Assembly (NCBI GenBank): GCA_964016885.1
Contig: OZ024745.1
Coordinates: 34,782,001 to 34,846,000, forward strand
DNA from: Eledone cirrhosa
Lineage: Eukaryota
DNA length: 64,000 bases
Direction of reading: 5' to 3'
A model generated the notes under the pieces. The model worked only from the letters and a program-made list of their open reading frames with translations, made no database searches and was not told the origin of the DNA. The position numbers were made by a program, and so were the translations under genes. Below, in pieces: positions 1 through 64,000 of this stretch; positions within the stretch are counted from its first letter, which is position 1, and each line of letters starts with the position of its first letter.

Positions 1-1469
1 CCTCTGGTAAAACCCTGACAAAAACCTCACTCCATAAGGCCTACAAGGCAAGCCTATGCTTTAACGGGAAATGACCTTAAAATGTTTGTTGTATAGTATC
101 AGTTCAGATCTGGTCTGATGTGGCACATGGTGTTTCAGGCAATTCTGTTTTAGAACATTTACATATTGTTACTTGCACAATGTTCACACTTTGAGTAATA
201 AAATTACAATCATCAACATTTTTGCATTCAACAAATGTTGCTGGTAGACTTAATTAAACCATTACTTACTTGAATACCACCACCTGGCCGATGGGTGCCT
301 TTAGCATCATTCACTCTTTTGCAAACAGGCAAACCAGGTCTTTAATTTGCAGATACCTTCTTCCTTCTATCTTTGCAGTCTCAGACTCCCTGAAAAATGT
401 TATGAGAACTGCCCTTCCCTATTGACTAGACAATAGAATAAATGAAAAATAATAATTTTGTTGTGAAATAATTTAGCTGTGGGTAAGGTTTACTTAGTAT
501 AGTTTCATTCTATTAATATAGCCAACAATTATTTTATAGTAATTAAATAAGTCATTATTGATTTCACATCGCCAAGAAGAATATGCTCTATAGTTTCAGT
601 TTCTTCTATAGCTACAACTAAAAAGATTCTGTTTACCTATCTCGATGTTGTTTTGCTTCAGTTCTTCACTAGTGTTGTTGATGTTACCTTGTCCAGCATT
701 GCCTGTTGTTTGTAACAAGTCATTGCAAAGTGAATTTAAGTTGGAGACAAATATTACTTCGACCTTGAATAAAAAGTTTCTTCGATGATTGTGATCAGAA
801 CAATAAACAGTTATTTAACACAGCTGATATTTGTGGTATTAATGTTAGAGATAGTATTCATCACAAATTCAATGATTTTCTCATACACAAAGTCTGTAAC
901 TGCTCACACTGAATGTATATGTATGTATGTATGATTCAGTAATGAAATACAGGAATGAAACACATTATGTATGTATCTGTATGTGCATGCATTTTCATAC
1001 ACAATTGTAAATTTTTCATACACAAGTGTAAATTTTATTACATGAAAATGTGGGTGAATGAAAACCACTTTTCTACAGTCTTTTTTGTGGACACCATGCT
1101 GGTCACCACTTCATTGTTTATATTTACAAATACTGACTGCCACTGTTCAATGTCATTAAGTGTGAGGTGATACTTTAACTCAGATTTCAGTTATTAAAAT
1201 AGTCATTGGTATTCAGCAGTGTATCTTAGTGGATATCAGTAAAAAATATATCAAATAATGAAAGGCTCTAATTTTCAATAAAATTAATGCAGTTTTTCTT
1301 TTTGTATGTTATTAAAACATAAGGCTATTTTAAGTATAGAATCATAATCCAATGTACTTAATATTGACCTAAGAATATTTAATATTAACTTTAGAATCTG
1401 TAAAATTGTAGTGTAGATGCCTTGATAACATTCACCAGTCCACTCTGTAAGGTTATAGTCCTGGTATAA

Positions 1470-1653
1470 TGATGAAATAACCCAATACACCCTGTAAAGT
1501 GGTTGGAATTATGAAGGGCATCCAGCCATAGAAACCATGCTAATATGAAACATATGAGCAAGATGTGGGGATCGGTTCTTTCTAGTCTCAAACCTAATAA
1601 ACCTACCATTTACACATGTGGATAATGGACATAAAATGATAATGATGATGATG
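1470..1653 (+). mobile_element. Degenerate SINE / RTE-derived non-autonomous fragment
   Basis: Motif 'gtaaagtggttgg..atgaagggcatccagccatagaaa' and tail 'ggacataaaatgataatgatgatg', shared with elements at 6798 and 59640. Confidence 0.65.
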
Positions 1654-3072
1654 GCATATAAATAATTCTGTGGTTGGTCAAATTTAAACATTTCCTCAGG
1701 AGTTTTCAGCAGCCTGAACCTCCAGCTGTAGTAACTTGTTATACTTGCCAGAATCTATTTATAACCTATATTAATGGGCTGAATGTTTAAGCTTGAGGGC
1801 CATAAAATGTATGTCCACTGCTGCACCACTGCTCAAAGCTGATTTTTATTGAGAACAAAAACTGTAATATCAAATAAGATTGAATCAATTTTGTATCCAA
1901 ATTAAATGCATGTATTATTAATGTTTTGTGACCATAATGTTCTACATGGAAGATTGACTTGCGAAAAATTGCAACCAAATCTCCCTCAAAATTATACCTT
2001 ACCATATAAAACAAGGGAGGAGACACTGGATAATATAGTGATAGATATACTATAACAGAAATAAATATGAGGGTTGAAATTCACTTCTAAATCAGCCCCA
2101 TTGTGTGGCACCTTGGACAAGTGTCATTCACAATATCTGTGTGAGAACCTTTAAGCCATTCTCTAAATTCTAACTTAATGATTATTAAATGCTTCAAAAT
2201 GATTTGAATATCATAGACAGTGTATTTCATTAGAAATTTAGTAATGAAAGGGTTAATATGTTTATTTTTCAAAACATAATATTTGAAGTACATATCCAGT
2301 TTTATTGGTAAACATTTTATGTAGTCTGACCAATGTGAAGGATGTATTTCTATTAAAAAATAAATTAGTAATAGGACAAACACAAGAGTCTTGAAGTTTC
2401 TATGTCTTTTGGCAATATTTAGAGTATACTGAGAAGAGAAGATAACAATAGAAAATGTTTAAAACAACAATGAAGCTAAGGAAAAACATTAGACTGATTA
2501 ATGGTAAGGAAGTTTCTAATATTTGTTCATGTAGGTGTGATTGATCAATTGGTTGATATGATGGTCGAAATGATGCATTTACCTAATGTACTCTAGACAT
2601 AGACTAACTATGAAAAGAAGTTTGTTATGGTTATGAGTTCAATCCTGCAGCATGGCACTTATATAACCTTGGGTTGACCAATGCCTTATGAGTTAAATTT
2701 GGTCGACAGAAACTGTAGAAACCTATCATATATCAGCATATATATGTGTGTGTGTGTGTTTGTGTGTCTGCTTGTGTGCTTGTGTGCTTGTGTTTATCTT
2801 TCAACAAAAAGTGATCAATAAAATAAGAACCTCACTTGAAAAATTAAATATTGGAATTAGTAGGAATGACCAAATCCTTTTAAGGTGGTACCCCTAGCAT
2901 AGGCTTGGTCATGTGACTTAAACTTATAAAAGAATTTTAAAAATTGATAACTCTAATAGTTTTGCCACTTCAGAGATCTGTATATAAATGTCAAGATGAT
3001 ATATATATATATATATATATTATAATGAAATGACAGGAGGCTGGATTTGTGTAAATCCTTGAAAGGTTTATT

Positions 3073-3130
3073 ATACTATGATCATTTCAATGACCGGATT
3101 CCGTATGAATCCGGTGATATCATCAGGTAT
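3073..3130 (-). ncRNA. Minimal type I hammerhead ribozyme (family A, inverted arm)
   Basis: Minus strand: atac-CTGATGA-tatcaccggattc-atacg-gaatccggtcatt-GAAA-tgatca-TA-gtat; distal stem II fully paired. Confidence 0.7.
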
Positions 3131-3223
3131 TCGAAATATAATACGTGAATGTAATAGATAAATCAGGTCCTCGATTTTCAGCCCCATGGATTTTATCTAT
3201 TACATTCATGTATTATATTTCGA

Positions 3224-3280
3224 ATACCTGATGATATCACCGGTTCATACGGAACCCGGTCATTGAAATGATCATAGTAT
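3224..3280 (+). ncRNA. Minimal type I hammerhead ribozyme (family A, forward arm)
   Basis: atac-CTGATGA-tatcaccgg...ccggtcatt-GAAA-t-GATC-a-TA-gtat: stem I atac/gtat, palindromic loop III GATC, UA cleavage site; first stem II pair is U-U. Confidence 0.7.
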
Positions 3281-3898
3281 AATAAACCTTTCAAGGATTT
3301 ACACAAATCCAGCCTCCTGTCATTTCATTATAATATTTAACTCCGTAATAGCACCACCAACTACAAAAACAAAGACGGTTGAACTGCTTTACGTTGAGTA
3401 CTCTCTATATTATTACATTACGATTGACCATACGGAATAGACCAGCTCTATACACTGGTGAACCTCAAACCTGAATATATATATATATATATATATAAAA
3501 GGTCAATCGTAAGTAACTGGGCAGCCAATGAACTTTTATTGCAAGGTTTACAGATATTAATTTAAGGTATTGATTTAGTTATATTTCTTTACCTACTTTT
3601 GTTTGATGTATTTATAATTTCGTGCTGTATGACTAGAAATTTCGTAAATATTATCATTTGGAATATAAATGTTGGACTGTCTGGTTACTTATTATTCACC
3701 ATGTACATACTGTATTTAATAAAGTAACAATGCTTTCTGCTTTTTGTGGTGTCGTATTTAAGGCAGTGATATATTGATCTAGTTGTTCATATTCTAAATG
3801 TCTTACATTAGACAGAACTGTTAAATAACATGAAGTCTTAATGATCATCTGTATTGCCATGTGTATTGATATCAATTATATTACAATAAATTGGAAGT

Positions 3899-3901
<3 letters not shown>

Positions 3902-3954
<53 letters not shown>

Positions 3955-4070
3955 ACACACACATACATACATACATACATACATACATACATACATACAT
4001 ACATACATACATACATACATACATACATACATACATGCATGCATATGCATGCATGCATACATGCATACAT
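3902..4070. repeat. Compound (CA)n/(TACA)n microsatellite
   Basis: Direct reading; a second (TACA)n/(GACA)n block lies at 4670-4773. Confidence 0.97.
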
Positions 4071-4669
4071 GGTGGCTGCCAATTCGTTTTCAAGTACGGC
4101 CACTACTTTATATCCATGTAGGGGAGAACCCCTACCGATGCACTGAACAAGTGTGACTTCTTAGTCCAGCCAGCGACTTGAAAACTCTGGTACAAACACT
4201 ACACTTGTGACAATTATTGACACATAGTGCTGGGCCCATGGTACCATGTGACGACAAGTGCAGAGAGATCTCCAGATATAAAGCAATGCCTGTGCCGTGA
4301 AGCTTTTATAGTGAGCAAAGGCACTGCACAAAGCCAGTCCCACTCTCTTAACCAAGATGATATTTACCAAAAAGAAGAACAAGTCAACATCATTGGATAC
4401 CATCAGGGTTGCAGGTGTTATATCAGAGTTTTCCTTCTCCTAGAATTCTGCCATGACAAAGGCTAAGGGGTCATCTCTCCCGTTGATTTTGAATGGCCAT
4501 TGACTCTTAACAGCTCCTTTGCCCTTTGGCAGGATTTGTTTTTAGTCCTGCAGGATGTCCAAAGTCACCAAGAAACCTTGGTGGGGTTGCCAGTTTAGTC
4601 GCCAACGACCCGACCAGGGGACAGGTTGTACTGGGATACATGTTACCAGTAGCACCAACTGGTGACCTG
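4071..4669 (-). mobile_element. GC-richer non-autonomous element with RTE 5'UTR-like motif, between (TACA)n arrays
   Basis: Minus strand contains 'ctaggagaaggaaaactctgat...cacctgcaaccc', recalled as an RTE-clade 5'UTR motif (similar motif on + near 37687); bounded by tetranucleotide arrays. Confidence 0.55.
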
Positions 4670-5032
4670 ACATACATACATACATACATACATACATACA
4701 TACATACATACATACATACATACATACATACATACATACATACATACATACAGACAGACAGACAGACAGACAGAACACTGTTTTAAAACAAAGATGAAGT
4801 TACAATATTTTATTATCCCTACACTTGTTACTATGATTTTCCTAACTCAACGTGTTTCATAAGAGTTATTTAGAATTGCATCATTGAGATTATTGTACAG
4901 TCAAATACACACCTTAAAGCGTGTTCACTCTCTCAGATTTTTTACTGTGTGGGAAGATTTTTTTCACATGATAGGAGCAAAAATATATTGTGTTCTTAAA
5001 GATCTAGTGTATTTGTTCTTGTGAATTTCATC

Positions 5033-5205
5033 ATCATCACCATTTAACAACTATTTTTCCATGCTTGCATGGATTAGACAGGTCATCTACGTTATGAGAC
5101 AAGTCTGGCCAGTTAGCTGCACTGTACCTTGCTCAAACAGAACTGTTTTTGACTGTTTCTTTTACAGCTGGATGCCATTCCTTACACTAACCACGTTTAC
5201 AGTGG
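5033..5205 (-). mobile_element. Degenerate SINE / RTE-tail fragment
   Basis: (CAT)n tail plus 'ttttccatgcttgcatgg' and 'tttacagctggatgccattccttacactaaccac', the reverse complement of the recurrent motif. Confidence 0.65.
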
Positions 5206-5252
5206 TCCACTCTAGTAAAGTATTATTGTTTTCAGAGCTAGAGGTGGGGTTA

Positions 5253-6205
5253 TTAAGTGAATTTATTCACAAAACCTTTTAATATTATGGGAACTGTTTT
5301 TGTCTTGATATATTTTTGTATCATATTAAAGAGAGTGGGACCAGTTGAGGTGAAGCAGTTGTAGAGTATCGTTACTATAAGATGCAAGTTTGATTTTTGT
5401 AGTGGGTGGATAGAATGGGGACCATGCCATGGGTAGATTTTAAAGATTATGCCAACATTATTTGGGCAGTATTGATGGAATTTTTTCCACATCATACAGA
5501 TGATGTAGCATTCATGGTCGTGTTGGAGAGAGTAAAGTTTGAGTTTTTCTAGTCGACTCCAATAGTCAAGACCTGTCATACCATCTATCGTCTTTGTAAT
5601 TGCCCTCTGTGGGGGCTTCAATTTTCATAAAACTTTGTTTTGTGTGAGGAGACCACAGTGGACAAAAGTATTCAAGGTGGGGCTGGAAGTTCTGAGAATC
5701 CAGGAATACTTCCTTCAGGCCAAGTCAACTTTGGTGTTTATGTGAGGACTTCAGCTTATGTTGTTATCAACAATTACTCCCAGGTTTCTCATGGAAAGGA
5801 ATATGAGAGTTTCAATGTATCTTCTTTTCCAAAATGGATTAGTTCGAATTTATCCTCGTTCTGCAGCATATTGCTTTTTCATATTGCTTTTTCATCCATT
5901 GGATAGCAGCATGTAGACATGATTGAAGGCATATCCAGTCTCCCACTCCATTGATGACTTTCTGGAGCTTGGAATTATCTGCGCAAAGATTCTTATTTTG
6001 CTGAGGTTGATGATGTCAGTAATGTCATTGATATAGATAATGAAGAGAAGTGGGCCCATCATAGTGCCTTGTGGGATACCAGTACTGACTTTGGCTGGGC
6101 TTGTTTGTAGATCTTTGACTAAAACATGTTGGGTTCTGTTTGTCAGGAAACACTTGATCCATTGCAATAACTTTCCAGAGACACTAAATTTGGATGTGTT
6201 TCTGG
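5253..6205 (-). mobile_element. CR1/L2-like LINE ORF2 remnant (RT domain and C-terminal part), frameshifted
   Basis: WIKCFLTNRTQHV..GIPQGTMMGPLLFIIYIND..IRIFA, and PQRAITKTIDGMTGLDYWSRLEKLKLYSLQ: non-LTR RT motifs. Confidence 0.9.
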
Positions 6206-6259
6206 ATTCACAGAACTTTCCAGTCGAAAGATATCCACACTATTATCCTTCTCTTCTCT

Positions 6260-6570
6260 ACTTTTGCCCGACCCCACTTTGAATACTGTTGTCCTCTGTC
6301 GTTTCCTCATACAAAATAAAGTATTATGAAATTTGAAGCACCTTAATGGTCAATCACAAAAAAGATAGACGGCATAATAGGCCTTGACTAGAAATGCCTT
6401 AACTCTACCCTCTCCAACATCGCTGTGAGCGCTAAATTATCTGTACGATGTGGAAAATATTCCATCAGCATTGCCCAAATAATTATTTCTACTTTAGGCA
6501 CAAGGCCAGCATTGTCCAAATAATGGCCCACAACAAAAATCAAACTCACATCTCATAACAACATTATGGG
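6260..6570 (+). mobile_element. Second fragment of the same LINE family, opposite orientation
   Basis: 'caatcacaaaaaagatagacggcat...ccttgacta...aactctaccctctccaacat...tgtggaaaatattccatcagcattgcccaaataat' matches the reverse complement of 5460-5680. Confidence 0.8.
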
Positions 6571-6579
6571 ACAATTTAA

Positions 6580-6678
6580 TATATAATATGTTATATAATA
6601 TATATATATATATACATATTATATAATGTATATATTATATATATATAATATATATATATATGTATATATATATATATG

Positions 6679-6732
<54 letters not shown>

Positions 6733-6744
6733 CATATACATATA

Positions 6745-6797
<53 letters not shown>
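6580..6797. repeat. Interrupted (TA)n microsatellite
   Basis: Direct reading. Similar arrays at 10707-10826, 11686-11755, 15930-15988, 16860-17005, 18721-19020, 21040-21110, 22296-22384, 23272-23340, 23928-24055, 27224-27740, 30431-30552, 31160-31260, 31596-31709. Confidence 0.97.
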
Positions 6798-6799
<2 letters not shown>

Positions 6800-7130
6800 A
6801 AGCACATAGCTTAGTGGTTAGAGCAATCGAAAGGTTGTGAGTTCAATTCTCAGACTGGGTGATGTGTTGTTTCCTTGAGCAAGACACTTTATTTCACATT
6901 GCTCCAGTTTACTCAGCTGTAGAAATGAGATGATAGGGACTGGGGTCCATATCATTCCACTGCAAAGTGGTCGTGGAGGTGCCACGGCAAAAAAGCACCC
7001 AGCACTCACTGTAAATGAGGTTGGTGTTAGGAAGGGCATCCAGCTGTAGAAATCAAGCCAGAATCAGTTCCCGTCCCACCCTTGCAAGCAGGGTAAAGCG
7101 GACGTAAAATGAAATGATGATGAAATGATG
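6798..7130 (+). mobile_element. Near full-length tRNA-derived CORE-like SINE with RTE 3' tail
   Basis: A box 'tagcttagtgg', B box 'gttcaattc', CORE-like 'ccttgagcaagacactttatttcacattgctccagtttactcagctgtagaaatgag', 3' end 'cccgtcccacccttgcaagcagggtaaagcggacgtaaaatgaaatgatga' matching RTE ends at 15065 and 52290. Confidence 0.88.
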
Positions 7131-7148
7131 ATATATATATATATATAT

Positions 7149-7460
7149 CAATGATATTAAATAAATGGAAACTATATTTATAAAACCATATTTATTCTAT
7201 TATATATATTTCAAGGGTACCAAAACTTTGGTATGCTCTCATCAGATAAAATACAAAGTTTGTTTTATAAATATTGACATATCCAGGAAGGAGATCTTAA
7301 CAGTTCAAGTTTTTCCTGGATAGTAAAAGGAAAGAAAGAAAAGAGAAGAAAAATCAAATATTTCAAATTATTAAAGATGAATATGCAAATGAGGGTGAGG
7401 TATAGGGCTGAACAAAAACGTTATTTTTAGACGCTAGGTAGATTTAAATAATTATTAGGA
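7149..7460 (-). mobile_element. PLE-like insert in (TA)n, family C
   Basis: TA-flanked; carries a hammerhead; its 3' 50 nt (7154-7204) match the arms of the fold-back at 36619. Confidence 0.65.
7195..7251 (-). ncRNA. Minimal type I hammerhead ribozyme (family C)
   Basis: Minus strand: ttttat-CTGATGA-gagcataccaaagttttggtaccctt-GAAA-t-ATAT-a-TA-atagaa; stem I ttttat/atagaa with one G-U. Confidence 0.72.
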
Positions 7461-8782
7461 TATATATATGTATGTGTAGGAGAAAGAAAGAAAAGCTTGT
7501 ATTTACGTGAATTAAATATCCCTTTTGCTTATATATATATATATATATATATAACATGGAGGATGGATGGAAAATAGTGATGTTGATGTGTTGGGTGGAT
7601 TTTAAAGCTTTTCATTGAGGAATTTCTTAAAGATGTGGTGATAATTTATAGATGGCTAAGCAACATGACTGAAAAGAAAAATGATTAGAAAGAAAGTTAC
7701 TAAGAAGTTACTAATTCTAATTTAGATGAGAAGAAAATCTCTCATACATCTCATTTGTTGCGATAAAAGTACTTTAAAATATTCTATAGAAATTGAGAGT
7801 TAGCAGTCATTATACTCCTCTAAAAAAAAAAATACGGAAAAAAATATTATATTCACCATAAAATAATATGAAATTAAATATCTTGAATATGTTCAAAATA
7901 TGGCCCAATTAATTTTAAAGATATTACGATCGATAACGATAAAATGTTTACATGAATCTAATGAACATTTCTTTCTAGGCATGAAATTTTAGAACTGTAA
8001 GGGATGGGAACTAAAATGCTGTAGTTTTGACCTCCTTTCAAAATAAGGTGAAACCAACAATTCCAGTCATTCATCATAACTACGTTTTAGATTCCATTTT
8101 CAAAAGATATGACAACAACAATGTCGGAAGCCAAAAATACCACTTTTATTGTTATATTTATTCATTATATTTCTGAGGATATTTTCTTTTTTCATATTAT
8201 CTACGAATAAGACTCTGAATTTCAAATATTCAAAGGAAATCTATAAGAGAACTCTATGCGTGTATTTAATTGACATCCCACTTGGCAATGGTTTCTCATT
8301 TTGAATAATTATCATTATTTCTTTCTATGAAGGAGTAATTATGTTGTACACTCCCATCATCATTGATGAGATGTAGCTTATTAACTTAATTAGGTTGATT
8401 TTCTCTGGTTTATTTACCTTTGTTAATTCTTATACCACATGTTTTGCTTATATGTTTCTTTCAATATAGACATAAGAATACAAACATACATTTAGATATG
8501 TAAATTTCATATAGATATATGCATACAAATGTATTTTATTAAGGCTAAACCAGTAGACTCTGTATTTACCTTAAAATAATAATATATATGTTCGTATTGA
8601 GTACACATTTATGCATTTGTCAATGCTCATGGATATACACATGCTAGCATGGAAACGTTGATGATGATGATGACATGCACATACACATATAAACATGGAA
8701 TTATAAAAGCTAATATGGGGGAAGAATAACCAGTCAACTGGAGGTTAAGAGAACTATGTTTTATCTATGAAATAAATGGGAT

Positions 8783-9075
8783 CATCATCATCATCATTTA
8801 ACGTCTGTTTTCCTTTCTTGTATGATTTATACAGGTTGTCATGTATTAATGCTTAACTAGGTGACACCATCTAAGCAACATTTCTGGGGCTTGTTTTCTA
8901 TGGCTGAATGTCCTTCCTAACACCAACCACCTTACCCCATGTACTGGGAGTGTTTTATCATGACTCCAGCATTCCCCCTTACAGAGTGGATGAGGTGTCT
9001 TTTGTCATGGCATCAGCACTACCACTTTACAGAGTAGGTTGGCTATATTTTTTCCATGTCACCAGCACTAGAGAG
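8783..9075 (-). mobile_element. Degenerate SINE/RTE-derived element with internally repeated module
   Basis: (CAT)n tail, 'tccttcctaacaccaaccac', and about three decayed copies of 'ccactttacagag...ttttt..catggcaccagcact'. Confidence 0.6.
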
Positions 9076-9559
9076 GTATTGATAGGAGTTGGGGAAGGAT
9101 CATTACCATTGTATGAGAGAAAACATCAGGTCATGCAGGTGGCCTAGAAGAGAGTGAGTTGTGTTTGCTGGTACATGGCTTTCCATGCTGGCATAGGTTG
9201 AACAAAAAACAAGGAATTGGGTGGGAGAAGGCTCTTTATTTCATGTTGAGGAAGGCGGGACAGGGAAGGTGAATTTGATGTGGGAGGGGGAAGCATAATA
9301 TGAAGAGAAGTGAACAATTTAATAAAATTTTATTTCTTCTGTTTTTAATTATTTTATCTTATATGTTGTCTAGTTCAGAATATAATTTATAAATATATCT
9401 AATTTATTCATCAACATCATTATAGTTCACTTGCTTTAAAACTAAACCTTAGCTTACTTTTCAGTTGTTTGGTGGTTGCTAGCATGTGACAGCAGGTCAT
9501 GCTTCCTAGCAAGCAACTAACTAGACAATGCAGTCCCTCTCAAAGTGAGCAATACCTCT

Positions 9560-9900
9560 GTGGCAGATCTTCGGCCAACATGTTTAGTTGCAGACTTCAG
9601 AGTGGCTTTGAAGATGTTTTTGTACTGCTTATACTCCCCATCCAATAACTGGTGCTTCTTGTCCAGCTGGGTTAATATGAGAGCCTTCAGGAGATGTTTG
9701 TTGTCCATGTGCATCACATGCCATGTCAGTGTAGCTATACTTGCACAATGATGGACTCAATGCAGGTGATGTTACATAACCACAGTATCTTCAAGTTGAT
9801 GATTATATCCTTCTGGGTGATGTCACAGATCTTCCTGAAGCAGCATTGTGGAACTACTCCAGCTTCCCTATGTGGTGGTGGTATGTGGTCCATGTCTTGT
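9560..9900 (-). mobile_element. Old RTE-clade LINE fragment
   Basis: Minus translation WHVMHMDNKHLLKALI.TQL...GEYKQYKNIFKATLK resembles RTE C-terminal WxGHVxRM..RLPK.LL.G.L...GG.K.RYKD.LK. Confidence 0.65.
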
Positions 9901-10298
9901 AGTGGTAAAATAGGGTCTTGAGAACCACAGCAGGTTAAACTTCAATCTTAGCGCTCAGCCAAATAGCACCTTCTAATCACAAGAACTGATGCAGGCATAC
10001 AAATGATCCTCTGACCTTCCTGCATATATACCATCGATCTTGGGAGAACACAATTGATATAACAGAAGTTGTCTACAACTTTTAGTGGTTCGTTAATAAT
10101 AGTGGTGATGGAGCTGGTGGATTGTGTGCCAGAGCAAGATTGGTGGTGTACATTTGTCTTCTATATATTAAAGATCAATCCATACAAGACAATATGTGTG
10201 TGCAAGCATCATACATACATGCATATATATAATACTTGCATACATCCACACATATATATATGTATGTATATACATATATGTATATATATATATATATA

Positions 10299-10826
<528 letters not shown>

Positions 10827-11266
10827 GTTAAAAGAATAGAGGTGTAACACACAAGTTATTATATATTGGTAAACGGAATAGAAAATGCTGACAAATTGTT
10901 CACAGTTGAAAAATGGTTTAATTAGGAATAAAAGAGTATTAGTGATTGTATGGGTTAGTATTCAGTTGTGGTTTTAAGTTTTTAAGTTTTTACCGGTTGC
11001 GCATTTCTAAATGCTTTTCAAAAATAATTTTGAGATAGAGTGTCCGTGCTGTTTGCTCTGATCTGTTTGCGAGATCAGAGCAAACAGCACGGACACTCTA
11101 TCTCAAAATTATTTTTGAAAAGCATTTAGAAAAGCGCAACCGGTAAAAACTTAAAAACTTAAAACCACAACTGAATACTAACCCATACAATCACTAATAC
11201 TCTTTTATTTCTAATTAAACCATTTTTCAACTGTGAACAATTTGTCAGCATTTTCTATTCCGTTTA

Positions 11267-11275
<9 letters not shown>
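10827..11275 (-). mobile_element. Fold-back insert in (TA)n with ~204-bp arms, no clear ribozyme core
   Basis: Arms 10861-11064 / 11072-11275 with two mismatches seen by eye, 7-nt loop gtttgcg, 34-nt tail at 10827-10860. Confidence 0.75.
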
Positions 11276-11306
<31 letters not shown>

Positions 11307-11672
11307 GGAGGTGAGTTTTATTGTAGCACAATAAAGCAATGCGAATATCGGATAAGTAGCACTCAACAGTTTATTGGACTTATATATATATACATACATT
11401 CATTCTCCCTGCTAGCGCACACACACACACATACACACACAGAGAAGGGATGTATCAGTTTTATGTTATTATCTTTTTCTCAATCCTTGCATCCTTTTAG
11501 AAATAACATGCAAAACCTTTTAACTTTTTTCCACTTAAGATTGTAGCAATTTTTTTTAATTTTGATTATCAATTTCCACTCACTCTCTCTGTATCTGGCA
11601 TCTCATATAACTCACTCTATTTCTCCCACTAAGGGTTTCTCTCTCTCTCCTGCTTTCTACATATATATACAT

Positions 11673-11759
<87 letters not shown>

Positions 11760-11892
11760 TAGTTATGTAATAAACAACATTGAAGGCAAACAAATTTGCT
11801 TTCAGTCGCCAGAATGAAAAAATCCTGGTGTATTTATTGACAGTTGATTTGAAAAACAAAAATATAATATATATATATATGGGGCAGAGTAT

Positions 11893-11912
11893 GGGGGGGG
11901 GGGGGGGGGGGG
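11893..11912 (+). repeat. Poly-G tract (~20 nt)
   Basis: Direct reading. Confidence 0.9.
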
Positions 11913-13059
11913 CTACTCTCTTAAAAAGAAAATATTAGAATGAAGTGGTTATCAGTACATTCTTTGTTTTACCCCCAAAAGATGATGATTTACAAATACA
12001 GTCACTAAGCTGCACCAAACAGCAGCCAAATTTTTCAAATTACAATCTTTGCAGGATCAGTATTAAAGGGTTATTTTCATTTCTCTTTGTAACTTGGTAC
12101 TTCAACCATCTCACAGTAAAAAAAATAGAAAGCTATACATTTTCTAGTAGGAATTGGATTAATTATGATCATATGTATATTAGCAGTAGCACTAACATTG
12201 TGTGGTTTGTAATAGGGGAGTGTATGAAACCATATACGATACGTTTATGTATAATAAACACTCAAGAATCTGACTGAGAATATTTTAAGCTACCATTTTA
12301 TCACAGCTTTCTTAGTAGTGTGTGAGAATGCCTGGCAGCTGTTTCTGGATATTTATCTTTCAACAGTAATATTTACTCACTCAGTACTGAGATAAGAATG
12401 GGTTTTGTGTATGAAACATTAGCTAAAGATGCTCAATTGCATATAGTTAATCCAAATGCCACTGGAAGTGCACAGGTTCTTTTTTAACCATAGAACATAC
12501 TGCAGATAACTAGCATGATATATAACTTTCAATGTAAACATGAATTTTGTGAACCAAAATTCTTACATCAGTCTCACAAGTACAGCACTTTCCCATCCAA
12601 TGCAACAAAAAGCCAATACAATGCATTTTCATATAGTATATGCAAAATAATTACATAGTACTACATTAGTTGAGAATACTATAATTCTACATAGAGTTCC
12701 ATTCAAAACAAGGTGAATAACTGTGAAGGCTTTACCAATATCAAGATATAATCCAAAAATTAACATACAGATGCAACATACATAAAACCAATTATAGTAT
12801 CTTCAATGCTCAGAGTTTCACGCATTCACAGTTTTCTTTGGTGGAAATTTTGAAATTATTATTGTTATTATCAGTTTGTTTTTATTACAAATGACTCTTC
12901 TTTGTTTATTAACATTTAGATGAGTTGGCATGATTTCCAATTATTTATTCCATATCTTGTCAAATACTTGTAGAATTTAGTAAGTCTACTGAACAACCTC
13001 ATTTTTCTGGTTATGTAGGAACATTTGCATATATTTCGCTATCATTATTTCACTCTTTA

Positions 13060-13282
13060 GGGCGGTGGATTGGCAGTATCGGTAGAGGGTCGGACACCAT
13101 GCTTTGCAGCATAGAGTTACGGCTCTTTATGATCTGAGCTCAAATCCCGCCGAGGTTAACTTTGCCTTTCATCCTTATGGGGTTGATAAAATAAAGTACC
13201 AGTCACGCACTGGGATCGATTTAATCGACTTTCCCCTCCCCCAAAATTATTGGCCTTGTGCCTATATAAGAAACCATTATTT
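13060..13282 (+). mobile_element. tRNA-derived SINE, family 2 (first of a tandem pair)
   Basis: Head 'ggcggtggattggcagtatcggtagag..ctgagctcaaatcccgccgagg', core 'ttaactttgcctttcatccttatggggttgataaaataaagtaccagt', tail 'tggccttgtgccta..agaaaccattatt'. Confidence 0.85.
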
Positions 13283-13291
13283 CATCTTCAA

Positions 13292-13486
13292 AGGGTGGTG
13301 GATTGGCAGTATCGGTAGAGGGTCGGACGCCATGCTTTGCAGCAGAGTTACGTCTCTTTATGGACTGAGTTCAAATCCCACTGAGGTTAACTTTGCCTTT
13401 CATCCTTACAGGGTCAATAAAATAAAGTACCAGTAATACACTGGGATAATTGCTGGCCTTGTGCCAAAAAGTATAAACAGTTATTT
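13292..13486 (+). mobile_element. tRNA-derived SINE, family 2 (second of a tandem pair, internal deletion)
   Basis: Highly similar to 13060-13282; lacks the segment between 'cactggga' and 'aattgctggcc'. Confidence 0.85.
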
Positions 13487-13512
13487 CACTCTTCATCTCA
13501 CTATACCTTAAG

Positions 13513-13778
13513 ACAGGGTGATGTGTTGTTTCCTTGAGCAAGACACTTTATTTCACATTGCTCCAGTTTACTCAGCTGTAGAAATGAGATGATAGGGACT
13601 GGGGTCCATATCATGCAACTGCAAAGTGGTTCTGTAGGCGCCACAGAAAAAAAGCACCCACCACTCACTGTAAATGAGGTTGGTGTTAGGAAGGGCATCC
13701 AGCTGTAGAAATCAAGCCAGAATCAGTTCTCGTCCCACCCTTGCAAGCAGGGAAAAGCGGACGTAAAATGAAATGAAT
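13513..13778 (+). mobile_element. 5'-truncated copy of the CORE-like SINE at 6798
   Basis: Near-identical to 6855-7115. Confidence 0.88.
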
Positions 13779-14379
13779 ATATATATATGGATGTTAATGT
13801 ATTGAGTAGATTACTAACTCTGATTACCCCCAATTGAACCCAGGACTCATATATATATATATATATAATCAGTTACAACACATGGCTTCAGAATAAGTTG
13901 TATGAGGCATTGCCCTAACATAAGTCATGTCTCGGGTAATTTTAAAGCTGATGGAGCTCATCCTTTCCAGGTCTTAGTACACCTTTCTTCCAGAGAGAAA
14001 GAGCAAGGTGTGTTGATCCCAGAATAAAGTAGATACTTTACCTAGTGGTTATGAAAGGATGAGGGGTAAAGCTGATACCAGCAGAGTATGAAATCAGAGG
14101 GGAGATAGCCAAAATAAATGCTGTAATATATTCTAATCGATGCTATAACTCTTCTAATTTGCATCATACATGCACACACATACACATACATATACACATT
14201 CATATGTATAGCCAGTTGACTTAACAATTAGGAAAATTTTAAATGTAGTTGTACCAATGCAAATGACGAAAATAATAGTTAATCACTATAAATATTAGTT
14301 GATAAAATTGGGTAAAGTAACCCTGGAGATGGAAAAAAGTGAACAGTGCTTAAGAAAAATCGAACTCTGCATCTCTTGA

Positions 14380-14815
14380 TGTTTTTGTTTGGTCTTCCTC
14401 TGCATCTGGATTCTTTTATTTTGATTGCTTGGCACTTATTCATCCAACTGTAATTCTTCATATGCATCAGATGTCTATACTAGCACAGTCTTCTTTCTTG
14501 AACATTAAATTTGATTCCTCTTATACCCAGTCTTTCTCTCACTTCATTTCTCTTCTGTCATTTATACACACTAGCATTATACATGCAACTGAGTATACTC
14601 ACCTTATTTGGATCCAGTCTTGCACATGTTGAATGATTAGGTTTGCTGCTGTGAAACACTGCACATTGCACTCAAGCATCATATTATTAGCCTTTCATTT
14701 AGAATAAGAATCATTCTGTAGTTGGTATATCCACCTCATTCGTAGTTCTGGCTACTATGCTTTTGGAACATCCACTTCCAGTGCTAAATAAACCATCTGG
14801 ATATTAAAAACTATC
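14380..14815 (-). mobile_element. Old RTE LINE fragment (same group as 52257-53170)
   Basis: Minus KNYSWMNKCQAIKIKESRCRGRPNK aligns with DDQWVKKCQKMPVEGRHSRGRPRK. Confidence 0.6.
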
Positions 14816-14967
14816 AACCAATATATACATTCATGCACACACACATACATAAATACTTATATATGAATATACACATATGCATATGAATATATATGTATGA
14901 TTATATATACATATATATGTATGTACATTTATATATATATATGTGTTTATATATATATATATATAAT

Positions 14968-15114
14968 GAAGCGGAGGTGGTGAGAACAGACCTCAGATCG
15001 CTGAAGCTCACGGTGGAGATGACGAAGGACCGTGACAAGTGGAGAGATGCTGTGCTGAATAAGACCCGTCCCACCCTTGCAAGCAGGCCAAAGCGGACGT
15101 AAAGTGAGGTAAGG
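14968..15114 (+). mobile_element. Extreme 3' end of an RTE LINE after a (TA)n array
   Basis: AEVVRTDLRSLKLTVEMTKDRDKWRDAVLNKTRPTLASRPKRT*; ORF runs directly into the tail. Confidence 0.85.
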
Positions 15115-15212
15115 AACCAGGTGGACCATAATGCACCTAAGTACTTAATACTTCATCTTAGTTTAACGTCCATTTTCCACGCTAGCATGGGTTAAACGGA
15201 CTTATATATATA

Positions 15213-15337
15213 ACAAAGATTTAATATAGAAAAGGCTTCTACAGGACTAGAACTGTTTTATTCCAATGAAATCATCAGGAATGCCTTATTGAGTACCTTA
15301 TTTACTGTGGTTACCCCCGCTTCTACTTGGGATTGAC
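15213..15337 (+). mobile_element. PLE-like insert in short (TA)n, family D copy 1 (inverted hammerhead arm plus tail)
   Basis: TA-flanked; homologous to 54886-55091; tail motif attgagtac at 15288. Confidence 0.6.
15232..15287 (-). ncRNA. Type I hammerhead ribozyme, family D, mutated core (GAAA read as AAAA)
   Basis: Minus strand: aaggc(a)ttc-CTGATGA-t-ttc-attg-gaa-t-AAAA-cag-ttctagtc-ctg-TA-gaagcctt; 3-bp stem III, GUA triplet, bulged 8-bp stem I. Confidence 0.6.
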
Positions 15338-15924
15338 ATATATATATATAATTTTAATAGGGAGCTAACTGACCAGGGATGTGCAATCCACACACTAGTC
15401 AGTCAGTGGTGATGCAGATAAAATGATGCACTCAATGACATGTATACAAGCCAGAGCAGTTTTATGGAAATAAATTTACATAAAACTTCATATGGCCTTC
15501 GATGTATTTAATATTCTATTGTCATCATCATCACCGTTTAATGTCCATTTTTCCATGCTGGCATGAGTTAGACAAGTTATTCTGTTGTGAGAAATACCAG
15601 GTCAAGTGACCATATCTTGCTCATGTTGAACCGACATATATATATGAAGTCATCCATACAATGCAATGGGCGGAAACATAATAGCACCACTGACGATGTT
15701 ACAGATGTGCAACGAAAGAACTTTGATAGACTATATATATATGTGTTTGTATCTATATTGTATCTGTATTTTTGACTGTTGGTCAGTCAATGGTAACATT
15801 GAGGACCGAATAAATTAAATTAACCGATATAAAAGACACAGAAGCGAAAACCAGCCAAACAGTGAGTGTGCTCTGTTATTAATTCTGGCAATATTATTAC
15901 ACAAATATGACCCTCCCCAAGTGT

Positions 15925-15991
<67 letters not shown>

Positions 15992-16244
15992 TACCCGCAA
16001 GGTTTTTCTTTGTTGGTAAATAAGCTTCCTCAGTTGATGTCCATAAGCATAATTTCTGTAAGATTTTAGCTTATTTTCAGTTAGCATCCAAGCAGAGGTA
16101 ACTCCTCTAAAGATGGTTAACAAACCAAAAATGGCTGTTAGGGTGCTCTTCGTTGCTTTGTGAAATCCACCACTTCTAAAATTCATAGTAAGGCAATAAA
16201 AATGTTTATTTGCATGAACATTTTGTATATGAACCCACCAGGTG

Positions 16245-16858
16245 CTTTACTGTAAATATCCTAAGCAGTTACTGTATGGGGAGTTATACAAAGCCAAACT
16301 TCCAAGGCATGAACTAAAACTCTGTTATAAAGACTGCATCAAAAGAACTTTGATAAAATCAAAAATCAGAGGAGATAACTGGGAAGACATTCCCTCAGAC
16401 CGATTATTGGGGAGAAAAACAGTGTTTAATGGAAAACAGGAATTTGAAAAATGTCATGTGAAGCATGAAAAATTAAAGAGAAGTCTTCATAAGGGCGTAC
16501 ATGATATTACTTTACCTAGATTTTCAGATGCTCAAATTGACTTCACGTGCAATGAGTGTGACCGTATTTGCCTCAGTAGAGTTAGTCTTAGAAGTCATTA
16601 TAGACGCCATGTACAAATTATTGCCAATTATGATCTCTTTTGCATTTCTTCTTGTCAGATGCATGTAAAATAATGTGCCTCAACTAGTGGACCCCAACGT
16701 CAGTTGAAAACTCACCAAAACAGAACAGGTAACCAAAGTGGAAGTAATATTCCTCACAGTAGCATATGCAGAAAGGAATGTAAATCCTTGAGAGGGCTAA
16801 AGTGTCATGTTCGTGCCACCCATATTTCTGAGGGGGATCAGGTGGTATCAATTCTTGA
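16245..16858 (+). mobile_element. RTE-clade LINE 3' fragment with C-terminal C2H2 zinc fingers
   Basis: YPKQLLYGEL...KLCYKDCIKRTL..WED..SDR, then CNECDRICLSRVSLRSHYRRH and [20 protein letters not shown]. Confidence 0.8.
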
Positions 16859-16882
16859 TATGTATATATATATATATGTATA

Positions 16883-16913
<31 letters not shown>

Positions 16914-16930
16914 ATATGTATATATACATG

Positions 16931-17004
<74 letters not shown>

Positions 17005-17061
17005 ATTATCATCACCATCACTGTTTTACTTCCATTCTTCCATGCTAGCATGGGTTAACCA

Positions 17062-17368
17062 TCCTTCACATCAAAAATAAGGACCACGTACTGCAATAGC
17101 CTGGGGTTGAAAGAGCCCCAGCTTTTTATTAAGCTACCAAAAAATCTGAGAGTTCTACATGGTGTGCATGTAGATGTTTTCAAGAAACATCTCAACATTC
17201 TGCTAACCAAGATCCTAGATGAACCCACAACATGAGGCGAAGTGCAAATAAGGGCAGCAGCAAAAATTCCCTTTTGCATCAATGGCCAACCAAGGATGGA
17301 AGGCTCAAAATAGTGTAGCATCAATGGCAGTGCCACAGCATGGCCTCAGCCTTTTGGCTAGAACACAT
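17062..17368 (+). mobile_element. CR1/L2-like LINE 3' fragment
   Basis: SKIRTTYCNSLGLKEPQLFIKLPKNLRVLHGVHVDVFKKHLNILLTKILDEP; related copy on minus at 24580-24800. Confidence 0.75.
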
Positions 17369-18378
17369 AATATATATATGTGTGTGGGGGGGGGGTACAC
17401 TTGTAATGCAGCTTAGATAGTTTAGTATTTTATTATGCTTTTATTTCCTTGTAGCTTTTCACACCATTCCTTTCTTTCAATTTTGTCCAACATCACCTTC
17501 ATACATATTACATACAATTCATTAATTTTGCATTCTTTCTGCCTTACATTTTTTCCATACATGATGCTTTATATGATTGTGATTGTTGTGTGCCATTTAT
17601 AATCCCATCTTTCCTTCCCAATACACAACTGGTCTAAATCCCTGTGATATAACCCACTGTTTGTATGTATACATTGTTTAAATGTTTCTTCTCTCCCTCT
17701 ATGTTTGATACAGCAGTTATATATATATATAATAATTGAAAATTTAGCTCATATAATATAATTCTTTCATAATCTTTCCTTTTTCTTCTAATTATAAAAT
17801 AAACTATATTTTATTACACAATTTCTTTTTCTTGATCCAGTTACAATAATAGAGTATCATCAATGTGGTCTTTTTTATTGTTGTCTTTCAGCCAGTGTTT
17901 ATTTAATATTTCATGTAAATTTGATAAAGTTAAAAAATAAATTTTATTTTTTTAAATAAACATTAAATATATATTCTGGATATGAAATGTTTATATAATT
18001 GCATATAATAATGTGAATCATTTAATTTCCTCACTGATTTCATCTCATATCACATTGAATATATTCTTACAAAACTTTTCATTTTAAATAATCTTAATTT
18101 TTAATTTTTGTTCTTATTTGAATGAATGCAATTATAGTGAATGAAAAATATATAATTAAGAAAAAGAAAGCCATAGATAATTAGAAAAATAAATGATATT
18201 TGGTGATAGCAAATAATAATATATAATGGACAAAAGATATTTTCTCAGACTATGTTGAAATATAATTTCTCTTAATTTCACAGTAAAATCTTTTGTTCCA
18301 TCTCATTTCTCTAGAACAAATGGATTTACTTCTTTATTTTCTCATCTTTTCATATATATATATATGTATGTATGTGCC

Positions 18379-18441
<63 letters not shown>

Positions 18442-18717
18442 GTACATATATGTATCTTAGCCATGTTTATTGTTTTTTTTTATAGCTATATAAAACACAT
18501 ATTTAGCTTCAATAACCTAAAATGATCATCACTCATTAATGTAGTGGAACTAAGATATTTTCTTCAGTTTCTCGTTTTGATCTTATACAGAAATTAATTT
18601 ATTTATATGCTCAGTAATTAACTAGAATGGAAAAACTACATAACAACATGCTTTCCATCCTTGTTTTTTTAAAAAGATTTTCTATCATATCATTGCTTCA
18701 TCTCTTCATATCATTAC

Positions 18718-18843
<126 letters not shown>

Positions 18844-18885
18844 TATACATACATATGTATATACATACATATATGTATATATATA

Positions 18886-18968
<83 letters not shown>

Positions 18969-19373
18969 TATATATATATTTATATATACATATACATGTG
19001 AATATATATATATATATATATGTATGTTTGAATTTTTTTATTTCATTATTTAAAATATATTTTTGTCACTGCTTTGTCACTTGCTTTGTCACCAAATGAC
19101 TGCTTGTATCTGCGGGACTGGTTGTCTCGTCTCAGAGGTCCTATTATTATTAAGACTTTTAAACTCCTCAGTAATCCAACCAAAATTTCAACTATTCACA
19201 AATATAGTTTCTTATAGAGAGATTATTTCTATCTACTACATTTTACTTACATCCTAAGTTTGAATTCTATTTGTAACACGCAGATCGGTGCCCGTTGGTG
19301 ACAGGCCCTACTAAGTCCCTGAAATGGACCTATTTCTGACATTCCAGTCTCCGCATCTTTATTTGCATTGCAG

Positions 19374-19439
19374 ATGCTGAGGACAACAGCCGTGTGGAAG
19401 ATGGAGGGTCAAACAACACCTACGTACAGTGTGTATTAT
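19374..19439 (+). CDS. Candidate 66-nt internal exon of an unidentified host gene
   Basis: 'tctttatttgcattgcag|' acceptor and '|gtgagt' donor, length divisible by 3, GC-richer than flanks; open in two frames (xAEDNSRVEDGGSNNTYVQCVL or MLRTTAVWKMEGQTTPTYSVYY). No recognisable protein. Confidence 0.4.
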
Positions 19440-19484
19440 GTGAGTTAAGACAGCTGTCACCACTGGGCTGACATCCAGTGACAA

Positions 19485-19877
19485 CACTACTACTACTACT
19501 ACTCCTACTTCTACTACTGATAATAATAACTACCATAAACTACATATAATCTAATAATTTATCATCATTACTATTATTATTACTATTATTATTATTATTA
19601 CTATTACTATTATTATTATTATTACTATTATTATTATTATTACTATTACTGTTATTAACATACAACCATCACCACCACTACTACTATTACTGTCATTATT
19701 ATTAAGGATACTACTACTGTAATAAGTCAAAATTATAATAGTTTTCTTCCCTGATATTACTACTATTAATATTAAGCCTACTACTACTACACTCATAATA
19801 ATTACAATAGATTTATCCACTGATTCTACAACTACTACCATTACCATTATGGCTAATACTACTACTACTATTAAGGT

Positions 19878-19918
<41 letters not shown>

Positions 19919-19930
19919 TTACTATATTAT
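19485..19930. repeat. (ACT)n/(ATT)n low-complexity tract
   Basis: Direct reading; source of the poly-V/I ORF. Confidence 0.92.
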
Positions 19931-20811
19931 GTTCTTCATTGCAAGAACATCTATCTATCACATGTTTCCAACATTAAACAAAAATATCCATTACCACAGT
20001 AAACAACTAACCAGACAAACAAAACGTCAGTCAAACAGTCCAACAATCAAGTAATTCAATCAATTAATCAATTAATCGACCAATCAATCATTTAATCAAA
20101 CAGGCAGGCAGGCAGGCAGGTAGACAGAGAGAGCGAGATTGTGAGAAAGAGAAAATGATAGTGGGAGTGAGTCAGAGAGAGAAAAAGACAGACAGGTGGT
20201 TATTGTATTATTATTTTGTTTTTACATTTTGTTAATTCTTTTATTAATTCATTGTCCAATAAAGAAGTTTGCTTTCCTGAGCTAAGCTGGAGAATCAAGG
20301 GAAGGAAGAAAGATAATTTTTATGGTAGCAGTGCTGATCAGTATTCTACAGAGAGAGAAGTTGACCAAACCCACTTAAATATTCATTCATTCACCGATCT
20401 GCGTTTTACATAAATAAGAGTTAACATTACGTCAAGATTAGCTTTCTTCCTAGCAAAACCATTTCTGTAATTGAAATTCCTACTGGTTAATTATTATTAT
20501 TGCTATGAATTTAAAATCTAAGGCAATATTGCTTCAATATCAACATCTCTGTTCAGAGATGCATTAGTGTTTGCTTTTTTAAGAAACCAAGGGATATTTA
20601 AATTGGTTGCATATTTTTATTATATAAAAACTTAAATTTCTTTAAACTCTTAGTTTCCTTATTGCATTCAATAGATTTTTCAAAGATTTTCAAGACCAAT
20701 GTTGATAAAAGAGAATTTTCCATAAATTTGACAAACTTTTAATTGGCCAAGATTAAAAGGGAAACAAATACCTCTTTTTACAATCTCTGGAAACGTAAAC
20801 TAACAAACACT

Positions 20812-20866
<55 letters not shown>

Positions 20867-21037
20867 TTAATGATAAGATAATAATAAATATATAAAACAA
20901 AGAATATTCAAATTTAATTAATAGATTTATAGATTTATGTATCTCATCGACCTTCCTATTTACATGGGGAGTCTTGTTATTATGGAATTCTTAATCATTC
21001 AAAATCTTTGCTTGGATTAATTTGTGGCAATGTCAGT

Positions 21038-21114
<77 letters not shown>

Positions 21115-21895
21115 GGATGTGTATGTGTGCAACAACATTTATCTGGTTAAGTATTGATATATTCAGTTAAGTATTGATATATTCAGTTTTATACAAATGT
21201 GATATTCTGATGCAATATAAATAACAATGGTTTTGTTGGAAAGAATTCAGTTATGCAAATTTGCAAGTGGAAAAAGAAAAGAATAACATCCACTATTCCT
21301 CTATTTTATTGATGCTGCAAAATAGTTTTGATGTTAGAGTAGATGTAATTGAAAAGGTCTAAAAGTCAGACTTTAGTTCTGACAAGCTTGACTAATAGCA
21401 GTGAAATGTAATTTCAAATGCTTTCTATAAAGAAAAAAAAACAAGAAAAAGAAAAATCTCTTATACAATTCTTTTCCTTCTCTCTCTAACTCACTCATCA
21501 GATCTATCAGTCCTGTTGCATTCTCCATTCCCTCGACGTCTTCCTCCTTCTCTTCTTTTTCCAATTATTACAACTATTCCAATTAGCTCTCCCAAAAGCT
21601 CCTCAATTTTTAATAATCTCACCTGATATATGAAGTAACACTTCCTTTGTTCTTACCTACCTCTCACTCACAAGTTTTGATAGTCCCTCTAGATTTCTGT
21701 CCTACAAACTCACATTATACTCAATCCAATCTCTTATGATTATTTTATATGTTTGTTTATTTCATTTCATCTATTTGAACACAAATAAGCTGATATCATT
21801 TTTTTCTTTAGTCTAATATGTTATAATGTTTACAGCGACTTTCTCTTTCTCTAAAGAAAGTCTCTGACATTTTTAAGTAAAACTCACACAACCAC

Positions 21896-21954
<59 letters not shown>

Positions 21955-22295
21955 TGTCTGTGTGTGTATGTGCAAATGTATATATATAAACCACACACCA
22001 TGGGTTTTCTTTTTTATGAACAAGAAATAACTTATTAATTTTGAACCACCAATACTATGTGCACTTGTTTTGGAATACAGTGGAGTTAAGTGCTAAATAT
22101 GTGCGCCAATGTACGAAACTTAGTGATAATGATAGACTAATAAAAAATGTATTGAATTTGTATTCAGCAAATACAATAATTTGTATCCTTGCCATTTTTT
22201 AAAGGGTTTCACACTTGTTTGGGGTTTTTTCACTACCATTTTCTTTTTTATTTATTTACCTTCAATTTTCTCTTTACTTTTATAAACCTATGTGG

Positions 22296-22388
<93 letters not shown>

Positions 22389-23269
22389 TAATGCCATTTA
22401 TAAAATCTTTTATACTTCATTTAAATTCCTTGTATATATATATATATATACAAGGAATTTAAATGAAGTATAAAAGATTTTATAAATGGCATTAATTGTA
22501 GTTACGATGATTGTGATGGTAGTATAAGGAAATAATAAAATGGTAAAATAGAAATAAAATATATAGAAAACATATGGAATACGAATTTATGTTGTAAGTA
22601 GTGTGTGAAAATATTAAGTTTTCTCCTAATACAAGGAGTTTTTCAAACGTACAAAGGTTATGATGGGCTTGTAGTGTTTAAAGGATTTAATTTTTTTGTG
22701 TATAATATATTTGTTTATTAAATACTTCTATGCATATTGGATTTCGTTCTTTTCTGTTGTGCAAATAGTGCATGGCATTTCCCCATTTGATTGCCTCCAA
22801 TATCAAAGCTGAATCATTCATAGAAAATATTCCAATAAGACAAGATATGAATTGCATGGTGATGAACACAATTAACTAGCTGAAAGTGTGTTAAGACGAT
22901 TAAGGGAAGTTGGCAGTAGAATTAATATATAACTAGGACACATTTGCATACATACATACATACATACATACATACATACATACATACATACATACATACA
23001 TACATACATACATACATACATACATGCATGCACACATACATAGATGAATATGTGTCATATATAACTATATTAATATATAATTGTGTATGTGTAAAATGAG
23101 AAAAATGCTATAAGATGCTGTCAACTTCTCTTGCAAAAATACTATCAACACAATTTGTCAATAAAAAAACTATCATTTAGGTTTAAGTCACTCAAAAAGT
23201 ATTGAAGAAAAAACAAAATTGAAATCCAGAAAATAAATATTTGAAAAGATAGATAGATATGCATGTATG

Positions 23270-23335
<66 letters not shown>

Positions 23336-23492
23336 ATGTATATAAATTTTGAGTATATGTTGGTTGTTTACCAACACCTCAGTATGCAGATTGGAGCACT
23401 CAACGAAGTACGCAGGTTGGTTTGGTTACTCCGGAGTAATGTAAAATAATTAAGTCAAATATTTAAAATTTGGCTTCGTTTATTAAACATGT

Positions 23493-23547
23493 ACTGCTAT
23501 ATATATTTCGGTGACAGCCATCATTGGCTGTGACCTCTTCAGACAGT
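23493..23547 (-). ncRNA. Minimal type I hammerhead ribozyme (family B, opposite arm)
   Basis: Minus strand: actgt-CTGAAGA-(same stem II)-GAAA-tatata-TA-gcagt; stem I closes with a U-G wobble. Confidence 0.82.
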
Positions 23548-23628
23548 CCAGGAGCTGGACATATCGGAGTATTGACGGAGTAAAACACTTCAACAACATG
23601 TGTACCTGTCTCTACCACACCAATTCAG

Positions 23629-23683
23629 ACTGCCTGAAGAGGTCACAGCCAATGATGGCTGTCACCGAAATATATATAGCAGT
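23629..23683 (+). ncRNA. Minimal type I hammerhead ribozyme (family B), cleanest copy
   Basis: actgc-CTGAAGA-ggtcacagcca-atga-tggctgtcacc-GAAA-t-ATAT-a-TA-gcagt; intact core, G-C first stem II pair, palindromic loop III. Confidence 0.88.
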
Positions 23684-23925
23684 ACATGTTTAATAAACGA
23701 AGCCAAATTTTAAATATTTGACTTAATTATTTTATATAATGTATATATATATATATATATATGTATATGAACATACATGAATGTCTATCTATCTTTTCAA
23801 ATATTTATTTTCTGGATTTCAATATGGATATATATGCATGTATATATATATATGTATATATATGTATATATATATAACCCATGCTAGCATGGAAAGTGGA
23901 CATTAAACGAGGATGATAATGATGA

Positions 23926-24010
<85 letters not shown>

Positions 24011-24023
24011 CATATATATATAC

Positions 24024-24055
<32 letters not shown>

Positions 24056-24395
24056 TTCGTTTCTGAATTTGTTTAGCAAAATTCTTTATCTGAAAACGTG
24101 TGTTGAAACCGATATTGTTATACTTTGGGAGGGTCATGTTGCCAATAAGAAACACACGCACCAGTTGCATTTCACTTCAATTTATTAAAATAAATTTATA
24201 AATTTAGGAATTTATAAATTTCCGGTTGGTTGGTTGGTTGGTTGGTTCCACAACTATCTGGTTGTGGAACCAACCAACCAACCGGAAATTTATAAATTCC
24301 TAAATTTATAAATTTATTTTAATAAATTGAAGTGAAATGCAACTGGTGCGTGTGTTTCTTATTGGCAACATGACCCACCCAAAGTATAACAATAT
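24056..24395 (-). mobile_element. Fold-back insert in (TA)n with ~140-bp arms
   Basis: Tail 24056-24111, arms 24112-24254 / 24261-24395, loop tatctg, internal (GGTT)6 versus (AACC)4; terminus resembles 15907-15931. Confidence 0.75.
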
Positions 24396-24442
24396 ATATA
24401 TATACATACATATATATCCATATGTATATTATGTGTGTATGT

Positions 24443-24512
<70 letters not shown>

Positions 24513-24525
24513 ACATATAATACAA

Positions 24526-24556
<31 letters not shown>

Positions 24557-24579
24557 AACACATTTACATTTTTACTCAC

Positions 24580-24800
24580 ATGTTGCAGCCAGCTGGCTTG
24601 GGCCATGCTGGACTACACTTTCTATATCCAGACTTCCTTGGATGTAAGAGGGCATTTCTTGCTGCTGCCCTTTTGGTTAGCAGAATGTCGAGATGTTTCT
24701 TGAAAATATCTGCATGCACACCATGCAGATCTGTTAGAGTTTTTGGCAGCTTATTAAAGAGCTAGGTTCCTATCAGCTCCAGGCTATTGCAGTATATTCT
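24580..24800 (-). mobile_element. CR1/L2-like LINE 3' fragment
   Basis: Reverse-complement similarity to 17085-17350. Confidence 0.7.
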
Positions 24801-24977
24801 TCATAAGAAGGATCGGACAAGTGTACATTCCGTTCTGACTCTTTTTACCACCATTTTCCTTCTGTTTTCCTGCTTTGGAGTTGATAATATTCTTCTCATC
24901 ATCTGATCAAAAGCACTCTCTTGCTAGTTTGTATGTTATTAGTGTAAGGACATTTACATTCTGCTCACCCATTCCTG

Positions 24978-25197
24978 CGTGGATTGGCAGTATCAGTAGA
25001 GAGTCGGACACCATGCTTTACAGCATAGAGTTATGGGCCTTTATGATCTGAGTTCAAATCCTGCCGAGGTTAACTTTGCCTTTCATCCTTACGGGGTCGA
25101 TAAAATAAAGTACCAGTCACACACTGGGGTCGATTTTATTGACTTTCCCCTTCCCCCAAAATTGCTGGCCTTGTGCCTAAAGTAGAAACAATTATTT
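24978..25197 (+). mobile_element. tRNA-derived SINE, family 2
   Basis: Near-identical to 13063-13282. Further copies or fragments on minus at about 34553-34990, 38275-38400, 44848-44910, 57733-57878 and 63983-64000, and on plus at 36920-37075. Confidence 0.85.
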
Positions 25198-25611
25198 CTA
25201 ATACATTGTCCAGGTCTTGAACTAACTAGTGCTATTGCTTGGCATCACTCATTTTGGGCCATTTGATGCATTCTCTCACAGGGTGGGTTGGGCTCTCCTG
25301 GGACACAGGTACTGAGAGATCTCCAATTCTGTGGGTGTTTCCTGTCTGGAGTTCTCCAGTGTCTCACCAGGTACTACCACTCTGCATCATGGCACATTTG
25401 GTTCTGACGTGAGGTATTTTAAGCCCATTTTTGCTCTTGCAGAATCTTTACTTCCAATACCTCCCTAGTAAATGTTGTTTGAGCGATCAGTTCCTGCATC
25501 CATAATTCATTTCAGGCTATTGTCGTTGTATCCATCCTGTTGAGTCTTCCACCCTCACCACCTCTCAGGAAACTCTGGGGAAATTTCTTGCTTTTACACT
25601 TTCTAGCTTGG

Positions 25612-25930
25612 TGTCTACAGCTGGATTCCCTTCCTAATGCCAACCACATTTACAGTGTGGACTTGGTGCTTTTTATCATAGCACCAAAATGACCAGTTTA
25701 CAGGGTGGATATGGTGCTTTTTATCATGGCACCAAAATGACCACTTTAGAGGGTGGACAGGGTGCTTTTTGCTGTGTCACCATTATGATCATTTTACAGG
25801 ATGGACTGAGTGCATTTTTCTTGTGTTACTAGCATGACCACCTTACACGGTGAACAAGAGATCTTTGTCGTATCACCAGTATGACCACCTTACAGGGTGG
25901 ACTGGAGCTTTTAGCGATTTCAGTAGCATT
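25612..25930 (-). repeat. Tandem array (~6 x ~48 bp) of a SINE/RTE-derived two-hairpin module
   Basis: Repeats of 'accactttacagggtggac..ggtgctttttatcatggcaccaaaatg' following 'tctacagctggattcccttcctaatgccaaccac'. Confidence 0.75.
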
Positions 25931-26496
25931 GTGGAAGAGCACATCCAGCTTTCCATGCTTGTATGCATGGGTTGGACAAGTGAGATGTATCAGATGTGGG
26001 AAGGTTAGGGGGCATGGTGCATGCATGTTGGATGGGGATTGGAGAGGTAGGTCTAATGTGGGGTAATTAACTGGTGAAGCATGGAATGTTAAGATATGGG
26101 ACATGAATGAGGTGGAGTATTTAGTTCATGAGGGTGAAGATCATTAAGAGCAGGGATGGTGTAAGGTGAGGAGGGAAGGGAGTATGCAAGTTGGACAGGG
26201 ACGCGGTGAGTGGGTATTTATATATGTATATAGGAATCTATATGTATATATATATATATATATGTGTGTATATATATGTATGTGTGTATGCGTGTGTGTG
26301 TGTGTGTGTGTGTGTATCAGTATATATATATGTGTGTGTATTTGTATTTGTTTGCAGGCATGTATGTATGTATAAATTGCTTATATAAATTTTGCGTGCG
26401 GAACATTTTCTTGGGATGTTCAATTGAATATAGTATGAATTTGGCAGGTTATACATGTTTTGAATTTAAATAAACCTTTCCTTATTTTCTTCAATG

Positions 26497-26572
<76 letters not shown>

Positions 26573-27039
26573 GAGAAGAGAGAGATAGAGAGAGTCTGCA
26601 ATGCTGAGACTGGGGAGAGACCAAATCATTGGAGTACACAACGCATAGCTAGATGCAGAGTGGGCATAAAGACAGGTATAATCCTGACTGTGGTGCCAAG
26701 TGGTTTCGGCTTATTTGTTCTCTCTCTTTCTCTCTCTATATATATATATAATTCACAGTAGCATCAAGACAACATAAAGTGGCATTATAAGATGTACATG
26801 AAATCATATACTATATTTTAATGTGTAATAAACAAAAGGAAGCCTCACTATCAAAAAGAAAAAAATTTGTTACGTAAAATAATTTTTCTCACTTTTTCTA
26901 TGGGAACATGTCACAGGTATCTTAGTAGTAGTTGAAAATGCCAGACAATGCTGCTTCAAGATTTGATAATTTCTTATCAGTGACATTCCCTCAACTAGTA
27001 CTGACAGGCAAACAGACTAGAGTCTGTTTAGATTTTGCA

Positions 27040-27095
<56 letters not shown>

Positions 27096-27222
27096 GCATA
27101 TACGTCCCCCCCCCCCTTGCAAGCAGGGAAAAGCGGGCGTAAAATGATGATGATGATGATGATGATATACATACAACCATATATATATAGATATAGATAT
27201 TTATTAAAATAACAGATTAAAG

Positions 27223-27351
<129 letters not shown>

Positions 27352-27426
27352 TATTTATTTTATTTATTTATATATTTATATATACTTATATATATATTTA
27401 TTTGTATATTTACATATATATATATT

Positions 27427-27480
<54 letters not shown>

Positions 27481-27665
27481 AATATGTATGTATATATGCG
27501 TATGTGTATATGTATGTATATATGTATGTATATATATACATGTATGTATGTTGGATGTACATATATATATATGTATATATATGTATGTATGTATATATGT
27601 ATACATCAAACGTAATGAAGATTTAACCATTTGTCCTTGTATTATTATGTATGTATATGTATATA

Positions 27666-27703
<38 letters not shown>

Positions 27704-29410
27704 TATGTATATATTTATGTGTAAATATATACATATATACACATGTATATCTATACAGATTTATTTATGCGTGTGTGAATGTAAATATCATTTTATATAG
27801 CTTAAACATTTACTAAAGAAAAAAACATTATCATTTTAATGTCTGATTTCCCATGCTAGTAAGGGAAGGACAGGTTTTATTTAAACTAATTTTCGGATGG
27901 ATACCAACCATCTTACACAGGAACATATATTGCTATTATATATATATATACTCACATAGATGTAATATCTGCATCATATATATTATAGAAAATGTTCATG
28001 TTTGATTTGTCATAGATATAGGCATTCTTCCCTCTTTGAGTGTATGATATTGCATACATGTGTATGTGTGTATACTTATAAGTATATGTGAATTTACATT
28101 GTATATATGTATTGGGATGATTGAAAGGAAAGGTTTATTGACATCTGAAAAGATAATCTTTGGAATGTGAACAGCTAAAGAATAAATATTTTTTCTTCTA
28201 CGTTTTATATGTATCAGAGCAATATCATATAAGAAATATTTTGACAGAATTTAATGTCAGTAATATTTACACTGGTTGACATAAGAGGAAGTGTGTGCAC
28301 GATGGGCCTTGGTGTGCAAATTGCAAATTTTGCTGCATCAGCAAAGAGGAAGACCAGTGATTGTAGGGTGTCAGTGAATGAGTCTATGGATTTAGATAAG
28401 GTCTGAAATGTTTGTATGTGTAGCTGCAGTATTATCTCAAAAGTGGAAACGGTAAACTAAGTTACTTATATATAAAGATGTGATTGCAAATGTAGGGACT
28501 TCTCAGAGAGCAGAATAAGTAAAGAATCTTCTTTGACAAGTGTGTTGCTTAGGCTATGCCAGACCTTTTGCTACGTTTACAGTGTTGTGTCTGTATTACA
28601 TGTCTAACCATTTGCATGCTAGCACAATCTCAGATAGCCAATCTAACTTAGCTGGAATATAGTTTTGAAGTAAAACAAGATAAAAAATGCCCTCTTAATA
28701 GCTATGTATAACCACTTATAAAACACTCACATCATAAATTCAGCAACCATTGAGGCTTTTATCTAATAGGATATATGATATACATAGCTTATAGGAGTTG
28801 GGAGGTCAGTTTGTATATCAGTCTGGGACCTGGAAACCCAAGGAGAGGTGTGAATATCTGATGCCACTACCACAAAATCTGAATTTATATATATATATAT
28901 CTATCTATATATAGATAATTCATATATATAATTTATATATGTATATTTTTTGAAGGGTGCCAATCATAATAATGAAAGACACAAGATCCATCATCATAGC
29001 TGTGAATCTTAAAATATCAAATCACAGTTAGCTTGAATAACAGAAAACCAAAAGCACAAAAGTATATTTTTAAAAAGCCTTCTTTCAAGACATTTATTTA
29101 TAGTGTTAAACAGAGGTTTTATTTGACAAATATATTAATTATTTTAAGATACGTAAATATATCTAGACATAGGATGTTGAAGATGTAACTGTAAATGCTT
29201 TTTGAGTACGGTTTTATATTTTTATTATAATTTCCTGATGTAGTCGTTTGGACTTTCAATGTTTTTCAAGCTGTCATTATTATTATATTGTGTGGGTATG
29301 TATATATTGTCATCAGGTCTAATGTATAAAAGTGACTGTCTATGAAATGACAAATTCACAAAACTTGTGTGGAATGAGTTTACAAGTGCATCCAGAAGGT
29401 ATGACTGAAT

Positions 29411-29448
<38 letters not shown>

Positions 29449-29488
29449 CTTTATTTACCATAAAGGCATGTTATATATATATATATAT

Positions 29489-29520
<32 letters not shown>

Positions 29521-30011
29521 GTAGATAGATATATAAAAAGAAAGATATTCAGATAGCTAGTTAGATTATTTCTAATGGAGTAAAATTGTTGAGACAGAAA
29601 CTGTAGCCAGCTTGATGGGTGGTATGTGTAATATTGTGTTACACTGATTCAGCTGGAGAATTACATAAAGTGTACACATATTTGGTGAATACTCATTTCA
29701 CTTCATAAATGGGTACATAGCTGATTGAACAACTGGATGCTTATCGTTGAAATTGATGGTGAATCCATCATAAATATATTTAAAAAATTATAAAACAAAT
29801 GATAGATACGATACAAATTCTCTTACTATTTTACTGTGGATGAAAAAAAAAAATCCTTCTTCATATAAACTTCAATGAAGAATCTATCTTGGCTATTTAT
29901 CGAACTATATCATAAATTTGGTATATATTCCAATTGGAAGCAAATAAATTAAATATTAAACTATTTGTTATTATTCCCTTTAGCATGTCTCAATCACTCT
30001 CATCATTTTCC

Positions 30012-30061
<50 letters not shown>

Positions 30062-30428
30062 CATTTTTATTATGACATCTATTACTATTCCCTTTCTTGA
30101 TAAGTCATCCCTACTAATCACACCAGCTATCTTTAAACTCAACCCCAGCTAATATTCATTCACAGAATCTTCTATCCTTTTGCCTGTTTGTTATTATTAT
30201 TATTATTAATATTATTATTATTTTTATTATTATTTTCCCCTAACCCTGTCTGTCTGCCAGCCATACCACCTGCCTATGTTCCTCCCTTATTGTTGACTGA
30301 TGGTTACATTCATTCTCAATTAAGCAAGCACTTATATCACTGACAATCCTTAATCTATTAATTAAATTCATATAAACAAAATAAGTAAAAAAGGAAAAAA
30401 TAAATATATATCATATTAATAACAATAG

Positions 30429-30526
<98 letters not shown>

Positions 30527-31096
30527 TTGTGCATATATATATATATATATATGTGTAATTTGAAATTCTTCCTAGGTACTTTTTTTCTCTCTTTCTCTCT
30601 TTCAATTTTTTTTTTAATCTGAACACTTCTTTCAATTTCATCCTTTATTTCAACCTTTTCTCTGCTAGTAATATAAACAATTATGAAATTATGATATATA
30701 AAACTTATTCCAGTTTCAAGCATATTTTGTATGAAAACTTTGAATGAGTTTTTTTCTCTTCATATTCTCTTCATATTAAATATATATATATATATGTATG
30801 TATATCATTTATATATATATATATAGATATATTTTGAGAGAGAACCAACACATGCACCCCAAAAAATATTACTTTTAACTTCTTCTGCATGCATTGTTTT
30901 TAATATCTTAACCTCACTGGAACTAATGAGTTTCTTCCTCATGTCTTGATTGTCGTTTACTGTTTTTATTGTAAAAAAAATTATTTAAATCACCAATGCA
31001 TCTGCTTTGTGTTGATTTCTCTGCTTTTAGAATTTTAAAATTATTTTTGTACTTTTGTGTGTATGATGTGTATGTATATATATATATGTGTATATT

Positions 31097-31129
<33 letters not shown>

Positions 31130-31156
31130 TTATATATATATATGTAAATAAATAAA

Positions 31157-31252
<96 letters not shown>

Positions 31253-31631
31253 TATATTTATTTATTTATTTACATATATATTTTTTTTTTTTTTTTGCAT
31301 GTAATGCTTTCCTCTTGGTTTTTGAAAACCAATGCTTAGGCTGAACAATAGAATCTTTTTAGTAATGGCTTAGTAGATGAATTTTTTGTATGTGTGGTGT
31401 GTTAATGTGTGTGTTCGCATTTGTGTGTATGTGTGTGCAAACTTAAAGACTTTATTTTGTGCACATGCATGACATATATAATGCAAGTGCCAAAATCAGT
31501 ATGCATGAGGTTTGATATTGGTATGTGTGGAACACATGAGTTCCTTTCAGAAAATCAGACAATAGCCAATAAAAAAATAACCAAACAATTCAAATTATAT
31601 ATATATATTTATATATATATATTTATATATA

Positions 31632-31718
<87 letters not shown>

Positions 31719-33692
31719 ATATTTATGTGTGTGTGTAATTCATTCTCTAGTTTAAATAAACAAAAGGACTATTTATCACAGAGAACAGAGCAAATTCCCA
31801 CAAAACCAAAATGTATGTAAGCCAGTCTTCTTTTCTACCATTCTATTTAATTCATCATGGCTAAACATTTTAATAACATGTAATATTTTGCACATGCTCA
31901 AATGTTAAAAGAAATTACCAAACACTTTAAAATTTCAACAAATTAAATGAGTTTTTTTCCATTCTGTGTTTAAGTATGATATTTTACATTTATCAGTGAT
32001 ATTAATGTGTGGTTTGAAATTCCAAATTTACCTCTTTAGAAGATATTGGATTTTAAAACCTAATAACATTTTAGATTGCTGTGTGAACTTTTCTAATTAA
32101 TTGTGTATCATGATAGCAGTGCATCTCTATTTGACTGTTTAATATGTGCTATGAACTTAATTATTCAAATGTGTGTAGAGATTTCCAATGTAGATTTCAG
32201 GAATTTAAACTAAAAAAATAATCTTTTAAAAATACAAAATAAAGTATTCTATAAAAAGAATATAACCTCAGATCCATTTTGCAACTCACTGAAGAAATTG
32301 TACTGCTAGTATCTTAACAAGATGATTATTACTTAATAGTTCATGTCATAGAGAAACTAAATTGAGCCTTTAATTTTCAAAGAATATACATAATTAAGAT
32401 GAAAGATAAGCGCAGTTTTAATTTTAATATTACTTAAAATAAAAGCCATTTTCACTGATTAAGTAATTGATTTCACAAATTTCCAGTGCATTATGGAAAT
32501 TTTCTTTCATTAGCCTCTTTATTCTAGTGTCAGTTATACATTGTGTATATTCTAAATATGTGTGTGAGTTACATACATTCTAGTGTTGTTTCTCAACCAA
32601 CATCTGTAAATAAACCGTTCCATGACCATTGTCATCTGAACTAAGATCGTGGTTAACAGATTAATATTTTTCTATATAACCAGCTTAGTTATTGGTTCAC
32701 TACTTTTCATGTGGGCAGCATATGTGGTGAATACACCATTACATGATCGCCATTACATGCAAAAAAGGACTAGCTGATTGAAATGTTGCAATATGAAATG
32801 AAGTGCTTTGTTCAAAAATACAATGCATCACCTGATCAAGGAATCAAACTCATAACCTCATAATCATGAACACAACACTCTAACTACTTTGCCATGTATA
32901 TGCCTTCTTGACTATGAGCTTAATGTAGTGAAATATCAACTGCTGGATCATCAATTCTAAACTTGGTACAATGATTATGTTGTTTTTATTGTTGTTGCTT
33001 AGTCTCAGGTCAATTTTGATCCAGCATATCTATGATCAAATGTATTGCAGTCATGATCAAACCATCTTTTTATGGGATTTTATAGACAATAATTTATAAT
33101 TTAAAGGATATTCCAATATTATTTTTGGCAACTAATCATAGGCTCTGTCATTGTCTCAACTAACTTATATGCAGATGTAAATCTTATTGCATTTTTATTA
33201 ACTAGCACTAAGACAATTCCTATCTATTTGGGAATGGTTATGTAGTTAAGGAGTTTGCTTTGGAACTACATGGTTTTGTGTTCAGCCCCATTTCACAGCA
33301 CTGGGTTTTTACCATAGCAAGCCTTAGGTTAGCCAATACACAGTGAGTAACATAATTTTGTGAGAACTTTTGTTAAGTTAAGCTCCAAACACCAGCTTAA
33401 GAATGCTGAACTTAGTAATTTTATTTAAGCATTCCAAATTCTTGTTCATTTTGAAAATTGTTTGAAACACATGAGTAGTATATTTCATTAGAAATATCGT
33501 TATAAACAGTTAAATTAATAAAACTAAACAGATTGTTTTTTAAATTCCAATATTTTAAAATGTTGAATAAAAAGATAAGATTTCTTTTAAAATATATTAT
33601 AAGGAAATTAATAACAAAAATAAGGGATTTGCTAAAATTTGTGTACTTCATAATTATTATCAATAATATTAAAATTGTTACAATTATTATTA

Positions 33693-33751
<59 letters not shown>

Positions 33752-33874
33752 ACTACTACTACTATTAGTTAGTTCGTAGTTAGCATGGTTGCATCATTTC
33801 TTTTTCAGTTTGTGCTTATATCTCCTGCAATAAGTTCTTAATTTATCTAAAATTGCTGGAGAAAATCTATAATG

Positions 33875-34019
33875 TTCCTTTCTTCATCTTCTGTTTTTTC
33901 TTCTTTTTTCTTCTTTTTTCTTCTTTTTTCTTCTCTTTTCTTCTTTTTTCTTCTTTTTTCTTCTTTTTTCTTCTTTTTTCTTCTTTTTTCTTCTTTTTTC
34001 TATTTCTTTTTCTTTCTTA

Positions 34020-34071
<52 letters not shown>

Positions 34072-34240
34072 TTGTTTTCTTTCTTTCTTCTTTTTTCTTT
34101 CTTCTTTTTTCTTTCTTCTTTTTTCTTTCTTTCTTTCTTCTCTTCATCTTCTTTTTCTTCTTTTTCTTCTTCTTCTTCCTTTTCTTCTTCTTTTTCTTCT
34201 TCTTCTTCTTCTTCTTCTTCTTCTTCTTTTGCTTTTTTTA
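33875..34240. repeat. Polypyrimidine tract of (TTC)n, (TTCT)n and (TTCTTTTTTC)n
   Basis: Direct reading; source of the poly-F/S and poly-K/E/R ORFs. Confidence 0.95.
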
Positions 34241-35861
34241 CTTGTCTTAGAATGAAAAGTGTTGTGTGCACCTGAATGAGATGAGCATCTTTTATTCCAT
34301 TACACATTTTATAATCAAAACTACTGTAAAATAACAAAAATTGCAATGGTTAATTTTGAGTAAGCATATGACCATCTTTCTAAGTTTTATACTCATAGCT
34401 ATTTCATTAACCTCAGTAGGAAGTAACCTAATTCGGCCATGATTTGCGATTTGAATTCAGAAGAGAGTGGCATGTATAGAGATAACAAATTCTATAGCTA
34501 AGCTAGCTATCTTCTGCCTCAGAAGCATAATAATATCAATTGTTTCTAATTAATATATAAGGCCAGCAATTTTGTTGGGGAGAGTAAATATGATTAAATA
34601 AACCCCAGTGCTTAGGTATAATAATAATAATAATAATAGTCTCTTCTAACAATAATGTGGAGTCTATTAAATTGACCCCTGTACTTGACTGGTACTATAT
34701 TTTCTCAACTCCAGGAGAATAAAAGGCAAAGTTACTCCCAACATGAGTTAAACTCGCCATATAAAGAGGGTGAACAAATATTGTAAAGCAGTTTGTACAA
34801 TACTCTAACTACTCAACTAGATAATGATTTTTAATTTTTGCACATAGCCAGCAATTTTGGAATATGGGTTAGTCAATTAAACTGAATCCAGTACTTGACT
34901 GATACTATCTATATCTTATTGACTCTGAAAGGTAAAGTTGCCCTTGGCAGGATTTGAAGTCAGATCTGGAAAAATATTACAAAACATTTTTCCAACGCTA
35001 TCACCTATTCTGCCAACCCACTGCCCTGTGGCCATTTACACAGAACCAATTAAGGATAAAAATCAGGCAGGGATAACAAAAGTATATTAAAAAATGAACT
35101 AAGATATACTAATGAATTCAGGATAAAAAATCTCTTGAGTAAAAGTCACAATTTACTTATATACCCTAAATATTATGAAAAAGGTTTATCTAAAACAAGG
35201 AAAACTTAAAGATAAAAAGAGAAAAACTTTTTTTTTTCTTAGTCAAAAGTGTAACTTTTGTTCCTGTGATTTTATTTTTCTTCATTAACCCAATAGGGGG
35301 ATAGCTATCTGTGTCCAATCACAGAACTCTGCAGTGTTACACTAACTGCAAGAAGCAAGTGAAGTATCCTCAATATTGATAATTCAAAATAAATCTTCTG
35401 ATTTCAGAGCAGAAGTCTATTTAGGTCATAAAAGTAAAAAGATAGATTTTTTGGCAGATAGCATCATTAAAACCAAATTAAAATTTATGTTTCTATGCTT
35501 GCCCCTGTCCCTTTGATAATTTAATTTTTAATATGTAACACTTGTGATAGTAATCTAGGTACTACTAAATATATATTATCTGCCGATGTGTATGTGGAAG
35601 AGTTTTTCATATAAAAAAGTAATGGAACTTGATGTAAGTTTTTCAAACTGGTTCCAAATTCTCATATACCAATTTCAAATTCTTCTCCTATTACAAGATA
35701 AATCTCTTCTAAAAAAACCTATCATAATTTTCTTTTTCACCTTCCTTTTACTGAATGGCTTTATGCTTAATCAAATTAATCTATTATATATATATATAGA
35801 TATAGATATATGTAATATAAAATTTCATTTCAGATAACTTTTTATTAATATATACGTATAT

Positions 35862-35915
35862 ACATATATATATACACACACATATATATATATATACATA
35901 TATGTGTATATATGC

Positions 35916-35955
<40 letters not shown>

Positions 35956-36131
35956 ATGGGTGTGTGATTATGTGTGCATGTTTCCATGTATGTATATACA
36001 TATATATACACACACATATATATATATATACATATATGTGTATATATGCATATATATATATATATGTGTGTGTGTGTGTATGGGTGTGTGATTATGTGTG
36101 TATGTGTGCATGTTTCCATGTATGTATATAC
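35862..36131. repeat. Tandem duplication (~130-140 bp unit) of a compound microsatellite
   Basis: 'tatgggtgtgtgattatgtgtg..catgtttccatgtatgtatataca' occurs twice with matching upstream TA/CA pattern. Confidence 0.8.
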
Positions 36132-36618
36132 ATATATATATACATAAAAGATAATGAAATATTATGAAAAGTTTGGATAGTTGATTATTTATATGATAGA
36201 TATAGATAAGATGCAATCAGTGAGACGGAGAATAGATATGACATGGTATGTGTGCATCATACATGTATACCTAGACACACACCCACACATATATGTATGT
36301 ATGTATATACACACAGATGATATATAGGTGAAGGCATGTGGTTTAGTGGCTGGCTCATGTTATATAAGTTGAATTGTGTCCTTGAGAAATCCATTATATT
36401 CCACATTGTTACTATCTACTCAGCTGGTAAAACTGAATTTTACCTGTAACTCCAAGAGCCAACCTTGTAATGCTGTATGTCATGCTGATTCTCAGACACT
36501 AACATGTTAACATGTTAGCAGACTATTCTATTAATTGATTGCATCAACTGAAACACTTGTCATATGTCCATTATATATATGTATATAATATACTTACATA
36601 CATATATATATATATACA

Positions 36619-36810
36619 ATATTAACAAATGGAAACTATATTTATAAAACCATATTTATTTCATTATACAGTATAATGAAATAAATATGGTTTTATAAAT
36701 ATAGTTTCCATTTGTTAATATCGTATATCTACTCCAAATACTTGTCGAGTGCTTTATATCAGTTATAAAAATATTTACTTGTTGTATCCCAACTATTTAA
36801 ATAGAACTTT

Positions 36811-36813
<3 letters not shown>
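36619..36813 (+). mobile_element. Short fold-back insert in (TA)n, family C
   Basis: 51-bp arms 36619-36669 / 36671-36721 with a 1-nt centre; tail contains gtcgagtgc; arms match 7154-7204. Confidence 0.75.
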
Positions 36814-36854
<41 letters not shown>

Positions 36855-37242
36855 TTATATATGTACATATATATATATTTATGCCATACATGTGTGTGTG
36901 TGTATATACATATATATTTGAGGTGGCAATTTGGCAGAGCTGTTAGAATATCAGATAGAATACCCCTTGTGGTATTCATTCAGGTTTTCTGCACTCTGAG
37001 TTCAAATCCTGCTGAAATGAACTTCCATTATTTCGAGGTTGATACAAAAATGACCTGTTCAGTACTAGGGTTAATTCTTCCATCTCTATTACTTTCTCTC
37101 TTCTTCACTGGAAGAAATCGAGTGTGTTCAGATCTGGTGAGCGAATGTTCTCTGCCAGGTTTAAAATGCCCAAGAAACACCTTTTGTCTCTGTGGCACTC
37201 CTATGACTCCACCAGGATTTACTGGTCAAAGAAAGAAAATAT

Positions 37243-37296
<54 letters not shown>

Positions 37297-40200
37297 AATT
37301 TATAATGGAAGTATATAGTTTAACTAATATAACATGTATAGCTGTCTAGATTAGATTAAATTGTTGTGTTGTAGTTTAACATATTCATTAAATACTTTGT
37401 ATAAATATTTCAGCCACATTACCAACATTACTGTGATAACCACCACCATCACCATCATTAACATCATCATCATTAGCATCATTATCATCATCATCATAAC
37501 CACCACCAACCATATGGTTTCCCAAGGAGAGATACATATTTAACATTATTTAGCATCTTCAGTTTTGGTTTCATCAGAGTACTGTTGGCTGTCTGACTGG
37601 CTGGTATGTTACCACTGAAGATCTGGAGGTTCTTCATATGTATGTATGGAAATACTCAGTTTGATGCCCGAGCAAATATTAATCCACTAGGAGAAGGAAA
37701 TCTCTAATGTAAAACCTGCAATTTAATGGCAGCCAATGATGTTAACCTGTTCTTCTTTTTGGATAGTTGTCACCATTGTTCAGAGTGGGGGATTTGTCTA
37801 GTGCAAGGCCTTTCTTCCCTTATAAATGCTTCAAGCACAGATACAACTTGATCGAAACAACTTTCACATATGTTGCGTGAATATAGTTTTGTTTTTCTTT
37901 TGTTGCAGCATATGCAAAAAGGAATCTAATTCCTTGGAAGGACTAAAAATTAATGTTTGTGCCACCCATATATGAAAAAAATGTCATGGGGTGGGAATTC
38001 TCAAAACCGAGATGCAGCCAATATATGTGTGTATGTATGTATGTGTGCACGCATGCATGTACACATCCATGTATGCATGTATGCGTGTATGTACGTGTGC
38101 ATACATGTATGTACACATGCATGTATGTATGTATATATGTACCAGTAACTCATCACATCTTGGGCACTTTAAACATAACAGAGCACATCACACCTCCAGG
38201 TCAGAACACAGCTGGTTTCTTCGTGAGATGGAAAGAAAGAGTGAGTGTGAGAATGTGATATAGAGGAATAATAGATCCCAGTGTGTGACTAGTACTTTTT
38301 ATTGACCTCAAAATAAAGAAAAGCAAGTTGACTTTAGTGGGATTTGTACTCAGATGGAACAAATATCACGAAGCATTCTATCCAACATCCTAATGAATTT
38401 ATCATTTCACTGTACTCTGACTGTATATGCAGTATAACCATGACCTGTTATTGTGAAGTGATCTTAATGGTGTTTATGTTCTTGTTGTTCATGGGTGTGG
38501 TGTTGGTGGTGATAGTACAGATAAATATGTTATTCTGTAGTTTTAGAAGAGAGATTTTAGCCATTTTTATAACTAATTACATGAATGACACTATCACCAC
38601 CGCCACCAGAATCATTGACTACAGCAATATCAACAACAACAACAATAAAATTTCCACCACTATCAACGCCAATCTGTTTACCATCATCAACATCAACACC
38701 AGTATCATCAACATACCATGATCACAACTACCTTTAACAACATTACTACCATCATCATCACCATGACAACTACCACCAACATCACCACAACCACCATCAA
38801 CAACACCGCCATCTTCATGATCCCCATTATATCATCCTCACTATCAAGTCTGATATCTTCCTCTCATTTATCATTTATTTTCCTCTTACATTCTTTAAAT
38901 ACAAACTTCCAGTGCTAGGGACATTATGACCTGACATCAATGAAGTTCCTTGAAACAACTGAAGTTGAAGTTTAAGTAATTCTCTTTCTGAGAATTACAT
39001 CAATTTCTGATTATGGATATTCTCTTTAGTTTGTCATAGCCATTACAGCTATGGCCATGCTTGGTTATTTCTATGAGATTTATTTTCTTACTAGTTAATG
39101 TCTTCTACAGCATAAAACCCACATTAACATATATTCTTGACATGACAAAACAGAACTATTACTACCTGACATTGAAAACTGAAGTCTTTTCATTAATACT
39201 TACAAATTTCACCATGACATGTCCACTAGTAAAGATAATATAAATATTTGAATTAACAAGCCTGTGTTTAGACATTTTCTGTAAAATCATTACAAGATGA
39301 ATATACAATGTTATCTTTAGCATAATATCACATTAAATATTAAAGTCATTACTCTAATATTTCAATTTTTAAAATGATTTGTCCATTAGTAAAGATACTA
39401 TAAACATTTAAATTAACAAACTTTGTTTTAGTTATTTACTGTTAACTTCTACTTAAATTTTGGACTAACGATTTGACTCATAATGAGATAAATCCCCATC
39501 AGCTCGTCTAATTGTAAGAAATGACAAGTTAGTCATGGTAGTAATGTAAAAAAGGGTGAAATTAATTTCCTGAATGACAAAGCTTTTTCACCATCACCAC
39601 TATCATCCTTATCTTCATCATCAGCAGCAGAAATAACAAAATCTCCACCATCTTCATTGTCAGCACTACTACAACTATTATCATCATCATCTTCATTAAT
39701 ATTACCATCACCACCATCATCATCGACAGCAGCACCATCATCAACATCCCCACAAGCTATACCATCATTGACATTGTCACCACCACTAATACTATCATTC
39801 TTGTTATCATCACTACTAATAAGACCACCACCAGTCTCATTACCATCATCAGCATCACCCCCATCACTTAACACAACCTATGTTTTACACAATGTTAACT
39901 TGGATTTAGAAAGATTCAGAGATTCAGTTGAGAATCAACGTGTTTATACCGTGATTCCAGTATGGCTAAAATCTCTAAGTTGTTAAGTTTAGTCTATCTT
40001 TTACAGGTAATAATCAACTGATTCTAGGAATTATTATATTACAATAGAAATATTCTCTAAATCTATCATATTTACTTTTCTTTCCAATAATATTTCCACA
40101 TCTTGTATATTTTCCTTAATAAATTTCTTGGTAAATTCTATTAATATATCAATTGAACTCATTATTTTACTAATAAATTTTCAGTAGTTTTGATTGCTAT

Positions 40201-42785
40201 TCTGCTAATCTCAATGTCTTCATTTGTTGAGAAGTAGTAAGTAGTTTATCTGCAATTCTCTTTTATAAATATAAATAATATAATTCCAGTTACATAAATG
40301 ATTTTTGTTGTTGTTGTTATTGTCTTTTACAAAAGAGAAATATGTTCCAACTAATTTTTGGGCCAACACTTTTACAATTTAAAGTGTACTACAGATAATT
40401 TGGAGATTTCATAAGTGATTTTAATAATCATTATTATTGATTATGTTTAATTTTGGAAAACTGGTACAATACAAGTTAGTTTTCATTCTTGTATTTCTAA
40501 CTAGCATTAAATCAGTTTTCTGAAAATGATTATAACCAAATATCCCACAATGGTTCATATAAACTATACTGCTTTATCATTATTGAGTTTTTTAAGCATA
40601 TTTGTGAGACAAATATACATATATACATATAATTTATAATAAAACCACAAACAATGTTTGTATATATATTTTTTTTTTCAGTTGATTTTCTATTATGCAT
40701 ATTCAGGAAATACTATTATTATCTTCACATATGTAACTTAAAAAATGAATTAAATATAAATATCATTACATGTTTAATACTTCAAGTGAACATTCTTTGG
40801 TACATTACTTCTATTTCTTTTATTCTTTCTTTTACTGGTTTCAGTCAATAGACTGCCTTTATTCTGGTGTAATGCCTTCAATTACAATAACCCCAGTTCT
40901 TTGTCCAGTACTGGTACTCTGGTACCTATCTCATCATTAACATAAGATATAAAGTGCAAAGTGGACATTGATGTAAGGGTAGACAATTCAGTCATACATT
41001 AATACTCTTGGGTGTTTCTGTTCAAATGTATCTGTTCTCATGCCATATATATATATGATGGGCTTCCATACATTTTCTGCCTAACAAATTTCACTCACAA
41101 GTGCTGGTGACTATAGTATGAGACACTTGCCTTCCCTATAAAACCGCATAGTTGGATCATGTGGTTGTAAAGCTAACTTCTTGATTACTCAATAATACTT
41201 CTGTTTCCTTTAATCTTTCTATATATTGTATACATTCCTTATATAGTAATAATGTTTCCGTTTATAGCAACATCAAGGTATAAGGATTTATTTATATAGC
41301 CACAGCTGCTGTTTATTTCAAGTACACTTGTTTCTGTTCATTCTTCTCTTTTGGAGACTTTGAATGCAAAAACAGTTTCCAACATTTTACTTTTGGCTTT
41401 TCTTCTTCCTCACTTTGTACATGCTGTTATTCAACTGCTTTAACTATTTTTCTTCTTCCTTTACTGAACATTCTCTATGTGAATTAATCAAGTGTATGTA
41501 AGGTATGCTATTTTGCAGGGTGGCTTATCATGCAGCAACTTACACACAGGTTTTACTAATGTAAGCTAAATCATCATGTTGAGAGAGCCTAGTGAACAAC
41601 AACTCTTGATTATTTTACCTTATATTTTATGTAAGGTTGGAGAGGTATTTAAAAAGAATGTCTATTTGTTTATTTATTTCAAGCTTCATTGTAAAAGAAA
41701 GGATGAGATCAAAGAAAAAAGTATAGAGATATAAACCCCATTCAGTCACTATACCTCTGTATAATTTTTCTTCAAGTTAAAGCTGAAGAGAATGCAGATA
41801 CTGTTGGTATGAAATCAAGGCCCTATCAAGGAATAAATAATACGTTTCTAAATATGGTTTGGATGCAGCTAGCTTCCGATCACAGCTGGAACTGCTGGAG
41901 TTAGACCAAGCAAATTGTCATATGGCATCACATTGTTCCAATTCTGAGGTGGTAAGTCACTTATCTGGGATGCAACTTGCAGTGATATTTTCTCCAATAA
42001 TAACCTTCTAAATTCAGCATCTTACACAGATTTATTTGCCTAGCACTTGACTGCCTCCCAATAGGTTTACTATAAAACCCATATTGATGGAAGCATCTGA
42101 CATGCTGGTCCTCAAACCACCTGCATCTTCTAATTATTATTGAACAGATGCAAATATTTCTATGAAATGAAAGCCATATTAAGGAATACATTAATGGCCT
42201 TAGCTCAAAATATTGTTTCTGAGTTCACTAACTGTTTGCCTCTTTTTTATATATAATATTCTATACAAACTTTGTGTGTGAGTGTGTGTGCATTTTTTCT
42301 AAATTATTTTAACTTATTTCTTCGGAATAATTTTCTTATGAATTTTATTTAGTCTCAGTTATACAGCTAAAGCAAACTCTCATTTCTTTCACACTATTGA
42401 AAATACATAGCATGTTGCTGTTGTTGTTGTGCTTGTGGATACCATATTAAAATGTCTCTTCAAAATATCTTCCATCTAATGGTGTATTATTGAGTCAGTG
42501 CTGTAAGTAAGACCTTTAAATATAAACACTACAAATTATTAAAGAAATTCACTTGAAAATATAAGGACAGTAATGACCATAGTTACTATATATTTTGCCT
42601 GATCTAACTACTGAAGGAGTAAAATGGTAAAATGCATAATAGATTATTTATCTGATACAACAAAACTTTTGAAGGAAATTTTGGTATCCCATAGGCTGTT
42701 GGTGAAAGCAATTTTGCATTTCTGAAATTTTCTTCATGCACATATGCACCCATATACACTACACATGCATGCACACCCACACACC

Positions 42786-42822
<37 letters not shown>

Positions 42823-44360
42823 TTATATATATACATATACAAAACTAAAGTACCAAGCACACATTTAACATATTTATTTAAGAATAACAAAATTGTTATA
42901 GAAAGGATCTGATAATTTTAATTCAAACCTTAATGTATTCATAACTGGGAATATGTAAACTAATTTCAGGCTAGGTCATCATATATATGGAGTTAACTAA
43001 TTTTCTTGTTCTAATTCTTCAAGTTTTTCCTGTTATTTTTCTTCTTTTTCCACTTGGCCTCCTTCTCTTTTTATGAGACTAGTATAACAGAGATCCTATC
43101 ATGTGGCTATGCTTGTGGCCATGGGAAATCAGACCCTAATGCACACAAGTGTCTTTTCATGGAGCATTAATTGTCACTCTTTAGAAAAAAGACAAGCAAC
43201 CTGTATATAGCAATATCATTTGTTACAGTCAAGCTGAACTAAATACTTTTTGCCTGCCTTTTTATGACTTAGTTATCATATATGATGATGGATTCTTTGT
43301 TGGTTTTGACAATGAGCATTTGATTGTTCCTTTAACTAATGTTTGGCATGTAAATTAATATGTAACTGGTTAAGTATTCCACAGACATGTGGCAGAATCA
43401 GAGTGACAATATATAACAAGGCTGGGTCTTTGAATTACATGTAAAATCCATCAGACAGGATTCCACAGAGTTTCCATCTACTCAACTTCATTCACAAAAC
43501 TATGGTAAAGACACTTGCCAAAGATTCATTGATGTGGGATTGAACCCAAAACCTCATGATTGTGAAGCAAACTTTTTAACCACTCATCCATGCTTGTATT
43601 AAGATAGTACAGTGCCCATTACCTTTTTGTAAGTCTTTGGATACTGGTGGGAGGAAATTATCCCCAAAATAAAGACATGGACTGAATGCTTACAATAAAA
43701 TAGACTTCACTAAAAACCAAAAACCATCACACAAGGACCAGGTGGTGATGGTGGGATTAAACTGGGAAACTGCCATTAACTTAGTTTTACTTTAAAAAAC
43801 CTTGTTTTGTCTCTGCAACTGACATAACGCAAGTCTGTGCCTTAATTAATGGTTTTTATTTCCTATTTTTAATCTTATACTTATGTCAACTCTAATTCTG
43901 TAAATTTAGCACTTTTTTCTTTATTTCACTATAACTATAATGTATACTTCTAATTTGCAGAGCTTCCCTCAGTCATAATAGTTTTATTAGTTTCAAACAA
44001 TAAGCAGATTTTGATAGGAAACTAGTAGTGGTGTTCTGTATCACTGCATCCTCAAATTTGGGTAAGATCATCTCTCCGCAGCATAGAAACCTATTTAGAT
44101 TTACTGACTTTGTTTCATCAAATTTGGGAAGATAATCTTATTGCATCTACTCATTTGAAACTTTATACATGACAATGTTTCTCTGATATTTTCCATTTAT
44201 CCAGAATAGTTTTGCTTAATGATTTTCTGTCATAAATCTTCACCAGAGGTTATGAAAATATTTTAAAGGTTTTTTTTAATCGAATATATGGTAAGATATG
44301 TATGGAGGAATCTCTAAAATATTGATCTTACTAAATGGCTACAGAAAGTGCTCATTTGTT

Positions 44361-44419
44361 TGTATAATAGACATCTTATTGTTGTATAATAGACATCTTA
44401 TTGTTGTATAATAGACATC
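44361..44419. repeat. 22-bp minisatellite, ~2.7 copies
   Basis: Unit tgtataatagacatcttattgt. Confidence 0.85.
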
Positions 44420-44981
44420 AGCTATCTAAATGACCATGGTTTTGTACCCAGAAAGTTCTTCCCCAAGGTTCAAACCTTTGCATGGTGTTTTGTGGAAGGC
44501 CAGCAATCATTCATGCATGCCGGTCACTCCTCTTCATGACACCAATGATTTCTAAGAGAAAAACAAAAGCTAATAGAGCTTGAACCAAAGTCATCATAAT
44601 TCAATATTTCTAACTGAGTAGACTAGAGCAATGTAAAATAAGGTGCCACCCATTCTGAAGGTCAAATTCATTGTGAATCAACACTCTAACCCCTAACCAG
44701 CACAACTTCAGTTGTTTCAATATCTGTACTGCAACACTATGATGGGCAGATTGTTAACGAGAAGCTCCTTCACATTTTGGTCTGATCTAAAATATAGCTC
44801 ATTTGTTATACAAAATTAAACCTCATATTAAGTGTTGAATAAATAATAATTGTTTCAACTTTTGGCACAAGGCCAGCAATTATCCCAGTGTATTACTGGT
44901 ACTTTATTTGAATTAATAATAATATGTATGAAATGATATGTATACTCATATCCCTTCAGATAAGAGTTCATTTCCCATCAG

Positions 44982-45021
<40 letters not shown>

Positions 45022-47443
45022 TCATCATTTCATATATATATGTATATATATATGATATCTAGGGTAACAATTAGATAAATAATTACATTGATAATTACTA
45101 ATTAAATATTGGTAATCACATATTGGGTTAGGTTGATAATTATATTGATCATTAGTAATAATGTATTGAATTCAATTGTTTTTCCATAGTATCAAATTAG
45201 CGTAAAAATGTTTCAGTTGTGAATCATAAGGTATAAAATATTACATTGGTGTCCTTTATTGCAGGTGAATCTATTAGACACACACAGAGACACACATATG
45301 TATAATTACATACATGGACATATATGCCTGCATGCACATACATAGGCATACATTCATACATATATACATACATTCATACATATATATACACACTTACTTA
45401 CATGCAGACACACATACATATATATATACATATATGTATATATCTATATATTATTCTGTATGCTAACCACATATCTCCAAATAATCTCTTTGTAAATGAC
45501 ATACACGTTTCTTGTATGAGTATGAACTATTTGTTGGTGACCATTAGTTTCCTGAATTGCAGAAAGGTATGTGAAGTTGTCTTCAGTTTCTCATTCATGG
45601 CAGGGTTCTTATATTTATATATTGTTTTTATTTTTATTATATATCAACTTTACAGCATTCTTTCATTAAATACACTTCATTGTTTTCTTGTATAATTTTC
45701 ATGCTCTTTTTGCTTTAATGTAAATGTTCTCAATTTTGTTTTGTTTTGTTTTTCACATTCAATTTAAGAAATTTTTTTAAAGCATTTTTGTCAAATGAAA
45801 GAAAAAAGAAATTGTAAATTAATAAAAGCAAAAAAAAAAGTACTTTGTAAAATATATTTTATAAGCATGTGCAAATATTACTGTACAAATCTTTCCTCCT
45901 ATTTAAATTCCATTTACTCCATTAAATATTGTTTTGTGTAGAAGGAAACAAGGAAAATGACACTTACATTTAGGGTAGCAAAGATGTCAAACTAAAATTA
46001 AATAGTTAATATTATTATAAGAATCTGCTTTGATTTCTTTTTTTTTTCTTTTTTTTTTTTTTTGAGAGAGAGAAATATATTTGACAATTTACTATAGATA
46101 GAGTTTCCATTAAAACCCAACCTAGCATAATTTTTTTTCCTTATTCTTTTTCAATATATACATAACAAGCACTTTTCTTGCAAAACTATTTCACCATTTT
46201 TTTCTCTCTGTCTTTTATAAAAAATAACTATGATGACAATGATTATAATCTTTCAACAGAATTACATTTGTGAAATCAGCAATAACTTTACAATTGATTT
46301 TAAAATATATATATTTTAATACTGAAAAAAAAAAATTAAATGTTTGTTGTTAAGTCTATATGTTTAACTTCACTAAATTATGTTGAAACTAAATGAAATG
46401 TAATCATTTAATAATAATGATAAGGATAATAATAATAATGATAGTAATATTAGTAATATAAATAATAATAATAATAATAATTATAATTATATTATCAATG
46501 ATTATATTTAATGAATGAGAATTATATTTGGTTATGTTGATGGAACTTTGAATTATATTTATAGTAATTATAAATCAATTTATTATGTATTATCATAGTA
46601 GAATCTTGGCCCTTATGTGCTTCCTTCTATTAAATTAAAGCTTGCATTTCACCATTTCACCATTTTACCATTTAAACATTTCATCCTTTCTAATTATTGG
46701 TCATACTTTCCATTGCAGAAATTAATTTATATAATTTAATTATATTTCTTACCTAAAATATAAATTTCAATTATTTGAGTTAGATAATCAATCCAAAGTA
46801 GCCTGATTGATAAAATATTATATTACAGCATGTAGGAAGCATTTATATTTCAACTTCATTGCACAAAGAGTAATATTTAGATTACAGTACATGTAATATG
46901 TATGCTACTATCAAAAGTAATTAAATGATTTGATTATGAGAATTCCAGTTGTTGAATAGGCTGATCTACTTGCCAATTCAATCCTATATAGTGTAATTGA
47001 CTGAGTATTCCAAACACAATTTTAATATTTATATCTTTACCATAATTCTCAGATATGATAGGTGTGTCTTTTGACTGGCTTTTAAATTACATTTACAGTA
47101 CATCCAAATGTCTTCCTTCACACATTTAGTTTCACTTAGTTTTATTCACAGACAGTAAAAAAAAAAGACAATAACGAAAATGCCTTAGGATGGGATTGAA
47201 CATAGGATCACGGGATTGAGAAGTAAACTTCGTAACTGATGAGCCAAGGGAAACTCTATATGAAAACATATAAAAAACGTTTTGCATGGAACAAATGAGA
47301 AGGGTGAGATAGTCCAGTGTAAATATATAAAGAAGTTTTCTCTGTACATATTTTATATACACATACTCACCCCACCTACAACACATTTTATACACACACA
47401 TATACATATATATATAGATATAGATATATAGATATATATGTAT

Positions 47444-47482
<39 letters not shown>

Positions 47483-47527
47483 CGTCTGGCCTTCTGTTGT
47501 TTTTAATGAGTACATATATATATCATC

Positions 47528-47578
<51 letters not shown>

Positions 47579-50500
47579 AATGTCCACTTTCCCTGCTAGC
47601 AAGAATTGAATGGGTTTTCACAAACTGAGTCAGTACTGAACTCCCAGACAGGCCAGGGTTTCGCATCTTGCTTACATATAGTTCCCCGTTCTACCAAGTA
47701 TGATTTATCATGGTACCAATACTAGAGAGGTTATCATGTCTTTTTGACAACTGATGAGTCCTCCCTTGTTTGGCAAACTTTCTACAACTAAATTCCTTTC
47801 CTATCACCAACCACTTTCCAACGTGTAATGGGTGTGTTTACTGTGTAGATCACGAACACTAGGAAGGTTGTCATGTCCTTCACATAAATGAAGAGTCCTC
47901 CCAATATAGAGAGCTTACCTAACAGATTAGGCACGCTCTCTATAGCTGGAAGCTCTACCTATCACCAAGCACTTAGCAGCAACTAATGGGTTCATTTATC
48001 ATGTAGATTCCCAACACTAAGGAGGTTGTTGTGCCATTGACACAATTGAGGGTTCCTTTCAACCCTTTTAGACATGGTTTCTATAGCAGAGTGCCCTCCT
48101 TATTGTCAACATCCTTACAGGGTGAAACAGAGACATTTTTGTGGCACTGTTACTAGAAAGTTGGTTGGTAATTTTCCCAACTTAAGAGCCCCCCCTCTAC
48201 TGTGTGGGGTTTATGGGAGGGGGGGGGGGTAAAGATAGATTGCAGTTATGGGTATATTACATGCCTGGTGTAATTTGACAGAGTGGTGAGTAGGAGGTAG
48301 AGATAACTGATAATATAGGAAGAAAGGGAAAGTAGTTATGGGGTGTGTTGGTGATGTCATACCACACAGTGGCGGTATAATAATGGAGAAAATAAATGAA
48401 GGGTGGTAGTGGAGAGGTGACAGCATCGAGAGAGTAGCTACTAGGGTGTAATAGTGAGGGTATCTAGGGCTTTATAGGGTGGAGAAGCTAAAGAATGATA
48501 CTAAAGGTGGCATAGATGGATAGTGCAGTGATGGTAAAGATACCTACTGAGGAGCTCTAATGGAAGTGGGTACGAGGGGATGGGTCAGATCACACTGTAT
48601 GCTTATAGCTGATCTTCACTAGCCCTCACAATCCTTTTTCATCACTGTAGTGTAGTGAGCTTTAGTTTCTGCAGGTCTCTCTTCACTACCTTATCCCAAG
48701 TCTTCTTGAGTCTGCCTCTTCTACAGGGCCTAGCCACTTTGATTTCTCTGCATTTCTTCTATGCATCACATAGCCATACCAGACAGTGTTGTTTCAAGTT
48801 TTGTTCATTCCTATTAGTCAGTTTGTATCGAGGGATGAGATCAGCAGATGGTTTGCTTCTAGGTGTCATAGGGGCTGCATTTTGTTAAATGATAGCTAAA
48901 CAGGAACAACTCTGATGCAATTATTAATAGTAGTCTCCCTTGCTTTCATTAGAAATGTTTGTAAAATTCGATTGAAAATTATGAAATAACATTATCAACT
49001 TGAAATCATCTAATAAGGAACCCTGTTTATGATACCAATGTGACTGTTTGCTCTTGTTAAGAAATAAAGTGAACTGTTGCAATATGTGCATTTTCTCAGT
49101 AAGAGAACGTTGGCAATTACACATTCTGAATGAATAACAAAGAACTTGTCAAGTATATTCCCTGTTGTACTAAGCAGGTTATTTTTCTGATTTGGGAACC
49201 TCCAGATGTAATGGAAGAGAGTCATAAAGTCTGTGGACACACATGAACTTTCAAAGTTAATTCTAGTTCATATAAGCAAGACACTTAACCCATGATAATG
49301 CACAATGAATCAACAAGTGATCAGTGCTATGATTATATTTATGCAGAGATTAAACAACCTTGAAGAATGAAACACAGATGGGCTGAATCATTAGATCAGT
49401 TGATAAAATTGAACATTGTGTCATTCGTTATGGTTCTCAGCACTTTAAATTATAATCTCACTAATGTCAACAATCACTGTGTCCATGCATTCATATATGC
49501 TATAATAATACATGAATAATGTAAACAATTTAAATATTCAATAAACTGCATGAATGTTAATTTTAAATGCATAGCTATAGCAATCACAGTAATATCTAAA
49601 GAGACATTTTAATTAGATGTTTGACTCACATACTTTTGACACTTGACTATGTTAAGATAAATTGCAACATAGATCTACTTTTGGCATAATTGAGAGTTGT
49701 ACATACTGGGATTATTTGTAGAAAGGTAATTATTAACATGTCAGCAGATAACTGAGAGGTGTTTGGCAACTTATGATTCTTTGAATGATTTCTAATTAAA
49801 TAATGGCAACACCAGGATTGTACACTCCTACTTGTTATCATGAGATTTTAAATTATACCAAGCAAAATTCCTTTAGATCCCATCTAATTTTTTTATTTAT
49901 TGTTTTGGTCTTTATGATATATATGATCTACAGTTGATATAATATCGAGATCATATATAGAAATAAGCCATTGCTGCAACTCTTAAGATATACAGCTAAA
50001 CTGTGTTTGTTTCAATCTTCTTAGATGAAAAATAGAATTGTCTCTCATTCAGTATCCCTGCATGTCATAAGAGACAAAAAGGTAGGCATCAGAAAGGGCC
50101 ATCAGCTGTAAATCATTGCCTAAAAAATGTCATATCATGGGGGCCATAGGTTTAACCCCTGCTCTACCAGGAAAATTGACCTTAAAATATGTGTTGTTTG
50201 TCTTTTTCCCTTCTCTAACCTTGCAATGTTTACAACAGATATGCTGCATATCCTTTTAATTATTGTGTGACATCTTTCAAAGTTAATAATTTGATGAAGT
50301 GACAGGATCATGTGTCCATTTGTTGTGATATCTCTTCCAAAGACTTGCATTTTAATTTCAAATTCTGCTTAGTTTAACTTTGCTTTTCATTAATCTGGGA
50401 TTGCTAAATAAAGAACCAGTCTTTGATGGTAGACTGGAAGAATTCTTGGAGTGTGGATATTTTATGACATTTCTTCCAGTTCTTTGCATTTGTAGGTCAA

Positions 50501-50843
50501 ATTCTGCCATAAATCACTTGCATGTTAGACTTAATCTGTTACTTGGCTTAACACCATAACCTGGTCCTTGAGTGCCAGATCTCCAGTTTGAAGGTACCTT
50601 CTCACCTCCCTTTTACCAGTTTCATAAGTTCTGAATAAACAAAGGACATGGGTACTGGACTTTTTCTTGATTAGGCAATAATAATAAAAATACTTGTGGC
50701 TGCTTCTCCATTTCAATGCTATTTATTTAATGGTATCCAACCTTGAAATTTATTCCTACAATTCCAATATAAAATTATTCCCACCTATGCTATCATGAAA
50801 CAAGAAATGAATCTAGACATTTTGATATAATGAATGATATAAT

Positions 50844-51240
50844 ATAATGAAATTATTGTGTACTGTGCTCAGATGCACTACAACTCATCAAAGGTGAATG
50901 TATAGTACATAGAATAATAAACAAATGTCAGGAAATTGAATAGTGTATGAGTCATGATATACATGTGTGCGTGTGTATGGAGGGGGGGAATGCTAGGTGT
51001 AGTGTTGGCGAATATCAGGAAGCATGGAGGTTTTAAAGGATGCAGTGTCTCCACAGCTAATAACTGATGCAGGTAGTTTGTTCCATGCTTCAGCAACTCT
51101 GAGCGTGAAAAAATGTTTCCAAAAGTCATGGGAGCTGTGTTGTTCTCTGACTTTGTGGGCAATGCCCATGTGTGTTAGACACATGGAAATCAAAAAGGTA
51201 CTCAGGGTTGTTGTTGGCAAGATGGTTAATAATTTTGTTT
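50844..51240 (-). mobile_element. CR1/L2-like LINE 3' end, copy 1
   Basis: KIINHL...SNTHGH / KVREQHSSHDFWKHFFTLRVAEAWNKLPASVISCGDTASFKTSM plus 3'UTR. Confidence 0.85.
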
Positions 51241-52256
51241 GCATTCTTCTCTCCATATGGCAAGGAGAGCTCTTCAATCGATTCAATGACAAGCAACCTG
51301 CCTAGTGCTGGTGCCATGAAAAATATAGCCAGTACTTATTATTTTAAAGAGTGGTTAAAAATAGGATACAAGCTAAATAAAATGAGATTTAAATGTTTGC
51401 GAAAATGTTTAAATTCATTAATAAATGAATAAGCAATGAAATAGACATTCTAATTTAGAGCAATTGATAGTAGTAAATTTTTCTGAATGCTTTCAAACCC
51501 TTTCCCCAAGTTAAATAAACAATTATTATATGAATGTTAACATTAAACAAGAATGTATGAAAAACCTTGTTACCTTCAGGGCATGTCCACAGAATGTATA
51601 ATTGATAGATATGAATCTACTTAATGGAAATTCTTTACTAGAATACAAAACATTTTCTTGAAGCTTTTATGTTAACAGTTTTAAAACTCTTTTTTTTTTT
51701 GTTATTCAAATTCATTATAAATTATTCAAATGCCTGAAGATTAGTCTGGAGTTCTTTATATTCAGTTTTAATGGATGATTTGTTAGTATATAGTTCTAAA
51801 ACTGAAATATTTTGAGTGAACAAAAGTATCACCTCTATGTGATTGCTCAATCTGCTAGAAATAACAGTCACGTTTTCCTAGAAGCATCACTAGTGTGATG
51901 TTCTTGAAAAGAATAAAATGTCACTATAAATGTATCACATTAATATTTAAAGTTTTTCCTTCAATGTAGCAAATTTTTACAATGATCTGTTCCTTTTTTA
52001 GGTATATTCTACTAAATAATTAAAATATGCTAAGAGTTAAGGTGTTCAAATTTGAATTAAAATCTGGAGTGAAATACACATTATACAGGACAGATAATAT
52101 AAGATTTCAGTAGTTTATTTATATTTTATTATTAAGTTGAAAATTAGTTATTTCACTAAACCTCGCATAAGTATTGATTATCTTGATAATTAAAATAAAT
52201 GGGCAGAATATTCTTCTTGTAAATGTGATCACAAAAAATTTGAATCACACCCCTTA

Positions 52257-52289
<33 letters not shown>

Positions 52290-53170
52290 TTTACGTCCGT
52301 TTTTCCCTGGTTGCAAGGGTGGGACAGGTCCTACTCACCACCTCCGCCCATGTTTTTCGTGGTCTTCCTCTACTATGTCTTCCTTCAACTGGCATTTTTT
52401 GGCACTTCTTCACCCATTGGTCATCCTCCATGCGCATCACATGTCCATACCATCGCAGTCTCCTCTCCCGCACACTACAATTTATCCCTCTCAGACACAG
52501 TTTCTCCCTCAACACATCCATGTTCGGCCATTCACACACATTGACATTGCACATCCAACAGAGCATGCTTGCCTCATTTCTCTCCAGCCATCGCATATCC
52601 TCTGCAGTTGCTGCCCATGTCTCACTACCATGCAGCATCGCGCACCTCACACAGGCATCATATAACTGGCTTTTCGTACACAGGGAGAAACCCTTCTTCA
52701 CCAACCCGTCCTTATTCTAGATACCATGGCCTCGAAACGCCCCCCCCCCCCTCCATGCTAATCTGATCACCTAGGTACCGGAAGCTATCAACCACTTCTA
52801 TAGCACCCACCTGCATTTGAAAAATGTGTCTATCAATGCAACTTCTACTGTCAAATTTCCCTGTACATCTACTGCATACATATTTCTCCCTACCTGTTAG
52901 TTTGCCTGCTATCCCACTACATCTCTTGTGTAGCCAAGATCTGCATTGTGTACATTTTATAGAATTTATGCCAGTTCCTTTTCTGTATATCGAACATGGC
53001 CAATTCCCTGACGGAATCACAGTTTTGTCCTCTTTTCAACTCATCAACACTTTGTCTTAGCTAGGTTCACTCTCAGTCCTCTTGATTCCAACTACTGTTT
53101 CCATAGCCAGAATTTATTCTCTAGATCCTCTACTGATTCTGCTATAAGAACCAGATCGTCAGCATAGATG
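52257..53170 (-). mobile_element. 5'-truncated RTE LINE (YADD, Cys/His finger insert, C-terminus, (ATG)n tail)
   Basis: IYADDLVLIAES..SRGLRVNLAKTK; WPCSI..CTQCRSWLHKRCSG..YVCSRC; VVDSFRYLGD; LYDACVRCAMLHGSETW..RRLRWYGHVMRM..RGRPRKTW; stops and deletions present. Confidence 0.92.
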
Positions 53171-54885
53171 ATAACTGGAATTTCTTAATAGGAAGGACAC
53201 AATAAAGAACGTAGCATTAGATATATTATGTCTGCAAAAATAAAAAAATAGAACATGATTGTCACAACATGAATACCTTTGGTCATAGTTCTATTAAATC
53301 CATGTTGATTCCTGGCTAATTTTCACCACCAAAAACTTCAATATTTTTTTTACAAGCCAACAAAGGAGATGTTCTGTCGTTGATCAACCTGCTAAAAACA
53401 GCTGCCAAATCACCCTCCAATCACTCCCTTAAAGTCTCATTTGGGTGGATCTTATAGGAGTTTCATGAAGCATTAAGTAACTGATATTACAAGATAGGAT
53501 ACGACATCCCTTGCAAGGTTAACCTCTAGTTGCTGCTGGTATTCATTTTTCATTCAAGTAGACTGAAGTTCCTTGTTTAATGACACAACAAACTGTACAA
53601 TTTGGAAATTAAATCCATGAATTTAGAGTTGTACCTTCACTCCAATCACATCTTACCATGATTTTTAAACAATCACAATGCATTGGATAATGTAATATTA
53701 GATACATAATATTTGAATAAATGATGTGATGGTCAGGGCTGTAACAACTTTGATCATAAATGTGGGTGATCAAGCCTAACCTAGGGCTAAACCCCCCAAA
53801 ACAACAACTGAGATATTTTCTCTGGTTTACATGTTCTACTCGATGCTTTATAATATTGATGAATTCATAGAAATTATTCTGTTCCCAATTGATAATATCA
53901 GAAAACCATTTCTGATCAGACTGCTTTATTCCACCTTAACGAAGTTATTAATTATTATCGTTATTATTAAGTTAGAACTACTTTCAGTTCACTAGACACA
54001 ATATATATTAGCAAATTTACAAAAATTCACAATAGAGAAAATCTGATATCACTGTATTTTATTTCTTTGATTCAATTTTCCCTTTTCTAGTTTTCAATAA
54101 TTCTAAATTTCTAGATTGTGTCAGTAACAAAATTACACATTTATTTCAACAAAATTATGCTGAACAACATCCATTTTCTCTGATAGGTCATCATAGACCA
54201 AATCAGTGCTTAAGCAGAGTTGCTGACATTGTAGATAGGCTAGGGACCACATCTCACTCACATTATTATACTGTACAGTATGCACCGGCTGCACTGTGCC
54301 ATTAGCACTAGGGAGGTTGTCATGTCTTTCACAAAATTGAAAATGTCTCTCAAACCTTTGTCTCACAAGTTTTCTATGACTGGATTCCTTCAAATCACCA
54401 ACCTCTTTTCAGAGTGTAATGGATATGTGTTATCCTGTCACCAATACTAGAGAGGTTGTCATGCTCTTAAAATATCTAAAGCGTCCTCTTAACACAACTG
54501 AAATTTCTAAATTGTCCTAACAACAACATTGCATATTGATTTCAACAAATTCATACTGAACAATAGTTTTTATCAAATACTCTGGTTTCACACATTAGAC
54601 AGTGTCCATGCTTGAGCACTGACTTGAAGGTATTTAGTCCATCCAGTGCTTTTCTTTTTTTTATAAGTCTGGTATTAAATTTATTTATCTCTATTTGTTG
54701 ACCTGCTAAGTTACAGGACATAAATACAGATACAAATATAAACACTGAAACAGATACACAGATGCACATATATATAGTCGGGCTAAAGTCTGACACATCG
54801 AACTTTCTTTCCTCTTTTCTATATAAAGCATGAAATAAGATGTTTTGTACCTTCATGTTGTCGGCTTCTTGAGCCATATATATAT

Positions 54886-55091
54886 AGGTGGATTTCCAAT
54901 GTATATCAGGAGGTCACCACTGTTAAAAAAGCTACTCAATACGTTAGTAGAGTATAGGCATATTTATTTCATTATAGAAATTATTTCTACAGGACTAAAA
55001 CTGTTTTATTTGTAAGAAATCATTCCTAGTGATTTATTATGAATGAAACAGTTCTAGTCCTGTAGAAGTCATTTCTATAATAAAATAAATA
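54886..55091 (-). mobile_element. Decayed fold-back PLE-like insert, family D copy 2
   Basis: Tail 54886-54960, diverged arms about 54961-55022 / 55030-55091; plus strand 55021-55070 reads cattc-CTAGTGA-..gaat-GAAA-cag-ttctagtc-ctg-TA-gaag. Confidence 0.6.
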
Positions 55092-56783
55092 AATATATAT
55101 ATACATATGATGGATTTAGTAGAAAACATTTGCCCAAGGTGCTTTGCCATGGGACTGAACTTAAAATCATGTGGTTAGAAAGTGAAATTCTTAACCATAC
55201 AGCCATGCCTGTTTCTAGGATATATTAACAATGTACCCCTTTTATTAGGTTTATCAGGAGCCAGGGTAGAGAAAATAGTTATACATTAATACAAATATAT
55301 ATATATTTATATATATATTTGAAACTTCAGAGAGAGATAATGTGATTGTCATATGGTATATGAATTCACAATTTCTGTTAATCATATAAAGGTTTCTTAT
55401 ATTTGTTCTTCTTTTGATGAAATAGAAGAATATTTGAAAACTTTCTTGGTCATTCATTTTGCTCACATTTACAGATAGAATAATCTAATTAATAGCTTTT
55501 CTGTAGATAAAAAGTAATATATATATTGTTACGTACATGTATGAATATATATATATATATAAATTCATAAATGTATGATTTTTTTTGTATCTATCCAATC
55601 TATCCATATGTGTGAGTTTGTGTTTGCGTGTGTGTATGTGTACATATGTGTGTATGCATTCATTTTCTAGTGTCTATTATGTCTATGGGAGGGACATTTA
55701 ATTCTATTTGTGACTACTGTAATGTATATTTTGCTAGCTTTACCATGGATTGAAGTAGTCATGCTAAGAAACTGATGTCTAGCTTCCTCTATATATTCAT
55801 AAGCATCAAAGCTGCCTTGTACTGTGTAGGTGAATAACATTGCATATGTCTCTGTATCTGTATATAATATGTTGTAGATTTTCTTATGCATTCTTGGATA
55901 GGGACACCTTTAACAGTGTTGCCTGCCATCTACTAATAACCATGCAATAATCAGAAGCTTGTATACCTGCAGACACTCCACATCTGCCATACAAGTAGAA
56001 CAAGGAATAGGAAATAATTGTTTCACAGTTCAATGTCTTCTTATTTTTAGACTGGAGCAAAAAGAGTTAGATATCTTTATTAATGCAAAGTCAGAACTGA
56101 AGACTGTGTAATGGGGTTCCACCATAGCATTAACCATTATATGGCCCTTGCTCAGCAATTATGAGGTCCCAAGTTAGATTCAACTTCATGGATTCTAGCC
56201 AAGTGACTTTACCATATCCTTTCATTGATTCAAGACTTTTGAGTGAAACTAAGTAGACAGAAACCTGTAGAGACTTCCATTCGATGGATTGTACCTGTAA
56301 TTCAAAGGTCCAGCATTGTCACAAGCCTTGCATGATGCGGATTTAGCTTGGGAACTACATGTGTCTATGGAATGCTCAGTCACTTACATGGTAATTCACA
56401 AGATGGACGTTCAGTTGATCAAACAGCTAAATTCACATCCTCAAAACCAACAGTGATTCCATCAGCCATTATAGCTAAAACAAAAAGAATGTGTTCACCA
56501 GTTCAGTAACTTAACCTCACTGCCATTGAACCTCAGTCTTTAAACCTCCCAATATATTCTAGTGTAGTGAGGCATGTATATAAATATACATGGGTGAGAA
56601 AGATAAATAGATTGACTGCTCTCATTTGAATCTGTTGAAAGTAGAGAAATCTAATCTAAAAGTCTTTATGATATGTTTAAGAAACAAAATTACTGAACGC
56701 TATAATTACCTGCATGTCTAATTATCTTGATAGATGCTTGTTGTTGGAAACATTATTATAATAACATAGATATCTATGTTATT

Positions 56784-57190
56784 ATAATAATAATGAAATT
56801 ATTGTGTACAGTGCTCTGGTGCACTACAACTCATCAAAGGTGCATGTATAGTACATAGAATAATATACAAATGTCAGGAAATTGAATAGTGTATGAGTCA
56901 TGATATACATGTGTGCATGTGTATGGAAGGGGGATATCAGGTGTAGTGTTGGTGAATTTCAGGAAGCATGGAGGTTTTAAAGGATGCAATGTCCTGGTAG
57001 CTAACAACTGATGCAGGTAGTTTGTTCCATGCTTCAGCAACTCTGAGCGTGAAAAAATGTTTCTGAAAGTCATGGGAGCTGTACTGTTTTCTGACTTTGT
57101 AGGCATGCCCACGGGTGTTAGACATGTGGAATTCAAAAAGGTGCTCAGGGTTGTTGTTGGCAAGATGGTTAATAATTATATGCTTGACCA
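56784..57190 (-). mobile_element. CR1/L2-like LINE 3' end, copy 2
   Basis: NHLANNNPEHLFEFHMSNTRGHAYKVRKQ..KHFFTLRVAEAWNKLPASVVS..FKTSM; highly similar to 50844-51240. Confidence 0.87.
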
Positions 57191-58676
57191 GTGACATATT
57201 ATTAAAGAGATAATGTTAGGATAATTCTAGCTCATTCACAGTGAGATCACAACCTGGCTTTCTCTACTGTTTAACTCCAAATGTTCATCAGATCAGAGAC
57301 GGCAATAGGTATATTTTAAGTGACATAGAGATTCATAATATCATGTTAATATATATTTTATTCTTATATTCGTTTACTGGTTTCAATCATTAGACTGCAA
57401 CCATAGCACAGCTTTAATGGGATTTAGTTGATCATATCAACCCCAGTTGTTATTTTTTAAGTTTGGTAATTATCTTATAGATATCATTCTTGTCAAAATG
57501 CTAAGTTATGGTACATAAACTGTCACAAACGTAATCTTTGTCTAATGAAGAGTTTTTTCTCTTAGTTCTTTAAATTAGTAAGATCCCAACAAACTAACAA
57601 AATCAATTCACTTCTCCAATTATTTTCTATACCTGACTACAAAGATAAAAATATCTTATCCAACAGCTAAGCTCTTGCCGTTTCAACAGCAAGAGCTCAG
57701 TCGTCAGGGTCCGAAATCTTTATAATATATATAATTGTTTCTACTTTTGGCACAAGGCCAGCAATTAACCAGTGCATTACTGGTACTTTATTTTATCGAC
57801 CCCGCAAGGATGAAAGGCAAAGTTAACCTCAGCGGGATTTGAACTCAGACCATAAAGGACCGTAACTCGATACTGCCAAAATGAGAGAAATGCGTTTATT
57901 GTAAACATTTATATGATTAATATTCTCAACCTATCAAGCCATTAAAATATTGCAGCTGCTGCTACTACTACTACTACTACTACTAATACTACTACTACTA
58001 CTACTAGTACTACTAAAAACTTTGTTCTATGTCCTTTACCAGAATGTCATTAAGTAGCTTACACAAAAGACTAGGTCTTTGAGTAACTTCTGGTGTCACC
58101 TCTGCTAAGAAAAGATTATAAGTGCTATACAAAACATTCTAAGTTCCCTTCCATTTGTAAAATCAAATTTACTGTGGTAGTGCTGCTATTACTCAGGTAA
58201 GACTCACAATGGGATTCTGCTCCCACATCTGAAAGAATACTTCTACTACTACACACAGACATCCAAGGCAACATCTAGAGGAAAGCCACATGACTAATTT
58301 ACTTATTCATTCACAGACTTACTCCGGTCTCTTGCCAGTTGTCTCCTCTATCTAACTTCTTTTGCTACTGGTCATGTGCCACCTCTACTCAAGCACTTCC
58401 TAGATGCTCATCTCCCTCCATTCATCAACACAGCTGTTTCTTACCCTCAAGCTTCATGCTACCTATACATTCAGAATCTTCTTGCCTTGAATAGTAGAGT
58501 TCCCTCCTTGCTCATGACTTTTCTATGTGTGGGTGTCAAGCATAATAATAGCAGCATCAATCTTACCAGTTTCAGAGGATCTGTGAAGGCCATAGGCACT
58601 GAATATATAATTTCATATGCTGGGTGATATATATATATATAATTTCATATATTAGGCAACACACACACAGACATAT

Positions 58677-59088
58677 ATATGAAAATGAAAAGTGGATATA
58701 CTTAGGAAGCCATACAATACAAGTAGGTTATAATTACAAAGTCAGAAGGGAACTGAGAGAGGTGAGATAGAAATCAAAAGGTGGGAGAAGGAAAATAAAA
58801 GGAAAAGAATGACTGAAAGTTACCATAGCAATTTAAAATAAACAACAACCAGGAACACAATCTTTCATTTTGCTGAAGCCCCCACCCTCCTTGCTACGCT
58901 AATGGATAGTAAATCCTAAAAAAATTTAGACTCATAAATTGCTAGAGTTTTTTCTTTTTATTTTCATTCCTCTCCCGTTTTTCTTTCTACCTTACCTCTC
59001 TCAATTCCTTTCCAACTTGTTCCCTCGGTAATTATAACCCACTCGCATTGTATGGCTTCTTAAACATATCCACTTTTCATTTTCATAT
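58677..59088. mobile_element. Older TA-flanked inverted-repeat element (MITE or decayed fold-back)
   Basis: 'atatgaaaatgaaaagtggatat..ttaggaagccatacaat..agt.ggttataattac' is mirrored at 59028-59088; diverged similarity extends ~130 bp inward. Confidence 0.65.
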
Positions 59089-59639
59089 TCCATATATATA
59101 TATACACACATATATTGATTATATTGATGAAATGAAACAGCTGTTTTAGTTGCAATCATATACAGTTATAATTATTCTTTACAAAGAGAACATAAATTTC
59201 AAAATTTATTGTTAAAAATACACTAAGGACAACTTATGGAATGAATATTTTACATTAATGCAGAAAAAATTAATTTTCATGAAGACATGGAAATATCTTT
59301 GTTTTCATAAATATTTTTTTTTTCGTTTGTAAGGGAATTTTAGAGAACCAAAAAGGCAATAAGCCAAAAATATTGATAAATTGACCCAGAACAACCTGGG
59401 ACGACTTGATAAATTCCGACCTCACACACTTACACCTCTCCAAGACAATGTCACTGGACCGAGATCTTTGGAGCTACACAGTAATACAGAAGACCCGCCT
59501 TGCCTAAGTACAAAGCGAAACCTACAGTCAGTAGGCACCTCTAACAAAAATACATCCTGGCCCCACTACCCCCACCCCATCCACACCACCCCTTCCAATG
59601 TAAAGTTATGTTGGTACCACAACATCCAGTCCAAAACAA

Positions 59640-59888
59640 ATGAGGTGTCATGACAAAAAACACACAGTCCACGCTGTAATGTGGCTGTGTAGGTAACACG
59701 GTAAAAACCTCCCAGTCCACACTATAAACGTGGTTGGTGTTAGGAAGGGCATCCAGCTGTAGAAAACCCGCCAGACAGTCCTATACGAGCAAGACAACCA
59801 ATCTTGCCTCAAGTGGGAAAATTCCCGTCCAAACCCATGCTAGCGTGGAAGATGGACGTTAAACGATGATGATGATGATGATGATGAT
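59640..59888 (+). mobile_element. RTE-tailed non-autonomous element 3' part
   Basis: Two hairpin modules, 'gtggttggtgttaggaagggcatccagctgtagaaaa', tail 'cccatgctagcgtggaagatggacgttaaacgatgatgatg'. Isolated tails of this type at about 15157, 17008, 23876, 47575, 60450-60535 and 60750. Confidence 0.75.
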
Positions 59889-61554
59889 TATCAAGGATGT
59901 GACAGCTGGAAGGAGAGAAGGCCAAGCCAACACAGATCTGGTATATTTTTTATCAACCCCAAAAGAATAAAAGACAAAGTCAGGCTTAGCAGCACAAAAT
60001 TCACAAGATCAAAATACAGATAAGACTAGATAAACGTTATATGTATACTGCAAGTATATATAAATTAGATAGAATGGATTTTACATCATTTGACAAGCTG
60101 AAAAGAACTATATTTACTAAAAATGAATGGGTATATATATACCCCTCAAATACATTTTTCTTTGTGGTAGATTTGATGATATACACGTCTTCTAATGAAG
60201 GTCCAATAAAATCCGAAAATTGATTAAAGATGTTTATCATTTTATTCAATTTACAGGAAAATTTGTATTTTCTGGCATGTTGTCACATCTCCAAATTAGA
60301 TATATGTAAATATTTATGCTTGTTGGTGCAGTCTCGGTTACACACTCTGTATATATACAGACATTTCTTTATCATATATTTATAGATTATGATATATATA
60401 TATGTATATATATATACACATACATATATACCATGCTTCACCTAACTAATGCTAGCATGAAAAAGTGAACTTTAAGTGATGATATATATATATCATCCTC
60501 ATCATCATTTAACATTTGCTTTCCATGTTGGCAAGTGTTGAATGAGTCATCACTCAACAAGTCAGCACTTAATTAGAGTTACAGATCTGTCTGGCTTGAG
60601 TTCACTGCTTGCTTATGTATGTCCCTGCATTCTACAGAGGGCACCAGGTGCATTTTATAATTGCATCAGCACTAGCAAGGTTTCATGACTTTGACTGTTG
60701 AAGAACTCTCACAACCCTTTGTTTAGCAGATGACTGGATTCTCTTCCTATCATCATCATCATTTAATGCTTGTTTTTTTCCATGTTAGCATGAGTTGAAT
60801 GGGTCATCAAAGACCAAATCTGTACTAATCTGGAGCTACAATCCTCGATAATAAGCTGAGACCATGACTTACATAATATTCCAGTTTTGGCATAGTTTCT
60901 ATTGCTAGATGCCTAGTACTAACACTAAATAATTTGCAGAGTGTTCTGTAGCACCAACTTTAAGTTGATTCTCATGTCCTTGATAAAGCTAAAGAATTCT
61001 CTCAACCTTTTATCTGGCTTGGTTTCTATGGCTAGATTCCCTCCTACTATCAACCACTTTACAGAGTGTACTAGGTGCATTTTATCATGTCACCTGCACT
61101 AGATGTGTACATCCAGGAAAACAGAAGAATTAGATATACACATGATATATGCATGCATTTAGAATTACACAGACAACCAACAAAACATAAAAATGCATAT
61201 CCTTATATGCTTATACATACACACACATTCGTGCATATATATCCACTCAGAATGAACTATATACATGCTTCCGATCATGTATATTGTGTACTCTCACACA
61301 TGAATACATCAGAGACTCAGGAATTCAAATGCATTGAAGAATACACAAGAGACAAGAATACAAATGTATGTTTATTCTAAACATTCATGTGGTTAATATT
61401 CTCAGAACCTACATAATTCATTAAAATATTAATTATCTTTTTATAGACACAAGATTAAAAATTGAATTATTTGTATTTTCATTCCATTATTTTTCATCAG
61501 TGGTTCTACAATTCATTTATTATCTATTGATTTTAGCTGCCACTGCTTCTGCTG

Positions 61555-61557
61555 TTG

Positions 61558-61614
<57 letters not shown>

Positions 61615-61780
61615 ATACTACTACCACTACTACTACTACTACTACTACCATAACCACCACCACCACCATCACCACCACCACTACTACTACTACTACTGTT
61701 ACTACCACCACCATCGCCACTACCATCCCCATCACTACTACTACTACTAATACTACAACTAATACTACTTTTACCACTAT
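61555..61780. repeat. (ACT)n/(ACC)n trinucleotide tract
   Basis: Direct reading; source of the poly-T and poly-V ORFs. Confidence 0.93.
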
Positions 61781-61989
61781 CATGTAAAAGATATTGAATA
61801 GATATAAGGATATTTATTTTGCTGTGAGAGGGTTATTATATTTCTAGTATTTTTCCTCAGAATTTATGCAACATTTCTTAGGATCAATTTGTGTGTCAAA
61901 CAACTTCTTTATGTCTATTCTCTATATATAACTGTTCTTACTTTCAAGGTCCTTTTTATTGTTGTTGTTTAATCCCAAGTTAGTTTTAA

Positions 61990-62243
61990 CCTTTTTGTTA
62001 TCATATATTTTATGAAATACACTGCCTATGATTTTCAAATAATTTTGAAAATAACCAAGAATTTGGAGAATTTTATTAATATAACAAAGTTTCTCATCAT
62101 TAAGCTTGCGTTTGAGACATAACTTAACAAAGCCTCTTTTATAAACTTATGATGGAAGGTTTTTAGATAAATATGAACCTTTAAAATAAACAGCTTTGTA
62201 TCATAGAACTAATGACTGTTTCAAGAGTTTGGTATCATAAGGG
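61990..62243. mobile_element. piggyBac-type MITE (TTAA target)
   Basis: TTAA|cctttttgttatca ... tggtatcataaggg|TTAA imperfect TIRs; related fragments at about 2150-2256 and 33345-33513. Confidence 0.6.
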
Positions 62244-62422
62244 TTAAGGAATATGTTTATTATCCCATTTGTAATTGGCAAAACTAAATTGATAGAGAAC
62301 TGCCTCTACAAAAACATGGATATAATTATGCCAAAGGTACACTTCAGAAACTATAGTAATAGGTGTATTATCACACATCTTTTGTTAACTTTGAAACTTT
62401 GATATACACTTTCCAAGATCTA

Positions 62423-62630
62423 CCATATATACTTGAATATAAGTCGAGGAATATGTAACCAAAAAAATTGATGGTAGAAAGGGATCAGCTTATATTCAAA
62501 GTCAATATTTTGATGATTTTCACCAACTTCGAATTCTACATAAATAAGGTTTGGATTTTTGCCCATTTCTCAAAAATGAAATAGTAGGGTTGGCTTATAT
62601 TCATATTGGCTTATATTCGAGTATTTATAG
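62423..62630. mobile_element. Tc1/mariner-superfamily (Tc2/pogo-like) MITE with TA target duplication
   Basis: TA|ccatatatacttgaatataagtcga ... ttggcttatattcgagtatttatag|TA; internal repeats of 'gcttatattc'. Confidence 0.7.
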
Positions 62631-63622
62631 TATGTATATATTTTGAAGAAAGGAAAATCTTGATGTACTTTTTAAACACAAAGAAAACAGGAACAATCTC
62701 TATAATAATAGCTGCACTGGAAATGATAAAAGAAATACAGAGACAGATAGGTAATGAAAGCCCCAGGATTTACAAACATATAACATACAGAAAATTACAC
62801 TACAAACAATGAAATTAAGACTACTACTACTAATAATAATAATGTCTGTAAAAGTTAATATATGTTTGAGGAATAGGTTTTTCTATGTATTACAATCATG
62901 AATAATATTAGCAATATCAAACTTTATTCATATGTGTTTTTTTTTTCATTGCCATTTCTTCATTTTTTTTTTTTACTGTATTAAAAGAATATTTGAATTT
63001 TTTATGTGCTAAATGTAGAGTATCTATCAAGGAGAATCATACAGAGAAATACACATACACAGAATCACACATGCAAACAAACTTACTGAAGGAATAACAC
63101 ATATAGTCAATACATCCAGGATTTGTTTCATATTTATATAAGAAAATAACTGTGATATGGTCTTCATATTTATTTCCTAAACAACAAAACCACATTGTGC
63201 CTTCAAAATACACTTAATTTCTTAACAAAATAGAATATAAGAATTCTAAAAAAGTATATAACTGTAGTAGGTAAGTTTATCTCATCCCACTTACAAATAG
63301 GTGTATTCCACTTATAAGTAAGTATTCTCTAATTATATATGTAGTTTATATATATATAGTTTATTCCAGTTAAATATAGGTTACTATTATATTATTATAT
63401 TATATTTATATATCATTTTATGGTGTCAGGGAAGTATGACCAACAAATGTGTCAAATGCAAGCATTTTGTTTGTTTGTTTTTCTTTTTTTGTTCTCTCTA
63501 AATAATCATGGCCATAAACTTATATAAAGAAATAACATTTTTAAATCTCTTGCAATTTCTTTTTCTCTCTCTCTCACTCATTTATACTCAGACAAACACA
63601 CACACATGCTCAAACACACACT

Positions 63623-63657
<35 letters not shown>

Positions 63658-64000
63658 TATTTTATATCAACATAAGTAGTTACTTGGAATAGGGCTTTGT
63701 CAATTAGCAGTTCAAAATTGTAGAATACCTTAAATGAAAATTATTTCTTCTTTTTCTGATGGTTACATTCCTTCAAAAAGGAACCATTGAAATCAAAGGT
63801 ATCTCAAATTAAAGTGCTGGGGTAAGCAAATAGAATATTTCATATTTGAGGGATTGTAGCCACACACAGTGATGCCATCTTTTTAAAAAGCATATTTAAC
63901 ATGTAAAAAAAAAAAAAAGCGTTTATTTTATTACTAATAAATTAATGATAATAAGAGCTAAGAAAACTGAATCTGAAATGATAATTGTTTCTACTTTTGG

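Follow-up and report, generated by a model that had tools for sequence, protein, structure and literature searches.

The element at 23345–23734 is almost certainly a Hydra-clade Penelope-like element (PLE) that inserted as a short back-to-back copy within a (TA)n tract of the Eledone cirrhosa genome. The opposite-strand pair of hammerhead motifs that it carries is a published and very common by-product of the presumed route of PLE copying, not a new ribozyme device; both its layout and its hammerhead type are already known, and as a sequence feature it is ordinary. Its value lies in numbers: ∼8,400 matches to the core, together with young subfamilies, allow a statistical test of how PLEs make their inverted repeats and tails, the origin of which is described as unresolved in PMC8557442 and PMC11167929. 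We consider it probable that the overall explanation is a Hydra-clade PLE insertion in (TA)n with two joined pLTRs that arose by two-strand priming on one RNA.

The insertion and its parent element

Throughout, 'the window' is the whole 64,000-nucleotide stretch that was analysed, and 'the window copy' (copy 2) is the insertion itself. From left to right it consists of the (TA)n tract, a 15-nt repeat, a left-only segment of ∼97 nt, an inverted arm, a 79-nt right-only segment, a direct arm and the second 15-nt repeat (Table 1). The motif of the direct repeat is present at three places in the window, as compared with 88 TA tracts, so the repeat is probably a target-site duplication (TSD); at other copies sitting in pure TA tracts a TSD is not discernible. 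The window copy is asymmetric, with arm starts at −6 and −85 from CUGA, and is without the −121 site considered below. It carries no ORF, and tblastn of the window returned no match.

Table 1. Features of the window copy, its flanks and copy 1
Feature	Positions	Strand	Remarks
Flank DNA, outside the element	23218–23309	+	Unique flank; inverted duplicate at 23733–23823, 94.6% over 92 nt
Probable 15-nt TSD, left copy	23330–23344	.	End of (TA)n tract; identical to 23733–23747
PLE tail (∼97 nt)	23345–23441	−	Follows pLTR; leads into ORF in long copies
Inverted, 5′-truncated pLTR arm (107 nt)	23442–23548	−	Starts 6 nt before CUGA; 1/107 mismatch to 23628–23734
Type I minimal hammerhead	23493–23547	−	One G-U pair in stem I; predicted cut after 23498
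79-nt right-only segment	23549–23627		
Direct pLTR arm, without tail	23549–23734	+	Starts 85 nt before CUGA; finishes at fixed pLTR end
Type I minimal hammerhead	23629–23683	+	Stem III an 8-nt palindrome; cut predicted after 23678
Probable TSD, right copy	23733–23747	.	Identical to 23330–23344
Copy 1	10299–10713	−	Same layout, other subfamily; one complete hammerhead, 10349–10403 (−)

The inverted flank sequence of Table 1 is found in only these two places genome-wide. Insertion does not regularly invert the flank, as none of 20 other back-to-back pairs has such a duplication, and for this reason we treat it as a separate event, possibly snap-back repair at (TA)n.

A similarity search of the 3.0-Gb genome (95 matches from the 40 scored of 3,079 candidates) linked the window copy to longer loci, in which the right-hand unit is the pLTR end and the left-only segment is the tail entering the ORF; the same pLTR and tail flank the parent ORF in these longer copies. 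The tail segment is continuous with the RT ORF region in L033, L052, L055, L058 and others, and the direct arm is 97–99% identical to dozens of other loci; in copies that have the ORF it joins the 3′ UTR without a break. Motifs taken from the L058 and L052 translations and their alignment were RWK, DKT, YRDD, CxCx5C, a GIY-YIG-type core without internal CxxC, and CxxC..E..N..CxH. The longer copies thus have the ORF of an EN+ PLE, an RT with a C-terminal GIY-YIG endonuclease, linked to the repeat, although frameshifted. Also as in EN+ PLEs, pLTRs are arranged in partial tandem or inverted, with variable truncation at the 5′ side, and the tail is present at one end in 19 of 19 informative pairs, its ∼97 nt exceeding the 30–40 nt reported.

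Assignment to the Hydra clade, the traits of which, including (TA)n targets and hammerheads, are defined in section 11 of PMC8557442, is indicated by the motifs (RWK, DKT, the CxCx5C linker, CxxC and CxH around E and N, and no CCHH) and by homologues of the ORF. It also agrees with the insertion preference for (TA)n, which flanks most ends of copies, and with the hammerhead in the pLTR. Homologues of the parent ORF numbered 1,143 at E ≤ 0.001 among 8,000 scored, mostly of ∼700 aa; one carries PF00078 and one a named RT domain. The parent ORF gave no significant Pfam match and no match in a PDB sequence search. Since the hammerhead is unlike every Hydra hammerhead in the supplement of PMC8557442, Hydra-1_oBim included, the present family is a further Hydra-clade family, absent from those listed in that paper.

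Among 22 loci inspected, none has an uninterrupted RT plus EN ORF. Near-intact parent ORFs are present at L052, L055, L056, L058, L059 and L061, but their frames break between the RT and EN parts, either in or close to a run of G of variable length; the breaks may be real, or may be assembly errors that hide active copies. Multi-kilobase nested inverted arrangements that include halves of the ORF are seen at L047:1207–4621 and L056:2271–9358.

Origin of the paired arms

The core 19-mer has 8,386 exact matches genome-wide and its reversed control has none, while three of four hits in a type I hammerhead scan of the window belong to this family; its presence is therefore not due to chance. Within the first 100 core matches there were 20 back-to-back neighbour pairs within 3.5 kb, as compared with two same-strand and two facing pairs. 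Two samples were analysed. One, of 20 pairs, was taken in genome order and not chosen for tails. The other, of 45 pairs, is enriched for likeness to the window copy and is free of duplicates, single-arm loci and most multi-arm ORF loci (the L034 pair was dropped for its short overlap, and the L026 tail is only partly aligned). A repeat finder run on the window gave output swamped by microsatellites, and the contigs of four sequencing runs covered the repeat only, with nothing specific to the locus. Among the sequencing runs listed as carrying the sequence, none was of RNA.

The sequence-only reading had proposed that the inversion arises with each insertion, from one template, and this is supported in that breakpoints vary, arms are closer within a copy than between copies, and a private variant is present in both arms of the window copy. 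Junctions in the 45 pairs range from +66 to beyond −500 relative to CUGA. Divergence between arms of a copy was 186/4,353 (4.3%) as against 6.9% between copies, and was the lower of the two in 41 of 44 pairs; a separate set, the 20 pairs plus the window copy, gave 27/1,825 (1.5%) as against 3.6%. Some pairs in the family, in young subfamilies, have no mismatches at all.

The argument that had been drawn from the contrast between copies 1 and 2 fared less well. The differences in loop, stem II end and 8-nt block are real, but copy 1 has only one complete hammerhead, its second arm being cut inside the CUGAAGA core. Moreover, subfamily markers agree between arms (8-nt block 10/11, loop 9/14, stem II end 5/6; each p ≤ 0.00005 by permutation), so the contrast is one between two widespread subfamilies; taken alone it shows a common source subfamily rather than a single template. 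Stronger evidence comes from the 8-nt block of the window copy, a variant with two exact matches in the genome, both in its own arms, as compared with 398 for the usual form. No source copy bearing this variant was found in the assembly by exact match.

We lean modestly towards a mechanism in which the target was nicked on both strands and each strand served as primer for reverse transcription of one element RNA ('twin priming' is a term from L1). Synthesis on one target strand would begin at the tail end, ∼+205 from CUGA, and on the other at the pLTR end, ∼+101. The two cDNAs would be extended towards the 5′ end of the RNA, often to near −121, and be linked by end-joining with small losses. 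The −121 site is a likely transcription start, as judged from copy ends, and presumably reads as initiator-like.

Two regularities of the pairs suggest two-end priming on one RNA. First, in 19 of the 20 pairs one arm ends at ∼+101 and the other at ∼+205, which gives exactly one tail; the 20th, which continues into the ORF, says nothing about tails. Second, the 5′ starts of the arms are matched: they lie ≤15 nt apart in 10 of the 20, where permutation gives a mean of 4.9 (p 0.0015; the starts of three long arms were approximated), and outside the hotspot in four where 1.3 are expected (p 0.028). Of 75 arms extending at least to −112, about 37 stop between −116 and −124. BLAST ends tallied by hand at 39 junctions, a count that overstates overlap, gave 22 overlaps of 1–7 nt, five blunt joins and 12 gaps; automated calls of microhomology at junctions could not be relied on, since extension stopped at mismatches. 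The biochemistry of purified PAc (Poseidon) offers a precedent: on AT-rich DNA the enzyme cleaves both strands and extends each of them, and its reverse transcription begins at two internal sites, one at either end of the tail (PMC11167929). Within our incomplete coverage of the literature, we found no proposal that PLEs prime from two ends on one RNA.

The foremost rival, which we think unlikely although it deserves serious attention, is fold-back self-priming: a strand snaps back and copies itself, the EN resolves the resulting hairpin at two staggered sites, leaving one tail, and central deletions produce asymmetry. Spacers of ≤15 nt in 10 of 20 pairs and near-perfect palindromes fit this scheme, and the −121 hotspot lies on a short palindrome. 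DNA self-copying would duplicate a private variant, as is seen in the window copy, so that fold-back explains palindromic junctions and the shared variant as well as two-end priming does. Self-priming and EN-made tails have both been proposed (PMC3846280; PMC8557442). What weighs against it is the need for extra steps. The tail arm is longer in 17 of the 45 pairs and shorter in 27, which means that plain DNA copying of one arm from its partner does not account for either, and the loop is on the tailless arm in L104 and L115 but on the tailed arm in L100. Furthermore, the PAc ends map to sites at which reverse transcription starts, not to resolution sites (PMC11167929). Later central deletions could erase symmetry under fold-back; under either two-end priming or fold-back, the asymmetric window copy would have lost junction sequence, or its cDNAs would have stopped early.

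A quite improbable alternative is that the two arms had separate origins and that gene conversion or cruciform repair made them alike afterwards. The genome-unique variant common to both arms of the window copy is what such homogenisation predicts, and the locus does also lie within an outer palindrome. Nevertheless, private variants are confined to one arm in 136 cases and shared by both arms in seven, which makes conversion, an option named in the earlier reading, unlikely as a general cause; the window copy is young, with one single-arm private change in ∼370 nt; and conversion leaves the one-tail rule and the matched 5′ ends unexplained.

Returning to two-end priming, we propose more tentatively that the thousands of short back-to-back copies may be a record of how PLEs integrate, both target strands priming on one RNA at two fixed internal sites near its 5′ end and synthesis continuing to that end. 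If this is true, the short copies are complete copies of the mRNA 5′ end and not truncations, and the one-tail rule and matched junctions follow from one mechanism.

As a separate observation, at L017:1414–1499 and L033:6876–7001 the end of the element is present once more, inverted, just outside the flanking (TA)n, which suggests snap-back or repeat insertion at the same tract.

The hammerhead motifs

Two complete cores on opposite strands had been reported for the window copy, and the sequence confirms them. Both have the CUGANGA and GAAA core, NUH site and stems I and II of a type I hammerhead: each carries stem I (5 bp, complete), CUGAAGA, stem II, GAAA and UA, with stem II consisting of 11 pairs with one C-C mismatch and a loop of AUGA. 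No hammerhead family was among the 150 listed of 178 matches in an Rfam scan. The term 'intact' is a description of sequence, since predicted pairing of stem III in the monomer is <0.01 for the window copy, and the cut sites are predicted ones. The single mismatch between the arms changes a C-G pair of stem I to U-G, so the stem does stay paired, as had been pointed out; as a sign of selection this fails, rare changes being seen at 3/638 in the core as against 16/1,506 downstream.

In folding predictions, stems I and II form in the 55-nt monomer whereas stem III has a probability of <0.01. The minimum free energy structure of the dimer is a double hammerhead with an 8-bp palindromic stem III (−42.4 kcal/mol, against 2 × −17.6 kcal/mol). 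Added flank introduces competing hairpins that are predicted to hide the core; in 23620–23690 the CUGA is masked. For the whole element, on either strand, the predicted fold is a long hairpin of 107 bp. In tandem RNA of the parent, then, the hammerheads are predicted to cut as a double hammerhead, while read-through RNA of the window copy would form the 107-bp hairpin, destroying the ribozyme, and would not be cut. Related minimal hammerheads cleave weakly and only as dimers (PMC4209133), and the PAc hammerhead is dispensable for insertion (PMC11167929).

It is highly improbable that the opposite-strand hammerheads are a working unit resembling the viroid-like or retrozyme RNAs of which both polarities self-cleave. 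Completeness is the argument for such a unit: neither core lacks any part, nor does either 5-bp stem I, in the window copy, and the same holds for 14 of 20 pairs, which had been picked for an exact core 19-mer in both arms. Yet the motifs face away from each other, and on the predicted folds they cannot act together in one RNA, because that RNA would carry a sense and an antisense copy pairing over 107 bp. Tandem monomers are absent, both motifs are spanned in no more than 26 of the 45 pairs, with breakpoints often falling inside a motif, there is no clear excess conservation of the core, and the cut site is the arm start in only one of the 90 arms of the 45-pair set. We conclude that both hammerheads are passengers of a duplicated pLTR.

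That the element is a MITE, or a DNA transposon of the fold-back type with terminal inverted repeats, is scarcely credible, and the identical arm lengths and ends that would have refuted the earlier reading are not what is seen. The copies are short and non-coding, with inverted arms and thousands of copies, but neither uniform length nor symmetric terminal inverted repeats were found, arm lengths and junctions differing widely among copies, the ends being asymmetric through the tail and the repeat being continuous with the RT/GIY-YIG ORF, and the variable junctions and RT link refute it. A non-LTR retrozyme was rejected as well, since head-to-tail tandems are not what is seen; the locus is head-to-head, and two same-strand as against 20 back-to-back pairs were counted among 100 matches.

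Close to a TA tract, the minus strand at 7196–7250 has a further motif of type I hammerhead-like form. Its AU-palindromic stem III is the same, but its stems I and II differ; it is probably from another PLE family.

Neighbouring repeats and known systems

A second, very young back-to-back family lies in (TA)n at 10828–11276, with arms of ∼205 nt, a 7-nt spacer and a one-sided extension of ∼30 nt. Its 40 scored genomic copies are 99–100% identical, most with an inverted partner that begins near the same centre; it had no match in the type I hammerhead scan of the window, and possibly consists of short copies of another PLE. Long palindromes, 84–100% self-complementary, are present at 3014–3339, 24112–24395 (between TA tracts), 22383–22500, 36609–36731 and 54961–55091. 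The PLE family considered here seeds many long hairpins, which could feed small-RNA or editing pathways.

The closest known systems are PLEs of the Hydra clade (PMC8557442), which share with the present family RWK, DKT, CxCx5C, CxxC/CxH, the lack of CCHH, a (TA)n target and a hammerhead near the 3′ end. One of them, Penelope-13_HM, is listed with an inverted 5′-truncated copy and a hammerhead on each strand. The present family differs from these elements (Penelope-13_HM, Hydra-1_Obim) in that its stems I–III match no Hydra hammerhead listed there, its tail is ∼97 nt rather than 30–40 nt, its RT–EN linker is longer and it has thousands of short copies. The hammerheads resemble the minimal PLE motifs of PMC4209133, which are type I, with a short helix I, a long helix II and a palindromic helix III, and are dimer-dependent; Cervera and de la Pena described dual minimal hammerheads on opposite strands ∼100–700 bp apart (PMC4209133). 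In contrast to those motifs, stem III here is an 8-nt AU palindrome, stem II has 11 pairs with a mismatch, and the motif is a predicted one.

PMC3846280 and PMC8557442 already describe pLTRs in inverted orientation, tails on one side, short TSDs and junctions that are palindromic. Penelope insertions of Adineta vaga (PMC3846280), like the present family, show an inverted pLTR, a tail on one of the two and palindromic head-to-head junctions, and their short TSD (8–10 bp) compares with the probable one of the window copy; they belong to other clades, have a low copy number, and are explained there by self-priming on an antisense template. Non-LTR retrozymes (10.64898/2026.07.22.740005) likewise place a type I hammerhead in a short non-coding repeat related to the pLTR, but form head-to-tail tandems with one hammerhead per unit, whereas the window copy is head-to-head. 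PAc, a Poseidon element of Anolis (PMC11167929), shares an AT-rich target, a tail at the start of the ORF region and two fixed 3′ ends; it is of another clade, and back-to-back insertions are not modelled in that study.
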